Assembly: GCA_035389045.1 (NCBI GenBank)
Contig: DAOORA010000012.1
Coordinates: forward strand, 1 to 64,000
Source of the DNA: Bacteroidales bacterium
Lineage (GTDB): Bacteria; Bacteroidota; Bacteroidia; Bacteroidales; CAIWKO01
DNA: 64,000 nucleotides
Reading direction: 5' to 3'
Shown here: piece after piece, positions 1 to 64,000 of the stretch
How positions within the stretch are numbered: position 1 is the stretch's first letter
How the letters are laid out: every line of letters starts with the position of its first letter
Position numbers and translations under genes: made by a program
The notes under the pieces: model-generated
Database searches by the model: none
Seen by the model: the letters and a program-made list of their open reading frames with translations, nothing else
Told to the model about the DNA's origin: nothing

Positions 1-96
1 ATGATCCTATGCTATAAAATCGCTGACAGGGGCAGGCGGGGAAGAAAATGGAGTTTTCGTTCAGACACTACTTACTGTTTGGCAATTATCGAAATC

Positions 97-288
97 ATGA
101 ACAAACTAAGACAGATATTTTTAACGATTACTTTCCTGAACATCCCAGTTTTTATAAACGAAGCCCTTGCCCAGGTACCGCCTCCCCACCCAGGAGACGA
201 GAACTCAGTGCCTGTTGACGGGCTTGGTCTTCTGGCTGCGCTTGGCATTGCATATGGGATAAATAAACTCAGGAAAAAGAAAAAATGA
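97..288 (+). CDS. Small secreted protein with PID-CTERM-type sorting signal
   Basis: In-frame ATG at 97 gives a signal-peptide-like N-terminus, a Pro-rich linker (VPPPHPG), then VPVDGLGLLAALGIAYG and a basic tail (KLRKKKK), the PID-CTERM pattern. The 1-96 extension in the ORF track looks non-coding. Confidence 0.75.
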   Translation: MNKLRQIFLTITFLNIPVFINEALAQVPPPHPGDENSVPVDGLGLLAALGIAYGINKLRKKKK

Positions 289-979
289 TTTGCCGGCCAA
301 CAAGTATTAAAAGGAAAGATTCACGCTTTTTCAAAAAATTGAGCCAAACAATACAATATTTTTCGGATCGTTTTCGAAATTGCAAATGCAGCATTATCGA
401 ACATTATTTCTAATGAGTTTATAAATGTACTTTTGAACTTTTTAACAATGATTATTGTATAAGAAGTCCGCACAACGATTAATTCCAGGAGATAAAAACC
501 TGTCTGTGTGGTATTGCGGATAGCCAATGAAACGTATCTTGCCGGTTGTCAAGAAAACAATAATTAAACTTCGGTATCATAGCAGACGTTGCCAGGCAAT
601 ATTAAAACGACATGTGAGAAATCAATTTTCAGGACTCACCCTGTCCCAATAAAAATGCCGTCCCAAAGAAAAAATGTTCACCTGCTCGTTATATCAAATA
701 AAAACCTACTTTCCTTGATCCGTCAATTTGTACAAAGGTAAAGCTCATAAAAGTATAGCTGCCGCAAGCCAATTTAAATTCACAGTATCCAGGTGATCAT
801 TATGTTTTATATTCCATAAAAAATATTTAAATTATTATTAATACGTTTGGTTTTTATCAAAATATTTGTTACTTTTATAGTTATAATTACTGATATTCAA
901 CAAATAAGCAATATTATATAATATATGTTTATTAAAAATTATCATGAAATAATTTGTATCATTATTAAATAATGTCACC

Positions 980-3900
980 ATGAAAAAGATCATCTTACTT
1001 ATTGTTTCAATGCTGGGATTCACAGCATATATTAATGCACAACCGGCTGGTTTATGGGGTATGACATATTCAGGAGGAAACGGAGGGGGAGTAATTTTTA
1101 AAACGGATAATAACGGAAATAATCTGCAAGTGGTATACAGTTTTATCAAAAATTCCGGTTCATCCCCGTCATATATACGATTGTGCGAAGCCGCCAACGG
1201 AAAGTTTTACGGAATGACCAACTTGGGAGGGGCTTTCGATATCGGAGTACTTTTTGAATATGACCCGGCAACAAATACATATACGAAAAAAATTGATTTC
1301 TCTAGTAACTACAACGGCAGATACCCAAAAGGCTCACTGATACTGGCCTCGAATGGGAAACTATACGGAATGACCTGCCAGGGTGGAGCAAACTATGATG
1401 GTGTTATGTTTGAATATGATCCGGCCACGGATACCTATACGAAGAAGTTTGATTTTTTAAACACGTCGAAAGGGTGTTACCCTTTTGGCTCGCTGATGCA
1501 GGCCTCTAACGGAAAACTATACGGCATGACATACAGCGGAGGAAGCAGCGGTTTCGGAGTCATGTTTGAGTATGACCTTACCACTAATACCTATACCAAA
1601 AAACATGATTTTACGGGCAACTCCGATGGAAAGAATCCTTACGGCTCTCTTATGGAAGCCTCTAACGGAAAGTTGTACGGCTTGACTTACAAAGGAGGAA
1701 GCAGCGATTACGGAATAATCTTTGAATTTGACCCTGCAACCAGCGCTTATACCATAAAACATGACCTTGCTGTTTCCGGCCTCGTCAATGGAATTTATCC
1801 CTATGGTGAAATGATACAGGCATCCAATGGTATGTTATACGGCATGACCCAGCGGGGCGGGGCCGGCGACCTGGGCGTTATTTTTGAATACAACCCTGCC
1901 ACCAATACCTATACCAAAAAAACTGATTTCACAGGCACACTTAATGGCTCCTATCCTTATGGATCGCTCATGCAGGCTGCCGGCGGGATGTTATACGGAA
2001 TGACCAGCCAGGGGGGAACCAACGGATATGGTGTACTATTTGAATATGATCCGGCTACCGGTACCTGTACAAAAAAAATTGATTTTCTGGGTACTTCCAA
2101 TGGAAGATCACCTCTCGGTTCACTGATGCAGGTGACTAACGGTACAATTTACGGAATGACAACCCAGGGAGGCGCCAGCAACTGCGGCGTTTTGTTTGAA
2201 TACAATCCTGCAACAAACACCTGTACAAAAAAAATTGAACTTAATGTTTTTCTGGATGGAGCATATCCTTATGGTCCGTTAATGAGCGCCTCCAACGGGA
2301 TGTTATACGGAATGGCCTGTAGCGGAGGCATCAACAATGCCGGGGTTTTGTTTGAATATAACCCGGTCACCTCAACCTATACCAAAAAAATTGATTTCGC
2401 GGGAACATCTAACGGGAGATACCCTTATGGCAGGTTGGTTCAGGCAAACAACGGCATGCTCTACGGGATGACCAACCAGGGAGGAAGCAATGATTGGGGG
2501 GTGCTGTTTGAATATAATCCTGTCACCAATATATTGACAAAAAAACTGGATTTTACAGGGACTTCAAACGGAAAAAGACCTATGGGCTCCATGATGAAAG
2601 CTTCCAACGGAAAACTATATGGCACAACCACTTATGGCGGAACAAACGATTTCGGTGTGCTGTTCGAATACGATCCTTCGACCAATACCTTTACAAAAAA
2701 ACATGATTTCACGGATATCCCCGATGGACGAAGCCCATACGGCAGCGATGTGATGCAGGCATCCAACGGGGTGCTTTATGGAACGACTTATTTGGGAGGA
2801 AGCGGCTACGGAATTATTTTTGAATATGATCCGTTGAACAGCACCTATACAAAAAAAATGGATTTTTCTGCCGCCGCCGATGGAAGAAATCCCTATGGCA
2901 CCCTGGTGCAGACCTCCGGCGGTTTGTTATACGGGATGACATGCAACGGAGGTGCCAGCAATTACGGCGTACTGTTTGAATATAACCCGACAAACAATAG
3001 TTATATAAAAAAATTGGATTTTGTGAGTTCTAACGGAAGGAATCCGCATGGTTCACTTCTGCTTGCGTCCAACGGGAAATTATACGGTGGAACCTACCAG
3101 GGAGGAACCATTGACGCAGGTGTACTTTTCGAATACAATACCACGGCGAGTGTCTACACCAAAAAACATGATTTTGACGGAATAACAGGAAGATATCCAT
3201 CCTATGGAAATCTCATTGAGATCATAACCAATTACTGGACCGGCACCGTAAGCAACAACTGGGACACACCCGGCAACTGGTCGTTGGGCGTGGTTCCAGG
3301 AAGTACTCTTGATGCTGAAATCCCCGATGTTGCTCCCAACCCCATGCCGGTAGTTAATTCATCAGGCGCTGCCTGCTGCCGTAATATTACCATAGATGCC
3401 AACGCTTCGGTCACCATAAACAGCGGCAAAGACCTTACGGTATCCGGAAACTGGACCAACAATGGCGACAGCCTCACAGGCATCGGAACCGTTTGTTTTA
3501 CAAGTAGTTACACTCAGAAAATAAACGGCCTCACCGTCTTTGGAAATCTCATAATAAACAATTCAGGCGGAGTGACATTAGATAGTCCTGTACAGGTGAC
3601 CGGGGTGCTGACCCCCTCACTGGGAACCCTAAGCACCAATGGCAACCTCACACTGGTTTCAACCGCAGCGCAAACAGCATTGATAGCAGGTACCGGATAC
3701 GGGGCGGTGACAGGAGATGTCACCATGCAGCGCTATATGCCGGACAAACTCGGGTATCATTATTATTCCTCTCCGTTCAGCAATGCACCCGTCAGCGGGT
3801 TCACCGATGAGCTGGGAACCATAATTTCTGCATATCCTTATGTGGGATATGATACGACACATACAGTGACCCCGTTTCCAAATTTCTATGTATACGACGA

Positions 3901-5065
3901 AACCTATGCACAGCCTACCATTTCCATCGGTTGGGATGCTGCTTCTGCAACACTGGAGCCCATGAGAGGATATTGTATTAATTTTGGCGGTACCACAGGC
4001 GCTTTCACCACTGATATATCCGGAACAGTTAACACCGGAGCCATCAATTACAATGTAACAAACACTCCTTCAGGCAATGCCTGGGCTGATGGATGGAACC
4101 TGGTGGGCAACCCCTACCCTTCACCCATTGACTGGCAGGCGCCCTTAGGATGGACAAAGACAAATGTATACGACGGCATCTATTACTTTGAAGCAAACAC
4201 ACAATATTCAGGCACCTATAGATCATTTGTCAATGGATACGGAACAAATGGAGCAACAGGTATCATTCCTTCGATGCAGGGATTCTTTGTAAAAGCCACT
4301 GCCGGAGGAACACTGGGTGTAACGAATGATGTGAGGGTAAATTCTCAGCCACTGTTCTTTAAGTCGACCATAACTTCTGATCCAATACTGAGACTTAAGG
4401 GATATCCTGCTCAAAACAGCGCTCACGCTGATGAAACCGTCGTTTATTTCGATTCATTGGCCTCTTTTATGTTTGATGGGAATTATGACGCCTATAAAAT
4501 GATGAATAACGACCCTGCCTACCCCAATATTTATACAAGCGACAGTTCCCAGTCGGCTTTATCCATAAACGCACTGCCGCCGCTTTCAAACACCGATGTG
4601 ATTATTCCCCTGGGATTTATTACTAAAACCAGTGGTAACTTCACCATAGAGGCCACCGAGCTACTCAACTTCGACCCGTTATGGCATATTTATCTTGAAG
4701 ACAATCAGACAACAGTCATGCAGGACCTGACAGTAAACCCCCTATATACATTCTCCACTGTGGCAAACGCTCCGCAATACAGATTTTTCATCAGGTTCTC
4801 TCCCACTGTCATCACAGATATTGCTGAGCAAGGCAATTCATTTGCGGATACATGGTCGTCGGGCAAAAACATATATATCAGGTACAGCAGCACGAACATG
4901 CAACATGCTGTGATATCAATATTCAACATGCTCGGGCAAAAAATCATAAATGCTCAGCAGACTGTATCAGGTACTTCCTGTTACCCCATCGAAAAACCAG
5001 GATGTTACATTGTACATGTAACTGACGGGAATACCATTTTCCAGAAAAAAGTGATACTATTTTAG
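980..5065 (+). CDS. GloVer (Gloeo_Verruco)-type tandem-repeat surface protein with T9SS type A C-terminal domain
   Basis: Signal peptide; 14 copies of a ~53-aa GxxPxGxLxxxxNGxLYGMTxxGGxxxxGVLFEY repeat; WNLVGNPYPS module; C-terminal IFNMLGQ...GCYIV...KKVIL CTD. Confidence 0.85.
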   Translation: MKKIILLIVSMLGFTAYINAQPAGLWGMTYSGGNGGGVIFKTDNNGNNLQVVYSFIKNSGSSPSYIRLCEAANGKFYGMTNLGGAFDIGVLFEYDPATNTYTKKIDFSSNYNGRYPKGSLILASNGKLYGMTCQGGANYDGVMFEYDPATDTYTKKFDFLNTSKGCYPFGSLMQASNGKLYGMTYSGGSSGFGVMFEYDLTTNTYTKKHDFTGNSDGKNPYGSLMEASNGKLYGLTYKGGSSDYGIIFEFDPATSAYTIKHDLAVSGLVNGIYPYGEMIQASNGMLYGMTQRGGAGDLGVIFEYNPATNTYTKKTDFTGTLNGSYPYGSLMQAAGGMLYGMTSQGGTNGYGVLFEYDPATGTCTKKIDFLGTSNGRSPLGSLMQVTNGTIYGMTTQGGASNCGVLFEYNPATNTCTKKIELNVFLDGAYPYGPLMSASNGMLYGMACSGGINNAGVLFEYNPVTSTYTKKIDFAGTSNGRYPYGRLVQANNGMLYGMTNQGGSNDWGVLFEYNPVTNILTKKLDFTGTSNGKRPMGSMMKASNGKLYGTTTYGGTNDFGVLFEYDPSTNTFTKKHDFTDIPDGRSPYGSDVMQASNGVLYGTTYLGGSGYGIIFEYDPLNSTYTKKMDFSAAADGRNPYGTLVQTSGGLLYGMTCNGGASNYGVLFEYNPTNNSYIKKLDFVSSNGRNPHGSLLLASNGKLYGGTYQGGTIDAGVLFEYNTTASVYTKKHDFDGITGRYPSYGNLIEIITNYWTGTVSNNWDTPGNWSLGVVPGSTLDAEIPDVAPNPMPVVNSSGAACCRNITIDANASVTINSGKDLTVSGNWTNNGDSLTGIGTVCFTSSYTQKINGLTVFGNLIINNSGGVTLDSPVQVTGVLTPSLGTLSTNGNLTLVSTAAQTALIAGTGYGAVTGDVTMQRYMPDKLGYHYYSSPFSNAPVSGFTDELGTIISAYPYVGYDTTHTVTPFPNFYVYDETYAQPTISIGWDAASATLEPMRGYCINFGGTTGAFTTDISGTVNTGAINYNVTNTPSGNAWADGWNLVGNPYPSPIDWQAPLGWTKTNVYDGIYYFEANTQYSGTYRSFVNGYGTNGATGIIPSMQGFFVKATAGGTLGVTNDVRVNSQPLFFKSTITSDPILRLKGYPAQNSAHADETVVYFDSLASFMFDGNYDAYKMMNNDPAYPNIYTSDSSQSALSINALPPLSNTDVIIPLGFITKTSGNFTIEATELLNFDPLWHIYLEDNQTTVMQDLTVNPLYTFSTVANAPQYRFFIRFSPTVITDIAEQGNSFADTWSSGKNIYIRYSSTNMQHAVISIFNMLGQKIINAQQTVSGTSCYPIEKPGCYIVHVTDGNTIFQKKVILF
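1049..3215 (+). repeat. 14 intragenic ~156-162 bp tandem repeats (GloVer units)
   Basis: 14 (L/F/I)(Y/W)GxT/A motifs counted in the translation; TTTGAATAY and ACxAAAAAA recur in the DNA. Ends approximate. Confidence 0.85.
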
Positions 5066-5173
5066 GCAGGCCACACAAGCAAAATTAGTATGCACATACG
5101 CTTATTTGGTTGGTGATATAACAATCCGTCGGCAAAAAAGGCAAAGAACAAGCGCCTCAGACAGACAATGTTC

Positions 5174-5641
5174 TCACCTGCCTGGTTTTCTGTAGTTTTC
5201 GAGCATCAGTACCATTTTTACGATCCTGCGTTTGCGTGTTTCGTCTTTTTTGGCATCATTGATCCATTCTGTTATCTCCTTCTTATGTGAATAAGAAAAA
5301 TGGGTAAATGTGGCAAGGGCTTCAGGGCTTTGCATAAGCGCATCCGTTATATCCCCGGGGACATCCACTATGCGTGGCTGAAGGTCTTCTTCAAATTCGA
5401 TATGAACGAAATCGCCTGCCGTTTTGCCTGCCTTGCGTTGTATTGGCAGGCTGACAAATAAAAAATATGTTCCGTCGCCCTTAGGCAGCAACGAAGTGCG
5501 AAAATTCTGAGCATCAATAGTTCCGGCAACTTTTATTCTTCCATTTTTCCTGAAATTACAACTCACTACCACGGGTATATCCACATAGATCCATCCGTTA
5601 AATCCTGAACCTTTCTTTAATTGAGCCTCAAACTGATACAT
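5174..5641 (-). CDS. YdeI/OmpD-associated family protein (DUF1905 + OmdA-like)
   Basis: GRIKVAGTID...LLPKGDG N-domain and VPGDITDAL...FSYSHKKEITEWINDAKKDETRKRRI C-domain. Confidence 0.85.
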   Translation of the reverse strand: MYQFEAQLKKGSGFNGWIYVDIPVVVSCNFRKNGRIKVAGTIDAQNFRTSLLPKGDGTYFLFVSLPIQRKAGKTAGDFVHIEFEEDLQPRIVDVPGDITDALMQSPEALATFTHFSYSHKKEITEWINDAKKDETRKRRIVKMVLMLENYRKPGR

Positions 5642-5703
5642 AGTTTCCCACCTTAAATAAAAGTATTTTAATCAGATACTGATATTCCGACAGGCTAATT
5701 TAC

Positions 5704-5711
5704 TATATTTG
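5704..5711 (+). promoter_or_regulatory. Bacteroidota -7 promoter box for rocD
   Basis: TATATTTG matches TAnnTTTG, about 30 nt before the ATG. Confidence 0.6.
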
Positions 5712-5742
5712 CCACAGATTATTATCATCAAAACCAAAATAT

Positions 5743-6978
5743 ATGGAAGAAACATTAAAAACAAACACGGCTACTCAGGCTGCCATAGAACTTGAAGAAA
5801 AGTATGGCGCACACAATTATCATCCGCTGCCCGTTGTTTTATGCAAGGGCGAAGGAGTTTTTTTATGGGATGTGGAAGGAAAGAAATATTTCGATTTTCT
5901 TTCGGCCTATTCCGCTGTGAACCAGGGACACTGCCATCCTAAGATCATCAATGCCATGATAGAACAGGCCAGAACCCTCACGCTGACTTCGCGCGCTTTT
6001 TACAACGATTGCTTAGGCCCTTATGAAAAGTATATCACTGAATTTTTCGGTTATGATAAAGTTTTGCCGATGAATTCCGGGGCTGAAGGCGACGAAACTG
6101 CACTGAAACTTTGCCGTAAATGGGCTTACAAGGTGAAAGGCATACCCGAAAACCAGGCTAAGATCATCTGCTGCGAAAACAATTTCCACGGCAGGACCAT
6201 CACGGTAATCTCCATGTCTACCGATCCCGACGCCACTAAAGATTTTGGCCCGTTTACACCGGGTTTTATTAAGATACCTTATAATGACCTGTCCGCACTG
6301 GAAAAGGAGCTGGAAGACCCCAATGTTGCCGGTTTTCTGGTTGAGCCCATACAGGGCGAAGCCGGAGTTTTTGTGCCGGACGAAGGTTATCTGGCAAAAG
6401 CGTATAGCTTATGCAAAGCGAAAAATGTGTTGTTCATCGCCGACGAGGTGCAGACAGGCATTGCCCGCACAGGAAAGATGTTGTGCTGTGACCACGAAAA
6501 TGTAAAGGCTGACATCCTTATTCTTGGTAAGGCCTTATCCGGTGGTGTTTTTCCGATCTCTGCCGTGCTGGCCAACGATGATATCATGCTGACCATTAAA
6601 CCCGGAGAACACGGTTCGACATTCGGCGGAAATCCTCTGGCTGCAAAAATAGCTGTTGCAGCCCTCCAGGTCGTAAAAGATGAAAACCTCTGCGAACACG
6701 CCGAACGGCTTGGCAAAATATTCCGAGAAGAAATCAGGAAGATTGATTCGGATATGATAGAACTGGTACGTGGCAAGGGCTTGCTGAATGCGGTAATCAT
6801 TAAACCCAAGAACGGCAAAGAAGCGTGGGATGTCTGCCTGAAGATGCGTGATAACGGTCTGCTGGCAAAACCCACACACGGCCACATCATCCGTTTTGCC
6901 CCGCCTTTGGTTATTACCGAGGAACAGGTCTATGAAGCTGTAGAAATCATCAGGAAGTCGATACTCTCGTTCAATTGA
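5743..6978 (+). CDS. rocD: Ornithine--oxo-acid aminotransferase
   Basis: [61 protein letters not shown]. Confidence 0.95.
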
Positions 6979-7228
6979 AAAGCAGACTGTCCTCAAAGTT
7001 AAATTCTGTATTAAAAGATGAATGCCGGACAACACAAGTCGATTTTTCAGTAATATTTTAACCTGATCAATATGTTTCCCCATACCCTCTCTAAAATATC
7101 TGAGCAGGTATGGGGAAATAGTTTTTGGTTTGATAATAAGCCTGTTTTCTCTTTTTGTTAAGGTTTTCATACCGCATGATTATGCAGATAGAGTTTGCAG
7201 GAAAGCCCGTGATTGAAAAAAATTTGTC

Positions 7229-8107
7229 TCAACAAAAAATTCTGAGCAGTGTTTCAACCTCATCCGACCTGATATCGTTACCGGATGATTTGTAAACCTC
7301 ATGCAATTCCTGCAACATCCTCTTTATGATAATGATATTGGAACAAGGTCTGTAAAAGGAATACTGCGGTTCTATCTTACGTTGTTTCAGAAATAAATCA
7401 ATCTCGTGCCGGGTAAAAAAGGCTCCTTTGCTTGCTGGATTGATATAAAACAAGACTTCCGCCTCGGATAAAGGCAGCCCATGGATACGGGTATGCTCGT
7501 CCATATAGGCAAGTATAAAATTGCCGGGAAGGTTGACACCGTATACAGGTAATTCGGCAAGCCCGGATAAGATCAGCTGAACAAGTGCCAGTGACAGATG
7601 ATTACCGGTGTGGGTGTCGATCACATTATTGATGAAGTAACTGAGCGGAGTGTTGAACTCCGAACGGTCTGTTTCAAATTTATTCTCGGTGTATAAAATC
7701 CTGTTCACGACACCTGCTTTTTCAAAAGCCGTCAGATGCGGGTTAAGCTCAAGCCAGATATCCTGTTTTATCCGTTCAAGGTTTTTTTTTACCTTCTGCT
7801 CATCAAGGTTGGGATATTGATATTTACTCACCAGGATATAGCCCATTAAAAGGTTGGTTCCGCCCAGACTGTACCAGTTATTGAGTTCTTCAAGCAAATT
7901 TTCAAATTGTAACTTGTGGATTAATACCTCAATACGATGCTGGGCCAGTGGCTGCAGGTTGTTTTCCCAGGCTTTTTCCAGGTAGGGAACAGCGGTTTTT
8001 TTATAGGTCAGTATCCTGTCGCGGATCTGCCGGTAAATCGTTTCATCAGGTTCATCGATGAGATTAACCAGTGCCTCCAGTTCTTTATGTATTTCAGGTG
8101 TTTCCAT
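7229..8107 (-). CDS. Transglutaminase-like / SirB1 family protein
   Basis: GN.LSLALV...LPVYGVNLPGNFIL...FYINP.SKG pattern typical of SirB1-like proteins. Confidence 0.75.
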   Translation of the reverse strand: METPEIHKELEALVNLIDEPDETIYRQIRDRILTYKKTAVPYLEKAWENNLQPLAQHRIEVLIHKLQFENLLEELNNWYSLGGTNLLMGYILVSKYQYPNLDEQKVKKNLERIKQDIWLELNPHLTAFEKAGVVNRILYTENKFETDRSEFNTPLSYFINNVIDTHTGNHLSLALVQLILSGLAELPVYGVNLPGNFILAYMDEHTRIHGLPLSEAEVLFYINPASKGAFFTRHEIDLFLKQRKIEPQYSFYRPCSNIIIIKRMLQELHEVYKSSGNDIRSDEVETLLRIFC

Positions 8108-8197
8108 TTACAGCCGCTGCGACATTCACTTGAACCTTTATATAAAACAAAAAAGCAAGATTACGCCATCTTGCTTTTCAAAAACTTTTCAATTTAT

Positions 8198-9319
8198 TTA
8201 CTGATTCAGCATTACCGGCATCACCAGCATGAGAATATCCTCCCCTTCGTTTTTAATCACAGGGAAGAGAAGCGCCGCGCGGTTGGAAGCCGACATTTCG
8301 ATACAAATCTCTTCTGTGTCAAGGTTGTTGATCATTTCAAGAATAAACTTTGAATTGAAACCGATGTCAATATCATCGCCGGCATAGTTACAGCTCAGCC
8401 GTTCCTTTGCTTCGTTGGATAATTCCGCATCTTCAGCCGACAGTATCAGTTCCTGTCCGGTGATTGAAAAACGTATCTGGCGTGTAAGCTGGTTGGAAAA
8501 GATGGAAACACGTTTGATGGAGGTTAGGATCTGCTGACGGTTGATGGTAAGTTTTTTATTATTATTGGCCGGGATAACAGCTTCATAATTAGGATATTTA
8601 CCATCAATCAGCCGGCATATCATACGTATATTTTCAAATTCAAAGAGTGCGTTGGTATTGTTATATTCAATCTTCACAGGTACATCCAGCGAACTCAGGA
8701 TATTTTTGATCAGGTTAAGCGGTTTTTTAGGCAGAACAAATGAACCCGGTTCACTGGAGCCGGCGTCGGTACGCCGGTACCTGACCAGTTTATGTGCATC
8801 GGTAGCCACAAAGGTGATATCTTTGTCAGACAACTGGCAGAACACTCCCGTCATTACAATCCTCATTTCATCATTACCTGTGGCAAACAATGTTTTATTA
8901 AATGCATTCACTAACACCTGTGAATCCAGAGAGATGCTGGTGCCGTTATCCACCACTGGAGACTGAGGATAGACATCTCCGTTAAAGCCTGTCAGTTTAT
9001 ACTTTCCTTCTCCTGCAGAAATTTCTATCTGAAACGTTTCGTTATTAATGGTAAATGACATAGGGACATCAGGAAAAGTCTTAAGAATATCAATAAGATA
9101 ACGGGCAGGAACCGCAATAATACCATCATTTTCAGCCATAGTCACTGGAATAACAACCGTAATGGTAGTTTCAAGGTCAGAAGCCGTGACACTGAGTTTT
9201 TCATCAGTAAGATCGAAAAGAAAATTGTCGAGAATCGGAAGTGTGTTGCTGGAAGTAAGTACGCCGCTGATCGCCTGCAGGTTCTTTAATAGTACGGATG
9301 TTGATACGATAAATTTCAT
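8198..9319 (-). CDS. dnaN: DNA polymerase III beta clamp
   Basis: MKFIVS, LPILDNFL, ASDLE, VATDAHKL, GKYPNYEAVIP, IGFNSKF, LVMPV; start taken at ATG 9319. Confidence 0.97.
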   Translation of the reverse strand: MKFIVSTSVLLKNLQAISGVLTSSNTLPILDNFLFDLTDEKLSVTASDLETTITVVIPVTMAENDGIIAVPARYLIDILKTFPDVPMSFTINNETFQIEISAGEGKYKLTGFNGDVYPQSPVVDNGTSISLDSQVLVNAFNKTLFATGNDEMRIVMTGVFCQLSDKDITFVATDAHKLVRYRRTDAGSSEPGSFVLPKKPLNLIKNILSSLDVPVKIEYNNTNALFEFENIRMICRLIDGKYPNYEAVIPANNNKKLTINRQQILTSIKRVSIFSNQLTRQIRFSITGQELILSAEDAELSNEAKERLSCNYAGDDIDIGFNSKFILEMINNLDTEEICIEMSASNRAALLFPVIKNEGEDILMLVMPVMLNQ

Positions 9320-9367
9320 ATAGCTCAAATTTTTACTTTATTATCAAAATGATGGTTAATTGAATGA

Positions 9368-9375
9368 CAAAAATA
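9368..9375 (-). promoter_or_regulatory. Bacteroidota -7 promoter box for dnaN
   Basis: Minus-strand TATTTTTG about 50 nt before the dnaN ATG. Confidence 0.5.
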
Positions 9376-9420
9376 TAAAAAAAATTGATTGTTCTGATTT
9401 TTTTTGTTTTAATATCTAAC

Positions 9421-10512
9421 TTATTGATTTTGTGGCTTACTATTCAAATAATAATCGAGCGGTTTAAAAATATCACTAAATACATAAAACTGTATCAGGG
9501 TAAGATCTTTTTTATCGTTAATCAGTGCATACAGACGGTCGCGGTCGTAAATCACCGGCTTACCTTCCTGATCAATTTCATCGGGCGCAGCTTTGCGCAA
9601 AAAGGTTGTTACATTGTATATATTCCCGTCGGTATTTTCAACATCTATGATAATATATGGAGGTGAAGATACAATGGAATCTTTTTTCAGTGGTTCCATA
9701 TCGTTCAGCAAGGCTTCAAACCTGACATCTTCAAAGGAAGAGAAAAGCTCCATCAGTTTGACGGTATCATAGTTCATAACGGATTTATTGCTGTCAAGGG
9801 ATGTTATATGAAAATTTTTCTGGGATGTCTTGACTGCCTTAAAAGATTGTCCGTGATCGTCCTGTATTTGCACACGCACTGATTTCACCACAGGATATTT
9901 TAAGTTGAATATGGTATGGTCGCGCCAGTCCTTGATCAGCGGGCTGTACCTCGTGGTAAGAAAACCCCTGAATCCGAAAATATGAGTAATATAAGGAGTA
10001 TCAGCACCTTCGATCAGCATATACGTGCCCATATTATTCTGAGTTGCACAGCCTACATAATAGGTTTTAGTCAGTTTTTCATGCGGAAAAAGCTTGATCT
10101 TGTCAAACAGGCTGATACGGTATACTTTCTGGTATATCTCCACCTTGGTGGAATTAGTGGCAAGCAGTTTGACCACCTGTTCCCTTCCCGCTTTGGATAC
10201 AGGTTCTTTGACTTCAACGCTCATAAGTGTTTTAAGCAGCATGGTGATCGCATCCTTAGAAGCAGTGTATTCATTATTTATACTCCATTTTGACGGACCT
10301 GTCCTGAGCAGGGTAATTGTATTGTTATCTTTATCAGCCAGAAAAACCTTAGTGACAGACGCAGTATCATCCACGGCAAAATCACTGTATTTCTCATTCA
10401 GAGTGTTCATACGGTTTTTCACCAAAAATAACAGTGCTGTTATCACAGCCAGTATGATGACCAAAACAATTGCGATACGGTTTTTTTTCATGTTTGAATA
10501 CAGAATTTGCAT
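9421..10512 (-). CDS. DUF4340-like membrane-anchored protein (alternative start 10491)
   Basis: N-terminal TM helix, GFRGFLTTRY...DWRD motif, position after gldF-gldG. Confidence 0.7.
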   Translation of the reverse strand: MQILYSNMKKNRIAIVLVIILAVITALLFLVKNRMNTLNEKYSDFAVDDTASVTKVFLADKDNNTITLLRTGPSKWSINNEYTASKDAITMLLKTLMSVEVKEPVSKAGREQVVKLLATNSTKVEIYQKVYRISLFDKIKLFPHEKLTKTYYVGCATQNNMGTYMLIEGADTPYITHIFGFRGFLTTRYSPLIKDWRDHTIFNLKYPVVKSVRVQIQDDHGQSFKAVKTSQKNFHITSLDSNKSVMNYDTVKLMELFSSFEDVRFEALLNDMEPLKKDSIVSSPPYIIIDVENTDGNIYNVTTFLRKAAPDEIDQEGKPVIYDRDRLYALINDKKDLTLIQFYVFSDIFKPLDYYLNSKPQNQ

Positions 10513-12269
10513 TATTTCCTGGTGAATCTGTATCTCCTGACAATCAGCTGTATAATGCCAAAGATCAGGACAAGAAGCACAGGGCCGATGGTATTTATCA
10601 ATTGCATGGACAGTTTTATACCGGCATTATTAATTTTGTTTTTATCCAGCAGCCTCATTTTAACTTCGCGTGAACGCACTGAGATAATGCCGGAACCATC
10701 GCACATGTAATCGATACAGTTTAAAATAAAATCTTTGTTTCCGAATGTCTCGCCGGTATATTGGTCGTAACCGAGCGGATAAGGATTCCCGGTCTTTTTA
10801 TCCAGCTGGTTTTTTATTACATCCCCGTCGGAAACCACGATCATTTTGGTCTGAGGGCTTTTTTCCTTAAAATCGAAACTGCTGATATCTGACATTATTT
10901 CGGGCGGCAGCCTGTTTAAATATACCGACGAAAAACTTCCTTCCAACAAAACAGCAACGGGCAGGCCGGATCTATTAAACTGTCTTTCGTCCGGTACAGA
11001 CTGAAGCATGTCGAGGGATATCCTGACCGGTGTGTTTAGTACTCTGGAATATTTGGAACTAGAAAGCAGTATGGTTTTCTTTATGCCTTTGCCTCCGACA
11101 GTGTCCACCGTACTGGTAAATTCCATTTTTACAGCATTCAGATTACTGACTATAGGATGTTTAGCCGTAGGCATAATCACCGGAAAATAATACCAGGGCA
11201 GCAATTCAACTTTGGGCTGTCCGCCATACTGTCCGGTAACCGCCGGAATGGGCAGGGCATTCATATCGAGCAGCAAATTGGTATTGACACGGACGCCATA
11301 ATTAAAGAGCATATCGTCCAGGTTGCGGTCGATGGCGATGCCCAGGGTAGTATTCGATTTCTGCAAACTGTCCATCGTGGCAAACACGGGGTCGAGGAGC
11401 CACAACACACTGCCACCGTGCATAATGAACTGGTCGATAAAATATTTGTCTTTTTCGGCGAAAGCGCTGTCGGGCTTGGCAATGATCAGGGCAGCATATT
11501 TGTTCAGCAAGGGTTTTTCTTTAGTCCCGCGCACCATAAGACTGTTGATCTTTCCGTTAATATCCACGGTATCCACATCATAATAATCGGATAAGGCATA
11601 CATGATATCCGCCAGGCGTTCGAGGCCCAGTTCCCCGTGTCCGCGCGTAAATGCCAGGCGGGGTTTCACCTTGACCAGCAATTTGCGTATGGCGTTACTC
11701 AGGTTATATTCAAGGTTTTGTACCGAATTGTTCAGAACCTGATCGGACGGAGTGCCTAACTGGTTAGTGAATAATTGCACCGGCACTTCTTTCTGCCTGT
11801 AAGATACTATAGCTCCGGGAAAGATCCATTGCTGGGAACTTCCGTCGGCTGTCTTCATCTTGATGTTTGTGGGCTGTATGCCTTTATTTACAAGCTGTTC
11901 GTAAGTGTTCTGTATCTTTTTTTTGTCATTCCCTTCTGAAGGATTGATAAAGGTATACTGAATATTATCATTATATGCCCTGAATTCGTCAAGCATCTCC
12001 TTAGTTTCAGAACGCAGCCTTTTAAAGCCCGCAGGAAACTCACCATCCAGATAAACCTGAAAATAAACCACATCGTCAATCTGTTTCAGATATTTTTTGG
12101 TAGATTCCGATAAAGTATAGCGTTTTTCGGCGGTGAGGTCGAAACGGGTAAAAACAAAGTAGGATATTATATTAACAAAAACCAGTATCAGCAGGCTGAG
12201 AAAAAGCTGCATCAGACTGCTATTTTTTATCTTGTTTTTACGTTTTCGCTTAGCTTTTTTAGTTACCAT
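10512..12269 (-). CDS. gldG: Gliding motility-associated ABC transporter auxiliary protein GldG
   Basis: RFDLTAEKRYTLS, VYLDGEFPAGFKRL, GHGEL, DQFIMHGG, LGYDQY..FGNKDFILN; follows gldF. Confidence 0.93.
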   Translation of the reverse strand: MVTKKAKRKRKNKIKNSSLMQLFLSLLILVFVNIISYFVFTRFDLTAEKRYTLSESTKKYLKQIDDVVYFQVYLDGEFPAGFKRLRSETKEMLDEFRAYNDNIQYTFINPSEGNDKKKIQNTYEQLVNKGIQPTNIKMKTADGSSQQWIFPGAIVSYRQKEVPVQLFTNQLGTPSDQVLNNSVQNLEYNLSNAIRKLLVKVKPRLAFTRGHGELGLERLADIMYALSDYYDVDTVDINGKINSLMVRGTKEKPLLNKYAALIIAKPDSAFAEKDKYFIDQFIMHGGSVLWLLDPVFATMDSLQKSNTTLGIAIDRNLDDMLFNYGVRVNTNLLLDMNALPIPAVTGQYGGQPKVELLPWYYFPVIMPTAKHPIVSNLNAVKMEFTSTVDTVGGKGIKKTILLSSSKYSRVLNTPVRISLDMLQSVPDERQFNRSGLPVAVLLEGSFSSVYLNRLPPEIMSDISSFDFKEKSPQTKMIVVSDGDVIKNQLDKKTGNPYPLGYDQYTGETFGNKDFILNCIDYMCDGSGIISVRSREVKMRLLDKNKINNAGIKLSMQLINTIGPVLLVLIFGIIQLIVRRYRFTRK

Positions 12270-12994
12270 TTTCGTTTTTCAATAGAAATCTTCGACAACA
12301 GCATAAACAACACAATGATGCTGATGAAATAGATGATGTCACGGGTATCTACCACGCCTCTGCTCAGTGAGATATAATGTGCATTGATCCCCACCGACTT
12401 GATGAAAAGGTCTATCTTGCCAAACAGGTCGAGTGAATAGATAAAATCGAAACCTATATACAGAAACCCGCATAAAAAAACAGAGAGTACAAAGGCAAGT
12501 ACCTGCTTATCGGTGAGCGAGGAACAGAAAAGACCAATGGCGACAAATGCGGCGCCCAAAAGCAATAATCCGATGTAGGAGCCCCAGGCAGCGCCGGCAT
12601 CCATATTTCCTAAAGGATTGCCCAGCCAGTATACCGAGATAAAATAGATCAGCGTAGGAATCAGCGATAATAATACCAGAGCCAGCCCCGCAAAATATTT
12701 CGACAGAATGATCTGCATATCACTCAGAGGCTTGGTGAGCAGCAATTCAATGGTGCCGGATTTTTTTTCATCGGCAAAGGAACGCATGGTGATGGCCGGT
12801 ATCAGGAACAGAAATACAAAGGGCGCTACAACAAACAAACCGTCGATGGTGGCATAGCCAAACATCAGGATATTGAAATCATTGTTGAATACCCATAAAA
12901 AAAGGCTGTTGATCATCAAAAAAACAATAATAATGATATATCCGGTCAGTGAACTGAAAAAACTGTTTATTTCTTTGATGAAAAGCGTAAACAT
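12263..12994 (-). CDS. gldF: Gliding motility-associated ABC transporter permease GldF
   Basis: KEINSFFSSLTGY, LIPAITMRSFADEKKSGTIELLLTKP, SRGVVDTRD. Confidence 0.95.
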   Translation of the reverse strand: MFTLFIKEINSFFSSLTGYIIIIVFLMINSLFLWVFNNDFNILMFGYATIDGLFVVAPFVFLFLIPAITMRSFADEKKSGTIELLLTKPLSDMQIILSKYFAGLALVLLSLIPTLIYFISVYWLGNPLGNMDAGAAWGSYIGLLLLGAAFVAIGLFCSSLTDKQVLAFVLSVFLCGFLYIGFDFIYSLDLFGKIDLFIKSVGINAHYISLSRGVVDTRDIIYFISIIVLFMLLSKISIEKRKW

Positions 12995-13012
12995 GATTTT
13001 TTTTTAAGCCTG

Positions 13013-13020
13013 CAAAGATA
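13013..13020 (-). promoter_or_regulatory. Bacteroidota -7 promoter box for gldF operon
   Basis: Minus-strand TATCTTTG(CA) about 18 nt before the ATG. Confidence 0.65.
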
Positions 13021-13223
13021 CATTTTTTAATGATGGTTTTGCAAGTTTAATTTCTTATTGAAAAGCAGGGTAAAGCAGGCAGGTGTATGCGTTATTTTCC
13101 AATGAACCCGTTTTACAAATATTGCCTTAAAAGTAATATTGTTACAAACACATTGTAATACAGTAATTTAAATCAATATTTATAATTTTATCTCAATTTG
13201 CTTGTAAATTAAAATAAAGTCAG

Positions 13224-13231
13224 TAATTTTG
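13224..13231 (+). promoter_or_regulatory. Bacteroidota -7 promoter box for tRNA-Lys
   Basis: TAATTTTG(CA) 14 nt before the tRNA. Confidence 0.7.
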
Positions 13232-13245
13232 CACCCTCAAAAAAT

Positions 13246-13318
13246 GATTATGTAGCTCAGCAGGTAGAGCATCGCCCTTTTAAGGCGGGGGTCCTGGGTT
13301 CGAATCCCAGCATGATCA
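13246..13318 (+). tRNA. tRNA-Lys(TTT)
   Basis: Acceptor GATTATG/CATGATC, D arm GCTC/GAGC, anticodon arm TCGCC-CTTTTAA-GGCGG, T arm CTGGG-TTCGAAT-CCCAG; CCA not encoded. Confidence 0.96.
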
Positions 13319-13335
13319 CGGAAAAAAACCAAGGG

Positions 13336-13372
13336 CCGCTGTAATTCAATTAATTACAGCGGTGTTTTTTTT
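13336..13372 (+). terminator. Intrinsic terminator after tRNA-Lys
   Basis: CCGCTGTAATT-caatt-AATTACAGCGG stem followed by a T run. Confidence 0.8.
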
Positions 13373-13407
13373 GTTACACACAAAAATATTTTGATAATCC
13401 CCCCTTT

Positions 13408-14259
13408 TCAATGTTCACGAATGAGAATATAATCGAAAAAAGAGCCTACGTTAACCCACACATTCGTTGCATAATTACCCTGGGCATATACCCATATCTG
13501 AACGGCATGAGCGCCTGCAGACAGTCCGGTAAAATAGCCATTCATGGAAATAGACTGATATACACCTGAATGTGTCCACCATATCTGACCGGTTCCGACA
13601 GAAATTGTAGTAAAACTGTTAATTACTGTGGGGCCGGGTTGTCCGTCCACACGCAGTTCATAAGCCACGCAGCTGGTTCCTCCGGGAAAGGTCGCCATTA
13701 CATGGCCGTTGAAAAACATTTCGATAACGGATGAGGCACTGTTTTTTGTGAAGCTGCCAACCGTGCAAAGCTGGGTCCAGGTGCTGGACGGTAAATTTGC
13801 CAGGCCGGTTTGCGGTACATACAGTTGAGTGTACGTGGTCGGACTTTCGGTACCGGGAGGTCCTGCCGGCCCCGGGACGCCCTGCGGACCTTGCAGGCCC
13901 TGAGGCCCTTGCGGCCCTATAGCCTGAACCCAGACACTGTCGTTAAAATACCAGAAACCCACAGCCCCGCCCAACATCGAAGGATTGGCATTATATACCA
14001 GTAAGGAAGTGGCAGGATTGGGTACCGTTGTTACATCACTGACCGAAGTCAGCATTACCCTCGGTATTAAAATTCCTTTGGATGTACTGCTTACATCCAG
14101 CATGGCAGAACTGTCGGCAGCAGCTCCGGTTAAATTAACTGCTACGCCCTGCTGTGCATCAGCCGTTTTTGAATTCAACATACACAGTATGATCAGGGTA
14201 GGCATAAAAAGCCAGGATGCAGATTTCTGGAACATTCCAAATTTAATTTTCATAGACAA
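13408..14259 (-). CDS. Secreted protein with short collagen-like segment
   Basis: Signal peptide, SAMLDVSSTSKGILIPRV...LLVYN module common in Bacteroidota surface proteins, 7 GXY triplets, beta-rich C-terminal domain. Confidence 0.75.
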   Translation of the reverse strand: MSMKIKFGMFQKSASWLFMPTLIILCMLNSKTADAQQGVAVNLTGAAADSSAMLDVSSTSKGILIPRVMLTSVSDVTTVPNPATSLLVYNANPSMLGGAVGFWYFNDSVWVQAIGPQGPQGLQGPQGVPGPAGPPGTESPTTYTQLYVPQTGLANLPSSTWTQLCTVGSFTKNSASSVIEMFFNGHVMATFPGGTSCVAYELRVDGQPGPTVINSFTTISVGTGQIWWTHSGVYQSISMNGYFTGLSAGAHAVQIWVYAQGNYATNVWVNVGSFFDYILIREH

Positions 14260-14361
14260 CGGAAATTGAATATTTAGTTAATAACTATCTTATAAATAAT
14301 ACATATTTAAACACTTATATTAAAAATAAAATGTTTCTTTTCTTGAAGTTGCATGTGTAGG

Positions 14362-14369
14362 CAAATATA
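14362..14369 (-). promoter_or_regulatory. Bacteroidota -7 promoter box (collagen-like gene)
   Basis: Minus-strand TATATTTG. Confidence 0.45.
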
Positions 14370-14410
14370 ATAAAAATTGTTAAAACGGAATAAATTAGTT
14401 TTTCTTTTAG

Positions 14411-14430
14411 TAAAAATACCGGTATTTTTA
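14411..14430. promoter_or_regulatory. Perfect 20-bp palindrome in divergent promoter region (candidate operator)
   Basis: TAAAAATACCGGTATTTTTA is its own reverse complement. Confidence 0.45.
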
Positions 14431-14633
14431 TCGGCCTGAAGGAATAACCGTTATTAGTATTCCCTGATATTTGAATGGATTATCATTATTGCAAAATAAA
14501 AGAAAAACAAGAGCAGGTAAAACGAGTGCTTTGCAGTATCACAGATTTATGAATCCAAACGCAGGTTGTAATAAACTTCTGCAATCAGTGTCAATAATTA
14601 TAAAGTACTTTATTTTCAAGTGATAAAATATCG

Positions 14634-14641
14634 TACTTTTG
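14634..14641 (+). promoter_or_regulatory. Bacteroidota -7 promoter box (rhodanese gene)
   Basis: TACTTTTG 16 nt before the ATG. Confidence 0.55.
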
Positions 14642-14657
14642 AGCAAATTATAAACCT

Positions 14658-15329
14658 ATGAAGCAAATATTTACGTGGCTGTGTTGTATCACGATTATTT
14701 CGGTATTTGCGCAGACCAAACAGCTGGGTACTGACACCATCAGAATTAATGTCACTGTTGCACAAGCAAAAACGATGGTGGACACCAATGGAGTGAATCC
14801 TGATTTTGTTATTCTGGATGTACGTACACCCGCGGAATACTGTCCTTACCATATTGAGAATGCAATTAATATCAATTATTACGAAACAGATTTTCATGCC
14901 CAGATTGATGCACTTGATCATAACAAGATGTACCTTCTGCATTGTGCAGCGGGCAGCAGAAGCGGGCCTGCTTTCACCTATATGCAAAATGCACACTTCA
15001 GGGAAGTTTACCACATGTACAATGGAATAAATGAATGGATTTCAGCCCTCAATCCAACTGTTTCTTGTATTACAGCCGCGCAAAACATTAATAAAACGAA
15101 ACTGTATGAAATTTATCCGAATCCGGCCAGTGATTTTTTAAATATCAATTTTACATCAGAGACTCAGGGAAAATTATTTCTGTATGATATAAACGGGAAA
15201 GCCATCAGGGAGCAAGTTCTTGATCCCGGGTTCCGGCGCATGGATATCTCTGATATCCCGAAAGGAATGTATATCATAAAAATCCTGTCGGATAAAGATG
15301 TGTATACGGAAAAAATCACGATTCTTTAA
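14658..15329 (+). CDS. Rhodanese-like domain protein with T9SS type A CTD
   Basis: Signal peptide; ILDVRTPAEY..HIENAIN, HCAAGSRS active-site loop; IYPNPASD...YDINGK...KGMYII CTD. Confidence 0.88.
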   Translation: MKQIFTWLCCITIISVFAQTKQLGTDTIRINVTVAQAKTMVDTNGVNPDFVILDVRTPAEYCPYHIENAININYYETDFHAQIDALDHNKMYLLHCAAGSRSGPAFTYMQNAHFREVYHMYNGINEWISALNPTVSCITAAQNINKTKLYEIYPNPASDFLNINFTSETQGKLFLYDINGKAIREQVLDPGFRRMDISDIPKGMYIIKILSDKDVYTEKITIL

Positions 15330-15429
15330 TCCTATTTTCCGCTTAAAAATTCCTTGCATAGCGTCAGGAAAAGAAAGATAATCGACCGGTTACTTAAAAC
15401 CTTAAATCTGCAAGATTTAATTTGTTGAT

Positions 15430-15497
15430 AGTCACGGGGTGACTTAAAAACATTAATTATAAGAAATGACTGACAATCAATTAGTCACCCCGTGACT
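15430..15497. repeat. REPIN-like pair of inverted 15-bp palindromic units
   Basis: AGTCACGGGGTGACT (15430-15444) and its exact reverse complement AGTCACCCCGTGACT (15483-15497); each is itself a 6-bp stem with a 3-nt loop. Confidence 0.75.
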
Positions 15498-15636
15498 TGA
15501 GGATTTGATGTAAAACATAAGATCACAAAAATTGGCAAGTGAAAAGGTGGTTTTATTATCATTCAATATCTCAAGACAGGCAAAAGCCTGTTTTAATAAA
15601 ACGGCTACGGTGGAACCTGAGCCGAACCAGAGACAA

Positions 15637-16113
15637 TCATAACTTCTTCTGATAACGATAATATTGTATTGATAGTGCCAGCAATGTATAATCTTCTGCG
15701 CTGAACTTTTTTAAAGTGTAACCTAAGGCCTTTTCAAGTGCTGCAACAACAATATTTTTTGAATTATTAGATAAGCCATTGCATAGGTTGGCGAAAGTAT
15801 TTTTAATCGTGTTAAAAGCCAAGAATGGCTTGACATTAGAAATGTCGCTTTTAGTTGTTACTTGGGTGAATAAATAACCGGAATTTTTCAAAGAGAATAT
15901 GGAATGATCTCCATCGGTATAAAAAACATCAACAGTAACAATATTCCCACTTAGAGCACATTTACCTTTCAGGAACTTATTGGATGGATGTGCACATTTT
16001 GCCAGTGTTTTATATCCACTTTTATTAAAGAAATCACACACTTGAGCATTACCTATTAAATACACAAAACAAAATAAAACGAACAGAAAGAATTTTACTA
16101 TGGTTTTTTTTAT
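15637..16113 (-). CDS. Hypothetical secreted protein; natural start position reads ATA (16113), ORF track uses GTG 16065
   Basis: The frame is open upstream of 16065 and reads (I)KKTIVKFFLFVLFCFVYLIGNAQ, a complete signal peptide. Confidence 0.55.
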   Translation of the reverse strand: MKKTIVKFFLFVLFCFVYLIGNAQVCDFFNKSGYKTLAKCAHPSNKFLKGKCALSGNIVTVDVFYTDGDHSIFSLKNSGYLFTQVTTKSDISNVKPFLAFNTIKNTFANLCNGLSNNSKNIVVAALEKALGYTLKKFSAEDYTLLALSIQYYRYQKKL

Positions 16114-16115
16114 AA

Positions 16116-19100
16116 TTATTTACCCTCCACAATCCTGATCTCATCCTCCGTCAACCCATAAAGTTCATACACCATACGGTCAATCTCTTTATCGGTTTTT
16201 TCGATTTCGGATTTCAGGGTCTGGGCTTTTTGCTTTTCAAGTTCAAAATAACTAATCCATTCTGCTTGTTCATAAAGGGGGAGCTTAATCTTTTGCTTAT
16301 CAAGTTCTTTTATGAAGGCTTTGAAATCGAGGGATGGCCAGTCCTGTAATTTGTTTGTGATTTTTAGGGTGGCGAATTTTGAAGACAGGAGTTTTATGAA
16401 TTTTAATAAATGAGCATGCAACTCTTTTGTTTTTAATAGCATTATATCAACCTTGTCAACAAATAGTTTTTGGTCTTTTAAATCAATTGGTTTTATTGGA
16501 ATTCCTCTAACATCTGATAAAGATAATTGTGCAAAATCATCCTTAGTCGCAGTTGTCGAACCCCTAGTTTTTAAAAATGATACTAACTGAGAACACACGA
16601 TTGCCAAGACATATCGTATATCATAACCTGCATCCGTAAGTTTTAAGTTGTAGTAATCCTTTTTATTTACAAATTCTTCATTTACCAGATCAGCCATTAT
16701 CCTGAACTGACGACTGATGATTCTTCTAATTAATAAGCGATCTCCCTGAAAGTATCCAAAATCTTTTGGTTTTTCTTTAAGGTGTTCTCCATAATTAACC
16801 CAAATAAAATCATCTGTATGAATATATCTGTTAAGACTTCCAACGAAATACTTCTTATAGGTTGGAATGTATTCATTTGATACATCATTTTCGTTTGGTA
16901 GTATTCCACGAATAGACGATGAAACAGAACTCAGTGGAACTATATCCTTATTTACTTTGGATAGTAATTCATAAAACACGGGGGAAAGGACTATCCGCAG
17001 GGAAGACAGATTTTGCCAATAAGTACTCGGAAGTTCTTTAAAAGTGATGTCAGTAGTCAGGTCTCCATTGTACTTAGCACGTGTTGGAAAATCATAAACA
17101 AGTGTTGAATAAAACGGCTGAGTTCTTTTTCTTAGAACATAAACACCAGTATCGACATATGCATCTTCAAAAACATCATAAGGGAGCTTAATTGCAATTT
17201 CAAGAGTGCTGTTATTAGAAATGTAATCTCTAAGAAAAAAGTAATTCTCTCCACTCTGCCAGGACACTGGATTAATATAGGAGCAATACCCATTTTTCTT
17301 AATTAACTTAAATGCATGTTGAATAAAAGCACTATAAATATCAAAATTACCTTTATAGCATGTGTAATTAGCAAGTACAAATCTCTTTTCTTTTTCATTC
17401 AAAACAGCACCATACGGCGGATTCCCAATCACCACATCAAAACCACCTTTATATTCGGTGCGGAAGGCGTGTTCGATCGTACAGGTCATTTTATCTATGA
17501 AATGCTGCAAGCCCTTATTCTCATCCAGTATCACAAGGGGCTGCAGCCCCTTGTAGGATTCTACAGTGTCATTGGGCTCGGTGTTGGCTGCCCGGATATC
17601 AGCAAGGGGCTGCAGCCCCTTGCTGATATCCGGCAGATGATGCTTTTCCCGGTTGGTCCGAATGTATTTTATTGTGTTGTACAGTTGTTGTTGATCAGTA
17701 ATCTCAGTTTTGTGAAATTTCTGTTGCCACAAATGAAAGGTCTCGTCTTTGGCAATGGACTTGTATTCCTTGAACTTCTGCGCGGATTTTCCTTTCAGCT
17801 TTCGGACAATATTCGTCAACTCCTCTTCTTCGCATACCAATACGATATGAACATGGTCGTAACAAACATTAAATGCAAGGCAATTCAACAGATCCTCAGT
17901 TATTATATCACAAAAAATTTCGGCAATCTTTATCGAGTCTTCATCGTCAAAACATATGGAACGGTCAATATGCATCTCACCGTTTGCCCTGCGCTGCCGC
18001 ACCTTATAATCGATCATCCGCTGCGAGGTTCGTGTATCGTGGGTAGCAGTGGTAATGTGCCAGGCCTTCTTTTTCTTTTCCTTAAAAATATCCGGAAATT
18101 CTTTCTGCCAGTTAAACGCTTTAGCACCGGCAACAGAAGGATCATCAATGAGGGAGTTACCGCATTTGATATTGTTATTCAATGAAGTGAGTTTACGGCC
18201 ACGTTGTGCAGTACGCAGCCACAAGGATAAACGGGCGATTTCGACACTCTCTTCGTTGATGTCCACACCGAAAATATTCCTTTCGAGGATATGATTTTCA
18301 ACATCAGGGAAAACGAACGAACTTCCAAGCAACTGTGCCTGCAGTTCGTCAATGTATTGATGCTCTTCAATTAAAAACTCCAATGCCTGGTTCAGAAAAG
18401 CGCCGCTGCCACATGCAGGGTCACATATTGTAATGTTTAACAGCCATTCGCGGTATGCTTTTAATCGGTCGTCAAGTTCATGGAGTGTTGCTTTTTTGCG
18501 TTTACGGCGGTCTTTGGCATATTCTTCATCAATAATGCCGAGTTCTGCCTTTTTTTCTTTGCACAATTTGCCGAGGGTGTTTTCGACAATGTATTTGGTT
18601 ATATACCGGGGAGTATAGAAAATACCGTCTTTCTTGCGTTTGCTTTTACTTCTATCCGCTTCATGCCCTTCAATCTGTGCTTTTACATTTTCAACTTCGT
18701 TCAAACTATTTTCAAAAATATGCCCCAAAATATTGACATCAACCTCACTCTGGAAGTCGTATGTTGAAAGTTTCTTGGTGTGCTTTTGCAATACTTCATC
18801 ATCAATGCTGATGGTATCGAGAATTTCATCGGGTAAAAACAAACCCCCGTTGAAAGCAAAAATATCATCATTGTCGGTTTTCCCCTTCCTGCCAGTATTG
18901 ATATAACCAAAAAACTGCCTGAAAATGTCATAAAGCGGTTTGTAAGCATCTTCTTCTTTGAGCACCTGCCAGCGTTCGACCATACGGATAATAGAATTAG
19001 GGGGCAGCAAACCGCTGTCTTCGGCAAAGTATATGAACAGAAAGCGATCGAGGAGTTTCTGAGTTTTCTTAAATAAAGTCAATTGATCTGCATGAGGATT

Positions 19101-19745
19101 TTTCAGTACCATGTTTTGCCAAAGGTCTGTTCGGAAATTTGCGTAGTCCTTATAGAGGTATTTGGTGATATTCTCTTCTTCAAGTAGGCTTTCTTCCTTG
19201 ATCGAAGCCGGAATACCCATTAAAAGACAATCGGCGGCAAGGCATAACCAAAGAAGCTGAAACTCGTTTTCTGTCAGTGTAAAAAGATTAAATTCAAGTT
19301 GATCAACAGAATTATGAATATAGAACCGGATTTTTTCAAAGTTCGAGGTAATTACATAGATACAGTCCGTTTGGTTGTTCTTGTAATTAAAGGCCTGTTG
19401 GTTGATATTATCCAAATGCCGGGTGTCGGTTCCTTTAAGTTCGATAACAGCAATAGCTTTGCCAAGTGATAAAATTGCACCATCGGCTTTTTTGGAACCG
19501 GTAAGGTTCTTAAATTCAGTGGTGAGATTGAAATTCGGTTCGGGGTTGATAGTATAACCAAAGATGTTTACAAACAATTCCCGAAGGAAGCCCTCCTGAA
19601 ATTGTTCTTCTTTGGCATTGCGGATGTTGTTCTGGATTTCGGGATTATGAAAATATGCAGTGAATTTTTTATAGGCAGACTGAACAAGACCAGCATTAAG
19701 GGTTTTGAGGTATCTGTTGATGACAGCGTTCTGAAAAAATGACAT
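16116..19745 (-). CDS. Type IIG (Eco57I-like) restriction-modification enzyme with in-frame Y1-transposase insert
   Basis: N-terminal ADG...IELK nuclease motif, FNGGLF, GIFYTP, DPACGSGAFL (motif I), GVDIN, GFDVVIGNPPY (motif IV), TaqI_C-like TRD, IDRMVYELYGLTEDEI C-terminus. Confidence 0.92.
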   Translation of the reverse strand: MSFFQNAVINRYLKTLNAGLVQSAYKKFTAYFHNPEIQNNIRNAKEEQFQEGFLRELFVNIFGYTINPEPNFNLTTEFKNLTGSKKADGAILSLGKAIAVIELKGTDTRHLDNINQQAFNYKNNQTDCIYVITSNFEKIRFYIHNSVDQLEFNLFTLTENEFQLLWLCLAADCLLMGIPASIKEESLLEEENITKYLYKDYANFRTDLWQNMVLKNPHADQLTLFKKTQKLLDRFLFIYFAEDSGLLPPNSIIRMVERWQVLKEEDAYKPLYDIFRQFFGYINTGRKGKTDNDDIFAFNGGLFLPDEILDTISIDDEVLQKHTKKLSTYDFQSEVDVNILGHIFENSLNEVENVKAQIEGHEADRSKSKRKKDGIFYTPRYITKYIVENTLGKLCKEKKAELGIIDEEYAKDRRKRKKATLHELDDRLKAYREWLLNITICDPACGSGAFLNQALEFLIEEHQYIDELQAQLLGSSFVFPDVENHILERNIFGVDINEESVEIARLSLWLRTAQRGRKLTSLNNNIKCGNSLIDDPSVAGAKAFNWQKEFPDIFKEKKKKAWHITTATHDTRTSQRMIDYKVRQRRANGEMHIDRSICFDDEDSIKIAEIFCDIITEDLLNCLAFNVCYDHVHIVLVCEEEELTNIVRKLKGKSAQKFKEYKSIAKDETFHLWQQKFHKTEITDQQQLYNTIKYIRTNREKHHLPDISKGLQPLADIRAANTEPNDTVESYKGLQPLVILDENKGLQHFIDKMTCTIEHAFRTEYKGGFDVVIGNPPYGAVLNEKEKRFVLANYTCYKGNFDIYSAFIQHAFKLIKKNGYCSYINPVSWQSGENYFFLRDYISNNSTLEIAIKLPYDVFEDAYVDTGVYVLRKRTQPFYSTLVYDFPTRAKYNGDLTTDITFKELPSTYWQNLSSLRIVLSPVFYELLSKVNKDIVPLSSVSSSIRGILPNENDVSNEYIPTYKKYFVGSLNRYIHTDDFIWVNYGEHLKEKPKDFGYFQGDRLLIRRIISRQFRIMADLVNEEFVNKKDYYNLKLTDAGYDIRYVLAIVCSQLVSFLKTRGSTTATKDDFAQLSLSDVRGIPIKPIDLKDQKLFVDKVDIMLLKTKELHAHLLKFIKLLSSKFATLKITNKLQDWPSLDFKAFIKELDKQKIKLPLYEQAEWISYFELEKQKAQTLKSEIEKTDKEIDRMVYELYGLTEDEIRIVEGK
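17533..17554. repeat. Perfect 22-bp REP-like palindrome
   Basis: ACAAGGGGCTGCAGCCCCTTGT. Confidence 0.9.
17592..17633. repeat. Perfect 42-bp palindrome with the same REP-like core
   Basis: CCGGATATCAGCAAGGGGCTG|CAGCCCCTTGCTGATATCCGG. Confidence 0.92.
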
Positions 19746-19872
19746 AATTATGCATATAATAATGCATAAAAATATAAATTATTTGTCAGATAGGAGAAAA
19801 AAGAAAGAGATTTTATCAGAACAAAAGTATATATTGAAATTCTTATTATTAAATTAATAATCAAAATATTAA

Positions 19873-20571
19873 TCACTTTTTCTTGTTCATCACAGCAGCC
19901 ACAGCAAGTATTATCCCTAAAACGATACCCAGTATGGCTGCAAAAAGCACCTGGAAATGTGCAGGCAGCAGGAACGTAATGGTGTGTGCCGGAAACCAGA
20001 AAAGAGGTATGGTTTTTTTGTAAACGAAGTTCCATTGAACGTCCCAGTTAATACCCGAAAATATTTTTGCAAAAGGTATGGGCGTAACAAGCGACTTTAA
20101 ACTCCCGTGGTTCATGGCAATATGAGTATCTGTGATCTTGTGAAAGGTCATCATCACCGGGGCATAAGCCATATTAAGACAGACACTGATACAGAAGGCC
20201 GATAATAATTTCAATCCGCTGAAGGAACCTTTCATGGCATCTAAAGCGCCCTCTGCACCAAAATATTTTTCAAGACAAACCGGTGTCCCGGTAGAGAATA
20301 TTTTAAATGCTATGGCAATGGTGGCTCCCAGCAAAGCCCATACTACGGCCCGTGGAATAATACCGAAACCTTTCTCAAAATACCTCCCGGTCTTGATACG
20401 CAGCCCTATAAGCTCGCCTGTGGTGGCCAGGATGCTGAATTTAAGCATAGCCAGCAGAATGGGCTGTGCCGTATTTGCTTCAATATAAAATTTATACAAG
20501 GCAGGAAAAACAACAAATGGCAGAAACAGGGCTGCCAGGAACAAAATCATGTACAGGTCTTTGATTTTCAT
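19873..20571 (-). CDS. Multi-pass membrane protein, Mpv17/PMP22-like
   Basis: Several hydrophobic helices; FWFPAHTITFLLPAHFQVLFAA resembles the Mpv17/PMP22 C-terminal motif. Confidence 0.6.
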   Translation of the reverse strand: MKIKDLYMILFLAALFLPFVVFPALYKFYIEANTAQPILLAMLKFSILATTGELIGLRIKTGRYFEKGFGIIPRAVVWALLGATIAIAFKIFSTGTPVCLEKYFGAEGALDAMKGSFSGLKLLSAFCISVCLNMAYAPVMMTFHKITDTHIAMNHGSLKSLVTPIPFAKIFSGINWDVQWNFVYKKTIPLFWFPAHTITFLLPAHFQVLFAAILGIVLGIILAVAAVMNKKK

Positions 20572-20616
20572 ATTTTTATTGAACTAAAATAATAATAAAT
20601 TCATGCAAATAACTAT

Positions 20617-21516
20617 TTATGACCGCGGGTGATACTGAATAATGGCATCCCGCAGGAACTCCCTGTCCAGATGCGTATATATCTCAGTGGTGGTAATGGA
20701 TTCATGTCCCAGCATATCCTGCACAGCCCTCAGGTCGGCGCCTCCTTCGATCAGATGGGTGGCAAATGAATGACGGAATGTGTGAGGACCAATTCTTTTT
20801 TTCAGGCCGATCTTTTCAGCCAGCCCCTTGATGATCAGAAAGATCATCTGTCGGCTCAGCCGGGTACCCCGGCTGTTCAAAAACAGAATATCTGCATTGC
20901 CTTTTTTAATTTCAACATGAACACGCACTTTCTCTATATATATACGGATCTGTTTCATGGCAACCTTTCCTATCGGCGCCAGCCGTTCTTTATTGCCTTT
21001 ACCGATGACACGAACAAAACCATCATTGAAGTATATATCAGAAATTTTCAGGTTCACCAGTTCAGAAACACGTAATCCGCATCCATAAAGGGTTTCCAGT
21101 ATTGCCTTATTCCTTTCGCCTTGCGGGAGGCTCAGGTCAATGGCATCTATCAGGACATCTATTTCCTGAATACTCAGAATATCAGGCAGTTTTCTGGTTA
21201 TTCTTGGTGATTCAAGTAATTCGGCAGGGTCATTTTTGACAATGTTCTCAATGATAAGGTATTTGTAAAATGCACGCAATCCGGATATCACTCTTGCCTG
21301 GGTATACGGGCTCATGCCAAGTTCGCTGACCCATTTTACAAAATCCTGAACATGTTTCAGCTCAACCTGTCCGGGGCTCAACGATTGTCCGGTATAATCA
21401 AGGTACTGAACAAATTTTTCCACATCATGCAGGTATGCAGCGATTGAATTTCCGGAAAGTGATTTTTCAAGCAGCAGGAACGAACGAAAACCTTTGGTAT
21501 AATTGTTCCAGTTCAC
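20617..21516 (-). CDS. xerD: Site-specific tyrosine recombinase XerD
   Basis: LEKSLSGNSIAAY, LYGCGLRVSEL, GKGNKER, PHTFRHSFATHL.EGGADLR.VQ.MLGHESITTTEIYTH. Confidence 0.92.
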   Translation of the reverse strand: MNWNNYTKGFRSFLLLEKSLSGNSIAAYLHDVEKFVQYLDYTGQSLSPGQVELKHVQDFVKWVSELGMSPYTQARVISGLRAFYKYLIIENIVKNDPAELLESPRITRKLPDILSIQEIDVLIDAIDLSLPQGERNKAILETLYGCGLRVSELVNLKISDIYFNDGFVRVIGKGNKERLAPIGKVAMKQIRIYIEKVRVHVEIKKGNADILFLNSRGTRLSRQMIFLIIKGLAEKIGLKKRIGPHTFRHSFATHLIEGGADLRAVQDMLGHESITTTEIYTHLDREFLRDAIIQYHPRS

Positions 21517-21645
21517 GAAAACTATTTTATCAATTGCAGAACCCCGGACAGCAAATCACAGAAAAGTGTTTTTACGATATACGTCTATGTTATCTAAGGC
21601 CCTTATTATATTTACAATTACAATATTCTTAACTGATCATAAAGA

Positions 21646-22365
21646 TTACCAACCACTTGCAAGAACGTCAACAATATGCATCGTATTTATGGGCAGTTTG
21701 TGCTTTGAGATATATCCCTGCAGGTGCATCAGGCAGGAAGCCTCGGTGGACACAATGTAATTTGCCCCGCTGTCGATGGCATTCTGAACTTTCTGTTCGC
21801 CCATAGCAGTGGATATTGGTTCAAACTTCACAGAAAACGTACCGCCAAAACCGCAGCATACATCGTTATCTTTCATCTCGACAAGATCAAGCCCTCTGAC
21901 ATGGCTAAGCAATTTACGGGGCTGATTTTTTATGCCATACTCCCGCAAAGCGGCACAGGCGTCATGATAGGTGATCACATTGTTGAATTCAGCTCCCAGG
22001 TCATCCACATTCAAAACCGTGACTAAGAAGTCCGTAAACTCAAAGATATTTTTCTGCAATTGCTTGCATTGATTGTGTAATGAAGTATTATTGAACAGTT
22101 CTGAATAATAATTCCTTACCATCCCTACACATGAGGCCGATGGAGCAACCACATACCGGTTGTTGGAAAAATCATGTATGAACTTCTCTCCCATCCTGCG
22201 TGCATCTTCCCAGAAACCGCTGTTGAAAGCCATCTGTCCGCAGCAGGTCTGCTCTGTATTATAGTCAACGCCAATGCCGAGTTTCTCAAATATCTTCACC
22301 ATGTTCATGCCCACCTGTGGATACACCTGATCGACAAAACACGGAACAAATAAATCAACTATCAT
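21646..22365 (-). CDS. (Fe-S)-binding CCG-domain protein, LutA/YkgE family
   Basis: LFVPCFVDQ, QTCCGQ, SASC, YHDAC, CCGFGGTFSVK, SCLMHL. Start at ATG 22365, because a TACATTTG box at 22387-22394 overlaps the TTG at 22389. Confidence 0.88.
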   Translation of the reverse strand: MIVDLFVPCFVDQVYPQVGMNMVKIFEKLGIGVDYNTEQTCCGQMAFNSGFWEDARRMGEKFIHDFSNNRYVVAPSASCVGMVRNYYSELFNNTSLHNQCKQLQKNIFEFTDFLVTVLNVDDLGAEFNNVITYHDACAALREYGIKNQPRKLLSHVRGLDLVEMKDNDVCCGFGGTFSVKFEPISTAMGEQKVQNAIDSGANYIVSTEASCLMHLQGYISKHKLPINTMHIVDVLASGW

Positions 22366-22550
22366 TGAATTTTTCTTTACGGAAAGCAAATGTAGAAATA
22401 AATTTTGTTTTTTAGTACTTTTGATAAATTATTCAAATGAAATATAACCGGAAAATTTCAAATCCATATGTCAGGAAAAAACATTATATTTTCTTCTAAT
22501 GTTTTATTGCCTGCTGGATGGAGGTTTTTTGGAATTGAAATCTTGATCAG

Positions 22551-23315
22551 ATGGCTCAGCGCTATTTTATAAAACTTGCTTTCGACGGGAGTCACTACCA
22601 TGGCTGGCAGCAACAGCCTAATGCCTTAAGCATCGAGCACATGGTTGGGGAGGCAGTGTGTACTATCCTGAGGCACAATGTAAGTGTTACCGGATGCGGA
22701 CGCACCGATACCGGTGTCCATGCCAGGGAATTTTACGCTCACTTTGACACAGAACCCATTATTGAAAATGAAGAGAATACGGTATATAAACTCAACGGGG
22801 TGCTGCCGGACGACATCGCCATACAACGGCTGATCAAAGTTAAACCGGATGCCCACGCACGTTTTTCTGCCCTAAGAAGAACTTATCAATATTTCATAAA
22901 TGCAAACCGGAGCCCTTTCGATAACAAATATTCTTACTTTTACTATAAGAACCTCGATATTGCACTGATGAATGAAACCTGCCTTATTCTAAAATCGTTC
23001 AGGAACTTTTCATGCTTCGCCAAATCGCATACCCAGGTTAAAAACTTCCTGTGTACCATACATGAAGCAACATGGGTAAATGAAGACGGGCGGCATATTT
23101 TCACCATCACGGCCAACCGCTTTCTCAGAAATATGGTGAGGGCCATAGTGGGCACAATGCTCGATGTGGGAACACATAAAATCAGTCCTGAGGATTTCAG
23201 GACGATCATCGAAAAAGGTACACGCTCGGATGCAGGAATGTCGGTTCCTGCAAAGGGGCTGTTTTTAACGGCGGTAGAATACCCCGAAGATATATTTTAT
23301 AAAAATAATATATAG
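22551..23315 (+). CDS. truA: tRNA pseudouridine(38-40) synthase
   Basis: FDGSHYHGWQ.QPN, GCGRTDTGVHA, HARFSA..RTY, ANRFLRNMVR.IVG, PAKGLFL. Confidence 0.96.
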   Translation: MAQRYFIKLAFDGSHYHGWQQQPNALSIEHMVGEAVCTILRHNVSVTGCGRTDTGVHAREFYAHFDTEPIIENEENTVYKLNGVLPDDIAIQRLIKVKPDAHARFSALRRTYQYFINANRSPFDNKYSYFYYKNLDIALMNETCLILKSFRNFSCFAKSHTQVKNFLCTIHEATWVNEDGRHIFTITANRFLRNMVRAIVGTMLDVGTHKISPEDFRTIIEKGTRSDAGMSVPAKGLFLTAVEYPEDIFYKNNI

Positions 23316-23346
23316 ATTTAGATAACCAATTATAAATAAACCGTTT

Positions 23347-24774
23347 ATGATTAAATACCATTCCAAAACCAAAATCGTAGCGACCATTGGCCCTGCATCA
23401 GCATCAAAAAGTATCTTAAAACGAATGATCAATGAAGGAGTGGATGTTTTCAGGATAAACTTCTCTCATTCCACCCAAAAGGAATTTGCAACGCTGACTT
23501 CCCTTATCAAAGAACTGAATGTTGAAACAGGCAGTCATGTTGCCGTGCTGGCCGATCTGCAAGGCCCCAAATTAAGAATTGGCGTGATAGAAAATAACAA
23601 GGCCGATTTGAAAACCGGCGACATGCTGAGCCTGGTCACTAAAAAATGCACCGGCACCAGGCAGCAGGTATATATGAGTTATCAAAACTTCCCTAAAGAT
23701 GTAAGTGTCGGAGAATCAATACTTATTGATGACGGAAAGATTAAACTCGAGGTTGTAGATACCAATAAAAAAGACACAGTCAAGACAAAGGTTGTCTTTG
23801 GCGGAACGCTTTCATCTCATAAAGGGGTAAACCTGCCGGATACCAGCATATCATTGCCTTGCCTTACGAAAGAAGATATTTCCAATGCCGTGTTTGCACT
23901 GAAGCACGGCGCCGACTGGATTGCATTATCATTTGTCAGGAAAGCTGATGATGTAACGGAGCTAAAAGAACTTATCAGGAAATATAAAGGGCATGCGGGA
24001 GTCATTGCAAAAATTGAAAAACCTGAAGCGCTGAAAGAGATTGACCAGATCATTGCATTTGCCGACGGCTTGATGGTTGCACGCGGAGATATGGGTGTAG
24101 AAATGCCTTTTGATGAAGTTCCGCTGATTCAAAAACATATTATCGAAAAATGTATCCGTCATGCTAAACCGGTGATTGTTGCCACTCAGATGATGGAAAG
24201 CATGATAACTAATTTCTCTCCTACACGTGCCGAAGCTACCGATGTAGCCAATGCCGTGCTCGATGGCGCTGATGCGCTCATGCTCAGCGGTGAAACATCG
24301 ATTGGTAAGTTTCCGGTCGAAACCATCATAAACATGCAGAAAATTATTCAATATACCGAAACACATGGAGCGCCCTACAGCAAAATAAATGCTCCCAATG
24401 AATCATCGCCTGATTATCTTGCCGATTCGGTCTGTTACAATGCCTCCGCACTGGCCAAACAGATCAATGCAAAAGCTATTGTTACGTTTACACACTCAGG
24501 CTATACAGCCAGGCAGATATCAGCCAACCGGCCGGTAACCGATATTTTTGTGTTTACCAATATTGAAAGGCTGATACGTTATCTCTCACTTATGTGGGGC
24601 GTGAAAGTATTTTACCTGAAATCGTACGAAAAAATGGAAGAGTCTATCGGGGAATCCATATCCATCCTCAGAACCAAGAAATTATTACGCCGCGGCGACC
24701 GGGTTATCCATGTAGGCAGTTCCCCACTGAACGAACACGGAAAAACAAATATTTTAAAAGTCAGTCTTGTATGA
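23347..24774 (+). CDS. pyk: Pyruvate kinase
   Basis: TKIVATIGPAS, RINFSH, DLQGPKLR, IAKIEK, MVARGD.GVE, ATQMMESM, MLSGET. Confidence 0.97.
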   Translation: MIKYHSKTKIVATIGPASASKSILKRMINEGVDVFRINFSHSTQKEFATLTSLIKELNVETGSHVAVLADLQGPKLRIGVIENNKADLKTGDMLSLVTKKCTGTRQQVYMSYQNFPKDVSVGESILIDDGKIKLEVVDTNKKDTVKTKVVFGGTLSSHKGVNLPDTSISLPCLTKEDISNAVFALKHGADWIALSFVRKADDVTELKELIRKYKGHAGVIAKIEKPEALKEIDQIIAFADGLMVARGDMGVEMPFDEVPLIQKHIIEKCIRHAKPVIVATQMMESMITNFSPTRAEATDVANAVLDGADALMLSGETSIGKFPVETIINMQKIIQYTETHGAPYSKINAPNESSPDYLADSVCYNASALAKQINAKAIVTFTHSGYTARQISANRPVTDIFVFTNIERLIRYLSLMWGVKVFYLKSYEKMEESIGESISILRTKKLLRRGDRVIHVGSSPLNEHGKTNILKVSLV

Positions 24775-24790
24775 GGCCGTGATATACTTT

Positions 24791-25654
24791 TTATTCACAG
24801 TCACTGCTGATACTTAAAACATAATTGTTGATTACGTCCAACTGGCTGGCTGTTTGACTGCCGGCAAATCCCGAAATATTTTCATAGGAAATTTTCGCCC
24901 TGTATTCTTTTAAATATATCCGGGCCAGCGGCAGGTACGACCAGTGCCACTTCTCTTCCTCGTAGCCGTTTTTACGTTTTTCACCTTTGGCGCTGAAAGG
25001 CTGGCAGAAGCCATAGGTGCTGGCATTATTGCGAAGCCAGTCATAGACTTTTTTCCCGGCAGCCGTTTCAAAATATCCGGGGTCAATACTGTTAAGGTCA
25101 ACATCGGTACCCCAGTGATGGCGCGATGTACCAGGCATGGAGCTGTATTTCAGAATTATCCCTGCACGTTCTGCAGGGTCTTTCACGGCTTGTGCAAGGT
25201 TTTTCCCTTCCACCGTCCGTCCGCCATTCCATTTTTGTTCCCATATTGATTTCTGATACCTGAAATTCCTGGTCCCTGAAACAATTTTCAGCGCTACTCC
25301 ATCGTTTTTCGCAGCATAAAACATTTTGATAAATGCTTTATATGTTTCTTTCTTTATAAAAATGCCGGAACGGCTGGCATATTCCGGATCACATTCCGTA
25401 AACGAACTGTCTTTCACCGGGTCAAATTTACCCGTCAGGAATTCGACACTAACTGTACTATCCGTTTTTCCGGCTCCGGCTCCGGGTTTTTCTTTTATGG
25501 TATCGTCCACGATACTAATGTTGCTGGCTGAAGAATTAATATCTTTCTTGCTTTTATGAATAAAAAAATAATACGTGCACAACAACAACAGGCTTATCGC
25601 AATGAAAATACCGCTCCCCTTAAATACGTTCATTCCGGAATTAATGGTCATCAT
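24791..25654 (-). CDS. M15 family D,D-carboxypeptidase (VanY-like)
   Basis: N-terminal TM, VSGTR, PGTSRHHWGTDVD (SxHxxGxxxD), EEEKWHW. Confidence 0.88.
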   Translation of the reverse strand: MMTINSGMNVFKGSGIFIAISLLLLCTYYFFIHKSKKDINSSASNISIVDDTIKEKPGAGAGKTDSTVSVEFLTGKFDPVKDSSFTECDPEYASRSGIFIKKETYKAFIKMFYAAKNDGVALKIVSGTRNFRYQKSIWEQKWNGGRTVEGKNLAQAVKDPAERAGIILKYSSMPGTSRHHWGTDVDLNSIDPGYFETAAGKKVYDWLRNNASTYGFCQPFSAKGEKRKNGYEEEKWHWSYLPLARIYLKEYRAKISYENISGFAGSQTASQLDVINNYVLSISSDCE

Positions 25655-26600
25655 TTAGAAAATGTATTACGTCGGACACAATATCCTCCGCGTTAAGTCC
25701 GAATTTTTTCAGGAGTTCTTCCGGTTTTCCGGATTCGCCAAAAGTATCCTTTACTCCGATGATTTTCATTTTTACCGGATAGTTTTGAGACACCACTTCG
25801 GCCACGGCGCTGCCCAGACCGCCATTGATCTGATGCTCTTCAACGGTGACTATTCTATGGGTGTCACGGGCAGCTTTAATGATGATCCGGCTATCAAGCG
25901 GTTTGATGGTATGAATGTTTATGACTCGGGCGCTGATGCCGCTCTTTCCCAGCAGATATGAAGCCTGCAATGCCTCCCACACCATATGTCCTGTGGCAAT
26001 AAGACAAACGTCTTTGCCTTCTTTGAGCAGTTGCCCTTTTCCTATATCCGTTTCCATATTTCCGTCCATAAAATCCGGTACGGCTTCACGTCCAAAACGA
26101 ATATAAACCGGACCTTTCAGCTGCTCCACTGCCATTCGGGTAAGCAGCCTTGCCTGGGTGGCATCACAGGGTGAAAGCACCGTCATATTCGGAAGCGCAC
26201 GCATGACAGCGATATCCTCCAATGCCTGATGGGTGGCGCCGTCGGGGCCTACCGAGATCCCGGCATGAGCGCCCCCGATGATCACATGCAGATTATTATA
26301 ACAAACAGAGACCCTGATCTGGTCTGACGAACGCAAAGAAGCAAAAACGCCATAGGTCGAAAATACAGGTATTTTTCCACTTAAAGCAAGGCCGGCAGCA
26401 ACTCCTGCACAATTTTGTTCGGCTATCCCTAATGAAAAAAACCGCCCGGGAAATTCCTTTGCAAACAGGTCCAGTCCTACCGAAGCCGTGATATCAGCGC
26501 CAAGAACCATTAGTTCGGGATGCAGCCTTCCGGCATCAAGTACGCCCTCTCCAAAGCCTGTCTTAGTGGGTTTACTGCCCCTGTTAACATAGTGCATCAT
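25641..26600 (-). CDS. Transketolase, C-terminal subunit
   Basis: GIAEQN, GPDGATHQALED, GPVYIRFGR, TIKPLD, EEHQINGGLGSAV. Confidence 0.92.
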   Translation of the reverse strand: MMHYVNRGSKPTKTGFGEGVLDAGRLHPELMVLGADITASVGLDLFAKEFPGRFFSLGIAEQNCAGVAAGLALSGKIPVFSTYGVFASLRSSDQIRVSVCYNNLHVIIGGAHAGISVGPDGATHQALEDIAVMRALPNMTVLSPCDATQARLLTRMAVEQLKGPVYIRFGREAVPDFMDGNMETDIGKGQLLKEGKDVCLIATGHMVWEALQASYLLGKSGISARVINIHTIKPLDSRIIIKAARDTHRIVTVEEHQINGGLGSAVAEVVSQNYPVKMKIIGVKDTFGESGKPEELLKKFGLNAEDIVSDVIHFLNDDH

Positions 26601-26611
26601 AATTAGGATCT

Positions 26612-27442
26612 TTAAACAAGCATTGCTATAAACCGCTGAGCTTCTTCTTTCGATGGGGCTTTTCCATGCCAGCGGTAATCGTTTTCAACCGTACTCACCC
26701 CTTTGCCCATCAAGGTATGCGCCAGGATTATTTTTGGTTTAAAGTTCAACTCCTGAGTGGTATCAAATGCAGATAATATCTCTTCATGATTGTTACCGTT
26801 GCATTCGCAAACCTGCCAGCCAAAACTTCTCCACTTATCCCCAAGTGGTTCTAATTCCATAACATCGGATGTTTTTCCGTCGATCTGAAGTTTGTTGCGG
26901 TCAACGATGACACAAATATTATCCAGCTTATGATGTGCAGCGCTCATGGCGGCTTCCCAAACCGAACCTTCCTGCAACTCGCCATCGCCCATAACACAGT
27001 ATATCCTGTGGTTTTCATTGTTATACCTGGCGGCGATCGCCATACCCGCAGATACCGACAAGCCCTGCCCCAGCGAACCGGCCGACAGTTCAATACCCGG
27101 TAACCCGTGATCTCTGCCCGGGTGACCCTGCAGACGTGAACCCAGCTTGCGCAAGGTCATTAATTCTTCTTTCGGAAAATATCCGGCATGAGCCAGGGCA
27201 GCATAAAGCACAGGCGCTACATGACCGATAGACAAGACCAGACGATCACGTTTCGGCCACGACGGATCCTGTGGGTTGTGATTCATAACTGCAAAATACA
27301 GGCAGGTAAACACATCGGCCAGACCCAGGGAAGCCCCTGTATGCCCCGAACCTGCTTCAGCAAGGCTCAGCAAAATATCTTTCCGGATATTGAACGATAT
27401 TTTTTTCAGTTCTTCAATATCACGTATATGCTTGATTATCAT
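26612..27442 (-). CDS. Transketolase, N-terminal (TPP-binding) subunit
   Basis: GSGH, RDRLVLS.GH, LQGHP, GSLGQG, GDGELQEG, WHGKAP. Confidence 0.93.
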   Translation of the reverse strand: MIIKHIRDIEELKKISFNIRKDILLSLAEAGSGHTGASLGLADVFTCLYFAVMNHNPQDPSWPKRDRLVLSIGHVAPVLYAALAHAGYFPKEELMTLRKLGSRLQGHPGRDHGLPGIELSAGSLGQGLSVSAGMAIAARYNNENHRIYCVMGDGELQEGSVWEAAMSAAHHKLDNICVIVDRNKLQIDGKTSDVMELEPLGDKWRSFGWQVCECNGNNHEEILSAFDTTQELNFKPKIILAHTLMGKGVSTVENDYRWHGKAPSKEEAQRFIAMLV

Positions 27443-27448
27443 TATCGG

Positions 27449-27706
27449 TTATTCTTTTTCAGCTTCGTCCTTTTTGATGACAACTATGGTAAAATCATTA
27501 ACCATTGCTGCCAGCGCTCCCACGGCTGCCAGCACCGGGAGCAAAGCAGCGCCGACAAATCCAATGGTCAGGGGTATCTCCATGAAAACCCGCTCTTTAT
27601 CATCTTTAATAATGATGCGGCGGATATTTCCTTCATGGATCAACTGCTTTATTATTTCAAGGAGCTTCTCCCCTTTTACTTTAAACTCAGATCTGTTTTC
27701 TTCCAT
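27449..27706 (-). CDS. DUF4342 domain protein
   Basis: IKQLIHEGNIRRIIIK...EIPLTIG..GA.L.PVLAAVGALAA. Confidence 0.85.
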   Translation of the reverse strand: MEENRSEFKVKGEKLLEIIKQLIHEGNIRRIIIKDDKERVFMEIPLTIGFVGAALLPVLAAVGALAAMVNDFTIVVIKKDEAEKE

Positions 27707-27823
27707 CGTTATTGATATCTATGAATGTGCAGCTACTTCAATTTATTTTTGATTTAAAAAGGTAAACGGTCCCGGAATGAAAATACCATTTAAACCAGGA
27801 AAAAATACTTTGTCCTAACTACA

Positions 27824-30247
27824 TTATCTCAAAAGAGAAACCGTTCCGTTGAAGTTGATCTCTTTGCCGTCTTTTCCTTTGGCAGTATATATATAATAAT
27901 ATATGCCATCGGCTTCCTTTTGCCCGTTCTGATTATTACCATCCCATTCACCTCCGACCTCGGTCCATGAATAGATTTTTTTACCCCAGCGGTTATATAT
28001 TATCATCTCTTCAGACTCCAGGGCTTTGGATTCCACCCTGAATGTTTCATTTATGCCATCACCGTTAGGTGTAAAAATATTTGGAATTTTTACTGAAGGA
28101 ATGAACAAATGAAGATATAATGAGTCAACGCAAAAATCCGGTGCACCGGAAGTTACCACCAGCAGTACGAGGTACTCCCCACCTGTGGCATATTGATGAA
28201 CCGGATTGGCAACGGTAGCAGTCGCGCCATCGCCAAAATCCCAGAAATAATCCACCGCGCCGTTTCCGGTAAAATAAAATGATATGGTAGTCTGAAACAG
28301 TGCTGTATTTGAATCTATTACAGCTGCTGCAAAAAGCGGTGAATTAGTCATAAGGGTTGCTGATCCGGAAATTGCACAATCATTGGTATCGGTAACCGTC
28401 ACTGTATAGTATCCTGCACAGAGATTCGTCAGATCAGGAGTATGCAGAGCAGAACCCGTCCAATTATAGTTATAGGGCGGAATACCACCGGTAACAGTGA
28501 CATTAACCGAACCATCACAGCTGTTCAGGCAGCCTTCATCTTCGGATATGATACTAATATCTAATGCATAAGGTTGAAAAATCTGAACCGTATCCTCAAT
28601 AATACAACCGACATTATCGGTTATCGTAACATAATATGTACCAACCGGAAGGTTGATGGCCGTCTGTGTTGTCTGAGGCGGTGAGGTACTCCATTGATAT
28701 GAATAGGGTGTCGATCCGCTGACCGGGTAAACAGCTGCAGTTCCGTTGCTCTCGCCAAAACATATCACATCGGTATATATGGTCGTATCGTTGCTGAGGT
28801 TACTTACAAGAACAGTTTGTACCGTTTGTGTAGAGATACAGTTGTTTTCATTGATAGTGAGCGAAATATCATAATTTCCCGATGCCGGCCAGGTCACAAT
28901 ATGAGGTCCCTGCCCTGTGCCCGGGATAGCAGTGCCGCCTGAAAAATTCCATAAATAACTTGCACCTGCCGACGCATTACCCGTATAAACCACAGTAGCT
29001 GAATTATTGATACAGTTGGGCGCCGAGACAGTAAAATCTGAAGTCGGAATAGGGTTGACATGCACTGTAACAACATCCGTGGTAGTGCCAGGGCAGTTAG
29101 GGTTACCTCCGGTACCGGTAAGGGTATAGGTAGTGGTGACTGTAGGTGAAACTACAGGGTTCGCAATAGTTGAATCGGCCATACCTGCACCGGGCGACCA
29201 TGAATAGGTCGTAGCCCCGCTGCCGTTGAGCGTGGCGCTCTGTCCTTCACAAATGGTAGCGTCTGTGCCTGCATCCATGGTGAAAATCCCAGAGGCTGCT
29301 GCGATGATATAATCGCAGACACATCCTGCATTACCGTCAATCATCAGATAATAGGTCTGCCCCACGGTAAGCCCTGTGGCTGTAATGGTACCACTGACAA
29401 CAGAGGCAGGATTCCAGCAATTTGAAACCGAAGTAAAATTATAGCAGTCTGTGGTGGAATAAACTTCCATCTGTATTCCATAGGGAGTGGAACAGTTGGA
29501 CACATATACGAACAATATCGAGGTGGTGGAATCAGCTACAAAAGAAAGCCAGGAATTATTTTCAATAGAACCGCAGAAAACATTCCCCAGCGGAGTATTA
29601 TCCTCATCGGCCGGGTTGGTTGGACTGACAGTAGCAGTATAAGATGCGCTGGTATTACCGCAATATCCGTTCAGGTTACAAATAGGCACGGCAGTAGAAC
29701 AATAATCACCGGCAATGGGGTTTGAAGCACAGGCTGGCGGTTGTGGAATAGAATGTACACAAAGCCCAAAAGTACCATAAGTTCCTCCACCGTACTCCCA
29801 GAACCTGATCAATACCGTGGCTCCGGGGGTAAGGTCCGTTCGGGTGATCGTGGGCATACTACCAGTACCGTCATTGTCATCACACTCGATCAGTGTCAGC
29901 GAATTACAGGTGCCGTAATAAATGGCCATAGCTCCGTTCGTAATCACCCCGGGATAGGTATCGAAAACCATAGCTCCGCTGGCAGGCACGGTTACTTTGA
30001 ACCACACATCAGCAGCAGACGTCGTATAACTGCCACACGCAGGCAAAGGTGTTTCACTGGAATACGTAGCCCCTGTATTGGTATAAGTGACATAACTACA
30101 ATAGGTACCCACCGGTATGGCCTGCGCATTGGCACAATCATCATTTGCGGGTTGCGCAAAGACCGCACAGGCAAAAAACAATAAAAACGAAAACATTATT
30201 ATTAACTTGCCCCATGCATGAGTTCTAAAAAAAATAATTTTATTCAT
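27824..30247 (-). CDS. T9SS type B (gliding motility-associated CTD) surface protein with SprB-like and PKD modules
   Basis: QPANDDCANA, DVWF, SprB-like YSYQWS/GGIPPY units, WDFGDG PKD, IPNIFTPNGDGINE...IYNRWG...WDG...GIYYY CTD. Confidence 0.88.
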   Translation of the reverse strand: MNKIIFFRTHAWGKLIIMFSFLLFFACAVFAQPANDDCANAQAIPVGTYCSYVTYTNTGATYSSETPLPACGSYTTSAADVWFKVTVPASGAMVFDTYPGVITNGAMAIYYGTCNSLTLIECDDNDGTGSMPTITRTDLTPGATVLIRFWEYGGGTYGTFGLCVHSIPQPPACASNPIAGDYCSTAVPICNLNGYCGNTSASYTATVSPTNPADEDNTPLGNVFCGSIENNSWLSFVADSTTSILFVYVSNCSTPYGIQMEVYSTTDCYNFTSVSNCWNPASVVSGTITATGLTVGQTYYLMIDGNAGCVCDYIIAAASGIFTMDAGTDATICEGQSATLNGSGATTYSWSPGAGMADSTIANPVVSPTVTTTYTLTGTGGNPNCPGTTTDVVTVHVNPIPTSDFTVSAPNCINNSATVVYTGNASAGASYLWNFSGGTAIPGTGQGPHIVTWPASGNYDISLTINENNCISTQTVQTVLVSNLSNDTTIYTDVICFGESNGTAAVYPVSGSTPYSYQWSTSPPQTTQTAINLPVGTYYVTITDNVGCIIEDTVQIFQPYALDISIISEDEGCLNSCDGSVNVTVTGGIPPYNYNWTGSALHTPDLTNLCAGYYTVTVTDTNDCAISGSATLMTNSPLFAAAVIDSNTALFQTTISFYFTGNGAVDYFWDFGDGATATVANPVHQYATGGEYLVLLVVTSGAPDFCVDSLYLHLFIPSVKIPNIFTPNGDGINETFRVESKALESEEMIIYNRWGKKIYSWTEVGGEWDGNNQNGQKEADGIYYYIYTAKGKDGKEINFNGTVSLLR

Positions 30248-30271
30248 CTTATATATGATATAATTAAGTTT

Positions 30272-30649
30272 TTAATTAGTTTCCTTTTTTTCAATAAGTT
30301 CAGCATCAATAAAATAACCTGTATCTTTCCAGGTCGACCTGATGTGCTCTATAATTTTGTCTATTTTATTATTGTTCAAATCATTTACCACTATTTTACA
30401 AAAACCACCATTAAAATCAGTATATGCAGATAACACAAGGCCGGATTGAATCAGGGTCTTATCAATGACCAAGGCATCTTCGGCTTTTTCCATTCCGGTG
30501 ATTTTGAAAAGTATCGTAATGGCATCACCATTACAATTAAAATAATTATTTGTGTTCTGTGTGTTGTATGAAAAAAACATATTGTTCCCCACACTAAAAA
30601 ACAGAGAAAACATAACGACCGCAATACTCAGGTTTATTTTTCGCATCAT
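30272..30649 (-). CDS. Small hypothetical exported protein (possible HMA-like fold without CxxC)
   Basis: Signal-like N-terminus; FKITGM...IDKTL pattern; tightly packed between two adhesin genes. Confidence 0.6.
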   Translation of the reverse strand: MMRKINLSIAVVMFSLFFSVGNNMFFSYNTQNTNNYFNCNGDAITILFKITGMEKAEDALVIDKTLIQSGLVLSAYTDFNGGFCKIVVNDLNNNKIDKIIEHIRSTWKDTGYFIDAELIEKKETN

Positions 30650-30662
30650 AATATATAAAATT

Positions 30663-33600
30663 TTATCTGACTAATGTCACTATACCTTTCAATTTAAATT
30701 CTTTCCCATTCAGGTTACGATAGAGAATAATATAGACATACACGCCTAACTCACTTTTTTTACCGTTTGATAATCCATCCCAGCCTTCTTCAAGGTCTTT
30801 TGTAAAAAACTGCTCTTTTCCCCACCGGTCAAAGATATAAAATTTATAATTCGTTTTATCTATACCAGTGATAACAGGTTTGAAAATTTCATTAAGTCCA
30901 TCTTTATCAGGTGTAAATGCATTAGGAACAAAGATAACCGTTTGCGGGATGATCATCACCGGTTTTTCGACGGTATCAGAGCAAAAATGGTTGCTGTATG
31001 CAATCAGCTGTACGCGATATTTACCGGTATCTGTAAACATATGTACCGGATTTTGCAATGAGGAATAATTTTCCGAAAAAGAAGCCGGATCGTTAAAATT
31101 CCAGTACCAGGAATTGGCCCCAAAAGAAAGGTCATAGAAATCAATTTTTGTATTATCGGAATATGCCATGACCGGATTAGCATAAAAATCAGCTACCGGT
31201 TTCAGTAGTGCGCTGACCGTATCGGTTGCGGTAACCAGGCAACCGTCCGAAGTATGGGCAGTAAGGTAAACAGTGTATGTTCCCCGGTTGTGATATAAAT
31301 GTCCTGGATTGGTTGCCGCTGACGTATTATCGGGAGAAGAAAGATCGCCGAAATTCCAGGACAACGTATTGGTATCAATAACTGAACCTGCAGGTAAATA
31401 ACTGAATGAGACAAAGAGCGGACTGCAGCCCTCAGCAGGCAGAGGCACAACAGACAATACCGGGACGCTGTAAATACCAACGGCTACCGTGGTTGACCCG
31501 CTGCATCCATCAGGATTGCTGCCGTTGACAGTGTATATAGTGGTGCTGCCGGGCGATGCCAGCACATTAGCCCCTGAATTTGCAGATAACCCTGAATCAG
31601 GCTGCCAGCTATAGTTGAACGCGCCGCCGGCAGTAAGCAAAACATTGCTCCCTTCACAGATGAAGGGATTATTGGGTGTAACGGTAATTGTTAAGCCCGA
31701 AGTAACGACGATCTGCGTAGTGCCGCTATTACTGCACCCGGTGACAGGATGAGTAAAATCATAGGTGATGGTATGTGTGCCGATGCCAGCAGCGGCAGGG
31801 TCGAAACTATTACCGGTAATTCCTGGGCCGCTGTATGTGCCGCCTGCAGGAGATGCCTGAGACAGGGTCAATACCGGTGAAGTGACACACAACTGCGGCA
31901 TAGTAACGAACGAAATCTGCGGTGTCGGATTCACGTTGATCATATATGAGGACGCTATGCCGGTACAGTTATTTGCAGAAGGAGTAACTGCGATCGTTGA
32001 GGTCTGAACAACATTACCTGTGTTGACAGCTGTAAATGATGAAATATCTCCTGTTCCGCCGGCAGACAAACCTATCGTCGTATTTGAACTGGTCCAGGAA
32101 AAAGTTGCACCGGAAACGGGACTGGTAAATGAGGTTCCAGGTACTACATCTCCGTTACAGATACTGATATTGGAAGGGACTATCACAGAAGGTGTAGGAT
32201 TTACAGTTATTGTAAATGAGGATGACGTCCCCGGGCAGTTGTTCACAGTAGGTACAACTGCAATGGTTGCGGTTATCGGCACTGCACCGTTGTTGGCGGC
32301 TGTATAAGAACCTATGTTCCCTGTGCCGCTGGCTGCTAACCCAATAGCATTATTGGAATTTGTCCAGGCAAAAGTACCGCCGGCAGGAGTGCTTACAAAG
32401 TTGGTACCCGGTATGGATCCTCCGTTACAAATGGTGATGTTGGATGGGACAGAAACTGTCGGAACAGGATTTACCGTGATGGTATAAGAAGAAGGGGTGC
32501 CCGGGCAACTGTTCACAGTAGCTGAAACGGTGATGGTTGCCGTTATCGGAGCGTTCGTAGTGTTTACAGCGGTAAAGGCTGTAATATTTCCGGTACCGCT
32601 GACTCCGAGGCCTATTGCTGTATTGGAATTTGTCCAGGCAAAAATACCGCCCGCCGGGCTGCTGCTAAAGCTGGTAGCAGGAACAGAGCCGCTGCTGCAA
32701 ACGTTAATATTAGCAGGAACGGAAACGACCGGTGTCGGATTAACCGTGATCGTATACGTGGAAGGGGTGCCAGTACAACCATTCACAGTCGGAATAACTG
32801 AAATGGTGGCGGTAACCGGTGAATTGCTCTGATTCGCTGCTGTAAATCCCGGGATATTCCCTGTGCCACTGGCTACAAGGCCTATGGCAGTGTTTGAATT
32901 GGTCCAGGCAAAAGAGCCCCCTGCCGGACTGCTGATGAAGTTTGTTGCTGCAACCGGGCTGTTTTTACATACGGTGATGTTGGCCGGAACACTAACCGTG
33001 GGTACAGGGCTCACTGTAATGGTAAAAGAAGATGAAATACCCGTACAGTTGTTTGCGACAGGCACCACGGTTATGGTAGCCGTGATTGGGTTATTCCCGG
33101 TGTTTGTAGCTGTAAACGATGGAATATTCCCTGTACCATTGGCTCCTAATCCGATGGCGGTATTTGAATTTGTCCAGGAAAAAGTTCCCCCGGCAGGCAT
33201 ACTGGTGAAATTTACGGTCGGTACTGTTCCGTTGGTGCAAACCGTAATATTAGCCGGAACGTTTACTGAAGGAACAGGATTTACGGTAATGGTATAAGCA
33301 GAAGATGTTCCCTGACAGGTGTTCACCGTAGGAGTAACAGTTATGGTGGCAGATATCGGAGTTGTACCCGTATTAGAAGCAATAAATGATGCAATATTAC
33401 CTGTACCTCCGGAAGTCAACCCGACTGCGGTATTTGAATTGGTCCATGCAAAAGAACCTCCTGACGGAGTACTGGCAAAGTTGGTGGCAGCAATAGTAGC
33501 ATTATGACAAACGGTCACATTGGAAGGAACCGTGACAGTGGGTGTCGGGTTTACGGTCACTGTTGCTGTGAATGTGGCGCCTGTGCAGGAGGCAGTATGT

Positions 33601-35303
33601 GGGCCGACCGTGTAAGTCACGTTTACGGGAGCATTGGTAGTATTGGTCAATGTACCGCTTACTGATGCCGCATTAGTGCCTGCCGTAGCGCCAGTAATTC
33701 CCGTAACCACAGGAGCCGTCCAGTTATAAACCGTACCTGAAGGGACAACGCCATTGACGCCATTTACCGGACTGAGATTAAAGGTTCCTCCGCTACAAAT
33801 GGTAGCGGACATATTGGTGACAGCGGGTAATGGGTTGACTGTTACTGTAAGGGTATACGGAGCGCCCTGACATGTTCCTGTTACAGGGGTCACGGTATAG
33901 ACGACATTAATGGGTGCATTGGTGGTGTTGGTGAGGGTTCCGCTGATAGAAGCGGCATTAGTGCCGGATATAGCGCCTGTAATCCCGGCAACAACAGGAG
34001 CCGGCCAGCTATATGTTGTACCTGCCGGAACAACCCCATTGGTTCCGTTGACCGGAGTGGATGTAAAGCCTGCTCCGCTGCATGCCGTAAGGGACATATT
34101 ATTAATCTGGGGTTGCGGATTGACGGTAACCGTGACAGAGTTTGTCGTGGTGCAACCCGGATTTACGCCTGTAACGGTATATGTTGTTGTCATTGTGGGC
34201 GAAGCCGCAACTGCAGAGCCTGTGGTTTGATTTAATCCGGCAGCCGGAGCCCAGCTATAAGTGGTAGAACCTGAAGCAGTAAGCCCGACAGAACCTCCGG
34301 CACAAATGACCGGGTTGACCGGAGCGATGCTAACACTTCCGCTGGCCTTGGAAACGGTAATGTGGTCATCAACCGTGACGGTAGCCCCAAAACAGGTACT
34401 GTAGTTTGCCTGGGCAGTGTATGTGGTAGTTCCGGTAGGACAAACATAAATGGTGTTGCCTGAACCAATCTGAGAGGAACCTTCATACCAAGTGATACCA
34501 ACAAAGGAAGAGCCAATGGGGGTAAAACGCCAGGCTTCGTTCTGTGCAGTCCAGACAGAGGTGTTGCGTCCCGGCGGGGTAAGCCCCAACGTTCCGGTTG
34601 CATTCTGGATCCCAATCAATGCATTTCCATCATTCCATAATGTACAGACAGGCTTGTCCTGAACATAGACCTCAATAATATTTGATGTTTCATATAATAC
34701 GATCTGATGGGTTGCAATATAGCTGTTACAATCAGTTAGAAACAAAGGTATCTGATACCAGCTGACCACAAAGGTCCTGCAGGGATATGTTCCCAGAATG
34801 GCATAGTACATCAATCCTGAAACGGCCGGATCGATATCATGATAAACGCCAAAAATAGCATTGGGAATAAGGGAAAAGGAAGGACAGGTTGCAGAAAACT
34901 GCCAGGGGCAGTAACCATTGGCAGGGGTCAGATCAAAAGAAACCACGCCATTGGAGCCGGCAATAATCTCATTGTAGTTTACGCCATAAAAACAAAATGT
35001 GAACGGCAGGGTGATCACACTGCTCCAGCGGTCGTCAATGTTGACCAGAATCGGGTTTCCAATATTATAAGGATACGGAGGCGCATAAGGAATCGAGGAA
35101 ACACTATAATTGCTTGTTTCACCGCTCGTCTGAACGGCAACCGCATCAATATTTGTACAGGGCTGATTACAGGGCAACGTAAAATCATTCCCTCCGTTGG
35201 TAGTTATTGTAACATTGACACACCCGGGTTGCCCCCATACACGAATATTCAGAAACAACACTACAAACAATGATATATATAAATACTTTTTACTCATCAA
35301 CAT
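30663..35303 (-). CDS. Large T9SS type B adhesin with ~8 PKD-like repeats
   Basis: Signal peptide; LPFTFCFYG N-domain; ~91-aa VNP.P...TVC...WTNSNTAIGL...G.GNI repeats; PKD domains; VPNAFTPDKDGLNE...FDRWG CTD. Confidence 0.9.
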   Translation of the reverse strand: MLMSKKYLYISLFVVLFLNIRVWGQPGCVNVTITTNGGNDFTLPCNQPCTNIDAVAVQTSGETSNYSVSSIPYAPPYPYNIGNPILVNIDDRWSSVITLPFTFCFYGVNYNEIIAGSNGVVSFDLTPANGYCPWQFSATCPSFSLIPNAIFGVYHDIDPAVSGLMYYAILGTYPCRTFVVSWYQIPLFLTDCNSYIATHQIVLYETSNIIEVYVQDKPVCTLWNDGNALIGIQNATGTLGLTPPGRNTSVWTAQNEAWRFTPIGSSFVGITWYEGSSQIGSGNTIYVCPTGTTTYTAQANYSTCFGATVTVDDHITVSKASGSVSIAPVNPVICAGGSVGLTASGSTTYSWAPAAGLNQTTGSAVAASPTMTTTYTVTGVNPGCTTTNSVTVTVNPQPQINNMSLTACSGAGFTSTPVNGTNGVVPAGTTYSWPAPVVAGITGAISGTNAASISGTLTNTTNAPINVVYTVTPVTGTCQGAPYTLTVTVNPLPAVTNMSATICSGGTFNLSPVNGVNGVVPSGTVYNWTAPVVTGITGATAGTNAASVSGTLTNTTNAPVNVTYTVGPHTASCTGATFTATVTVNPTPTVTVPSNVTVCHNATIAATNFASTPSGGSFAWTNSNTAVGLTSGGTGNIASFIASNTGTTPISATITVTPTVNTCQGTSSAYTITVNPVPSVNVPANITVCTNGTVPTVNFTSMPAGGTFSWTNSNTAIGLGANGTGNIPSFTATNTGNNPITATITVVPVANNCTGISSSFTITVSPVPTVSVPANITVCKNSPVAATNFISSPAGGSFAWTNSNTAIGLVASGTGNIPGFTAANQSNSPVTATISVIPTVNGCTGTPSTYTITVNPTPVVSVPANINVCSSGSVPATSFSSSPAGGIFAWTNSNTAIGLGVSGTGNITAFTAVNTTNAPITATITVSATVNSCPGTPSSYTITVNPVPTVSVPSNITICNGGSIPGTNFVSTPAGGTFAWTNSNNAIGLAASGTGNIGSYTAANNGAVPITATIAVVPTVNNCPGTSSSFTITVNPTPSVIVPSNISICNGDVVPGTSFTSPVSGATFSWTSSNTTIGLSAGGTGDISSFTAVNTGNVVQTSTIAVTPSANNCTGIASSYMINVNPTPQISFVTMPQLCVTSPVLTLSQASPAGGTYSGPGITGNSFDPAAAGIGTHTITYDFTHPVTGCSNSGTTQIVVTSGLTITVTPNNPFICEGSNVLLTAGGAFNYSWQPDSGLSANSGANVLASPGSTTIYTVNGSNPDGCSGSTTVAVGIYSVPVLSVVPLPAEGCSPLFVSFSYLPAGSVIDTNTLSWNFGDLSSPDNTSAATNPGHLYHNRGTYTVYLTAHTSDGCLVTATDTVSALLKPVADFYANPVMAYSDNTKIDFYDLSFGANSWYWNFNDPASFSENYSSLQNPVHMFTDTGKYRVQLIAYSNHFCSDTVEKPVMIIPQTVIFVPNAFTPDKDGLNEIFKPVITGIDKTNYKFYIFDRWGKEQFFTKDLEEGWDGLSNGKKSELGVYVYIILYRNLNGKEFKLKGIVTLVR

Positions 35304-35458
35304 TCTGTAAAATCAATAAAATCAATAATTTAAATTAATCAGCCTATAAATATGAAATGGTTTTTGTATGCATATTAAATAACTTGTTGTTAAGAATGAA
35401 CATAACATATGGTTAACTTCTATATCCAAAAACGTCAAATAAGCTCCCCTGTCATTAT

Positions 35459-38400
35459 TTATCGGACCAATGTAACAATCCCTTTTAGTTTAAATTCCTT
35501 GCCGGTGTAATTGCTGTATTTTACCAGGTAAACATAGACGCCGGATTCACTCTCCTTATCGTTTACATAGCCATCCCAGCCGGTATCCACATCATCGGTA
35601 AAAAACTGCTCCTTACCCCAGCGGTCAAAGATATAGAATTTATAGCTTTTTTCATCTATACCGGATATCACCGGTTTAAATATTTCATTGTAGCCATCAT
35701 GGTCGGGTGTAAAAGCATTTGGAATGAAAATGATGGTTTGCGGCAGAATTGTCACCGGTTTTTCTATGGTATCGGAGCAATTATGACTGCTTGTAACTAT
35801 GAGTTGAACCACATAGGTGCCTGAATCCGTAAATACGTGAATCGGGTTTTGCTCATCCGCATAATTATCACTTTCTGCATCAGGATCGTCAAAATTCCAC
35901 AACCAGAAATTCGCTCCCATAGAAAGGTCATAAAAATATATTGTCGGATTATCTGTATATGCCACCAGCGGATTATAATAAAAATCAGCAGTCGGCGTGA
36001 TGTACACCTCTACGGGCTGATAATCAGTGACTTTACAGCCGTTGATATCCTCTGCCGTAAATGATACTATGTAATTTCCTTCATGCTGATAGAGATGAGT
36101 AGGAAATTTTTCGGTTGAAACATTGTCATTACTGTAATAATCACCGAAATTCCAATGCCATGTAGAATCGCTGATGAGGTTCTGCGGTGAAAAGTTCATG
36201 GTGATTTCCACAGGGTTGCATCCCCAGGGTGGCACTGCCGAGATACTCACCATATTTGTATTATAATAATTAATTGATGATGTCACAGATCCGCTGCAGC
36301 CATTGTTGTTTGTGCCGATTACCGTATACACGATGCTTGAGGGCGGTGACGCAATGACAACAGATCCTGATGTTACGTTCAATCCTAAAGGCGGTAGCCA
36401 TAAATATCCGTCAGCGCCGTTTGCGGTCAGGGTTATATGATCACCGGGACATATATACGCTGAAGACGGGTTTACCCCTATTGTAATCCCTGCATAAATA
36501 TTGATGACCTGGTCAATGGTATTGGAACATGTGGTAATGGGATCCGTATAGGCATAAGTGATGGTATGCAGTCCGACACCGGCGGCATTGGGATCAAAGG
36601 TATTATTGGTCACACCGGGGCCTGAGTAAGTACCCCCTGCAGGTGCGCCCTGAGTCAATGCAAATGCAGGAGAACTGGGACACAATGATGGAAGTGTATC
36701 AAAAGTCAGCACGGGCAAAGCATTCACCGTTATCATGTATGATGACGGGGTTCCAATACAATTATTGGCTGAGGGGGTAACTGTGATAGTCGCAGTGATA
36801 GCGGTGATCCCTGTGTTGGACGAGGTGAACGACGGCACATCGCCAATACCTCCGGAGCCCAACCCTATAGTAATGTTTGAATTGGCCCAAGCATAGGTGG
36901 CGCCTGCTGTCGGACTTGTCAATGTGGTGCCCGGAACCAGTGTTGCAGGACATACCACAATATCAGCCGGAACGTTGACCCCCGGTGTGGGATTTACCGT
37001 AATAGTGAATGTGGATGGTGTTCCGATACAACCATTTACAGTTGGTATAACAGAAACAGTTGCTGTCACCGGGGCAGTACCCGTATTGACAGCCGTAAAC
37101 GGTGCGATATTCCCTGAACCGCTGAAAGACAGTCCTATAGTATTATCCGTATTCGTCCAGGTAAAAGTACCGCCGGCAGGGGTGCTGGTGAAACCGCCGG
37201 GAGTAACGGTTCCATTGTTACATACCGTAATGTCAGAAGGTAATATAGCTGTCGGTGTCGGATCCACTGTTATGGTATAGGATGAAGCTGTTCCTACGCA
37301 GGTATTTACGGTCGGGGTAACGCTGACCGTGGCGGATATGGGAGTATTACCTGTGTTGGAGGCGGTAAACGACGGAACATTACCCGAACCTGATGCAGCC
37401 AAACCAATAACCGTATTGGAATTGGTCCAGGTATACGTACCTCCTGCAGGAATGCTGGAGAAATTGGTTGCCGCAACCGTTCCGGTATTACAAACGGTAA
37501 TATTGGCGGGAAGCACCACTGCCGGAGAAGGATTAACCGTAATGTTATAGTTGGCTGTTGGCCCGTCACAGCCATTCAGTGTTGGTAAAACAGTGATGGT
37601 AGAAGAAATGGGAGCGCTACCGGTGTTCGTTGCCGTGAATGAGGGGATATTCCCTGTACCACTGTTACTTAAGCCAATAGCAGGATTGGAATTGGACCAT
37701 TGGAATGTACTGCCGGGCGGGTTGCTGGTGAAGGTTGCTGCTGCCACGGTGCCGGTATTACAAACGGTAATATCTGAAGGCACAACAGCAGCCGGTGTGG
37801 GTTTTACATTAACGGAAACCGTAGTGGTTGATGTACAATTACCGATAGTACCTGTTACGGTATAGGTAGTATTGGTTGTCGGGCTGACGGTGACATTGTC
37901 GCCTGACAAGCTGCCGGGCTGCCAGGAATAGGTTGTTGCACCTCCGGCATGCAGCGCAGAAGTCTGTCCTGAACAAATGTCTGTTGGGGTAGCAGATACG
38001 GTCAGCACCGGGTTGGGGTTAACAGTTACAGTAACTGATCCTGCAGCGGAACAGCCCGTTGAGGTGTTTGTTCCGGTCACATAATATGTGGTAGTTGTGG
38101 CGGGAGAAACGCTCACTGAAGAACCGGATAAATTCCCGGGCATCCAGGTATAGCTGGCCGCACCGGATGATATGAGGTTCGCTGACTGTCCGGCACAGAT
38201 ATCGGCAGGAGAGGCAGAAGCCGAAACGACAGGCATGGGATTTACAACCACAGGTACAGACACTGATGTTGTGCATGGAATATTACTGATGATGGTAAGA
38301 TTTACATTGAATGTACCTGCGTTTGGAAATATATGAGAAGGGTTCTGCGTATGAACCACAGGGCTGCCGTCACCAAAATCCCAGGACCAATTTGTTATGG

Positions 38401-39085
38401 TACCACTTGCTGATGTAGACTGATCTGTAAACTGCGTTGAGGATCCCTGACAGACGGTACTCGAAGTAAAAGTTGCTATATCAGAAACAGGCACTATTGG
38501 CGAGAGGCAATCCAACATAATATACGGTTGCGGAGCGCAGCCAAGGTCATGTACCAAAAAAAGCATATGGCCCCAGTTCTGCGAGGGAGTAAAAGAAACA
38601 TTGTGTGTAACCCAGTTATTTATGTGTGCCGCATTATACACATCACCGGAACTCCATAACAATTCGGTCTGATCACATCCGCTGTTGCCTCCCATATTGC
38701 CCCAGATCTGCAGTTCAACACATCCGGGTGATATGCCCCCGCCGGTTGAATTGGTAGAAGCCAGGGCAATGGTAAAGTTATACGTTGTACCTGCAACCAT
38801 AGGACTGCTCAACGTCTGGCTAGCACCTTCGATCCAACTGCCCTGCTGAACCAGCCCGATATAGGTGCTTCCGCACTGGGCCGGCAGTGAAATACCCCAG
38901 GAGCCCGGTTGTGTGTCGGGGGTGACGCCCGGCAGACAGATATCCCAATTCGGGGGAGTGACGTGAGGGGCAGGGGAACCTTCGAAAGAAGGATTGAGCA
39001 CCGTAAGAACGGTACCCCCGCATTGGGCAAAAACCCTTGTAACTGCCGCAATAAAAAATAAAAAAAATAAAAGTTGTTTTTTCAT
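35459..39085 (-). CDS. Large T9SS type B adhesin with 4 PKD-like repeats (paralog of 30663-35303)
   Basis: Start at ATG 39085 (MKKQLLF signal peptide); LNPSFEG N-domain; same repeats; IPNAFTPDHDGYNE...FDRWG...FKLKGIVTLVR CTD. Confidence 0.9.
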   Translation of the reverse strand: MKKQLLFFLFFIAAVTRVFAQCGGTVLTVLNPSFEGSPAPHVTPPNWDICLPGVTPDTQPGSWGISLPAQCGSTYIGLVQQGSWIEGASQTLSSPMVAGTTYNFTIALASTNSTGGGISPGCVELQIWGNMGGNSGCDQTELLWSSGDVYNAAHINNWVTHNVSFTPSQNWGHMLFLVHDLGCAPQPYIMLDCLSPIVPVSDIATFTSSTVCQGSSTQFTDQSTSASGTITNWSWDFGDGSPVVHTQNPSHIFPNAGTFNVNLTIISNIPCTTSVSVPVVVNPMPVVSASASPADICAGQSANLISSGAASYTWMPGNLSGSSVSVSPATTTTYYVTGTNTSTGCSAAGSVTVTVNPNPVLTVSATPTDICSGQTSALHAGGATTYSWQPGSLSGDNVTVSPTTNTTYTVTGTIGNCTSTTTVSVNVKPTPAAVVPSDITVCNTGTVAAATFTSNPPGSTFQWSNSNPAIGLSNSGTGNIPSFTATNTGSAPISSTITVLPTLNGCDGPTANYNITVNPSPAVVLPANITVCNTGTVAATNFSSIPAGGTYTWTNSNTVIGLAASGSGNVPSFTASNTGNTPISATVSVTPTVNTCVGTASSYTITVDPTPTAILPSDITVCNNGTVTPGGFTSTPAGGTFTWTNTDNTIGLSFSGSGNIAPFTAVNTGTAPVTATVSVIPTVNGCIGTPSTFTITVNPTPGVNVPADIVVCPATLVPGTTLTSPTAGATYAWANSNITIGLGSGGIGDVPSFTSSNTGITAITATITVTPSANNCIGTPSSYMITVNALPVLTFDTLPSLCPSSPAFALTQGAPAGGTYSGPGVTNNTFDPNAAGVGLHTITYAYTDPITTCSNTIDQVINIYAGITIGVNPSSAYICPGDHITLTANGADGYLWLPPLGLNVTSGSVVIASPPSSIVYTVIGTNNNGCSGSVTSSINYYNTNMVSISAVPPWGCNPVEITMNFSPQNLISDSTWHWNFGDYYSNDNVSTEKFPTHLYQHEGNYIVSFTAEDINGCKVTDYQPVEVYITPTADFYYNPLVAYTDNPTIYFYDLSMGANFWLWNFDDPDAESDNYADEQNPIHVFTDSGTYVVQLIVTSSHNCSDTIEKPVTILPQTIIFIPNAFTPDHDGYNEIFKPVISGIDEKSYKFYIFDRWGKEQFFTDDVDTGWDGYVNDKESESGVYVYLVKYSNYTGKEFKLKGIVTLVR

Positions 39086-39433
39086 CCTATTTATGGTATA
39101 AAATACACTGTCAAAAGCATATAAAAACTTTTGTTCAGGGTACAAGTCAGACTATTTTTATAATTTCTGAAAAACTGATCCAATGTAATAATTACCATAT
39201 TCAATTTATGGTTTTTCAAGTTTCTAAATTTACAACATTTTTCATAAAAAAATCAATCACAATCATTTATTTTTAAAACCATTTATGTTAATATCTATAC
39301 ATATTTTTTATTTATTTAAATACTTGAATAATAATATGTACCATGGCTACATAAAAATATTTTGTTTCACTGTTTGTTTAATTAACGATATTATACAATA
39401 ATTAATTTGGTCGGTAAGTAGAAAAGTCTTCAA

Positions 39434-40243
39434 TCATACAGGAATAGAACTGTAAGCAATAAATCCCGTATTGACGAGGATTTCCTTGTTGTATTTCATT
39501 GGTTCCCCGTCAATGGTATTTCTGATCTGGCCGTCAGCCAGGCGTAAAATCGCGTTTCCTGCTGCAATATCCCATTCCATGGTCTTTCCGAAACGGGGAT
39601 ATTCGTCAGCAACGCCTTCGGCAAGAGCGCAAAGTTTCAGCGAACTACCTTTCTGCAAGCATTGAAATGATTGTTGGCGGTTATTGATGTACCTGCGTGT
39701 TCTTCCGTCTATATGTGACCGGCTGGTCACAAAAGTGTAAGTCTCTGTCCGGGTATAAGGCAGCCTGGTACTTTTCGAAACCAATAACTCCATACCTCCA
39801 TTTTGGTGAGAATTGACGAATCCGTATGCATCGCTGAGTTTGTATGATCCGGTTTGTTCTTCAGCAAAATATAGAATATCATAAGCCGGCGCATAAATAA
39901 CTCCCATCACAGGATTGTTATTATGCAACAACGCTATATTCACGGTAAAATCCCTGCCACGTGAGATAAATTCCATTGTTCCGTCTAATGGATCGACAAG
40001 CCAGAACAAGTTCCACGTTCTCCGCTCCTCGTAAGGCGGTATCACAGATTCTTCGGAAATTAGCGGAATATTAAATGAAGATAGTGTATCAGTGATGATC
40101 TGATTTGCAGCCTTATCGGCATTTGTGACCGGGGTCAAATTCCTTTTTATACGGATACGGATCCTGTCGTGAAAAATCTCCATGATCTTCACACCGGCCT
40201 GAACGGCTGCATTAATCGATACTTCTAAAAGTTCTGACCGCAT
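39434..40243 (-). CDS. cysQ: 3'(2'),5'-bisphosphate nucleotidase
   Basis: PVTNAD, ISEE, WLVDPLDGT.EF, SRSH, GSSLK, YPRFG.TMEWDIAAG; start at ATG 40243. Confidence 0.92.
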   Translation of the reverse strand: MRSELLEVSINAAVQAGVKIMEIFHDRIRIRIKRNLTPVTNADKAANQIITDTLSSFNIPLISEESVIPPYEERRTWNLFWLVDPLDGTMEFISRGRDFTVNIALLHNNNPVMGVIYAPAYDILYFAEEQTGSYKLSDAYGFVNSHQNGGMELLVSKSTRLPYTRTETYTFVTSRSHIDGRTRRYINNRQQSFQCLQKGSSLKLCALAEGVADEYPRFGKTMEWDIAAGNAILRLADGQIRNTIDGEPMKYNKEILVNTGFIAYSSIPV

Positions 40244-40300
40244 TTTTAATTCAAGGTTACAGATCAATCCATTTCAAAACTGATGAGTGGCAGGCAATCA

Positions 40301-40711
40301 TTAATCAGTCATTGCAGTTTGTGTATCAAATGATTGCAATGAATTGCATTCTTTAAATTCTGCCTTCATTTTAAAATATATAATTTCCCCGCCGGTAATT
40401 ATAATACTAAATGCCAGGGGGCTTGCTGCTTTAGGCCGTTTATTGATTTCTATGGTTAAAATCTCACAAATTACAGGATTTACAATGTTAATAAATTTTA
40501 TTTCATCAGCCGTTTCCAGCATGATCTTTTTTTCCAGACAGACTTCCAGTGTTTCACGGATCATCTGTATCAGGCAGACGCCAGGAGCCACAGGGTTTTG
40601 AGGAAAATGCCCCTCATATATCTTATGATCCTTTATGAGTTCCACCTGGGCCAGTGTCTTTTCTCCCTCAGTTTTAATGTCCAGAATATTAAAAAAAGTC
40701 TTTAACAGCAT
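40301..40711 (-). CDS. FabA/FabZ-like 3-hydroxyacyl-ACP dehydratase (ApeI-like)
   Basis: HKIYEGHFPQNPVAPGVC, IKF.NIVNP. Confidence 0.85.
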   Translation of the reverse strand: MLLKTFFNILDIKTEGEKTLAQVELIKDHKIYEGHFPQNPVAPGVCLIQMIRETLEVCLEKKIMLETADEIKFINIVNPVICEILTIEINKRPKAASPLAFSIIITGGEIIYFKMKAEFKECNSLQSFDTQTAMTD

Positions 40712-40714
40712 AGT

Positions 40715-41374
40715 TTATTTATTTGGAATAAATTTATCTTCAGGAATTTCATGGTTTATTTTCCTGTTATTGAACAGTATATCTGTCTTATCTCCCGAAA
40801 GTTCCTTCATCTGCACCCTGGCCACAGAAAATAATTCTTTACCAAAATACAGGACTATTTCTCTGAAGAAGTTATTTAAATCTTTTGATTTCGGGTATAA
40901 CACAAGTTTGTAATTAAGATCATTTTCAAAATAGTTGCATAAAAAATCGTTTTTATCATCCAACACTCTGCCATTTACTATTTTGCCGAGCATGGTGTTC
41001 AATTTATTGAACGATTCGCTGGCGGTGAGGTCGAAAGAATTTATTTTTTCCTCATCTTTCACAAACATCCTTCCATTATTAATGATGATCAGGTATTTGA
41101 ACGGTTCTGTATATTCCCAGCGGATCATCATTCCGTTTTTATAGCAAAAGCGCCCGTATGATTCAACAGGTTGTTTTAAAATGCTCATATATTTCAGCTG
41201 CACGAAGTCACATTCGATGGTTGAAAGTTCAGCATTATAGTTTTTCAGCAAGGTATTGAACAAAGCCGTGTCTTTCATAACCCGGTACGTGGTATCCGGC
41301 GTCACCGCTATTGTTATTCCGGAAGAAAGCAATAATACAAGCCAGATAGTAACAGATAACCTATTCATAAGCAT
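40715..41374 (-). CDS. LolA-like outer-membrane lipoprotein carrier protein
   Basis: Signal peptide; CDFVQ.KY, G.F, IRWEYTEP..YLIIIN, SGD.T.I.F. Confidence 0.82.
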   Translation of the reverse strand: MLMNRLSVTIWLVLLLSSGITIAVTPDTTYRVMKDTALFNTLLKNYNAELSTIECDFVQLKYMSILKQPVESYGRFCYKNGMMIRWEYTEPFKYLIIINNGRMFVKDEEKINSFDLTASESFNKLNTMLGKIVNGRVLDDKNDFLCNYFENDLNYKLVLYPKSKDLNNFFREIVLYFGKELFSVARVQMKELSGDKTDILFNNRKINHEIPEDKFIPNK

Positions 41375-42128
41375 TTGTTTTTAGGGCCTCATCCAAACGG
41401 GCAAAACCAAGATTTTGTTTTCGGCAAGATTTAATGAACTGATCGATCACAAGCTCTATCCCGGCTATCCTGTCGTGAAACAGGACGATATCACCCGGTT
41501 TTACCTTCGCAAGACGAATATCGATTTTTTCCTTTTCGGTGGACACGGTATCTAAAGAACGAAGGCTCCATCCAATGGGTAACAGATTTAGTTTTTTCAA
41601 TGCGGTTTTTATGTTCGGATTCGTGACCCCAAAGGGCGGTCTGAAAAATACCGGGGCAAGTCCGATGATATTTTTTATCACACCAGCAGATTTTTTAATA
41701 TCTGCAGCAACTTTTTGTGAAGAATAAAAACCAAACATGTTTTTATGACAATAGGAATGATTGCCGATAATATGTCCATCGTCAAAGGCTTGTTTCACGA
41801 GCGCCGGAAACTTTTCAGCCTGGCTTCCGATAACAAAAAAAACAGCCCGGACATTATTTCTTCTTAGCACGTCGAGCACGTTCGGAGTGACCGTTTCATC
41901 AGGCCCGTCATCAAATGTCAATATGATATTTTTATCACTTTTGATCCGGCATACCACATCAAAATAAAAAGACATGCGGATACGGAATGAGCCGAATGCC
42001 GTAAATACAATCAGGATTACTCCAAGCAACACATACCACCAGGGTGATAGTCCGAAAAAGTACACGAGTATACCCATGACTGCAAACAATACAGATACAA
42101 GGATCAAAATAAAATTTAGCTTCAGCAT
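41361..42128 (-). CDS. Membrane-anchored polysaccharide deacetylase (CE4)
   Basis: LTFDDGP, GNHSYCH, FRPPFGVTNP, IVLFHD. Confidence 0.9.
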   Translation of the reverse strand: MLKLNFILILVSVLFAVMGILVYFFGLSPWWYVLLGVILIVFTAFGSFRIRMSFYFDVVCRIKSDKNIILTFDDGPDETVTPNVLDVLRRNNVRAVFFVIGSQAEKFPALVKQAFDDGHIIGNHSYCHKNMFGFYSSQKVAADIKKSAGVIKNIIGLAPVFFRPPFGVTNPNIKTALKKLNLLPIGWSLRSLDTVSTEKEKIDIRLAKVKPGDIVLFHDRIAGIELVIDQFIKSCRKQNLGFARLDEALKTNAYE

Positions 42129-43183
42129 GAAGAAAGTAAAATCAGGACGTGTTCGGAATTTTTAAAATGATTATAAATCAGTATATGCTTAAATTGGTCA
42201 ACTTTGTCAAACCTGAGTTTCAGAGCGTCAGGACAATGGTTATGCTTCAGTATCTGAGCTGCTGTCCAAACAGCAAAAGAAGACGAAGTAAAATATTCAC
42301 CACATATATGTTTATAATATAAAATATTATTTTCAGCAAAAATGCCTTTGGAAAGGTCGTTATAGAGGGCATCGGAATTTTGATCGCTGCTATAACCCAT
42401 CAACACGGCATCCATATCCCGTATTGAAAATCCCTGATTTTGAATAAATTCTTCAATATTCTGCCGGGTCTGTGCAGAATCAGCAGGTTTGTAAAAAGTT
42501 TTCACTGCATTCACGGCAGCAATACTATTTGTTACATCACCAGATAAGACAAAAAATGACGCCCCCTCTCCTGCAATGCTGCCATCGGTTGGGTTGTCAA
42601 ATATTGCTGTGTCATATCCCAGGACACTTTTATATATGCCAAGCCTTTTCAATATCGAATAGGAAACGGGCGTTATCTCATCCACACCGCCCAGCAGTAT
42701 CTTCGAATCCTGTTGTTCATGAATCATCATCATGGCATCCAGCAGGGCGTTTTCGAATGAAAAACAACGATGGACATAAGCATGGTTATAGCTGTTGCAT
42801 TTCAGGAGCAGGGCAATCTGTCCGGCAATAGTGTTGTGTGTAGATTGTATGAAGGAAGTGGGTGGTAAAAACTGCTCTTTGTTCCGGATAATTTCATTCA
42901 GAAATGATTCCGTATCTTCAATACAACCAAGTCCCGTACCTGTAATAACAGCGTCGGGTTTTTCGAGACCTGCTTCCCGCAGGCATTGAACTGCGGTGGC
43001 AACACCCATTTTCACCACGCGTCCCATACGACGTATCAGTGCCGGGTTGATATATTCCTTATAGTCCGGTTCTATGCATTTCAGGTAATCCGAAGGGTAT
43101 TTTTCCGGTTTTGCCAGGTCAAAAGGTTTTTCTGAAATGGGTAACGGACACATGGCCGCTGCTGCATTTATATATGTTTTCAT
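42122..43183 (-). CDS. Beta-ketoacyl synthase chain-length-factor-like subunit
   Basis: RRMGRVVKMG, GTGLGC, PTSFIQSTHNTIAGQIAL; canonical Cys-His-His triad not recognisable. Confidence 0.82.
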   Translation of the reverse strand: MKTYINAAAAMCPLPISEKPFDLAKPEKYPSDYLKCIEPDYKEYINPALIRRMGRVVKMGVATAVQCLREAGLEKPDAVITGTGLGCIEDTESFLNEIIRNKEQFLPPTSFIQSTHNTIAGQIALLLKCNSYNHAYVHRCFSFENALLDAMMMIHEQQDSKILLGGVDEITPVSYSILKRLGIYKSVLGYDTAIFDNPTDGSIAGEGASFFVLSGDVTNSIAAVNAVKTFYKPADSAQTRQNIEEFIQNQGFSIRDMDAVLMGYSSDQNSDALYNDLSKGIFAENNILYYKHICGEYFTSSSFAVWTAAQILKHNHCPDALKLRFDKVDQFKHILIYNHFKNSEHVLILLSSC

Positions 43184-43198
43184 GGTATATTTTCTGAT

Positions 43199-44404
43199 TT
43201 ATTGGATTGCAGAAATAATCAACGTCGAATTATTCCCACCGAAACCAAATGAATTTGACAATACATTGGTGACTTTGTGATGTTCAATAAGTCGTGTGAC
43301 AGGAGTCATACCCAATTCCGGCATTGGATCGGAGAAGTTCAGGTTGGGGAATATCATACTATTTTGTAACGTCAGCACGGATATTACGGCTTCCAGTCCG
43401 CCGGCAGCGCCCAGGGTATGGCCGGTAAATGGCTTTGTTGAACTGAATAATGGAATATTATCACCAAAGATCCTTTTCATTGCCATGCCTTCCGAGAGAT
43501 CGTTGTTGCCTGTTCCGGTACCGTGAACATTAATATAATCAATGTCACCGGGTTGCAATCCACTCACCGCCAGGGCTTTGCTCATAGCGAGAAAAGCGCC
43601 CTGCCCGTCGGGTGAGGAGGCCGTCTGGTGGTAGGCATCATTGGCATTACCAAAACCTTTAACTTCAGCCAGCGGTTTGTTTTTTAGCTTGCCGAGCATA
43701 CGTTCAGACACCAGCAGAACAAAACCGGCTCCCTCGCCGAGGTTTAGTCCGGCACGGCCTGCATCAAAGGGTTTGCAATGGTTTTTATCGAGTATCATTA
43801 AGGTGTTGAATCCATTAAGCGTAAATCGCGTAAGAGTATCGGTGCCGCCGGCAAGAGCAGCATCCAGCATATCATTCTTTATCAGCCTTGAGGCGAACAT
43901 GATCGCGTTGGCCGACGAGGAACATGCGGTACTGATGGTTGCCAGATAATCTTTGATTCCAAGGAAATCAGCAATATGCTCGGTACTGTCGGCACAATCA
44001 TGGCCTCTTATCGCATTTATATCTCCGGCAGCATGATCCGCATAGAATTCATCATAAAAACGTTCGCTCAGGTCCATACCACCGACAGAAGTGGCGGAAA
44101 CAATGCCGCAGCGGCATTTTGTAATGTCCAGTTCTGCATGCCTGAGGGCTTCAGCGGCAGCCATCATCCCGAAAAGGCTTGTTCTGGTGATCATTTTACG
44201 GGAGTCTATACCCAGTATTTCTTTCAGTTCCCGGTTGGATCTTTTCACCTCTGCAAAAGGTATGGCATTCTTATATATCGTATCAATATATTCAATTTTC
44301 CCGACACCATGCTTTGATGCTTTAAGGGATTCGAGTGTTTCCGTTACATTCTGCCCCACTGCAGAAATAGTTCCGATACCTGCAATAAAAACTTTTTCGT
44401 GCAT
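43199..44404 (-). CDS. Beta-ketoacyl-ACP synthase (FabF-like, flexirubin/aryl-polyene type)
   Basis: STACSSS, LGEGAG, HGTGT, TGHTLGAAG, SNSFGFGGNN. Confidence 0.92.
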   Translation of the reverse strand: MHEKVFIAGIGTISAVGQNVTETLESLKASKHGVGKIEYIDTIYKNAIPFAEVKRSNRELKEILGIDSRKMITRTSLFGMMAAAEALRHAELDITKCRCGIVSATSVGGMDLSERFYDEFYADHAAGDINAIRGHDCADSTEHIADFLGIKDYLATISTACSSSANAIMFASRLIKNDMLDAALAGGTDTLTRFTLNGFNTLMILDKNHCKPFDAGRAGLNLGEGAGFVLLVSERMLGKLKNKPLAEVKGFGNANDAYHQTASSPDGQGAFLAMSKALAVSGLQPGDIDYINVHGTGTGNNDLSEGMAMKRIFGDNIPLFSSTKPFTGHTLGAAGGLEAVISVLTLQNSMIFPNLNFSDPMPELGMTPVTRLIEHHKVTNVLSNSFGFGGNNSTLIISAIQ

Positions 44405-44801
44405 GAATTGTTTTTTTGAAGGAGCGAAAATACATTATTTTGGTTTATGAAGGAGTATTTTGTGAAGTAGAAACTTCTGGAGAGAATTGATAGCAGAGTT
44501 TGCAATATTTAATCTATGGCATATTAACCAGAACAATCCGTAAACAAAAAATAAAATTGTTATATGGTACCCTGTTAACATTATCAATATTTTGAAAGTC
44601 TTTTTATTACACTGAGGCACACAAAGGAAACACAGAGTTAGATAATATTATATTTATACTTATCTATGTGAATAATCAGTTTAAATTGCGGAAGTTTGCA
44701 GTTTTGTTATCAGTCCGGGCAGCAATATAGCCAATTTTAATATGTAATATAATAAATATAATGATCTGTAAAGGGTTTTCTTCCTTTCAGCAGATTTTTC
44801 G

Positions 44802-44809
44802 TATCTTTG
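44802..44809 (+). promoter_or_regulatory. Bacteroidota -7 promoter box for rnpB
   Basis: TATCTTTG(CA) 11 nt before the P1 5' strand. Confidence 0.7.
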
Positions 44810-44820
44810 CACAGATAAAA

Positions 44821-45172
44821 CAACAGTTTGGGCTGCCGCGTCTGCCGCAAGGCAGATGAGGAAAGTCCGGGCAACACAGGGCGCCATACTTCCTAACGGG
44901 AAGGGTTCCGGGCAACCGGGATACAGACAGTGCCACAGAAAATAACCGTCCCGACGGTATCCGTCGGGATAAGGGTGAAAACGTGAGGTAAGGGCTCACG
45001 GCAAGTTATGGTGACATAACATGCGGGTAAACCTTATGGGTTGAAAGACCAAATAAACCGGAGCATGAGGGCTGCCCGCCCGATTCCGGAGGGTAGGTCG
45101 TTAGATTCCGCAGGTGACTGCGGAACCAGATAAATGGCAGACTAAAACAGAACCCGGCTTACGGAACTGTTG
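44821..45172 (+). ncRNA. rnpB: RNase P RNA (type A)
   Basis: GAGGAAAGTCCGGGC, AGTGCCACAGAAAA, AAGGGTGAAA, GGTAAACC, AGATAAATG, ACAGAACCCGGCTTA; P1 CAACAGTT/AACTGTTG. Confidence 0.96.
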
Positions 45173-45213
45173 TTTTATCTTTTTAATGAAAAGAAAGGGA
45201 ATTATTATTATAG

Positions 45214-45379
45214 CGGTGGCTTCGAGGGCCTCAGCCACCAAGGGAAAATTCATTGTCGGTGGCTTTGAGGGCCTCAGCCACCAAGGGAAAATTCATTGTC
45301 GGTGGCTTCGAGGGCCTCAGCCACCGGAGGGAAAATTCATTGTCGGTGGTTTCGAGGGCCTCAGCCACCGGAGGGAATT
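45214..45379. repeat. Four tandem 43-44 bp REP-like hairpin units
   Basis: CGGTGGCTTCGAGGGCCTCAGCCACC (minor variants) at 45214, 45257, 45300 and 45344 with near-identical linkers (A/GG)AGGGAAAATTCATTGT. Confidence 0.92.
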
Positions 45380-45479
45380 AGTTATGAGATTAAACAGATT
45401 TTTGATTTTTGTAATGAAAGGAATATCAATTTGCTGGCTCCGGTCCATGAGAATAAATTGATTTTCCCCTTGCACTTAA

Positions 45480-45626
45480 GGGCACCTCTAAAAACTTCAA
45501 ATTTCTTCGTTCATCTTCGTTCTTCAAATCCTCATGTACGCTCAGTACACTGCGGTTTTCAGAACTTCGACTGCCTCGAACTTTTTTGTTTTTAGAGGCG
45601 CCCGATCAAGGTTATTAGAGATGCCC
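45480..45626. mobile_element. MITE-like hairpin element, copy 1 (147 bp)
   Basis: GGGCACCTCTAA...TTAGAGATGCCC terminal IRs, TTAA on both sides, internal IR GTTTTTAGAGGCGCCC; related copy at 58363. Confidence 0.75.
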
Positions 45627-45773
45627 TTAATTCAAAAATGAAAAATTCTCCTGTCAAAACAATTTTTCAGTCTTATAAAAAACATACCGAACGCTTTAAG
45701 ATAATTTTTTATGGGACCAATTTAACAATATTATCAAAAACGAGTACTTTTATAAATTCCAAATTCATCTATT

Positions 45774-48437
45774 ATGAAACGAATTTTACTTTTTACTTTG
45801 TTTGCCATTTTTACTTTATTTGCTGTTAGTCAGGTTCATACAACATATTTATGGCATTTACATCAACCCATATACTGGTCGGGGCAAAGCACCTGGAACA
45901 CCAACCGGTACCAGACCGTATGGGAATCAGAGTACCTGAAAAACAATGGTGGAAATACATACAACGGCATCGCTCATCCACTGAATAACCTGAGTGATAT
46001 TTTCAGCAATGCCGACCGTGTGGCTGCTTACCAGTACCGCACCAAAGATGCCGTGTCCTCCCTGTCGGGCCATTCCGAAGGAGGTGCACAGGTTTGTTAT
46101 TCCGGCGCGCTGATTGAAAATGTCAACAGCCTGGCCTCTGCAAATCAGTGGGGCTATGGCAGCGGATGGCAGAACAATTATGTGACCGCCCGCAGCTGGA
46201 CCACTACCAACGGCAAGCCGAAAATGGACCTGGTAGGGTTTACCGCACATCATCTGCTTTCGCCTTTGGTCAACGACCGGGTGCTGAAAAAAGATATTGA
46301 GGTTCACAAGTACCTGTACGGACAGAATTTCGGGACTTCGCCACTCTATTCCAAAGGATACTGGCCTGCCGAATGTTCGTTCAGCGAGAGAAACATCAAA
46401 GCTCTGGTGGAAGAGGGTTTTGAGTGGACGGTGATCGCCAACAGCCACCTGGCCCGCACCCTGAATGATTATCCGCTCACCTTCGGTACCTCGGGCTGCA
46501 ACTATGATCCTCCCAACCGTGCCGACAAAGTACAGGTGAACGGCATCAACTGGTGGAACGGCCAGATCGACGGGCGGGGCGGGACATACGCTGCCCCTTA
46601 CTGTTACCAGGCTCATAAGGCAAAATATGTGGATCCTGCTACGGGGACGGAATATCTGATCACCGTGGTGCCTATGTGCGACCTGCTCAGCTACCAGAAC
46701 GGCTATTCCACCATGGGCACCGGCGACATCGATACGCATATTGCGCCGTTCAACAATCCCTCGCAGCCCAGCCTGGTGTTGCTGGCGCATGATGGCGACA
46801 ACGCCTGGGGCGGTGGTTTTGATTATTACAACAATTCGGTGCCGGGCTTTGCCGGAGCGGCATCCTCACACGGATATGTTCCCACAACGATAGAGCAATT
46901 CTTATACAACCACCCGGTGCCTGCAGGCGATGTGGTACATGTCGAGGATGGTTCCTGGGTGAACGCTGCCAACGATTGGGGACACCCGCAGTGCATCAAC
47001 TGGTTATGGCCGATGTACAACAGCCAATTTAATTTCGATCCGAACGGCTGGACGGAAGATGCCCGTAACTGGGCTGTGCTGATTGCTGCCGAGAACCGGG
47101 TTGAAATGGCCGAAGACCTCGCCGGAACACTGTCTGTAGCCAACATTGCAAGCCCTTCGGCAGCTTCTTCTCTGGCCGAAAAAGCCTGGCACTTCCTGCT
47201 GCCGGGTTTTGCCAGCGACTATATGTATTATGGTACTTCTCTCGATATGGAAGTAAAACAAACACTGGCTGCCAACCTGGCTGTAAGTTATGCCGACCAG
47301 GTCATTGCTGCGCATCCCGGCACGGACAACACTCCACCGACAGTGATGGCGCCGCAGCGCTATCCGTATAACCCTGGGGGCATTGGTTTCGGGCCCACCT
47401 ATGGGTACCAGCAGCATAACAACACTTCAGATTTTTTTGTATGGACTTTTGCCTATGATGTATCGGGCATACAGTCGGCAGTGCTGAAGTACAGGGTGGA
47501 CTACGACGGGCAAAATCCCGAAAGCAACAACGACAACGACACTTATGCAGGCGGAAGCGGCGTGGGAAGCTGGAACACGCTAATCATGTCACTACGCAGT
47601 TTCCCTACCGGAAATGTCACCAGCAACCCTGAGATTGATTTCTTTATACTGCCCACCTATATAGCAAACGAATATTATGCACAGATTACCGGACTGCACG
47701 ATACCCTGGTCGATTACTATCTTGAAATCACCGATAACAACAGTAAAATAACCCGGACTGCCATACAGCATGTATATATCGGAGCGAGCAACACCGGCGG
47801 GTCGGGGGGAAACGGCAATGTTCACTGGCTGCCCGCCAACCCCGGTATGAATGATACCATCACCGTCACCGTATCGAACACCACACAGCCGGGCAAGCTG
47901 CACTGGGGCGTCAATAATACCGGCAGCAACTGGATTCAACCCAACAACGCTTACTGGCCGGCAGGCACCACACTATTCAACGGTACCGGGCCTGCGGTTC
48001 AAACACCCATGACGGGACCCATAAGCAACACGCTCACCCTGAAAATCGGGCCATTTAACAATCCGGCACAGCCCGTCACACAGGTTGCCCTTGTGATACA
48101 TTTTGACAACAACACCTGGGATAACAATAACGGACAGGATTTTCACATACCTATAAGTAACAATCCTACCCACGTGAACGAGAACAGTGATAAAAGATTT
48201 GTCCGTATTTATCCCAATCCTTTTGAAGACTACTTTTATATTAACATACAGGCAAATGAATATCATGCTTACCAGGTAGATATTTTCGATATGCTGGGCA
48301 AAATGGTCAGGGCGCTCTCCATGAAAAGCAATGTACAACGAGTGGAGCGAGATTTCCTGAAATCAGGAATTTACATTATAAGTGTTACGGATCAGGTGAC
48401 GGGAAAAGTTATTCGTGAAAGGATATCGGTATTTTAA
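45774..48437 (+). CDS. GH57/GH119-like glycoside hydrolase with CBM-like module and T9SS type A CTD
   Basis: Signal peptide; WHLHQP, GYWPAE, LAHDGDN motifs; LHWGVN...WDNNNGQDF module; IYPNPF...DMLGK...SGIYII CTD. Confidence 0.75.
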   Translation: MKRILLFTLFAIFTLFAVSQVHTTYLWHLHQPIYWSGQSTWNTNRYQTVWESEYLKNNGGNTYNGIAHPLNNLSDIFSNADRVAAYQYRTKDAVSSLSGHSEGGAQVCYSGALIENVNSLASANQWGYGSGWQNNYVTARSWTTTNGKPKMDLVGFTAHHLLSPLVNDRVLKKDIEVHKYLYGQNFGTSPLYSKGYWPAECSFSERNIKALVEEGFEWTVIANSHLARTLNDYPLTFGTSGCNYDPPNRADKVQVNGINWWNGQIDGRGGTYAAPYCYQAHKAKYVDPATGTEYLITVVPMCDLLSYQNGYSTMGTGDIDTHIAPFNNPSQPSLVLLAHDGDNAWGGGFDYYNNSVPGFAGAASSHGYVPTTIEQFLYNHPVPAGDVVHVEDGSWVNAANDWGHPQCINWLWPMYNSQFNFDPNGWTEDARNWAVLIAAENRVEMAEDLAGTLSVANIASPSAASSLAEKAWHFLLPGFASDYMYYGTSLDMEVKQTLAANLAVSYADQVIAAHPGTDNTPPTVMAPQRYPYNPGGIGFGPTYGYQQHNNTSDFFVWTFAYDVSGIQSAVLKYRVDYDGQNPESNNDNDTYAGGSGVGSWNTLIMSLRSFPTGNVTSNPEIDFFILPTYIANEYYAQITGLHDTLVDYYLEITDNNSKITRTAIQHVYIGASNTGGSGGNGNVHWLPANPGMNDTITVTVSNTTQPGKLHWGVNNTGSNWIQPNNAYWPAGTTLFNGTGPAVQTPMTGPISNTLTLKIGPFNNPAQPVTQVALVIHFDNNTWDNNNGQDFHIPISNNPTHVNENSDKRFVRIYPNPFEDYFYINIQANEYHAYQVDIFDMLGKMVRALSMKSNVQRVERDFLKSGIYIISVTDQVTGKVIRERISVF

Positions 48438-48573
48438 GACTGTAATAAACGTATCCCACAAATCCTCATCAATTTCATAAAACCTTTGTGAATAACAGTT
48501 GATCTTATCCGATGGGTCTAAACATAAAACCTTGTAAAATACTTTATTGCAAGATGTATGTCAACCAGTTTAA

Positions 48574-49101
48574 TTAAAAGTTATCGGAGATTATTTTATT
48601 CAGTTCCAACCTCATTTGAACAGTATTGCTGTTCCGTTGATTGACTTCAAAACCATTTTTATCCAATACTTTAATTGAAGGAATGTTTGTGCTCTCCGTT
48701 TCTGCAGTTATGGATTTTACTTTCTTATTTTTTTTAGCCCATTGGATCACACCTGAAATAGTTTCAGTCATATAGCCCATATTTCTATATTCTATATCGA
48801 TTCCATAACCAATCTCCACTTCTCCGTACTCATTTGGTTCCCCATGAAAACAAATCCCTCCGATAATTGCCTTCTGATTTTTTTCAATTATAATCCACAT
48901 TGTATAAAAAAGAGTATCCTTTGAAATATCAGCAATATTGGGTAAAAGGTCATTCAGAATTGCATCTTTGGTATCCTTATCAACCAATGATTCAGAAGGG
49001 ATTAATCCAATTTCCTGAGCAAACGCACCCGGCGATTCAATATGCTTCTTTAATTCTTGTGAAGTAAGAGGTTTTATCAATAATCTATTTGTTTCAATCA
49101 T
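48574..49101 (-). CDS. GNAT (RimJ/RimL-like) N-acetyltransferase
   Basis: IETNRL, VEIGYGI..EYRNMGYMTE, N.PSIKVL.KNGF. Confidence 0.9.
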   Translation of the reverse strand: MIETNRLLIKPLTSQELKKHIESPGAFAQEIGLIPSESLVDKDTKDAILNDLLPNIADISKDTLFYTMWIIIEKNQKAIIGGICFHGEPNEYGEVEIGYGIDIEYRNMGYMTETISGVIQWAKKNKKVKSITAETESTNIPSIKVLDKNGFEVNQRNSNTVQMRLELNKIISDNF

Positions 49102-49414
49102 GATATTTTGTGTTTATTTCTCGCATGTATGGAACTGCCTGGCGATTCACTGCCATAATATCTCCATCAAATATGGCAGTAAGCTATTATCAATGCGTTA
49201 CAAGTTGATTATTTGCCATGGTTTTGAAAACAGAAGTATCCGCCAGAGGCAGAAAACACGAAATTCAGGCGCCTTGCTGCATTCACCGGGAAGTGTTATC
49301 ATCAATTTTTTTTAAAAATAGTATTTAAAAATGATTTAACCGTTAAAAATGTAAATATGAATAAGAAATGCCTCACAAATTGTAATAAGTACTGTCAATT
49401 ATCTAAAAACTATG

Positions 49415-49577
49415 ATTGCCGGTAATTATCTGCCGTGCAGTGTGGTTGCAAATCCACGAATCTCAGCGCTGAGCAGGTAAGATGCCCAAAAGCACGAAAT
49501 TGTGCCACGTCTTCCGGAATCTCAAATTTTTATTTTTCGGGTATCAATCCATGCTTACGCAGCAGGCAGTTGAGTTA
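49415..49577 (-). repeat. Imperfect long inverted repeat, attC-like
   Basis: Minus-strand ACTCAAC overlaps the stop of the upstream gene; ~27-nt imperfect arms; far end ATTACCGGCAAT. Confidence 0.4.
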
Positions 49578-50159
49578 TTCATTTAGTATCTTATGATATG
49601 CAATAAAAATAGTACAATTCAGGTCTGTACAGCTAAAGTCATGCAAATCAATTGTTAAAAACGGAACCTTATCAGTCCTTTTTCTAAAAAAACCACAGCC
49701 ATAACCAACCTCGCCAGGATCAGTATATATTTTATAGTTTTGGCTTTTGGATGTTATGGACTTTAAGTTTTTAACAAAATGCTCATATTGGCTGCTACAT
49801 TCAAATTGCAATGAATCTCCATAGAATATGGATACAACAATGGTTTGGCTGTGTTCAACGGTTACATTTTTGAAAGTCCAACCAGGTGAATAATAATACT
49901 GCATATTAGAGGACAAAGGTTTATAATTCAAATATTCATCCAAATTGATCGTTTTGTAATAATCAATTCTTGATGAATCATAAATATTCTTTTTAGATAT
50001 GAATTCCGGATTATTTTTAAGATAATCATTGATTACACTATCATTTGCTTCTAAAGGAAAGCCCAGATAAAGCCCTTCCAAAAACTTTTTAACTGCATCT
50101 GTTTTCTGTCCGAATGAAATCATTGGGATAAATAAAAGAACAAATAATACTTTTTGCAT
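49575..50159 (-). CDS. Hypothetical secreted protein
   Basis: Start at ATG 50159 gives MQKVLFVLLFIPMISFGQ signal peptide; AT-rich; no recognisable domain. Confidence 0.7.
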   Translation of the reverse strand: MQKVLFVLLFIPMISFGQKTDAVKKFLEGLYLGFPLEANDSVINDYLKNNPEFISKKNIYDSSRIDYYKTINLDEYLNYKPLSSNMQYYYSPGWTFKNVTVEHSQTIVVSIFYGDSLQFECSSQYEHFVKNLKSITSKSQNYKIYTDPGEVGYGCGFFRKRTDKVPFLTIDLHDFSCTDLNCTIFIAYHKILNE

Positions 50160-50354
50160 AAAGATTTTTACATTTGCCATCATCGGTTCATTACAGACTA
50201 TCCCCTCCCCCGCCCCTCCACAAGCAGAAGATAAGTAAATCATCTGGATTTTTCCTTCAAAAATATTACTTATTAATGATTTAAACTAAAAAAAAACACT
50301 GTTGTCCGGTAAAAATATTTTAAATATGCTGAATAGCTTTATTTTCACAACATT

Positions 50355-50550
50355 TACAACATATCGCCACCTACCTGCCCAATCCGCCAACCGGCGGATT
50401 ATTCAGGCGGGCGGGGCTTTGTTTTTCATTGTAATGTTTTTTCTACCAATATGCCGCCTCTAACGAGGCTAAAATAGTTCCAACGGTCTATAATATTATC
50501 ATAATGAATAATTTACCAATTTATGAAAGCGTCGCAGGTACGAAATATTA
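50355..50550. repeat. Degenerate REP-like cluster with nested short palindromes
   Basis: AATCCGCC-AACC-GGCGGATT (50381-50400) inside CTGCCC...CAGGCGGGC; related AATATGCCGCCTCTAACGAGGCT and GTCGCAGGTACGAAATATT units. Confidence 0.5.
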
Positions 50551-50633
50551 GATATTTAAAAAAATTAACCGGACAATAATGAAAAAAAATGTTATATTTT
50601 GGTTCCGTTCAGAAAATAAACAAACACAATTGC

Positions 50634-51836
50634 TTAGCCATCGCTTTTATTTATGAATTTTTCTTCAATATATTGCACCGTTAGTTTAACACCATTACTA
50701 TTTTCCAGTTTTCGTGCAAGTTCTCCCGCATTTTTCAGGTAATTATCATTGGAAACACATGCAGTGATAGCAGAAGAAATAGCTTCAGCAGATATTTTCT
50801 TAAAATCACAGGTATCGGGCCCTAATCCCAATCGGAAAATTTGTTTCCGGTTATCGAACTGATCGCCCATAAACGGGAATGCAGCCTGTGGTATACCGGC
50901 TCTTGCTAATGCAGCCAACGTGCCGGTTCCACCATGATATATTGCTGCTGCCAACCTGGGGAATAATAAATCAAAGGATAATTCCTCTACATATAATATA
51001 TCTTTTACATTTTCTCCGGTAAACCCAGCCCATCCTTTTGAAATTATCAGCCGCTGGCCGGTGGCATCGCGAATTTGCCTGAACCAGGTTTCATATTTTT
51101 CAACCTTAGTAATCGGGTTACTACCGAATCCTATATAAACCGGTGGTTTCCCTGAATTCAGAAAATCTTCAACACTCCGGGGCAACTCCGTTTTTGACGG
51201 AAGCAGCATAAAGCCGGTCTGGGTAAAAGCAAATGCGGAATTTTCACGTGCCGCGTTAATTTCTTTGTCACAAGCCAGAACAACATCATCGCCCAGCCAA
51301 TGTTCCCAAATATCTTTTACCGGTGGAAGGCCGTATTTTGTCCGTGCTTTATTCATATAACCTCTCATCATCAGATTCATCATCCTTCTTCCAAAGCCAA
51401 ACATTATCCGGTTTTTTAACGGGTCGTCTTTAGTAGTACCCAGAATAACAGGATAGAAAGCTACAAAACGGTATGGAACATTTAAAATATCAGCAGCCGT
51501 ATGCACTCCAACTACTATGCCCGCGCCCAATATAAGGTCTGCACCTTTAATTAAACCGGGTAAACGGTTGATCTGATCCAGGATAAATATTTTTCCCTGA
51601 CCTGGTGAAATTTTTACTGCAACCCCACCCTTTTGTTTTTCTGGATTTTCTTTGATTGATTTTTTAATTTCGGGGCCAAATGGTATGAATGGACAATTAT
51701 ACATCCGGGCCAGTTTTTCATGTTCGGACGGAGCGCAAATAATAATTTCATGCCCATTTGCCATCAAGCCTGTTGCTAATGCAATCATAGGCTGAACGTC
51801 GCCTCTTGTTCCAAGTATAACACATGCAATTATCAT
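50634..51836 (-). CDS. GT-B glycosyltransferase (GT1; Glyco_transf_28 N-terminal type)
   Basis: GTRGDVQPMIALA.GL...GHE, PVYIGFGS, LFPR.AAAIYHGGTGT, AGIPQ, DQF. Confidence 0.9.
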   Translation of the reverse strand: MIIACVILGTRGDVQPMIALATGLMANGHEIIICAPSEHEKLARMYNCPFIPFGPEIKKSIKENPEKQKGGVAVKISPGQGKIFILDQINRLPGLIKGADLILGAGIVVGVHTAADILNVPYRFVAFYPVILGTTKDDPLKNRIMFGFGRRMMNLMMRGYMNKARTKYGLPPVKDIWEHWLGDDVVLACDKEINAARENSAFAFTQTGFMLLPSKTELPRSVEDFLNSGKPPVYIGFGSNPITKVEKYETWFRQIRDATGQRLIISKGWAGFTGENVKDILYVEELSFDLLFPRLAAAIYHGGTGTLAALARAGIPQAAFPFMGDQFDNRKQIFRLGLGPDTCDFKKISAEAISSAITACVSNDNYLKNAGELARKLENSNGVKLTVQYIEEKFINKSDG

Positions 51837-52335
51837 ATATTTCTTGTTTATGGTTTTACTCTATTGGTTAGAAATCGGATGCCAAAGGTGTACGGAATTG
51901 TAAGTCAGCTCCCAATCTTCCGGTATAAAAATCAGTGGCTACTACGCATGGATTCCTTCTGAAACAATTATGTCATATGAACTTTGATCAAGCGCCTCCT
52001 CCTCAGGCGATGGAGTATTCATTTCTAAGCATTGATTTCCAAAAATAGGAATTTTTCAGGACAAATGCAATAAAAAGTGTTACTTTTTCCGGGCTTTTCT
52101 TACCGCCACGGCTGAGGGGTTTACGGTTGTCATAATGTGTGCGATCAAAAGTGTTGTTTTTTTAAAATCTATAATGAATGATAAGCCAGCATTAAAATAC
52201 TAGTTACCGTTACCTGATCGGAATGGAGGATTGGGCTGTATTGAAGATCAACGTTTTAATATTAATAAAAATCAAAACAGCCATTCATATTCTGAATTTT
52301 TATGAAAACACAACGTTCTCCTCACCCTAATACTG

Positions 52336-52343
52336 TATCTTTG
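52336..52343 (+). promoter_or_regulatory. Bacteroidota -7 promoter box for mtaB
   Basis: TATCTTTG(CA) 11 nt before ATG 52355. Confidence 0.65.
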
Positions 52344-52354
52344 CACCCTTGTTT

Positions 52355-53620
52355 ATGAAAACAGTGGCTTTCCATACTCTGGGCTGCAAGCTCAATTTTG
52401 CCGAATCGTCAACCATCATTCGCCGGTTCGTCCGGAACGGATATCGTCTGATTGGATTTAAAGAAAAAGCCGATGTTTATGTGATACATTCCTGTATGGT
52501 GACACAACAGGCTGAACGTAAATGTATTTATGCCCTCCGCCAGGCCAGGGTCCGCAACCCCGAAGCACGCATAGCCGTGATAGGCTGCATGACGGAACTT
52601 AATGCCGAACGCCTGCGGAAAGAAGATACCGAACTTGTGCTGCTCGGAAACAACAACAAATTTGAGTTGCCCGACCTTCTGTATACAGCGCCAGCCGAAA
52701 ACACTGATAAGCCCGTAAGATTTGTTCCTTCCTGGTCGACCGAAGGACGGACAAGGACATTTTTCAAGATACAAGACGGCTGCGATTATTTCTGCGGGTA
52801 TTGCACTATACCTCTTGCACGTGGACGCAGCAGAAGCGCCACCATAGCACAGACCCTGGCCTCCATCACAGAAGCAACGAAAAAGGGTTGCAGCGAACTG
52901 GTTCTTTCCGGTATTAATATCGGAGATTTTGGAAAAAACAATGACGAATCGCTGTATGGACTGCTCCTGCAAATCAAAGATAATACAAACGTCAGTCGAA
53001 TACGCCTTTCCTCCATTGAGCCCGACCTTGCGTCCGATCTCATCATAGACCTTTTTGCTGCTCATCCCTGTTTCATGCCACATTTCCATATTCCGCTACA
53101 ATCAGGCTCCGACGCTGTACTAAAAATGATGGGACGCAAATACGACACTGCCCTGTTTGCCGAAAAGGCCAGAAAGATCAAAAGTCTTATGCCTCATGCC
53201 TGTATAGCCACAGATCTGATAACGGGCTATCCGGGAGAAACAGAAACCGATCACCGGAACACCATCCGGTTTATTGAAAAAACGGACATCTCGTACATGC
53301 ACGTTTTTACTTTTTCGGAACGAAAAAATACGCGTGCCATAAAAATGGAGCAGCAGGTACCGGTAAAAATCAGAAAACAACGGAGTCTCGAACTGCATGA
53401 GCTGTCGGAACAAAAAAAACAATTCTTTTATTCGCAGCATGTAGGCAGAGAATGTGAAGCCCTTTTTGAATCAGAAATTACATACAGCAGTCTTTTGGGA
53501 TATACTGATAACTATATCCGTGTAAAAATCCCTGCCGGTCGTGAGCTGGCCAATTCGATTCAGAAAATCATCATAACCGGCATGGATACCGATGGTTTCT
53601 GCACCGCCAAACTCATTTAG
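52355..53620 (+). CDS. mtaB: tRNA t6A37 methylthiotransferase
   Basis: AFHTLGCKLNFAES, KIQDGCDYFCGYC.IP.ARG.SRS, RLSSIEP, HFHIPLQSGS, GYTDNYIRV. Confidence 0.92.
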   Translation: MKTVAFHTLGCKLNFAESSTIIRRFVRNGYRLIGFKEKADVYVIHSCMVTQQAERKCIYALRQARVRNPEARIAVIGCMTELNAERLRKEDTELVLLGNNNKFELPDLLYTAPAENTDKPVRFVPSWSTEGRTRTFFKIQDGCDYFCGYCTIPLARGRSRSATIAQTLASITEATKKGCSELVLSGINIGDFGKNNDESLYGLLLQIKDNTNVSRIRLSSIEPDLASDLIIDLFAAHPCFMPHFHIPLQSGSDAVLKMMGRKYDTALFAEKARKIKSLMPHACIATDLITGYPGETETDHRNTIRFIEKTDISYMHVFTFSERKNTRAIKMEQQVPVKIRKQRSLELHELSEQKKQFFYSQHVGRECEALFESEITYSSLLGYTDNYIRVKIPAGRELANSIQKIIITGMDTDGFCTAKLI

Positions 53621-53669
53621 CACATTATTTAATCTGAAACCGTAAACCCAATTAAAATCACAAGACATT

Positions 53670-54842
53670 ATGTTTCCTCAATTAAGCGACCTCATCAATT
53701 ATTTTTTTGGAACTCATATCAACATTCCGGTCCAGAGCTATGGAACCATGGTAGCTTTAGCCTTTATAAGCGGGATTTATGTCATTAAAGCCGAACTGAA
53801 AAGAAAAGAAAAAGAAGGATTGCTGGACGTCATCATACAGAAAGAACTCAAAGGTGCGAAAGCCGGAGCTTTTGAACTGATCCTCATGGCCTTGATCGGG
53901 TTCATTATCGGATACAAATTCATAGGCATCATCATTGATTACAAAGAATTTGCTGACAATTCACAGGATTATATCTTTTCGCTGAAGGGCAATATCATTG
54001 GCGGAATAGTTCTGGCAGCCGTTATGGTCATTCAGAAATATTACCAGAAAAATAAGAAAAAACTCGACAAGCCGGTATGGGAAAACATTGAAATCCATCC
54101 TTACCAGCTTTCTGCAAATATTCTGATCATCTCAGCCATCTCAGGATTACTTGGTGCAAAGATTTTCCATCATTTTGAAAACTTCCGCGATTTTCTCGCT
54201 GACCCTGCCGGACAGTTCTTCTCATTCATGGGACTTACATTTTACGGTGGGCTTATTGTCGGGAGTCTCACCGTGATATGGTATATCAGAAAAAATAAGA
54301 TGCCTGTCCCTGTTTTTCTCGACGCCACTGCACCGGCTATCATACTTGCATACGGCATTGGCCGGATAGGATGTATGCTTTCGGGCGATGGTTGCTGGGG
54401 CATAGAGAACCTTGATCCCAAACCTGAATGGCTGGGTTTCCTGCCCGATTGGATGTGGTCGTTCAGATTTCCGCATAATGTCATTAATGAAGGTATTGCA
54501 ATTGATCACTGCGCGGGAAAATATTGCACTATACTCGAAAATCCAGTATTTCCAACCGCCTTTTACGACACGATATTATGTACTTTCTTCTTTTTTATAC
54601 TGTGGACTGTCCGAAAAAAAATCCGTCTGCACGGTGCGTTGTTTGCCATAATGCTTTTCATGATAGGATTACAACGTTTTTTTATGGAAAAAATTCGTGT
54701 CAACAACAAATTTTCACTTTTTGGAATGCAGGTCACACAGGCAGAAATCATTTCTGTTTTTTTGATAATCCTTAGTATCATCACGTTCTGGTTTTTCTAT
54801 AAAAATTATCAAAAAAATCAAAAAAAAACTTTTGATAATTAA
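53670..54842 (+). CDS. lgt: Prolipoprotein diacylglyceryl transferase family protein (long Bacteroidota form)
   Basis: SYG.MVALAF, GAKIFH, GLTFYGGLI, YGIGRIGC.LSGDG.WG, RF.ME.IRVN. Confidence 0.85.
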   Translation: MFPQLSDLINYFFGTHINIPVQSYGTMVALAFISGIYVIKAELKRKEKEGLLDVIIQKELKGAKAGAFELILMALIGFIIGYKFIGIIIDYKEFADNSQDYIFSLKGNIIGGIVLAAVMVIQKYYQKNKKKLDKPVWENIEIHPYQLSANILIISAISGLLGAKIFHHFENFRDFLADPAGQFFSFMGLTFYGGLIVGSLTVIWYIRKNKMPVPVFLDATAPAIILAYGIGRIGCMLSGDGCWGIENLDPKPEWLGFLPDWMWSFRFPHNVINEGIAIDHCAGKYCTILENPVFPTAFYDTILCTFFFFILWTVRKKIRLHGALFAIMLFMIGLQRFFMEKIRVNNKFSLFGMQVTQAEIISVFLIILSIITFWFFYKNYQKNQKKTFDN

Positions 54843-54957
54843 AAAAAAATCTGGTTATTTGTAGCCCTTTTTGCGTGATACCGACCCGCTTGAAAGTATT
54901 ATCAAACAAGGATTTCATACAAAATAAAAAAAATAACACACCTGTAAAAACAAAACA

Positions 54958-55734
54958 ATGACAAAAAGGATACTCATCGTTTTAGTCATGGTGGGTTCGG
55001 GAATTTTTCTCACCTCCTGTGCCACCCGTTTTTATTTACAGGAAGATAAAACACAAGGTACCGTCATCAAAGTTGACACAGTTAATGTTCCTGAATCCGA
55101 CAGCGCCATTCTGAAATTCATTGAGCCGTATAAGAAACAACTCGATGCGCAAATGGATGAAGTGCTGGCCTATTCGGATATGGCTATGAAAAAAAGTTTG
55201 CCTGAAGGATTACTCAATAATTTTGTTTCTGACCTGGTTTTAAAAATGGGAAATGTATACCTGAAGAAACTTAATAAAGACACCGCATCGGTCTGTATAT
55301 TAAATTCCGGCGGACTGCGCAGCGACCTTCCGATGGGCAGTATCACAGTACGGAATGTTTTCGAACTTATGCCGTTCGAAAACGAGATGGTTGCCGTAAC
55401 CATTGACGGAAAAAATACCAAAAAAATGTTCGACTTCATCGCAAAAAAAGGTGGCGTACCTTTGTCTGGAGCGGTTATGAGCATCAACGCCGATACAGCT
55501 GCTTTTGTTAGCGTTGGTAAACAATCTTTGAATAACAATAAGAATTATACCATCATCACTTCCGATTATCTTGCCCTCGGAGGCGATGACATGACCTTTT
55601 TTTCTGCCCCGGTGTCGTACATTCCTTTGGAAATAAAAATCAGGGATGCAATCATTGAATATCTGAAAACTGAAACATCAAAAAAGAAAACCATCACCAC
55701 ACAACTCGACAAACGGATATATTATGAAAAGTAA
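54958..55734 (+). CDS. 5'-nucleotidase C-terminal domain lipoprotein
   Basis: LTSC lipobox; LNSGGLR, ELMPFEN, TSDYLALGGD. Confidence 0.88.
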   Translation: MTKRILIVLVMVGSGIFLTSCATRFYLQEDKTQGTVIKVDTVNVPESDSAILKFIEPYKKQLDAQMDEVLAYSDMAMKKSLPEGLLNNFVSDLVLKMGNVYLKKLNKDTASVCILNSGGLRSDLPMGSITVRNVFELMPFENEMVAVTIDGKNTKKMFDFIAKKGGVPLSGAVMSINADTAAFVSVGKQSLNNNKNYTIITSDYLALGGDDMTFFSAPVSYIPLEIKIRDAIIEYLKTETSKKKTITTQLDKRIYYEK

Positions 55735-56623
55735 AAGGCCGCTTCACAGTTTAGTATTGACGTTTCTCATGATTTGCTGCCTTGCTCCTGCAAGTCTGCA
55801 TGCCGGGAAAACGGTGAAGATCACCATACTTTTTACCAATGACAGCCACAGCCGTATTGAATCCTATCCGGAAAATGACACCAAATTCCCTACACTCGGC
55901 GGTTATGCACGCAGGGCTGCGCTAATAAAAAAAATACGACAGCAGGAACCCAACGTGATGCTTTTTGATGCCGGTGATGTCTTTCAGGGTACGCCTTACT
56001 TCAATTTTTTCGGCGGTGAACTTGAATTCAAACTCATGAGCATGATGGGATATACCGCAATGACCATCGGTAATCATGATTTTGACGCAGGCCTCGATGG
56101 TTTGTTGAAACAACTGCCCAATGCCACCTTCGATATTATCTCATCCAATTATGATTTTTCCGAAACCGTTTTAAAAGACAAAATACACCCATATAAAATA
56201 TATAATGTTGCAGGGGTACGCGTTGGTGTTTTTGGCCTCGGCATTGGCCTGCAAGGGCTTGTGAGCGCTATTAATTACGGGAAAACAAAATATATCAATC
56301 CCGCAGAAAAAGCCGCCGAAATGGCGTATATGCTTAAAAAGGAAAAAAAATGCGACCTCATTATCTGCCTCTCACATCTTGGTTTTTCATACGAAGACAA
56401 CCAGGTAAGTGATGTGGTTATCGCAAAACAATCCAAAAATATAGACATCATCATTGGCGGCCATTCCCATACTTTTATTGACAAACCCTACGTCTTTAGA
56501 AATTCGGACAATAAAAATGTGGTGATCGGACAGGTAGGGACAGGAGGCGTTAAATTAGGAAGAATTGACGTGTATTTTTCAAGTCTTAAAGGAGTTAAAA
56601 CAGTTAAACTAAGTTCATTGTAA
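55724..56623 (+). CDS. Metallophosphoesterase (5'-nucleotidase N-terminal domain)
   Basis: TNDSHS, DAGD.FQG, GNHDFD, LSHLG, GGHSH. Confidence 0.9.
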   Translation: MKSKRPLHSLVLTFLMICCLAPASLHAGKTVKITILFTNDSHSRIESYPENDTKFPTLGGYARRAALIKKIRQQEPNVMLFDAGDVFQGTPYFNFFGGELEFKLMSMMGYTAMTIGNHDFDAGLDGLLKQLPNATFDIISSNYDFSETVLKDKIHPYKIYNVAGVRVGVFGLGIGLQGLVSAINYGKTKYINPAEKAAEMAYMLKKEKKCDLIICLSHLGFSYEDNQVSDVVIAKQSKNIDIIIGGHSHTFIDKPYVFRNSDNKNVVIGQVGTGGVKLGRIDVYFSSLKGVKTVKLSSL

Positions 56624-56805
56624 ATTTTAAAAAAAAAAACGAAAAAAAACTTTTTTTCTATTGTTTTTTTTTTAATATTTGTAGAGTTGTTCAGGAATTT
56701 TTTTAGAACCTCACATTTTATGTTAGTTCTTTATAAAAGAACAGATTGGAAAAATTATTGTAAAAATTTTATTGTAAAAATTTGTAGAAATTGAAGGAGA
56801 TAAGG

Positions 56806-58242
56806 ATGAAAAAAAACCATGTTGATGTTTGGAACAACTGTTTGGAAATTATCCGTGATAATATTCCATATCAGAGTTTCAAAACCTGGTTTGAGCCGAT
56901 ATTACCCATAAAACTCAATGAATCAGTACTTACTATACAGGTGCCCAGCCAGTTTTTCTTTGAGTGGCTCGAGGAACATTATATTGATTTATTGAAAAAG
57001 ACCATCACAAAAGAACTTGGTTCTGACGGACAATTAGAATATAGCATTGTGATGGAAAACAGTTATGGTAATTCATCGCCTGTGACAGTTAAAACGCCCG
57101 GCGTCAACAGGAAGTCTATCAAAAACCCTGTGGTTTCAATGCCTATTGACATCAACAACGGTAAATCAAAAGACATTCCCAACCCATTTATTATACCGGG
57201 TCTGAAAAAAATTCAGATACCCTCTCAATTGAACGAAAACTATTCTTTTGAAAATTTTATTGAAGGCGACTGCAACCGCCTGGCACGTTCTGCCGGATAC
57301 GCCGTAGCCAACAATCCCGGAAAAACCGCTTTCAATCCGTTGCTGCTGTACTGCAATTCGGGTTTAGGAAAAACGCACCTTTGCCATGCCATAGGCCTTC
57401 AGATAAAACAAAACTTTCCCGACAAAATCGTGCTGTACGTTCAATGCGAACAATTCATCACACAATATATTGATGCTGTAAGAACCGGCAATCAGAACGA
57501 TTTTATGCACTTCTATCAGATGATAGACGTGCTGATCATGGATGACATCGAGTTTCTGGCAGCCAAAGAAGCAACACAAAATGTTTTTTTCCACATCTTT
57601 AACCATCTGCATCAGCAGGGAAGCCAAATCGTGATCACTTCAGACAAAGCCCCCATAGATCTCAAAGGCATTGAACCACGACTGCTCTCCCGTTTTAAAT
57701 GGGGATTGGCCGCCGACCTGCAGGTTCCAGACCTGGAAACACGTATTGCCATCATTCAAAAAAAATTATACAACAACGGTATCGAAATGCCTAACGAAGT
57801 GGTGGAATACCTTGCCTACAGCATCACCACCAATGTCCGTGAACTGGAAGGCGCCCTGGTATCCCTCCTGGCACAATCATCGCTGAACAAAAAAGCTATC
57901 ACACTCGACCTCGCAAAACAGATCATTGATAAATTCATCCGTAATAATTCACGCGAAATATCCATCGACTATATCCAGAAAATCGTTTGTGATTATTTCG
58001 GGATAAACATCGAAATGCTCAACTCCAAGACACGCAAACGCGAAATTGTCCAGGCACGGCAACTCTCGATGTTTTTCGCAAAAAAACTCACCAAAGCATC
58101 GCTGGCATCCATAGGTATGCACTGTGGTAAAAAAGATCATGCCACCGTGCTCCATGCCTGCCGTACTGTCAATAACCTTATCGAAACCGATAAACAGTTT
58201 AAACTGTATGTTGACGACCTGGAGAAGAAGATAAAACTCTGA
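56806..58242 (+). CDS. dnaA: Chromosomal replication initiator DnaA
   Basis: F.TWF.P, Y.FENF, FNPL, SGLGKTHL, RL.SRF.WGL, NVRELEGAL, R.REIVQARQ, DHATV.HA; start at ATG 56806. Confidence 0.97.
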   Translation: MKKNHVDVWNNCLEIIRDNIPYQSFKTWFEPILPIKLNESVLTIQVPSQFFFEWLEEHYIDLLKKTITKELGSDGQLEYSIVMENSYGNSSPVTVKTPGVNRKSIKNPVVSMPIDINNGKSKDIPNPFIIPGLKKIQIPSQLNENYSFENFIEGDCNRLARSAGYAVANNPGKTAFNPLLLYCNSGLGKTHLCHAIGLQIKQNFPDKIVLYVQCEQFITQYIDAVRTGNQNDFMHFYQMIDVLIMDDIEFLAAKEATQNVFFHIFNHLHQQGSQIVITSDKAPIDLKGIEPRLLSRFKWGLAADLQVPDLETRIAIIQKKLYNNGIEMPNEVVEYLAYSITTNVRELEGALVSLLAQSSLNKKAITLDLAKQIIDKFIRNNSREISIDYIQKIVCDYFGINIEMLNSKTRKREIVQARQLSMFFAKKLTKASLASIGMHCGKKDHATVLHACRTVNNLIETDKQFKLYVDDLEKKIKL

Positions 58243-58362
58243 CTATCATAGTTAAACCCAACACTATCAATCAGAAAGCCCTATAAAAACGGGAAGGTCA
58301 TAAAGATACAGCTCCCGTAAATGATAATGCAATGCGGATTATTCAGACATTGTCTAACTTAG

Positions 58363-58533
58363 GGGCACCTTTATAAACTTCAAATTTCATTGTTCGTCTT
58401 CGTTCTTCAAATCCTTGCGTTCGTAAGGTTCAGCACAGGCCTGTACACTCAGTACACTGCGGTTTTCAGAACTTCGTTTTCCTCGAACCAATTTGTTTTT
58501 AGACGCGCCCGATTAGTGATATTAGAGATGCCC
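58363..58533. mobile_element. MITE-like hairpin element, copy 2 (171 bp)
   Basis: Colinear with 45480-45626 plus 24 bp net extra; flanks TTAG / TTAA. Confidence 0.75.
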
Positions 58534-58594
58534 TTAATGAAGTAGTTTTTCGTAAAATGATCGATGAAGCACCTGTATTATATTCGACAGGCAT

Positions 58595-60247
58595 TTATTT
58601 TTTCAAGTACATAAATCGCTTGATCTTCTGCGTGGCAGTCTTCTGAAAAGGATCAGGCTGTGAAATGATTATCTGAACCCGGCTAAAACGGTTTACACGT
58701 TTATTTACGTATTCTTTAAGCTCAACTTTCAATTCTTCGATTTTCTTATCCACATATTCAGAAAGTTCTGCTTTCAGATGCTGATATTTCGTTTCAATTT
58801 CTTCCTTGTTAAAATATACCAGGGCAACCAGCTTTCCTTTATCCTCAACCACCAAAGAATCGCCAACATAATTGAAATTATTGATCACGGTTTCTATCTC
58901 TTCAGGATAAATATTTTCTCCGCTATTCATTATGATCATATTCTTTAGACGGCCTTTGATAAACAGATAGTTATCTTTATTAAAAATCCCCAGGTCGCCG
59001 GTGCGGAACCAGCCGTTTTCATCCAGCACTGTCCGCGTCAGTTCAGGTTCTTTATAATAACCCAACATAACATTAGGCCCTCTGGCCACGATTTCGCCCT
59101 CGCCGGTTACCGGGTCAGGGTTCATGATTTTAAGTTCCACACCATCCATAGCGGGACCCGTTGACTGCCATTTGGTACTGAAAGGACCGGCGCCGGCCAG
59201 CAAAGGCGCAGTTTCTGTCAATCCATAGCCAATAGCGTAAGGAAAACGGGCTTCAATAAGAAAACGCTCCACCACCTTATCCAGTTTAGCGCCGCCGATG
59301 CCGAAGAATTTCACCTGTCCGCCAAAGGTTTCCATGAGTTTTTTGCCTGCCAGCCGGTGCAATATTTTTCGAAAAAACGATAAATGGTAAAGCCTACACA
59401 TTAATTTACCCTTGGTAAATTTAGGCAGCACAGCATTACGATACACTTTTTCAATTATCAAAGGAACAGTGAGCAGTATGGTGGGTTTAACCTGTTTCAG
59501 CGCGGGCATCAGCACAGGAGGTGTTGGAGGTTTCCTGAGATAGTAAGTGCAGGCGCCATAGATCATGGGCAAAATCAGCCCGAGGGTGTTTTCATAGGTA
59601 TGCGATAACGGCAGCACCGACAAAAAACGGTCATTTTCATTCACCGGCTGTATGATGCTTGATTTTATGGCATCAAAACAAATGTTTTTATGCGATAGCA
59701 TAACTCCCTTGGGTTTGCCGGTTGTCCCCGAGGTATAAATAATGGCCGCCAGCATGTTTTCTTCCACAGTGTAAATGTTGAAAGGCATTGCCGAAGGGTC
59801 AAAAGTAACATCTTGACGTGCAGGGTTCAGATTTTCCAGGTTATCCAAAATAATTATATCCTTTGTAATATTATTTTCAATACCTTTTATTTTGTACCTG
59901 AGGTTTTCTGAAACAAACAACAGTCTGGTTTCCGAATGTAACAGAAATTTTTCGATCTCACCGCTGTGAAAATCAGGAAGCAAAGGCACGACAACAGCAC
60001 CCATAAAGGTAATGGCAAAATAAGCCACACCCCAGTTAGGCATGTTGGTGCTGAGTATGGCAACCTTGTCACCCGGCCTGATGTTTAATTGCTCCATCAT
60101 GGCTATCAGCGCATTGATCCTTTTATGCATTTGCCTGTATGTAAGCGGAGATTCACCCACAAAAGCCAGTGCATTATGATCGGGGAACTTACTTACTGTA
60201 TCGGAAAATAAAACAGGAAATGTTAAAATTTGATTTTTATCGGACAT
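58595..60247 (-). CDS. Long-chain fatty acid--CoA ligase (AMP-binding)
   Basis: YTSGTTGKPKGV.L.H.N, GYGLTET, GPNVM.GYY, WFRTGDLG, GENIYPEEIE. Confidence 0.92.
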   Translation of the reverse strand: MSDKNQILTFPVLFSDTVSKFPDHNALAFVGESPLTYRQMHKRINALIAMMEQLNIRPGDKVAILSTNMPNWGVAYFAITFMGAVVVPLLPDFHSGEIEKFLLHSETRLLFVSENLRYKIKGIENNITKDIIILDNLENLNPARQDVTFDPSAMPFNIYTVEENMLAAIIYTSGTTGKPKGVMLSHKNICFDAIKSSIIQPVNENDRFLSVLPLSHTYENTLGLILPMIYGACTYYLRKPPTPPVLMPALKQVKPTILLTVPLIIEKVYRNAVLPKFTKGKLMCRLYHLSFFRKILHRLAGKKLMETFGGQVKFFGIGGAKLDKVVERFLIEARFPYAIGYGLTETAPLLAGAGPFSTKWQSTGPAMDGVELKIMNPDPVTGEGEIVARGPNVMLGYYKEPELTRTVLDENGWFRTGDLGIFNKDNYLFIKGRLKNMIIMNSGENIYPEEIETVINNFNYVGDSLVVEDKGKLVALVYFNKEEIETKYQHLKAELSEYVDKKIEELKVELKEYVNKRVNRFSRVQIIISQPDPFQKTATQKIKRFMYLKK

Positions 60248-60266
60248 TAATTTAAGTTTAACAGTG

Positions 60267-60274
60267 CAAAATTA
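60267..60274 (-). promoter_or_regulatory. Bacteroidota -7 promoter box (acyl-CoA ligase)
   Basis: Minus-strand TAATTTTG(CA). Confidence 0.6.
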
Positions 60275-60344
60275 CTAAAAATACACATATCAGAACGTTA
60301 TGTGGAAACAATTATTTCATAAACTTTGTTAAAAATAAGGAGCA

Positions 60345-62159
60345 TTATTCATCCTGCACCGCTTTCCTGCTACGTTTGCGCATGGTTTCATCAAGGACTA
60401 TTTTTCGTAACCGTATGGACTTAGGCGTTACCTCTACATATTCATCATCCTTAATATACTCCATCGCTTCTTCAAGCGAAAACTTAACAGCAGGTATGAT
60501 CACGGCTTTATCATCCGATCCCGAAGCCCGTATATTGGTAAGCTTTTTTGTTTTTGTAAGGTTTACGACAATATCATCGTAGCGGGTATTCTCACCAACT
60601 ATCTGCCCTTCGTAAATAGGGTCGTTGGGTTCAACAAAAAAACGCCCTCGGTCCTGAAGTTTATCCAACGCATACGTAATAGCAACACCAGTCTCCCCCG
60701 ATATTAGTGAGCCATTCCGGCGGCTGGCAATCTCCCCTTTCCATGGTTCGAAAGCTTTGAAAGTATGGGCAATCACCGCTTCCCCTTCGGTGGCAGTGAG
60801 TATGGCATTGGTAAGCCCGATGATACCACGTGAGGGGATATCGAATCTCAACTCAATCCGGTCGTTACGGGTTTCGATATTGGCAATCTCTCCTTTGCGC
60901 CTGGTCACAATTTCAATCACCTTGCCTGAAAATGCTTCAGGAACATGGATGGTGAGCATTTCGACAGGTTCATGTTTGACACCCTTTATCTCTTTAATAA
61001 TCACCTGGGGCTGGCCCAGCTGAAACTCATAACCTTCGCGCCGCATGGTCTCCACCAGTATTGAAAGATGCAATATCCCACGGCCAAAAACAACAAGTTT
61101 GTCAGGCGAGTCGGTATCTTCCACGCGTAGTGCGAGATTGCGTTCTGTTTCGCGGAAAAGCCGGTCGCGCAAATGTCGCGATGTAACATATACGCCATCT
61201 TTGCCGAAAAACGGCGAGTTGTTCACGGTGAACAACATGCTCATAGTCGGTTCGTCAACACTGATCGGGGCCAGTCCTTCAGGATTTTCAAGGTCGGCAA
61301 TGGTATCCCCGATTTCAAAATTTTCGGGGCCAAGCACCGCACATATTTCCCCTGCTCCAACCTCATATTTTACTTTTTCTTTGCCTAAGCCCTCAAATAA
61401 ATACAGTTCTTTAATATAAGTCCTGGTGGTTGTTCCGTCATTTTTCACCAAAGAAAGCTGCATCCCGGCTTTGATGCCTCCACGTGAGATACGACCCACG
61501 GCAATACGTCCTACGTAGGAGGAATAATCCAGTGAGGTGATCTGCATCTGCAGTGTGCCGGGCAACTGTTTGGGTGACGGAATATGTCTGATGATAACAT
61601 CAAGCAGATAGCTGACATCATCCGCAGGCTTTTTCCAATCAGCCGACATCCAGCCCTGCTTGGAAGATCCATATACCGTTGGGAAATTCAACTGATCTTC
61701 ACTGGCATCTAAGTTGAACATCAGGTCGAAAACTTTTTCCTGCACTTCTTCGGGTGAACAGTTGGGTTTGTCCACCTTATTTATTACAACAACCGGCTTT
61801 AACCCGAGATCAAGGGCTTTCTGAAGCACAAAACGGGTTTGCGGCATCGGGCCTTCAAAAGCATCCACCAGCAACAACACTCCATCAGCCATATTCAGAA
61901 CCCGCTCAACCTCGCCACCGAAATCAGAGTGTCCGGGAGTATCAATGATATTTATTTTTACACCTTTATACCGGACGGAAACATTTTTGGACAATATCGT
62001 AATCCCCCTTTCCCGCTCCAGATCGTTAGAATCAAGTATCAACTCTTTCTTTTCCTGATTCTCACGAAACAATTTAACCTGGTATAAAATACGGTCGACA
62101 AGCGTTGTTTTTCCGTGATCAACATGTGCTATTATAGCTATATTTCTGATTTCATGCAT
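60345..62159 (-). CDS. typA: Translational GTPase TypA/BipA
   Basis: [56 protein letters not shown]. Start at ATG 62159, with a TACCTTTG box at 62198-62205. Confidence 0.97.
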
Positions 62160-62289
62160 CTTACATAGTGAATTAACCGTTTTTTTAAAAGAATTTGCAA
62201 AGGTAGTCTTTATATTCCACAAACAATGTCCTCCGTGAAACATTTGATAGTATATTTGCATTACAAAATATTTATTTATTGACGATAAA

Positions 62290-63147
62290 ATGGCGATGTT
62301 AAAATTATATGGTATTATCGTGTTCGTTTTGTATGCGACAGGAGCGGCATTAAAACCAGACAAAGAAAAAAAAGACGTTTTGGATATAAAGGTAATTGAA
62401 CACTCGCTGGCAAAAATCACTGACAGTATTTACGCAGGGAAGTACGAGGTATCCAATCGCTTATATCGGTTGTTTGAACAAGATCTCAGGGCAAACGGCA
62501 GAACAGATCTGCTAAAGATCACCATGGTGGATTCCTTAAACTGGCGCGATAAACTTGCCTACAATGAACCGTATGTTGATTACTATTATAGTCATCCGGC
62601 CTATAAGGATTATCCCGTTGTTAATGTTTCATATGAGGCTGCTGTGCTGTTCTGCGAATGGCTCACTGAGAAATATAATGAGTTTCCGAAACGAAAATTC
62701 AAAAAAGTGGCGTTCCGGCTACCCTCAGCCAGGGAATGGACCTTTGCAGCCCGATGCAACAAATCATCGTCTCCGTATCCATGGGGATCGTACCTCATGA
62801 AAGACTGCAAATATATGTGCAACTTCAAACATTACGGTGATGAAAGAATTACATACAGAAAAGACCTGAAGACATACGAAATCGTGAAAAAACCCTCTGG
62901 CGGCAACTCTTTTGAATTATTTGACGCAACTGAAATTACAGCGCCTGTCCATTCGTATTTTCCCAATGATTTCGGCTTATACAATGTTTGCGGCAATGTA
63001 GCTGAAATGATCAATGAAAAAGGCAGGACAAGGGGCGGGAGTTATAAAAATACCGGATGGGATGTCAGGATAGATGCCGCAGATACTTTCGAAAAGCCGG
63101 CAACCGACGTGGGTTTCCGCTATTTTATGGAAATATTGGAAAAATAA
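62290..63147 (+). CDS. SUMF1/FGE-sulfatase domain protein
   Basis: YEVSN, YPVVNVS...A..FC.WL, FRLPS..EW, YPWG, PNDFGLYN..GNVAE, RGGS, GFR; TATATTTG box at 62251-62258. Confidence 0.88.
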   Translation: MAMLKLYGIIVFVLYATGAALKPDKEKKDVLDIKVIEHSLAKITDSIYAGKYEVSNRLYRLFEQDLRANGRTDLLKITMVDSLNWRDKLAYNEPYVDYYYSHPAYKDYPVVNVSYEAAVLFCEWLTEKYNEFPKRKFKKVAFRLPSAREWTFAARCNKSSSPYPWGSYLMKDCKYMCNFKHYGDERITYRKDLKTYEIVKKPSGGNSFELFDATEITAPVHSYFPNDFGLYNVCGNVAEMINEKGRTRGGSYKNTGWDVRIDAADTFEKPATDVGFRYFMEILEK

Positions 63148-63150
63148 CTC

Positions 63151-63513
63151 ATGAACCATACAGTTCGTGAACAAAAATTTGTGGTCGTTGCCGAAGCCCA
63201 TACCCATGAGCCGCTGGAAATATTCTTTGCCGATGGCCTGCCGGACCTTCATTCTGAAATTTTCGAAGCAGCCCGTAAAAACTGGGCTGCAAAAGGCGTT
63301 GATACGGTTTGTGCCGGGGGCGGCAGGTTTTGCATCATCGGTAAATTCCTGGTGTTTTACGACAAATCGCAGCAATACCAACGCTTTGATGGATGCGTTG
63401 TCGCCGCATTGAGCAAAAAACACCCTGCTTTCAAAGGAAAAGGATATAAGGTCATCTGTGATACCCGTTACACCGACCCGTGGAAACTCATTAAAGATTC
63501 CGGAATACTTTAA
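63151..63513 (+). CDS. Janus/Ocnus (PHPT1-like phosphohistidine phosphatase) candidate
   Basis: QKFVVV, LHSEIF, KGVDTVCAGGGRF, VFYDKSQQY, KKHP..YKV match the PHPT1 motif order by eye; 3 nt after the upstream stop. Confidence 0.6.
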   Translation: MNHTVREQKFVVVAEAHTHEPLEIFFADGLPDLHSEIFEAARKNWAAKGVDTVCAGGGRFCIIGKFLVFYDKSQQYQRFDGCVVAALSKKHPAFKGKGYKVICDTRYTDPWKLIKDSGIL

Positions 63514-64000
63514 GGGTTTTTATCAAAACTGCGCCGTTCGCCCAGCACATGATAATCTTTTTCCTGTATGGCCTTAAGGGGCAATTCGCGATTTTTGTAC
63601 ATGGACTTTAAATGATAGTTATGAACAGCAAGAGTGATATTTGTGATAATTCCAGACAATAACATTACAGCCATGATCACGGTAAACCATCTTTTGCGGA
63701 ACAGAGGTTCCCAGCAGTAAAAGGAATATATCATCACCAACGGAAAAAGCACATAAAAGGTATGCGATGAGGGGCCTTTCACGCTGAATAAAAAACTTAA
63801 ATACGTATAAATCATGGCAGAAAAAGCTAACCATCTGACCCATATAAAATCACTTTTCGGGTTTCTTCTGAAAAAAGCAATAATAAGGTATCCCGTTTGC
63901 AAAAATCCAATCAGTATAACAAATATAATAAAGGGCGCAGCGGGCCAGTAATCCATAAAAAAACGAATCTTTGACTCTCCATCGGTATCGATAAAACGAG
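63510..64000 (-). CDS. Membrane protein, C-terminal part (5' end outside window)
   Basis: The frame stays open from 63956 to the window edge; several hydrophobic helices. Confidence 0.7.
   Translation of the reverse strand, partial: RFIDTDGESKIRFFMDYWPAAPFIIFVILIGFLQTGYLIIAFFRRNPKSDFIWVRWLAFSAMIYTYLSFLFSVKGPSSHTFYVLFPLVMIYSFYCWEPLFRKRWFTVIMAVMLLSGIITNITLAVHNYHLKSMYKNRELPLKAIQEKDYHVLGERRSFDKNP

Follow-up and report, generated by a model that had tools for sequence, protein, structure and literature searches.

Some of the closest described systems to the locus presented here pair a Y1/HUH protein with short DNA hairpins. In RAYT (TnpA_REP) systems, such as that of E. coli (PDB 4er8), a single-copy Y1/HUH protein with its own gene is accompanied by short GC-rich hairpins that lie beside the gene and number in the hundreds; REP hairpins carry a GTAG or CGTC tag at the foot, according to the available part of Di Nocera et al. 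(2013, PMC3733652). In subclass 2.4, REPs occur in frame inside the tnpA_REP gene itself, as described in the accessible sections of Quentin, Siguier, Chandler and Fichant (2018, PMC6006769). IS200/IS605 elements (IS608, ISDra2) have subterminal hairpins at both ends and a conserved tetra- or pentanucleotide as target. Rickettsia palindromic elements and intragenic REPs are short in-frame palindromic repeats, presumably tolerated in loops, found in many unrelated genes per genome (available part of PMC3733652). Earlier publications have described REPs in frame within RAYT genes and within other genes; a first-pass annotation of this DNA, which took RAYT hairpins to be normally extragenic, overlooked those reported in tnpA_REP genes (PMC6006769, same sections).

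Here we describe a predicted restriction-modification gene that carries both a Y1/HUH-type domain and palindromes in its reading frame, in a 64-kb stretch of Bacteroidales DNA (the window). We propose, at a probability of roughly 0.58, that the palindromes are REP-like hairpin elements of a small Y1/HUH (IS200/RAYT-like) element, which lies in frame at one codon boundary in the loop before methylase motif IV, so that translation of the host gene yields it as an internal protein domain. In the literature searched (without subscription journals and supplements) we found no Y1 element in frame at one fixed restriction-gene site, and no paper with the palindrome sequence or KGLQPL; among the papers listed, none has Y1_Tnp/PF01797 together with Eco57I/PF07669/MmeI. 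The features of the locus are collected in Table 1.

Table 1. Positions in the window of the host gene, its insert and the palindromic units.
Feature	Position	Strand	Basis
Predicted type IIG restriction-modification gene, Eco57I/MmeI kind, 1209 aa	16116..19745	-	ORF list and Pfam
Methylase motif I (DPACGSG)	18402..18422	-	sequence reading
In-frame insert, 630 nt, E556-Y765	17451..18080	-	alignment with insert-free P0265; junctions; colinearity with stand-alone Y1 proteins
Predicted Y1/HUH (IS200-like) catalytic core, AWHITT to YIRTN	17652..18065	-	Pfam, PDB sequence match, AF2, Foldseek
HUH motif HVHIV, H631 and H633	17841..17855	-	sequence reading; alignment A2
Codon of presumed catalytic Tyr, Y694	17664..17666	-	aligned with Tyr helix of ISDra2 TnpA; alignment A2
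Perfect palindrome, 42 nt, encodes PDISKGLQPLADIR on either strand	17592..17633	.	inverted-repeat search, translation, folding
Perfect palindrome, 22 nt, same 20-nt core, encodes YKGLQPLV	17533..17554	.	inverted-repeat search
Decayed palindrome, third unit, NKGLQH, residue 744	about 17502..17519	.	slot 31 residues before NPPY
Methylase motif IV, host sequence directly after insert, GGFDVVIGNPPYG	17409..17447	-	sequence reading

Judged by its sequence, the 1209-aa protein is predicted to be an Eco57I/MmeI-like type IIG enzyme. It has the parts expected of a single-polypeptide enzyme of this type—an N-terminal PD-(D/E)xK nuclease, a helical spacer, a gamma-class N6-adenine methylase and a C-terminal TaqI_C-like recognition domain—and D...ELK, DPACGSG and NPPYG can all be read in it. 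Pfam matches include MmeI_hel (residues 227-303), MmeI_Mtase (425-551), TaqI_C (982-1084) and N6_Mtase; the Eco57I match (8e-38) is split into two stretches. This is of value for annotation, as sources label such proteins 'transposase' or 'RayT' though they read as full restriction-modification enzymes; one of these entries is named for Confluentibacter flavum, which suggests an isolate as carrier.

The insert lies between methylase motifs III and IV, where it splits the two codons that part F from GGFD in insert-free genes; the insert-free reference, P0265, is 88% identical in its N-terminal part. The insert is colinear with stand-alone Y1 proteins, and in the window it is about 35 residues longer than their consensus. 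It has neither a start nor a stop codon of its own, no Met stands at its beginning, and it runs inside the single 1209-aa frame. Pfam Y1_Tnp (PF01797) scores 46.3 bits over residues 595-697, where the cut-off is 23 bits and E = 5.4e-12, and the best PDB sequence match of the domain is ISDra2 TnpA. In an alignment of 45 sequences (A2), H76 of HUH, the tyrosine Y139 and seven further residues are invariant, and H78 is nearly so. The AF2 model of the insert has a mean pLDDT of 84, with a confident core at insert residues 1-150; residues 151-190, encoded by the palindrome array, have a pLDDT of 51-60 and no secondary structure. In a Foldseek search the top hits were 4er8 (a RAYT-REP hairpin complex), which came first, ISDra2 and IS608, and the best 25 chains were all Y1 transposases, with TM scores of 0.52-0.67 (normalised to target). 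By profile, motifs and predicted fold the insert is a Y1/HUH-type domain, and the modelled fold resembles that of hairpin-binding transposases.

The domain resembles IS200/IS605 elements in these motifs and the modelled fold, in having a subterminal hairpin at a fixed distance from one end, and in forming a clean indel; no target duplication is visible, which agrees with seamless insertion and excision. It differs from them in several respects: the insert has no start or stop of its own, occurs once per genome (in the window's genome, G000, and six others) and comes with no tnpB; its hairpin slot lies 28-31 codons from the right junction; and the codon 5' of it is variable, with no conserved tetranucleotide. 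At the left end no hairpin signal was found, mean 50-nt folding energies over the first 150 nt being equal to those of shuffled sequences (30 loci). When a 20-sequence profile was run against 401 Bacteroidota genomes, the only scores above 100 bits came from the seven copies inside type IIG genes, the next match reaching 53 bits; tblastn of the insert against 72,556 plasmid and 50,697 phage records gave no match (E <= 1e-5). One incomplete locus, L010, was considered as proof of the element's ends, since its 222-aa ORF stops exactly at ...AFRTEY; this was rejected, as the DNA that follows resembles decayed host sequence, and instead of a transposed copy the locus may be what remains of a type IIG gene.

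The first-pass annotation had described two perfect palindromes with a common core and a decayed third unit, all 3' of the tyrosine codon, the longer palindrome being codon-aligned and giving the same peptide on both strands; the inverted-repeat search and the translations bear this description out (Table 1). The arms of the 42-nt palindrome (17592-17612 and 17613-17633) are 21 nt long and 100% complementary, with a spacer of 0 nt, and an identical 20-mer, CAAGGGGCTGCAGCCCCTTG, stands at 17534-17553 and 17603-17622. Both perfect palindromes are codon-aligned in the minus-strand ORF, with KGLQPL at residues 709 and 732, and the plus-strand frame gives identical peptides, DISKGLQPLADIR and KGLQPLV appearing in both translations. 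All three units lie within the insert; the third, with NKGLQH encoded at 17502-17516, occupies a slot 28-31 residues before NPPY where many relatives have a perfect palindrome. Folded as single-stranded DNA, the 156-nt stretch reaches -40.1 kcal/mol against -22.2 +/- 3.0 for shuffles (z = -6.0), and 0 of 200 shuffles were as stable. The window holds only three perfect palindromes with arms of at least 8 nt, the third being AT-rich (14411-14430), and the 4.46-Mb genome only 16 of at least 20 nt with a GC content of at least 0.4.

To place the window among its relatives, 94 loci were examined, of which four were excluded as incomplete (L010, L026, L029, L044) and three as duplicates (L037, L049, L052), leaving 87 distinct loci. 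The host-insert-host frame is continuous in the 35 counted insert-bearing loci, which were chosen for having motif IV in the same frame as motif I, and most such genes are full length (1150-1370 aa). Perfect palindromes with arms of at least 8 nt are present in 32 of these 35 genes (70 palindromes in 117.7 kb of ORF; the exceptions are L008, L062 and L066), whereas none of the 50 insert-free genes has one with a GC content of at least 0.3 in 146.8 kb, and just three AT-rich ones occur there. In DNA flanking the loci we counted 2-4 palindromes in 123 kb and 1-5 in 206 kb. With 20-nt windows, perfect, one-mismatch and two-mismatch sites number 62, 34 and 23 in insert-bearing ORFs versus 0, 2 and 16 in insert-free ones. 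The comparison supports the tie between palindromes and the Y1 domain that the first-pass annotation had supposed.

The palindromes differ between lineages in a regular way. Their centres are lineage-specific (CTGCAG, TTGCAA, GCATGC, ACATGT, ATTAAT, TTTAAA, CTTAAG and GTTAAC) and all are perfect; every centre type shares the stem CAA[G/T]GGG...CCC[C/A]TTG. All 64 GC-rich copies are perfect, including the central 4 nt, and differences between lineages are symmetric on both arms. The encoded peptides vary by lineage (KGLQPL, NGLQPI, KGINPL, KGACPL, RGHAPL), and of 64 copies 37 are codon-aligned while 26 are shifted by 2 nt; in L009, one 20-mer is read in two frames. Because changes between lineages affect both arms, and because the two frames give different peptides, it is the DNA symmetry that the sequences indicate to be conserved, not KGLQPL. 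The earlier view of the hairpins as stop-free, frame-preserving coding units holds as regards the lack of stops and the tie to Y1; the KGLQPL alignment is just one of two frames. Selection on KGLQPL as a protein motif or linker repeat, with incidental palindromy of its DNA, is scarcely credible. The slot before NPPY does retain an NK-x-LQ-x-[LI] character in cases where its DNA has ceased to be a perfect palindrome, and the same slot is conserved in stand-alone proteins; however, one 20-mer yields different peptides in two frames, perfect symmetry persists as the peptides change, the stretch they belong to is of low model confidence with no predicted secondary structure, and in other genomes the core is intergenic. 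The frame and covariation data contradict the protein-motif reading, and we reject it.

Palindromes are found in the host part of the gene as well, and for 21 of these 23 the insert of the same gene holds a palindrome with identical central 6 nt; one type can recur at sites more than 2 kb apart in a gene. The hairpins recur at domain junctions, namely the nuclease loop, the boundary leading into the methylase domain and the one that follows the recognition domain. Compared with the insert-free L070, L034 has 18 additional nt at the nuclease loop, that is, a palindromic unit as an in-frame indel. Three 21-nt tandem units in L027 each begin at a palindrome centre, and the core of L086 is lengthened by an inverted copy of host flank. 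Long palindromes with unique outer arms occur in the window (42 nt), L086 (38 nt) and L069 (44 nt), and tandem half-units in L027 and L080. Some of these features would suit passive passengers, perfected by hairpin-templated repair or template switching (quasi-palindrome correction) and spread by slippage and recombination, with no sequence-specific enzyme. Perfect symmetry down to the central 4 nt, outer arms that look like inverted local flank and the tandem half-units all point that way, but this account leaves unexplained the CAA[G/T]GGG stem common across phyla, the limitation to Y1-bearing alleles and the presence of one type at sites far apart in a gene; we regard it as highly improbable. 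The sequence comparisons support the palindromes being DNA-level elements tied to the Y1 domain.

A genome-wide count of the motif, which the first-pass annotation had proposed, gave a divided answer: the motif is not repetitive in its own genome, and it is dispersed in some others. Allowing up to 2 mismatches, the core occurs at two sites in 4,463,346 bases, both in the type IIG gene, while the reversed control pattern occurs at none. Of the Bacteroidota genomes with a Y1-bearing gene, 5 of 7 contain the core pattern, versus 11 of 394 without the gene. Every core copy lies inside the Y1-bearing gene in four genomes (G000, G002, G004, G005); two others that carry the gene have 34 copies (G069) and 5 extra copies (G001). 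Core copies also occur where our query (E <= 0.001) found no Y1 insert: 48 in G143, 8 in G145, 7 in G302 and 5 in G201. Dispersed copies there sit intergenically, at the centres of longer, genome-specific inverted repeats, and no such palindrome lies within about 1.5 kb of the stand-alone PF01797 genes of these four genomes. These copies favour the idea of independent REP/MITE-type elements of Bacteroidota-like genomes, moved by another enzyme or by replication errors, that gather in a tolerant insert with no involvement of Y1. Against it, GC-rich palindromes are absent from all 50 insert-free alleles, including those host loops that are decorated in insert-bearing alleles; host-part copies match the type of the resident insert in 21 of 23 cases; and the only two copies in the window's genome are in the type IIG gene. 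We consider this explanation quite unlikely.

In these sequence comparisons, palindrome type agrees more closely with the Y1 clade than with that of the host. On a Y1 tree of 27 rows, palindrome class requires 5 changes (central 4 nt) or 9 (central 6 nt), compared to 8 and 14 on the host tree and about 13 or 17 with shuffled labels; as the palindromes in the insert are physically linked to Y1, part of this tracking is plain co-inheritance. The insert itself is patchy among near-identical host alleles, needing no fewer than 16 changes on the host tree; its monophyly is rejected, and its history is discordant with that of the host. An analogy can be drawn to inteins and homing endonucleases, which are likewise patchy in-frame inserts with a host-discordant history at one fixed site beside a highly conserved catalytic motif. 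Unlike in inteins, splicing motifs are not seen, the mature protein seems to retain the insert, and the candidate enzyme is a single-strand Y1 nuclease.

This patchiness bears on whether Y1 and its hairpins have become domesticated parts of the enzyme—a switch or diversifier acting by excision, deletion or rearrangement between hairpins, a single-strand nicking module, or a self-regulating binding site—rather than a selfish element. Such a role would agree with the unbroken frame and mostly full-length genes, the conserved catalytic residues, the recurrence of hairpins at domain junctions and the single copy per genome; however, the patchy distribution fits a dispensable passenger better. Within 4-5 kb of the loci there are no spare cassettes with flanking hairpins, and no rearranged or insert-skipping form (joined across 17451-18080) was present in Logan contigs of four of seven matching public runs over 16000-19900, where cover is low and patchy. 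Domestication is, in our estimate, unlikely.

Under the proposed explanation, that of hairpin elements belonging to the Y1 element, the Y1 domain would recognise the hairpin formed by either palindrome strand on single-stranded DNA, and would copy or move short units locally, into the insert first (between HUH and Tyr, and after Tyr) and into host-gene loops next. The survivors would be only those copies that keep the frame open in tolerant loops, with KGLQPL as a by-product of one of two usable frames. Local spread perhaps reflects a nascent domain acting near its own gene. Y1 binding and cleavage of the hairpins and the copying of units are inferred steps of this scheme, and the whole insert may move by Y1 chemistry or by recombination between alleles. 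The first-pass interpretation as a whole is partly supported.

Several traits of RAYT systems are seen here: a single-copy Y1/HUH protein with short GC-rich hairpins, a palindrome type that goes with the protein lineage, and 4er8 as the best structural match. Unlike RAYTs, the Y1 protein has no gene of its own, being an internal in-frame domain of a predicted restriction enzyme; the hairpins are inside coding sequence rather than beside the gene; copies number 1-6 in most genomes instead of hundreds; each palindrome is perfect and has a centre complementary to itself; and the stem feet of the copies listed are ACAA...TTGT or CAA...TTG, with no GTAG/CGTC tag. Subclass 2.4, as portrayed in the accessible sections of PMC6006769, comes nearer: 23 of 64 copies here are at a matching in-gene position, and Bacteroidetes are among its hosts. 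Those sections give NH[IFV]H and YIxNNP for that subclass, whereas the Y1 inserts read DH[VLMA]H and YI..NR.KH; its genes stand alone and are REP-flanked, whereas Y1 here is inside a type IIG gene with ISDra2 TnpA as nearest PDB sequence; and palindromes here extend to the host part of the gene. The short, in-frame, presumably loop-tolerated repeats recall Rickettsia elements and intragenic REPs; those, in the available part of PMC3733652, are spread over many unrelated genes per genome, and here they are confined to the gene encoding the candidate enzyme.

A bolder reading, which we offer as tentative, is that an IS200-like Y1 element lives as a translated 'parasitic domain'. Such an element, with no promoter, start or stop, would occupy one codon boundary by methylase motif IV of type IIG restriction genes in Bacteroidota and allied phyla, keep its own history, and scatter 18-24-nt hairpin substrates in frame along the gene that encodes it. 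This would be a lifestyle without a published description. The nascent domain would possibly act on single-stranded DNA of the gene under transcription, and the restriction gene would become a self-mutating locus whose passenger remodels loops and domain junctions. If Y1 handles the hairpins, the locus would be a small natural system with a single-strand nuclease and its 20-nt substrate in one reading frame, and the at least eight centre types would serve as natural specificity variants for work on hairpin recognition by HUH enzymes. A transposase could then persist as an internal domain in a defence protein, and the loops of a restriction enzyme could be remodelled by very short palindromes. 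If Y1 does not handle them, the locus is still a clean case of in-frame REP-like insertions.

Three smaller observations complete the description. Contigs of two RNA libraries match positions 17655-17863, 17897-18047 and 18059-18209 with no differences, a match that is no proof of transcription. L090 has one palindrome, and Y1 is absent from it. L034 and L035 have HIY in place of HUH, and both still carry palindromes.

By its Pfam domains (MmeI_hel, MmeI_Mtase, N6_Mtase, Eco57I, and TaqI_C), the minus-strand gene that carries the palindromes encodes an Eco57I/MmeI-like restriction-modification enzyme of type IIG. A Y1_Tnp (IS200-like) domain at residues 595-697 (46.3 bits; cut-off 23) interrupts the match to the Eco57I profile, leaving two pieces, and alignment with P0265—an 88%-identical homolog that has the recognition domain in common but is without the Y1 domain—gives a clean indel. 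Insert-free genes read EFPxVF-x-K-GGFDVVIGNPPY at this site, and occupied genes read EFPxxF-x-[EKxKKAWHIT...AFRTEY]-K-GGFD; no conserved tetranucleotide was found 5' of the insert, and a hairpin slot lies near one insert end only, with no signal at the other. By GC3 the gene is a compositional mosaic, with 54.5% in the insert, 42.7% in the N-terminal host part, and 29.3% in the C-terminal recognition part.

Stand-alone proteins of 148-195 residues in the protein library are colinear with the insert over its full length, and the insert matches ISDra2 TnpA (E = 1.4e-3) with the tyrosine aligned. In its AlphaFold model (mean pLDDT 84) the Y1 core is predicted with confidence; structurally the model comes closest to the E. 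coli RAYT-REP complex 4er8, then to the ISDra2 and IS608 transposases. The first histidine of the HUH motif, the tyrosine, and seven further residues are invariant in a 45-row alignment, and the second histidine is nearly so. Several full-length restriction-modification proteins are named "transposase" or "REP element-mobilizing transposase RayT" by their sources—names that fit the insert only. Among the neighboring genes, the rhodanese-like protein ends in what we take to resemble a type IX secretion sorting domain.

Coordinates of the gene, its insert and palindromes, and neighboring features in the window
Feature	Position (strand)	Length	Remark
Type IIG gene	16116-19745 (-)	1209 aa	
Insert E556-Y765	17451-18080	630 nt	boundary exactly between two codons
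Perfect palindrome	17592-17633	42 nt	21-nt arms, spacer 0; inverted-repeat search
Perfect palindrome	17533-17554	22 nt	extended from 20-mer copy; perfect-palindrome search
Repeated 20-mer CAAGGGGCTGCAGCCCCTTG	17534-17553 and 17603-17622	20 nt	repeat search of the window
Open frame opposite the Y1 insert	17316-18185 (+)	289 aa	contains the identical palindrome peptides
Neighbor ORF	13408-14259 (-)		protein with collagen-like GPQG repeat
AT-rich perfect palindrome	14411-14430		between the two neighbor ORFs
Neighbor ORF	14658-15329 (+)		rhodanese-like protein

The first-pass annotation had described two perfect palindromes with a common core and a decayed third unit, and palindrome and repeat searches confirm all three; the outer arms of the longer palindrome are absent from the shorter. 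Perfect palindromes with arms of at least 8 nt number only three in the 64-kb window (the third is AT-rich), and the 4.46-Mb genome has 16 of at least 20 nt with GC of at least 0.4. Both palindromes are codon-aligned, giving KGLQPL at residues 709 and 732, with the decayed copy NKGLQH at residue 744; translation of both strands bears out the earlier statement that the 42-mer encodes one peptide either way, and the plus strand returns identical peptides for the 22-mer as well. Folded as single-stranded DNA, the region reaches -40.1 kcal/mol against -22.2 +/- 3.0 in shuffles, none of 200 equaling it. The array encodes insert residues 151-190, modeled with pLDDT of 51-60 and no secondary structure directly before a confident helix (residues 191-205); this low-confidence stretch fits a picture in which in-frame units would survive only where tolerated.

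Comparison across relatives ties such palindromes to the insert. We collected 94 related loci from genomes and metagenomes and counted 87 distinct ones, leaving out L010 (without motif I), L026, L029, and L044 (without in-frame NPPY, at contig ends), and the duplicates L037, L049, and L052; a palindrome here is perfect, with arms of at least 8 nt. Insert-bearing genes have one in the ORF at 32 of 35 loci (L008, L062, and L066 have none), for 70 palindromes, 64 with GC of at least 0.4, in 117.7 kb, compared with 2-4 in 123 kb of flanks. Among 50 insert-free loci, three have a palindrome, AT-rich only: none with GC of at least 0.3 and three AT-rich in 146.8 kb, with 1-5 in 206 kb of flanks. Two loci carry another insert at the same site, with one palindrome in 6.6 kb and none in 13.8 kb of flanks; that one, at L090, belongs to the family and lies in the N-terminal part, yet the 71-residue insert is not Y1. 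Perfect sites outnumber near-palindromic ones in insert-bearing ORFs: 20-nt windows with zero, one, and two mismatches number 62, 34, and 23 there and 0, 2, and 16 in insert-free ORFs. As to the site itself, the EFPxVF/GGFD loop is occupied in L090 (71 residues) and L019 (42 residues) by other in-frame insertions, unrelated ones that have no Y1 domain.

Copies are alike inside one gene, and lineages differ through changes on both arms. The stem consensus is CAA[G/T]GGG...CCC[C/A]TTG, around centers of the types CTGCAG, TTGCAA, GCATGC, ACATGT, ATTAAT, TTTAAA, CTTAAG, and GTTAAC; the central four bases are self-complementary in every copy (TTAA 32, TGCA 15, CATG 15, ATAT 2). The 64 GC-rich copies lie between HUH and Tyr (23), in the post-Tyr tail (21), and in the N-terminal (13) and C-terminal (7) host parts, most commonly in a slot 28-31 residues upstream of NPPY. 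By frame, 37 of them are codon-aligned and 26 shifted by two bases, the KGLQPL frame being just one of two in use; the remaining copy, from outside the family, has a one-base shift, which would run into a stop codon in 37 of the 64. KGLQPL-like peptides occur, at any position, in 46 of 120 proteins among the matches listed. Because two frames are used, and one 20-mer at L009 gives both RGHAPL and KGACPL, the conserved feature is, by this comparison, the symmetry of the DNA and not the peptide.

The insert has a history of its own. As a query against proteins of 664-2116 residues it gives 179 matches at E <= 0.001 from 465 candidates; among the matches listed, PF01797 and PF07669 occur together in 120 of 120, and the sources are Bacteroidales, Flavobacteriaceae, Prolixibacteraceae, Balneolaceae, Calditrichales, Chlorobi, Neomarinimicrobiota, and Fidelibacterota. 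The N-terminal 555 residues have relatives in the thousands, and about 35 of the best 120 of these (68-100% identical) carry PF01797, those with and without it interleaved. A tree built from the host part adjoining the insertion site has 83 rows, 29 of them occupied and 54 insert-free; on it, insert state changes at least 16 times, nine forced by starred branches, and an AU test rejects monophyly of the insert-bearing alleles (log-likelihood difference 1014, p-AU 2.5e-56). Since any recombination inside the host gene would break the assumptions of the tree, the result speaks for repeated events and not for a particular mechanism. Between pairs, host-part identity does not correlate with Y1-core identity (Spearman -0.01; 406 pairs, 29 rows): L068 and L069 are 95% identical in the host and 65% in the insert, and L006 and L007 64% and 76%. 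No insert-free form of the window's locus was seen in contigs from four public runs, whose coverage of it is low and patchy.

Palindrome class fits the Y1 tree better than the host tree: among 27 rows, classes by the central 4 nt need 5 changes on the Y1 tree, 8 on the host tree, and about 13 with shuffled labels (9, 14, and about 17 for the central 6 nt). This is partly plain linkage, because most copies lie within the insert; given the discordant histories of host and insert, host-part copies are more telling, and they have the central 6 nt in common with the same gene's insert in 21 of 23 cases. The N-terminal hot spot is a nuclease loop between D and ELK, where L034 has 18 nt more than insert-free L070, a 21-nt unit beginning at a palindrome center is repeated three times in tandem in L027, and L086 has a 38-nt palindrome made of the core and an inverted copy of host flank. 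Separately, L020, L023, and L027 have a poly-Glu/Asn tract between two Y1-core palindromes; its length varies among near-identical genes, which suggests slippage beside the hairpins.

Counted genome-wide, as the first-pass annotation had proposed, the motif is tied to the Y1-bearing gene, but with qualifications. The 18-nt core, at up to two mismatches, occurs in the window's genome only at the two palindromes (reversed control pattern, 0), and copies in other genomes can be intergenic. Five gene-carrying genomes have 8, 1, 3, 2, and 3 copies of a degenerate pattern: in G005 the third belongs to another type IIG gene, likewise with a Y1 domain, and G001 has five extra ones between genes. A Y1 domain occurs in frames of 1197-1273 residues in 7 of 401 Bacteroidota genomes and the pattern in 16, three with non-palindromic centers (reversed control, 8 genomes); it is present in 5 of the 7 and 11 of the other 394. 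High-copy genomes are G143 (48 copies, 41 perfect), G069 (34), G145 (8), G302 (7), and G201 (5). The 15 copies examined in G143 and 14 in G069 lie outside long frames (best open frames 69-327 nt), each at the center of longer, genome-specific inverted repeats. G069 has the Y1-bearing gene; an insert-family query did not find it in G143, G145, G302, and G201, whose stand-alone PF01797 genes, of other subfamilies, have no palindrome nearby. In certain genomes, then, the core acts like a REP/MITE-like element; the link to this particular Y1 is strong without being exclusive.

The proposal that the element carries its own substrate hairpins as coding sequence is partly supported, with good backing from comparison, and is in part known already. 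Subclass 2.4 TnpA_REP genes have REPs inserted in frame in the gene itself, mostly between HuH and Y (PMC6006769, Quentin et al. 2018), and intragenic REPs and in-frame Rickettsia elements have been described (PMC3733652, Di Nocera et al. 2013), so the central idea has precedent in these passages. Unlike the systems in the cited passages, the present Y1 family has the motifs DH.H and YI..NR.KH and sits in frame at one fixed type IIG site, and its palindromes are perfect, without a GTAG or CGTC tag, and extend into the host part. Word searches of PMC6006769 gave no match for "methyl", "restriction", "Eco57", or "fused", and neither the palindrome, KGLQPL, nor a Y1 term with Eco57I, PF07669, or MmeI was found in the literature searched.

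The comparative data establish the association, symmetry-preserving evolution, two frames, the host-part/insert match, and conservation of catalytic residues and fold. Mechanistically, the Y1 domain would bind the hairpin into which either strand can fold, both strands of a perfect palindrome giving an identical one. Cutting and rejoining nearby may copy short units locally, with selection retaining only copies that keep the frame open. Spread mostly within the gene could, as a guess, reflect a nascent domain acting near its own transcribed gene, and the whole insert might move either through Y1 chemistry or when alleles recombine.

Some related loci stand apart. L010 has a 222-residue Y1 ORF (3950-4618, plus strand) with a TPR-protein gene on one side and a lipoate-ligase-like gene on the other; the ORF stops exactly at ...AFRTEY, and the DNA beyond resembles decayed KGGFDVV..NPP host sequence, so it is either a type IIG gene relic or a copy moved with some flank. 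Weaker Y1 profile matches in other frames of 1288-1376 residues (G122:C1:142122-142418, G299:C10:14004-14396, G211:C1:333065-333427), and in one family with frames of about 320-350 residues, may be further Y1 fusions. A second perfect-palindrome family, on CCGCCAGCTGGCGG, occurs in the window's own genome (G000:C8:82664-82687, C34:22118-22137, C104:4441-4470) and at L112 587-602 and L117 814-829. One copy is about 3 kb from a weak Y1 match (G000:C8:85709-86050), and in G069 the palindrome adjoins Y1_Tnp fragments; the two may form a classical RAYT/REP pair.

Follow-up and report, generated by a model that had tools for sequence, protein, structure and literature searches.

Histidine phosphorylation is used far more by bacteria than by animals. 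Enzymes that erase phosphohistidine are few, comprising PHPT1, LHPP and PGAM5 in mammals and SixA in bacteria (available portions of PMC7948535 and PMC6429109; for the mammalian enzymes also PMC11277029). In the available text of PMC4817053, PHPT1 has six strands and two helices arranged as a beta-sheet flanked by two alpha-helices, a catalytic-site set consisting of Lys21, His53, Ala54, Arg78, Ser94 and Ala96, and a substrate-binding set consisting of Glu51, Tyr52, His53, Tyr93 and Met95. His53 is the general base and activates a water molecule, no phospho-enzyme intermediate is formed, and mutagenesis marks His102 as important in the human enzyme (available text of PMC11277029). The family to which PHPT1 belongs, Janus/Ocnus (PF05005), also contains Drosophila Janus-A, Janus-B and Ocnus, sex-regulated insect proteins with no established phosphatase role in the available portions of PMC4817053. 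In the available text of PMC7948535, SixA of Escherichia coli belongs to the unrelated histidine phosphatase superfamily and forms a phospho-enzyme intermediate on its own catalytic histidine, and no other bacterial phosphohistidine phosphatase has a proposed in vivo target. LHPP is assigned to the HAD family in the corresponding text of PMC11277029.

Here we analysed a 120-aa protein encoded in the genome of an uncultured Bacteroidales bacterium from sludge (4.46 Mb, 135 contigs, 96.3% complete), within a stretch of 64,000 nucleotides, referred to as the window, that comprises bases 1-64000 of a 90,319-base contig. A sequence-only reading had proposed it as a bacterial phosphohistidine phosphatase of the PHPT1 type and had noted that the family is characterized in eukaryotes and that SixA has a different fold. 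That the characterized members are all eukaryotic and that SixA lies in a different superfamily agrees with the available portions of PMC7948535 and PMC11277029. Our results support the window protein as a so far undescribed bacterial relative of PHPT1 within the known Janus/Ocnus family. A full-text literature search turned up no description of a PHPT1-type protein in bacteria, in a coverage that lacks most subscription journals and thus leaves absence from print unproven; PF05005 was mentioned in a single paper (PMC10989767).

Family membership and predicted fold

The ORF was located exactly where the sequence-only reading had placed it (Table 1), and its translation contained all of the listed motifs in the claimed order: QKFVVV (residues 8-13), LHSEIFE (33-39), KGVDTVCAGGGRF (48-60), VFYDKSQQY (68-76), KKHP (89-92) and YKV (99-101). 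A signal peptide was not evident by eye. Close relatives were 53-77% identical to the PHPT1-like protein, 116-124 aa long and without internal indels. Compared with four syntenic orthologues, dN/dS was 0.12-0.15 in the five of ten pairs with computable dS, the other five being saturated at synonymous sites, and the GC content of 0.46 fell within the range of the neighbouring genes (0.33-0.50). The ORF is a genuine gene, beyond chance, and is under purifying selection.

Table 1. Positions of the PHPT1-like gene, its predicted active-site codons and adjacent features in the window
Feature	Position	Strand	Remarks
TATATTTG, Bacteroidetes-type -7 promoter match	62251..62258	+	32 nt upstream of FGE-like ATG; weak
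FGE-sulfatase-domain gene	62290..63147	+	285 aa, N-terminal hydrophobic segment; PF03781 E 1.7e-22; likely shared transcription unit
PHPT1-like (Janus/Ocnus family) gene	63151..63513	+	ATG start, 120 aa (ORF listing of window); PF05005, PDB profile match, AF2 model, dN/dS
Lys9 codon, probable PHPT1 Lys21 equivalent	63175..63177	+	K in 62/62; +12 offset of structural alignment
His34 codon, predicted general base, PHPT1 His53 equivalent	63250..63252	+	HMMER alignment; H in 62/62
Gly56-Gly57-Gly58-Arg59 codons (GGGR loop)	63316..63327	+	aligned to PHPT1 GGGR; GGG in 62/62
Ser73 codon, PHPT1 Ser94 equivalent	63367..63369	+	HMMER alignment; S in 62/62
His91 codon, nearly invariant His	63421..63423	+	H in 58/62; just past model helix 81-90
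Convergent 433-aa membrane-protein gene, 3' part	63510..64000	-	runs past window end (L002 3511..4812); kept in 5 syntenic loci

Searched alone against Pfam, the window protein matched PF05005 with an E-value of 0.0011 and 19.4 bits, under the curated gathering cut-off of 23, and its best match to any other family was no better than E 0.13. NCBIfam gave no match for the window protein, and phmmer with this single sequence against PDB sequences returned 0 matches at E<=10. Comparison with the Ocnus family profile, which the sequence-only reading had called for, was positive at the level of the family, whereas the window protein by itself stayed below the Pfam cut-off. PF05005 was matched by all nine close relatives (best E 1.5e-6) and by 58 of 62 family members at E<=0.01 (best E 5.1e-9), with no other family recurring. 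PHPT1 in the PDB was reached by family profiles only. Profiles built from 9 and 18 sequences recovered human PHPT1 chains alone below E 0.01 (best E 0.0041 and 0.0052, respectively), and the 62-sequence profile again recovered PHPT1 alone, at E 8.5e-5; the chains were 2ai6, 2nmm and 2hw4, and the next match stood at 0.41 or 0.24 (0.24 for the 62-sequence profile). A precomputed PF05005 tag was carried by 31 of the 61 proteins listed by the profile search at E<=0.01. The bacterial branch can thus be seen in databases, though it is undescribed, and the window protein is best regarded as an uncharacterized bacterial member of a known family.

An AlphaFold2 model computed on the 9-sequence alignment had a mean pLDDT of 89.8 and a pTM of 0.82, with predicted strands at residues 8-15, 21-25, 52-63, 66-70 and 100-104 and helices at 34-46 and 81-90, plus one at 110-116. 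The top five Foldseek matches in the PDB were all PHPT1 (E 2.2e-4 to 2.2e-3, TM 0.58-0.69), and the first matches to anything else were gelsolin domains with a TM of 0.37. In agreement with this, VIA-align against 48,161 representative chains placed model residues 4..104 on residues 16..121 of PHPT1 chain 2nmm_A (Z 11.9, rmsd 2.4 A, 95 residues aligned), the sole chain above Z 5, with the next at Z 4.3. The predicted structure is therefore a strong and unique match, and the modelled fold of the window protein is the PHPT1 fold. By sequence profile and by model, membership of the window protein in the Janus/Ocnus (PHPT1) family is supported, and a better match to an unrelated family did not appear in either type of search.

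The resemblance to human PHPT1 (2nmm, 2hw4, 2ai6) covers the alpha/beta fold (Z 11.9, TM 0.65-0.69) and the size, 120 aa in the window protein vs. 125 aa in PHPT1, but identity is only 18-22%. Unlike PHPT1, the window protein has almost no N-terminal extension, model residue 4 falling on chain residue 16, and its additional C-terminal helix (110-116) is not part of the structural alignment; its host, moreover, is a bacterium. The window protein is not an orthologue of animal PHPT1. The likeness to Drosophila Janus-A, Janus-B and Ocnus, with which the bacterial proteins were compared by description, consists of PF05005 being the sole family that the bacterial proteins match. The histidine phosphatase superfamily, to which PGAM5 belongs, has the catalytic motif RHG. 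This string was absent from the 120-aa translation, Pfam gave no match of the window protein to His_Phos_1 at E<=1, and no sequence or fold match to LHPP or PGAM5 was obtained from Pfam, Foldseek or VIA-align.

Active-site positions and a proposed activity

Conservation was determined from an alignment of 62 sequences, from which the short or partial P0017, P0018, P0065 and P0066 were left out, and equivalences to PHPT1 were taken from HMMER alignments to PDB chains 2ai6, 2nmm and 2hw4. His53, Arg78 and Ser94 of PHPT1 aligned to H34, R59 and S73 of the window protein, as the sequence-only reading had proposed, and the GGGR stretch was also aligned. Position 59 was R in 54, K in 5 and M in 3 of the 62 sequences. 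The fourth equivalence claimed by that reading, to Lys21, is probable: a lysine is invariant at position 9, on the first strand, and its match to Lys21 itself follows from the offset of +12 where the structural alignment begins (model residue 4 lying on chain residue 16), which applies at the level of the range and not per residue, making K9 the probable equivalent. The loss of His102 was borne out. Position 81, to which it aligns, holds Gly in the window protein; across the 62 family sequences it was D in 41, N in 12, E in 5, S in 3 and G in 1, and thus a histidine in none. His91 is nearly invariant in the bacterial family and may be a further difference from PHPT1.

The positions that contact substrate in PHPT1 presented a different picture. 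Glu51, Tyr52, Tyr93 and Met95 align to D32, L33, K72 and Q74 in the window protein, none being kept, and across the 62 sequences the residues included N27/D23/S9 at position 32, M32/L24 at position 33, K19/T16/R15 at position 72 and Q23/E19/L9 at position 74. Given this variability of the substrate-binding positions across the bacterial family, the substrate may differ from that of PHPT1.

The reading that we prefer, with a probability of roughly 0.6, is that the window protein is a cytoplasmic single-domain Janus/Ocnus member that acts as a PHPT1-like, metal-independent P-N hydrolase and whose likeliest substrate is protein phosphohistidine, with catalysis, mechanism and substrate all drawn by analogy from human PHPT1. 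His34 would serve as the general base, activating a water molecule that would attack the phosphoryl group directly, and, as in PHPT1, no phospho-enzyme intermediate would form. Ser73, together with backbone amides around His34 and Ser73, would hold the phosphate, and substrate anchoring and transition-state stabilization would fall to Lys9 and Arg59. Candidate substrate proteins could include sensor kinases, nucleoside-diphosphate kinase and other enzymes that pass through a phosphohistidine intermediate. Assuming activity, protein phosphohistidine may be the most probable substrate at about even odds, and at no better than that because the substrate-contact residues differ and a phosphohistidine system is not linked to the gene. 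In vitro, PHPT1 dephosphorylates bacterial CheA (available text of PMC11277029). SixA, as the sole bacterial phosphohistidine phosphatase with a proposed target, would be the functional analogue of the window protein if the proposed activity is correct, and LHPP and PGAM5 would likewise be analogues by activity.

Neighbouring genes and an envelope-linked alternative

The FGE-sulfatase-domain (FGE-like) gene lies 3 nt upstream, as the sequence-only reading had noted: its stop codon (TAA, 63145-63147) is followed by ctc and then by the ATG at 63151 of the PHPT1-like gene, whose own stop codon overlaps that of the convergent membrane-protein gene by 4 nt. The FGE-like protein has partial GldK/GldJ-like similarity, far below cut-offs, and the convergent 433-aa membrane protein matched neither a Pfam nor an NCBIfam family. 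Five loci of the genus (window/L002, L013, L014, L015 and L016) shared the order BipA/TypA-like GTPase, FGE-like, PHPT1-like and convergent 433-aa membrane protein, the GTPase being named by eye and its ORF broken up in the short L015. In all five of these syntenic loci the FGE-like gene adjoined the PHPT1-like gene with gaps of 1-15 nt, and the FGE-like orthologue in L013 was 68% identical and in the same position. Beyond this block, the four loci other than L015 encoded a 634-650-aa sulfatase-domain membrane protein (PF00884, E 9e-38) with distant LtaS similarity, and L002, L014 and L016 also a KAS-III-like enzyme further on.

Outside these five loci the context changed. L018 and L019 encoded a PMT_2-like protein and a GT2 glycosyltransferase upstream of the PHPT1-like gene and an SBP_bac_5 lipoprotein downstream, L017 had a PTPS/QueD-like neighbour, and L020, L039 and L041 a PBP-transpeptidase-like neighbour of 366-466 aa that is a lipoprotein in two of the three genomes. 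In the main clade, a lipoprotein of about 220 aa adjoined the PHPT1-like gene upstream or downstream depending on the locus (seven loci, about five distinct contexts). This lipoprotein has no Pfam family, its model (pLDDT 72) gave only generic beta-sandwich matches with many ties (Z at most 8.0) and hence no hint of a function, and hhalign found no relationship to the FGE-like protein (probability 0.2). The FGE-like/PHPT1-like pairing is hence genus-specific and not a property of the family, which as a whole has no fixed partner gene. Neighbourhoods of the bacterial homologs, which the sequence-only reading had suggested examining, differed by clade, and no gene for a histidine kinase, phosphotransfer protein, PTS component or nucleoside-diphosphate kinase recurred among the neighbours of the examined loci. 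HPr and Hpt domains were not detected in the window's genome (96.3% complete), and a SixA-like ORF elsewhere in it, on contig 79, scored 55 bits, below the 74.5 cut-off.

Transcription was assessed from sequencing runs. The stretch 61800-64000 was fully present in one sequencing run, possibly the source sample, and partly present in other activated-sludge and anaerobic-digester runs. Contigs from three activated-sludge metatranscriptome runs fell on the PHPT1-like gene without differences (identity of at least 99%), and two from RNA libraries (63023-63365 and 63081-63231, one from each of two libraries) spanned the junction with the FGE-like gene. As these contigs are unstranded, have a depth of 2-5 and could include DNA carry-over, they give only a hint that the gene is expressed on a transcript shared with the FGE-like gene, and uncovered parts are no evidence of absence. 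Co-transcription, as the sequence-only reading had suggested, is plausible given the 3-nt gap, the conserved adjacency in the genus and the junction-spanning contigs, and concerns a pairing that is specific to this genus. Upstream of the FGE-like gene lies the octamer TATATTTG, a weak match to the Bacteroidetes-type -7 promoter motif. Its count in the window was at chance (71 found vs. 67.8 expected), and the motif was dismissed as promoter evidence; no + strand match occurred between 62290 and 63151, and sigma-70 and terminator scans of the window were at or below chance.

The main rival to protein phosphohistidine as substrate keeps fold and chemistry unchanged but has the protein act on a phosphoramidate, either a small molecule or bound to a glycan, or on phospholysine or phosphoarginine, tied to cell-envelope metabolism. 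We consider this unlikely. The substrate-contact positions given for PHPT1 in the available text of PMC4817053 are unconserved across the 62 sequences, PHPT1 itself is reported to be active on phospholysine (available portions of PMC6429109 and PMC11277029), and the neighbours in different clades are proteins of the envelope, namely the LtaS-like sulfatase-family membrane protein, the GT2 and PMT_2-like glycosyltransferases, the PBP-transpeptidase-like lipoproteins and other lipoproteins. However, no neighbour family is common to all clades, the adjacent proteins are exported whereas the PHPT1-like protein has no signal peptide, and no phosphoramidate biosynthesis gene was identified in the neighbourhood.

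Distribution, further alternatives and significance

The family is small, at about 60 sequence clusters. A word-index search found eight close relatives besides the window protein (56-77% identity), exhaustive phmmer against 1.84 billion cluster representatives found nine proteins at E<=0.001, seven of these at E<=1e-10, and, of the 956 candidates of the 18-sequence profile search, 61 proteins reached E<=0.01. Every named relative comes from an uncultured Bacteroidales/Bacteroidota MAG, in which it is called a "hypothetical protein". In a maximum-likelihood tree, the 62 sequences formed three main groups of 13, 13 and 36 rows, with the window protein in an 11-row clade inside the second. Using the family profile, we found that 10 of the 23 species genomes in the window's taxonomic family have a copy; by genus, and without the window genome, which belongs to the first, these were 6/17, 2/3, 1/1 and 0/1. 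A first sample of 61 related genomes gave 10 matches, all in this taxonomic family, and none in 38 genomes of 38 other families. When 401 genomes were sampled evenly across the order, there were eight matches, of which six, lying in four families, were kept. The other two were spurious local matches, one (G508, E 7.5e-5) within an 880-aa protein that by eye resembles a glycosidase fused to a beta-lactamase-like domain and one (G532, E 7.4e-4) within a large secreted protein. Of 401 genomes sampled evenly across the phylum, the window's own genome alone gave a match, and PF05005 above cut-off was found in 0 of 14 control genomes. This patchy distribution marks the PHPT1-like gene as an accessory gene. 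Fused forms with the PHPT1-like domain were not seen at E<=0.001 among 8000 scored candidates, which is weak evidence. In L053, a 297-aa ORF joins the domain to an ORF that is separate and downstream in the closely related L041, either by fusion or by frameshift.

Patchiness of this kind, with copies in 10 of 23 own-family genomes, 6 of 401 of the order and 0 of 400 other genomes of the phylum, would also be expected of an accessory, laterally moving conflict gene, such as one of phage origin or one whose product serves as an antidote by undoing a modification that forms a phosphoramidate, a reading that would fit P-N hydrolase chemistry. The exported proteins next to the gene vary, and one genus, that of the window, holds two lineages at different loci, the copy in G006 being only 33% identical to the window protein. 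Multiple copies also occur, with three in G662, two of them 900 bases apart, and one plus a fragment in G511. The nearest ESM Atlas clusters (scores 0.86-0.91) carried PF05005 on 22-88% of members where the family was shown, and their labels were mostly Viruses/Uroviricota, on few records (7-26 each). Despite these labels, a viral or phage origin was not confirmed elsewhere: none of the 62 family members matched PHROGs, tblastn with two members (P0001 and P0025) gave no match at E<=1 in 50,697 GenBank phage records, three scans of IMG/VR, with search patterns that reach fairly close relatives only, found no relative, and BFVD structures gave 0 matches at E<=0.001 (best 0.17). PADLOC likewise assigned none of nine proteins (three PHPT1-like and six neighbours) to a family, and a defence system was rejected. 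With the window copy in a conserved housekeeping neighbourhood, and its GC content like that of its neighbours, we regard a conflict gene as very improbable.

A shade more doubtful again is the reading that the protein binds or regulates in a Janus-like way without catalysis and has kept only the fold. The His102 equivalent is lost, and the available text of PMC4817053 gives the Drosophila Janus/Ocnus proteins no demonstrated enzymatic role. Against this, H34, K9, S73 and the GGG loop are invariant in all 62 sequences, which are otherwise 24-77% identical to the window protein, and such invariance amid divergence is the pattern expected of an active site. That the ORF is no gene at all is scarcely credible, for nothing specific favours a chance ORF beyond the short length and the purely hypothetical annotation, whereas 62 homologues of conserved length, the dN/dS of 0.12-0.15, a confidently predicted fold and RNA-library contigs that cover the gene speak against it.

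The PHPT1-like P-N hydrolase preferred above would have consequences beyond this locus, in a setting where the hosts are uncultured and the family is narrow. In its widest and most tentative form, which we hold to be possible but on the unlikely side, the family would be a bacterial class of PHPT1-type protein phosphohistidine phosphatases, unrelated to SixA, giving bacteria another route to strip histidine phosphorylation from kinases or metabolic enzymes, and carried by uncultured Bacteroidales as a patchy, sometimes multi-copy accessory gene; the animal enzyme might then have its root in prokaryotes or in a mobile element. If the proposed activity holds, a PHPT1-type enzyme native to bacteria would represent a second bacterial class of phosphohistidine eraser. 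The family would also offer a small, simple and divergent homologue, with about 20% identity and no His102, in which to dissect the residues that the PHPT1 mechanism needs, and it would raise the question of where the animal enzyme originated.

Genes flanking the PHPT1-like gene in the window

The GTG start listed for the BipA/TypA-like GTPase ORF overlaps the FGE-like gene. Because the orthologs in L014 and L016, two of the five syntenic loci of the genus, take as their first residue the Met that opens an M-[HQ] motif, the real start of the window gene is, judging from these sequences, probably internal to the listed ORF, and the BipA/TypA-like and FGE-like genes are probably divergent, without overlap. 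A DnaA-like ORF lies approximately 5 kb upstream of the PHPT1-like locus, and hence this locus may be close to the replication origin.

On its 3' side, the PHPT1-like gene is adjoined in all five syntenic loci by a convergent gene encoding a multi-pass membrane protein with no family in Pfam or NCBIfam, and the stops of the two genes share 4 nt. The G+C-rich hairpin past the PHPT1-like stop falls within the 3' end of this convergent gene. The terminator scan gave it a terminator-like score for the minus strand alone, and such hairpins were about as numerous as expected by chance.

Coordinates of features in the window and at other PHPT1-like loci
Feature	Locus	Position	Strand	Remark
DnaA-like ORF	window	56791..58242	+	483 aa; named by eye
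BipA/TypA-like GTPase ORF	window	60345..62420	-	691 aa as listed; named by eye
His91 codon	window	63421..63423		PHPT1-like gene
Membrane-protein gene	window	63510..64000	-	433 aa; continues to contig position 64811
Hairpin	window	63530..63549		7 pairs; 17 nt past PHPT1-like stop
Lipoprotein, ~220 aa	L039	6318..6989
	L041	4312..4953
	L048	2692..3369
	L051	509..1180
	L053	10..525
PBP-transpeptidase-domain protein	L020	5709..6809		PF00905, E 4.2e-33
	L039	5093..6193
	L041	1957..3357
PHPT1-like copies, genome G662	L039	7001..7381, 8274..8654		contig 20
	L040	7013..7372		contig 70
PHPT1-like copies, genome G511	L041	3918..4298, 1731..1949		extra copy truncated
Joined ORF	L053	539..1432		297 aa

Neighbors and copy number in other clades

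In the main clade, the PHPT1-like gene is directly adjoined, upstream or downstream depending on the locus, by a gene encoding an uncharacterized lipoprotein unrelated to the window FGE-like protein. The Pfam scan assigned this lipoprotein no family, and structure comparison of its model returned a generic beta-sandwich as the predicted fold (Z ≤8). Three genomes, each from a different family, have a gene for a PBP-transpeptidase-domain protein no more than one or two genes away from the PHPT1-like gene.

Some Bacteroidales carry two or three PHPT1-like genes per genome, including a tandem pair in G662 with a gene for a 214-aa membrane protein in between. At L053, the PHPT1-like domain is joined to approximately 175 residues that in L041, a close relative, are encoded downstream by an ORF of their own; the difference reflects either a natural fusion or, in one of the assemblies, a frameshift.

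Virus-labeled clusters and a conserved histidine

Among the ESM Atlas clusters nearest to the PHPT1-like proteins P0001 and P0026, several (64 to 367 members) had PF05005 on 22 to 88% of their members and were mostly labeled Viruses/Uroviricota, a label drawn from 7 to 26 records per cluster. Searches of PHROGs, GenBank phages, IMG/VR, and BFVD turned up no relative in a phage or virus.

His91 of the window protein is a histidine in 58 of the 62 family members and, in the structural model, is placed immediately past the second helix, and it might serve as a stand-in for His102 of human PHPT1, which is missing from the bacterial family.
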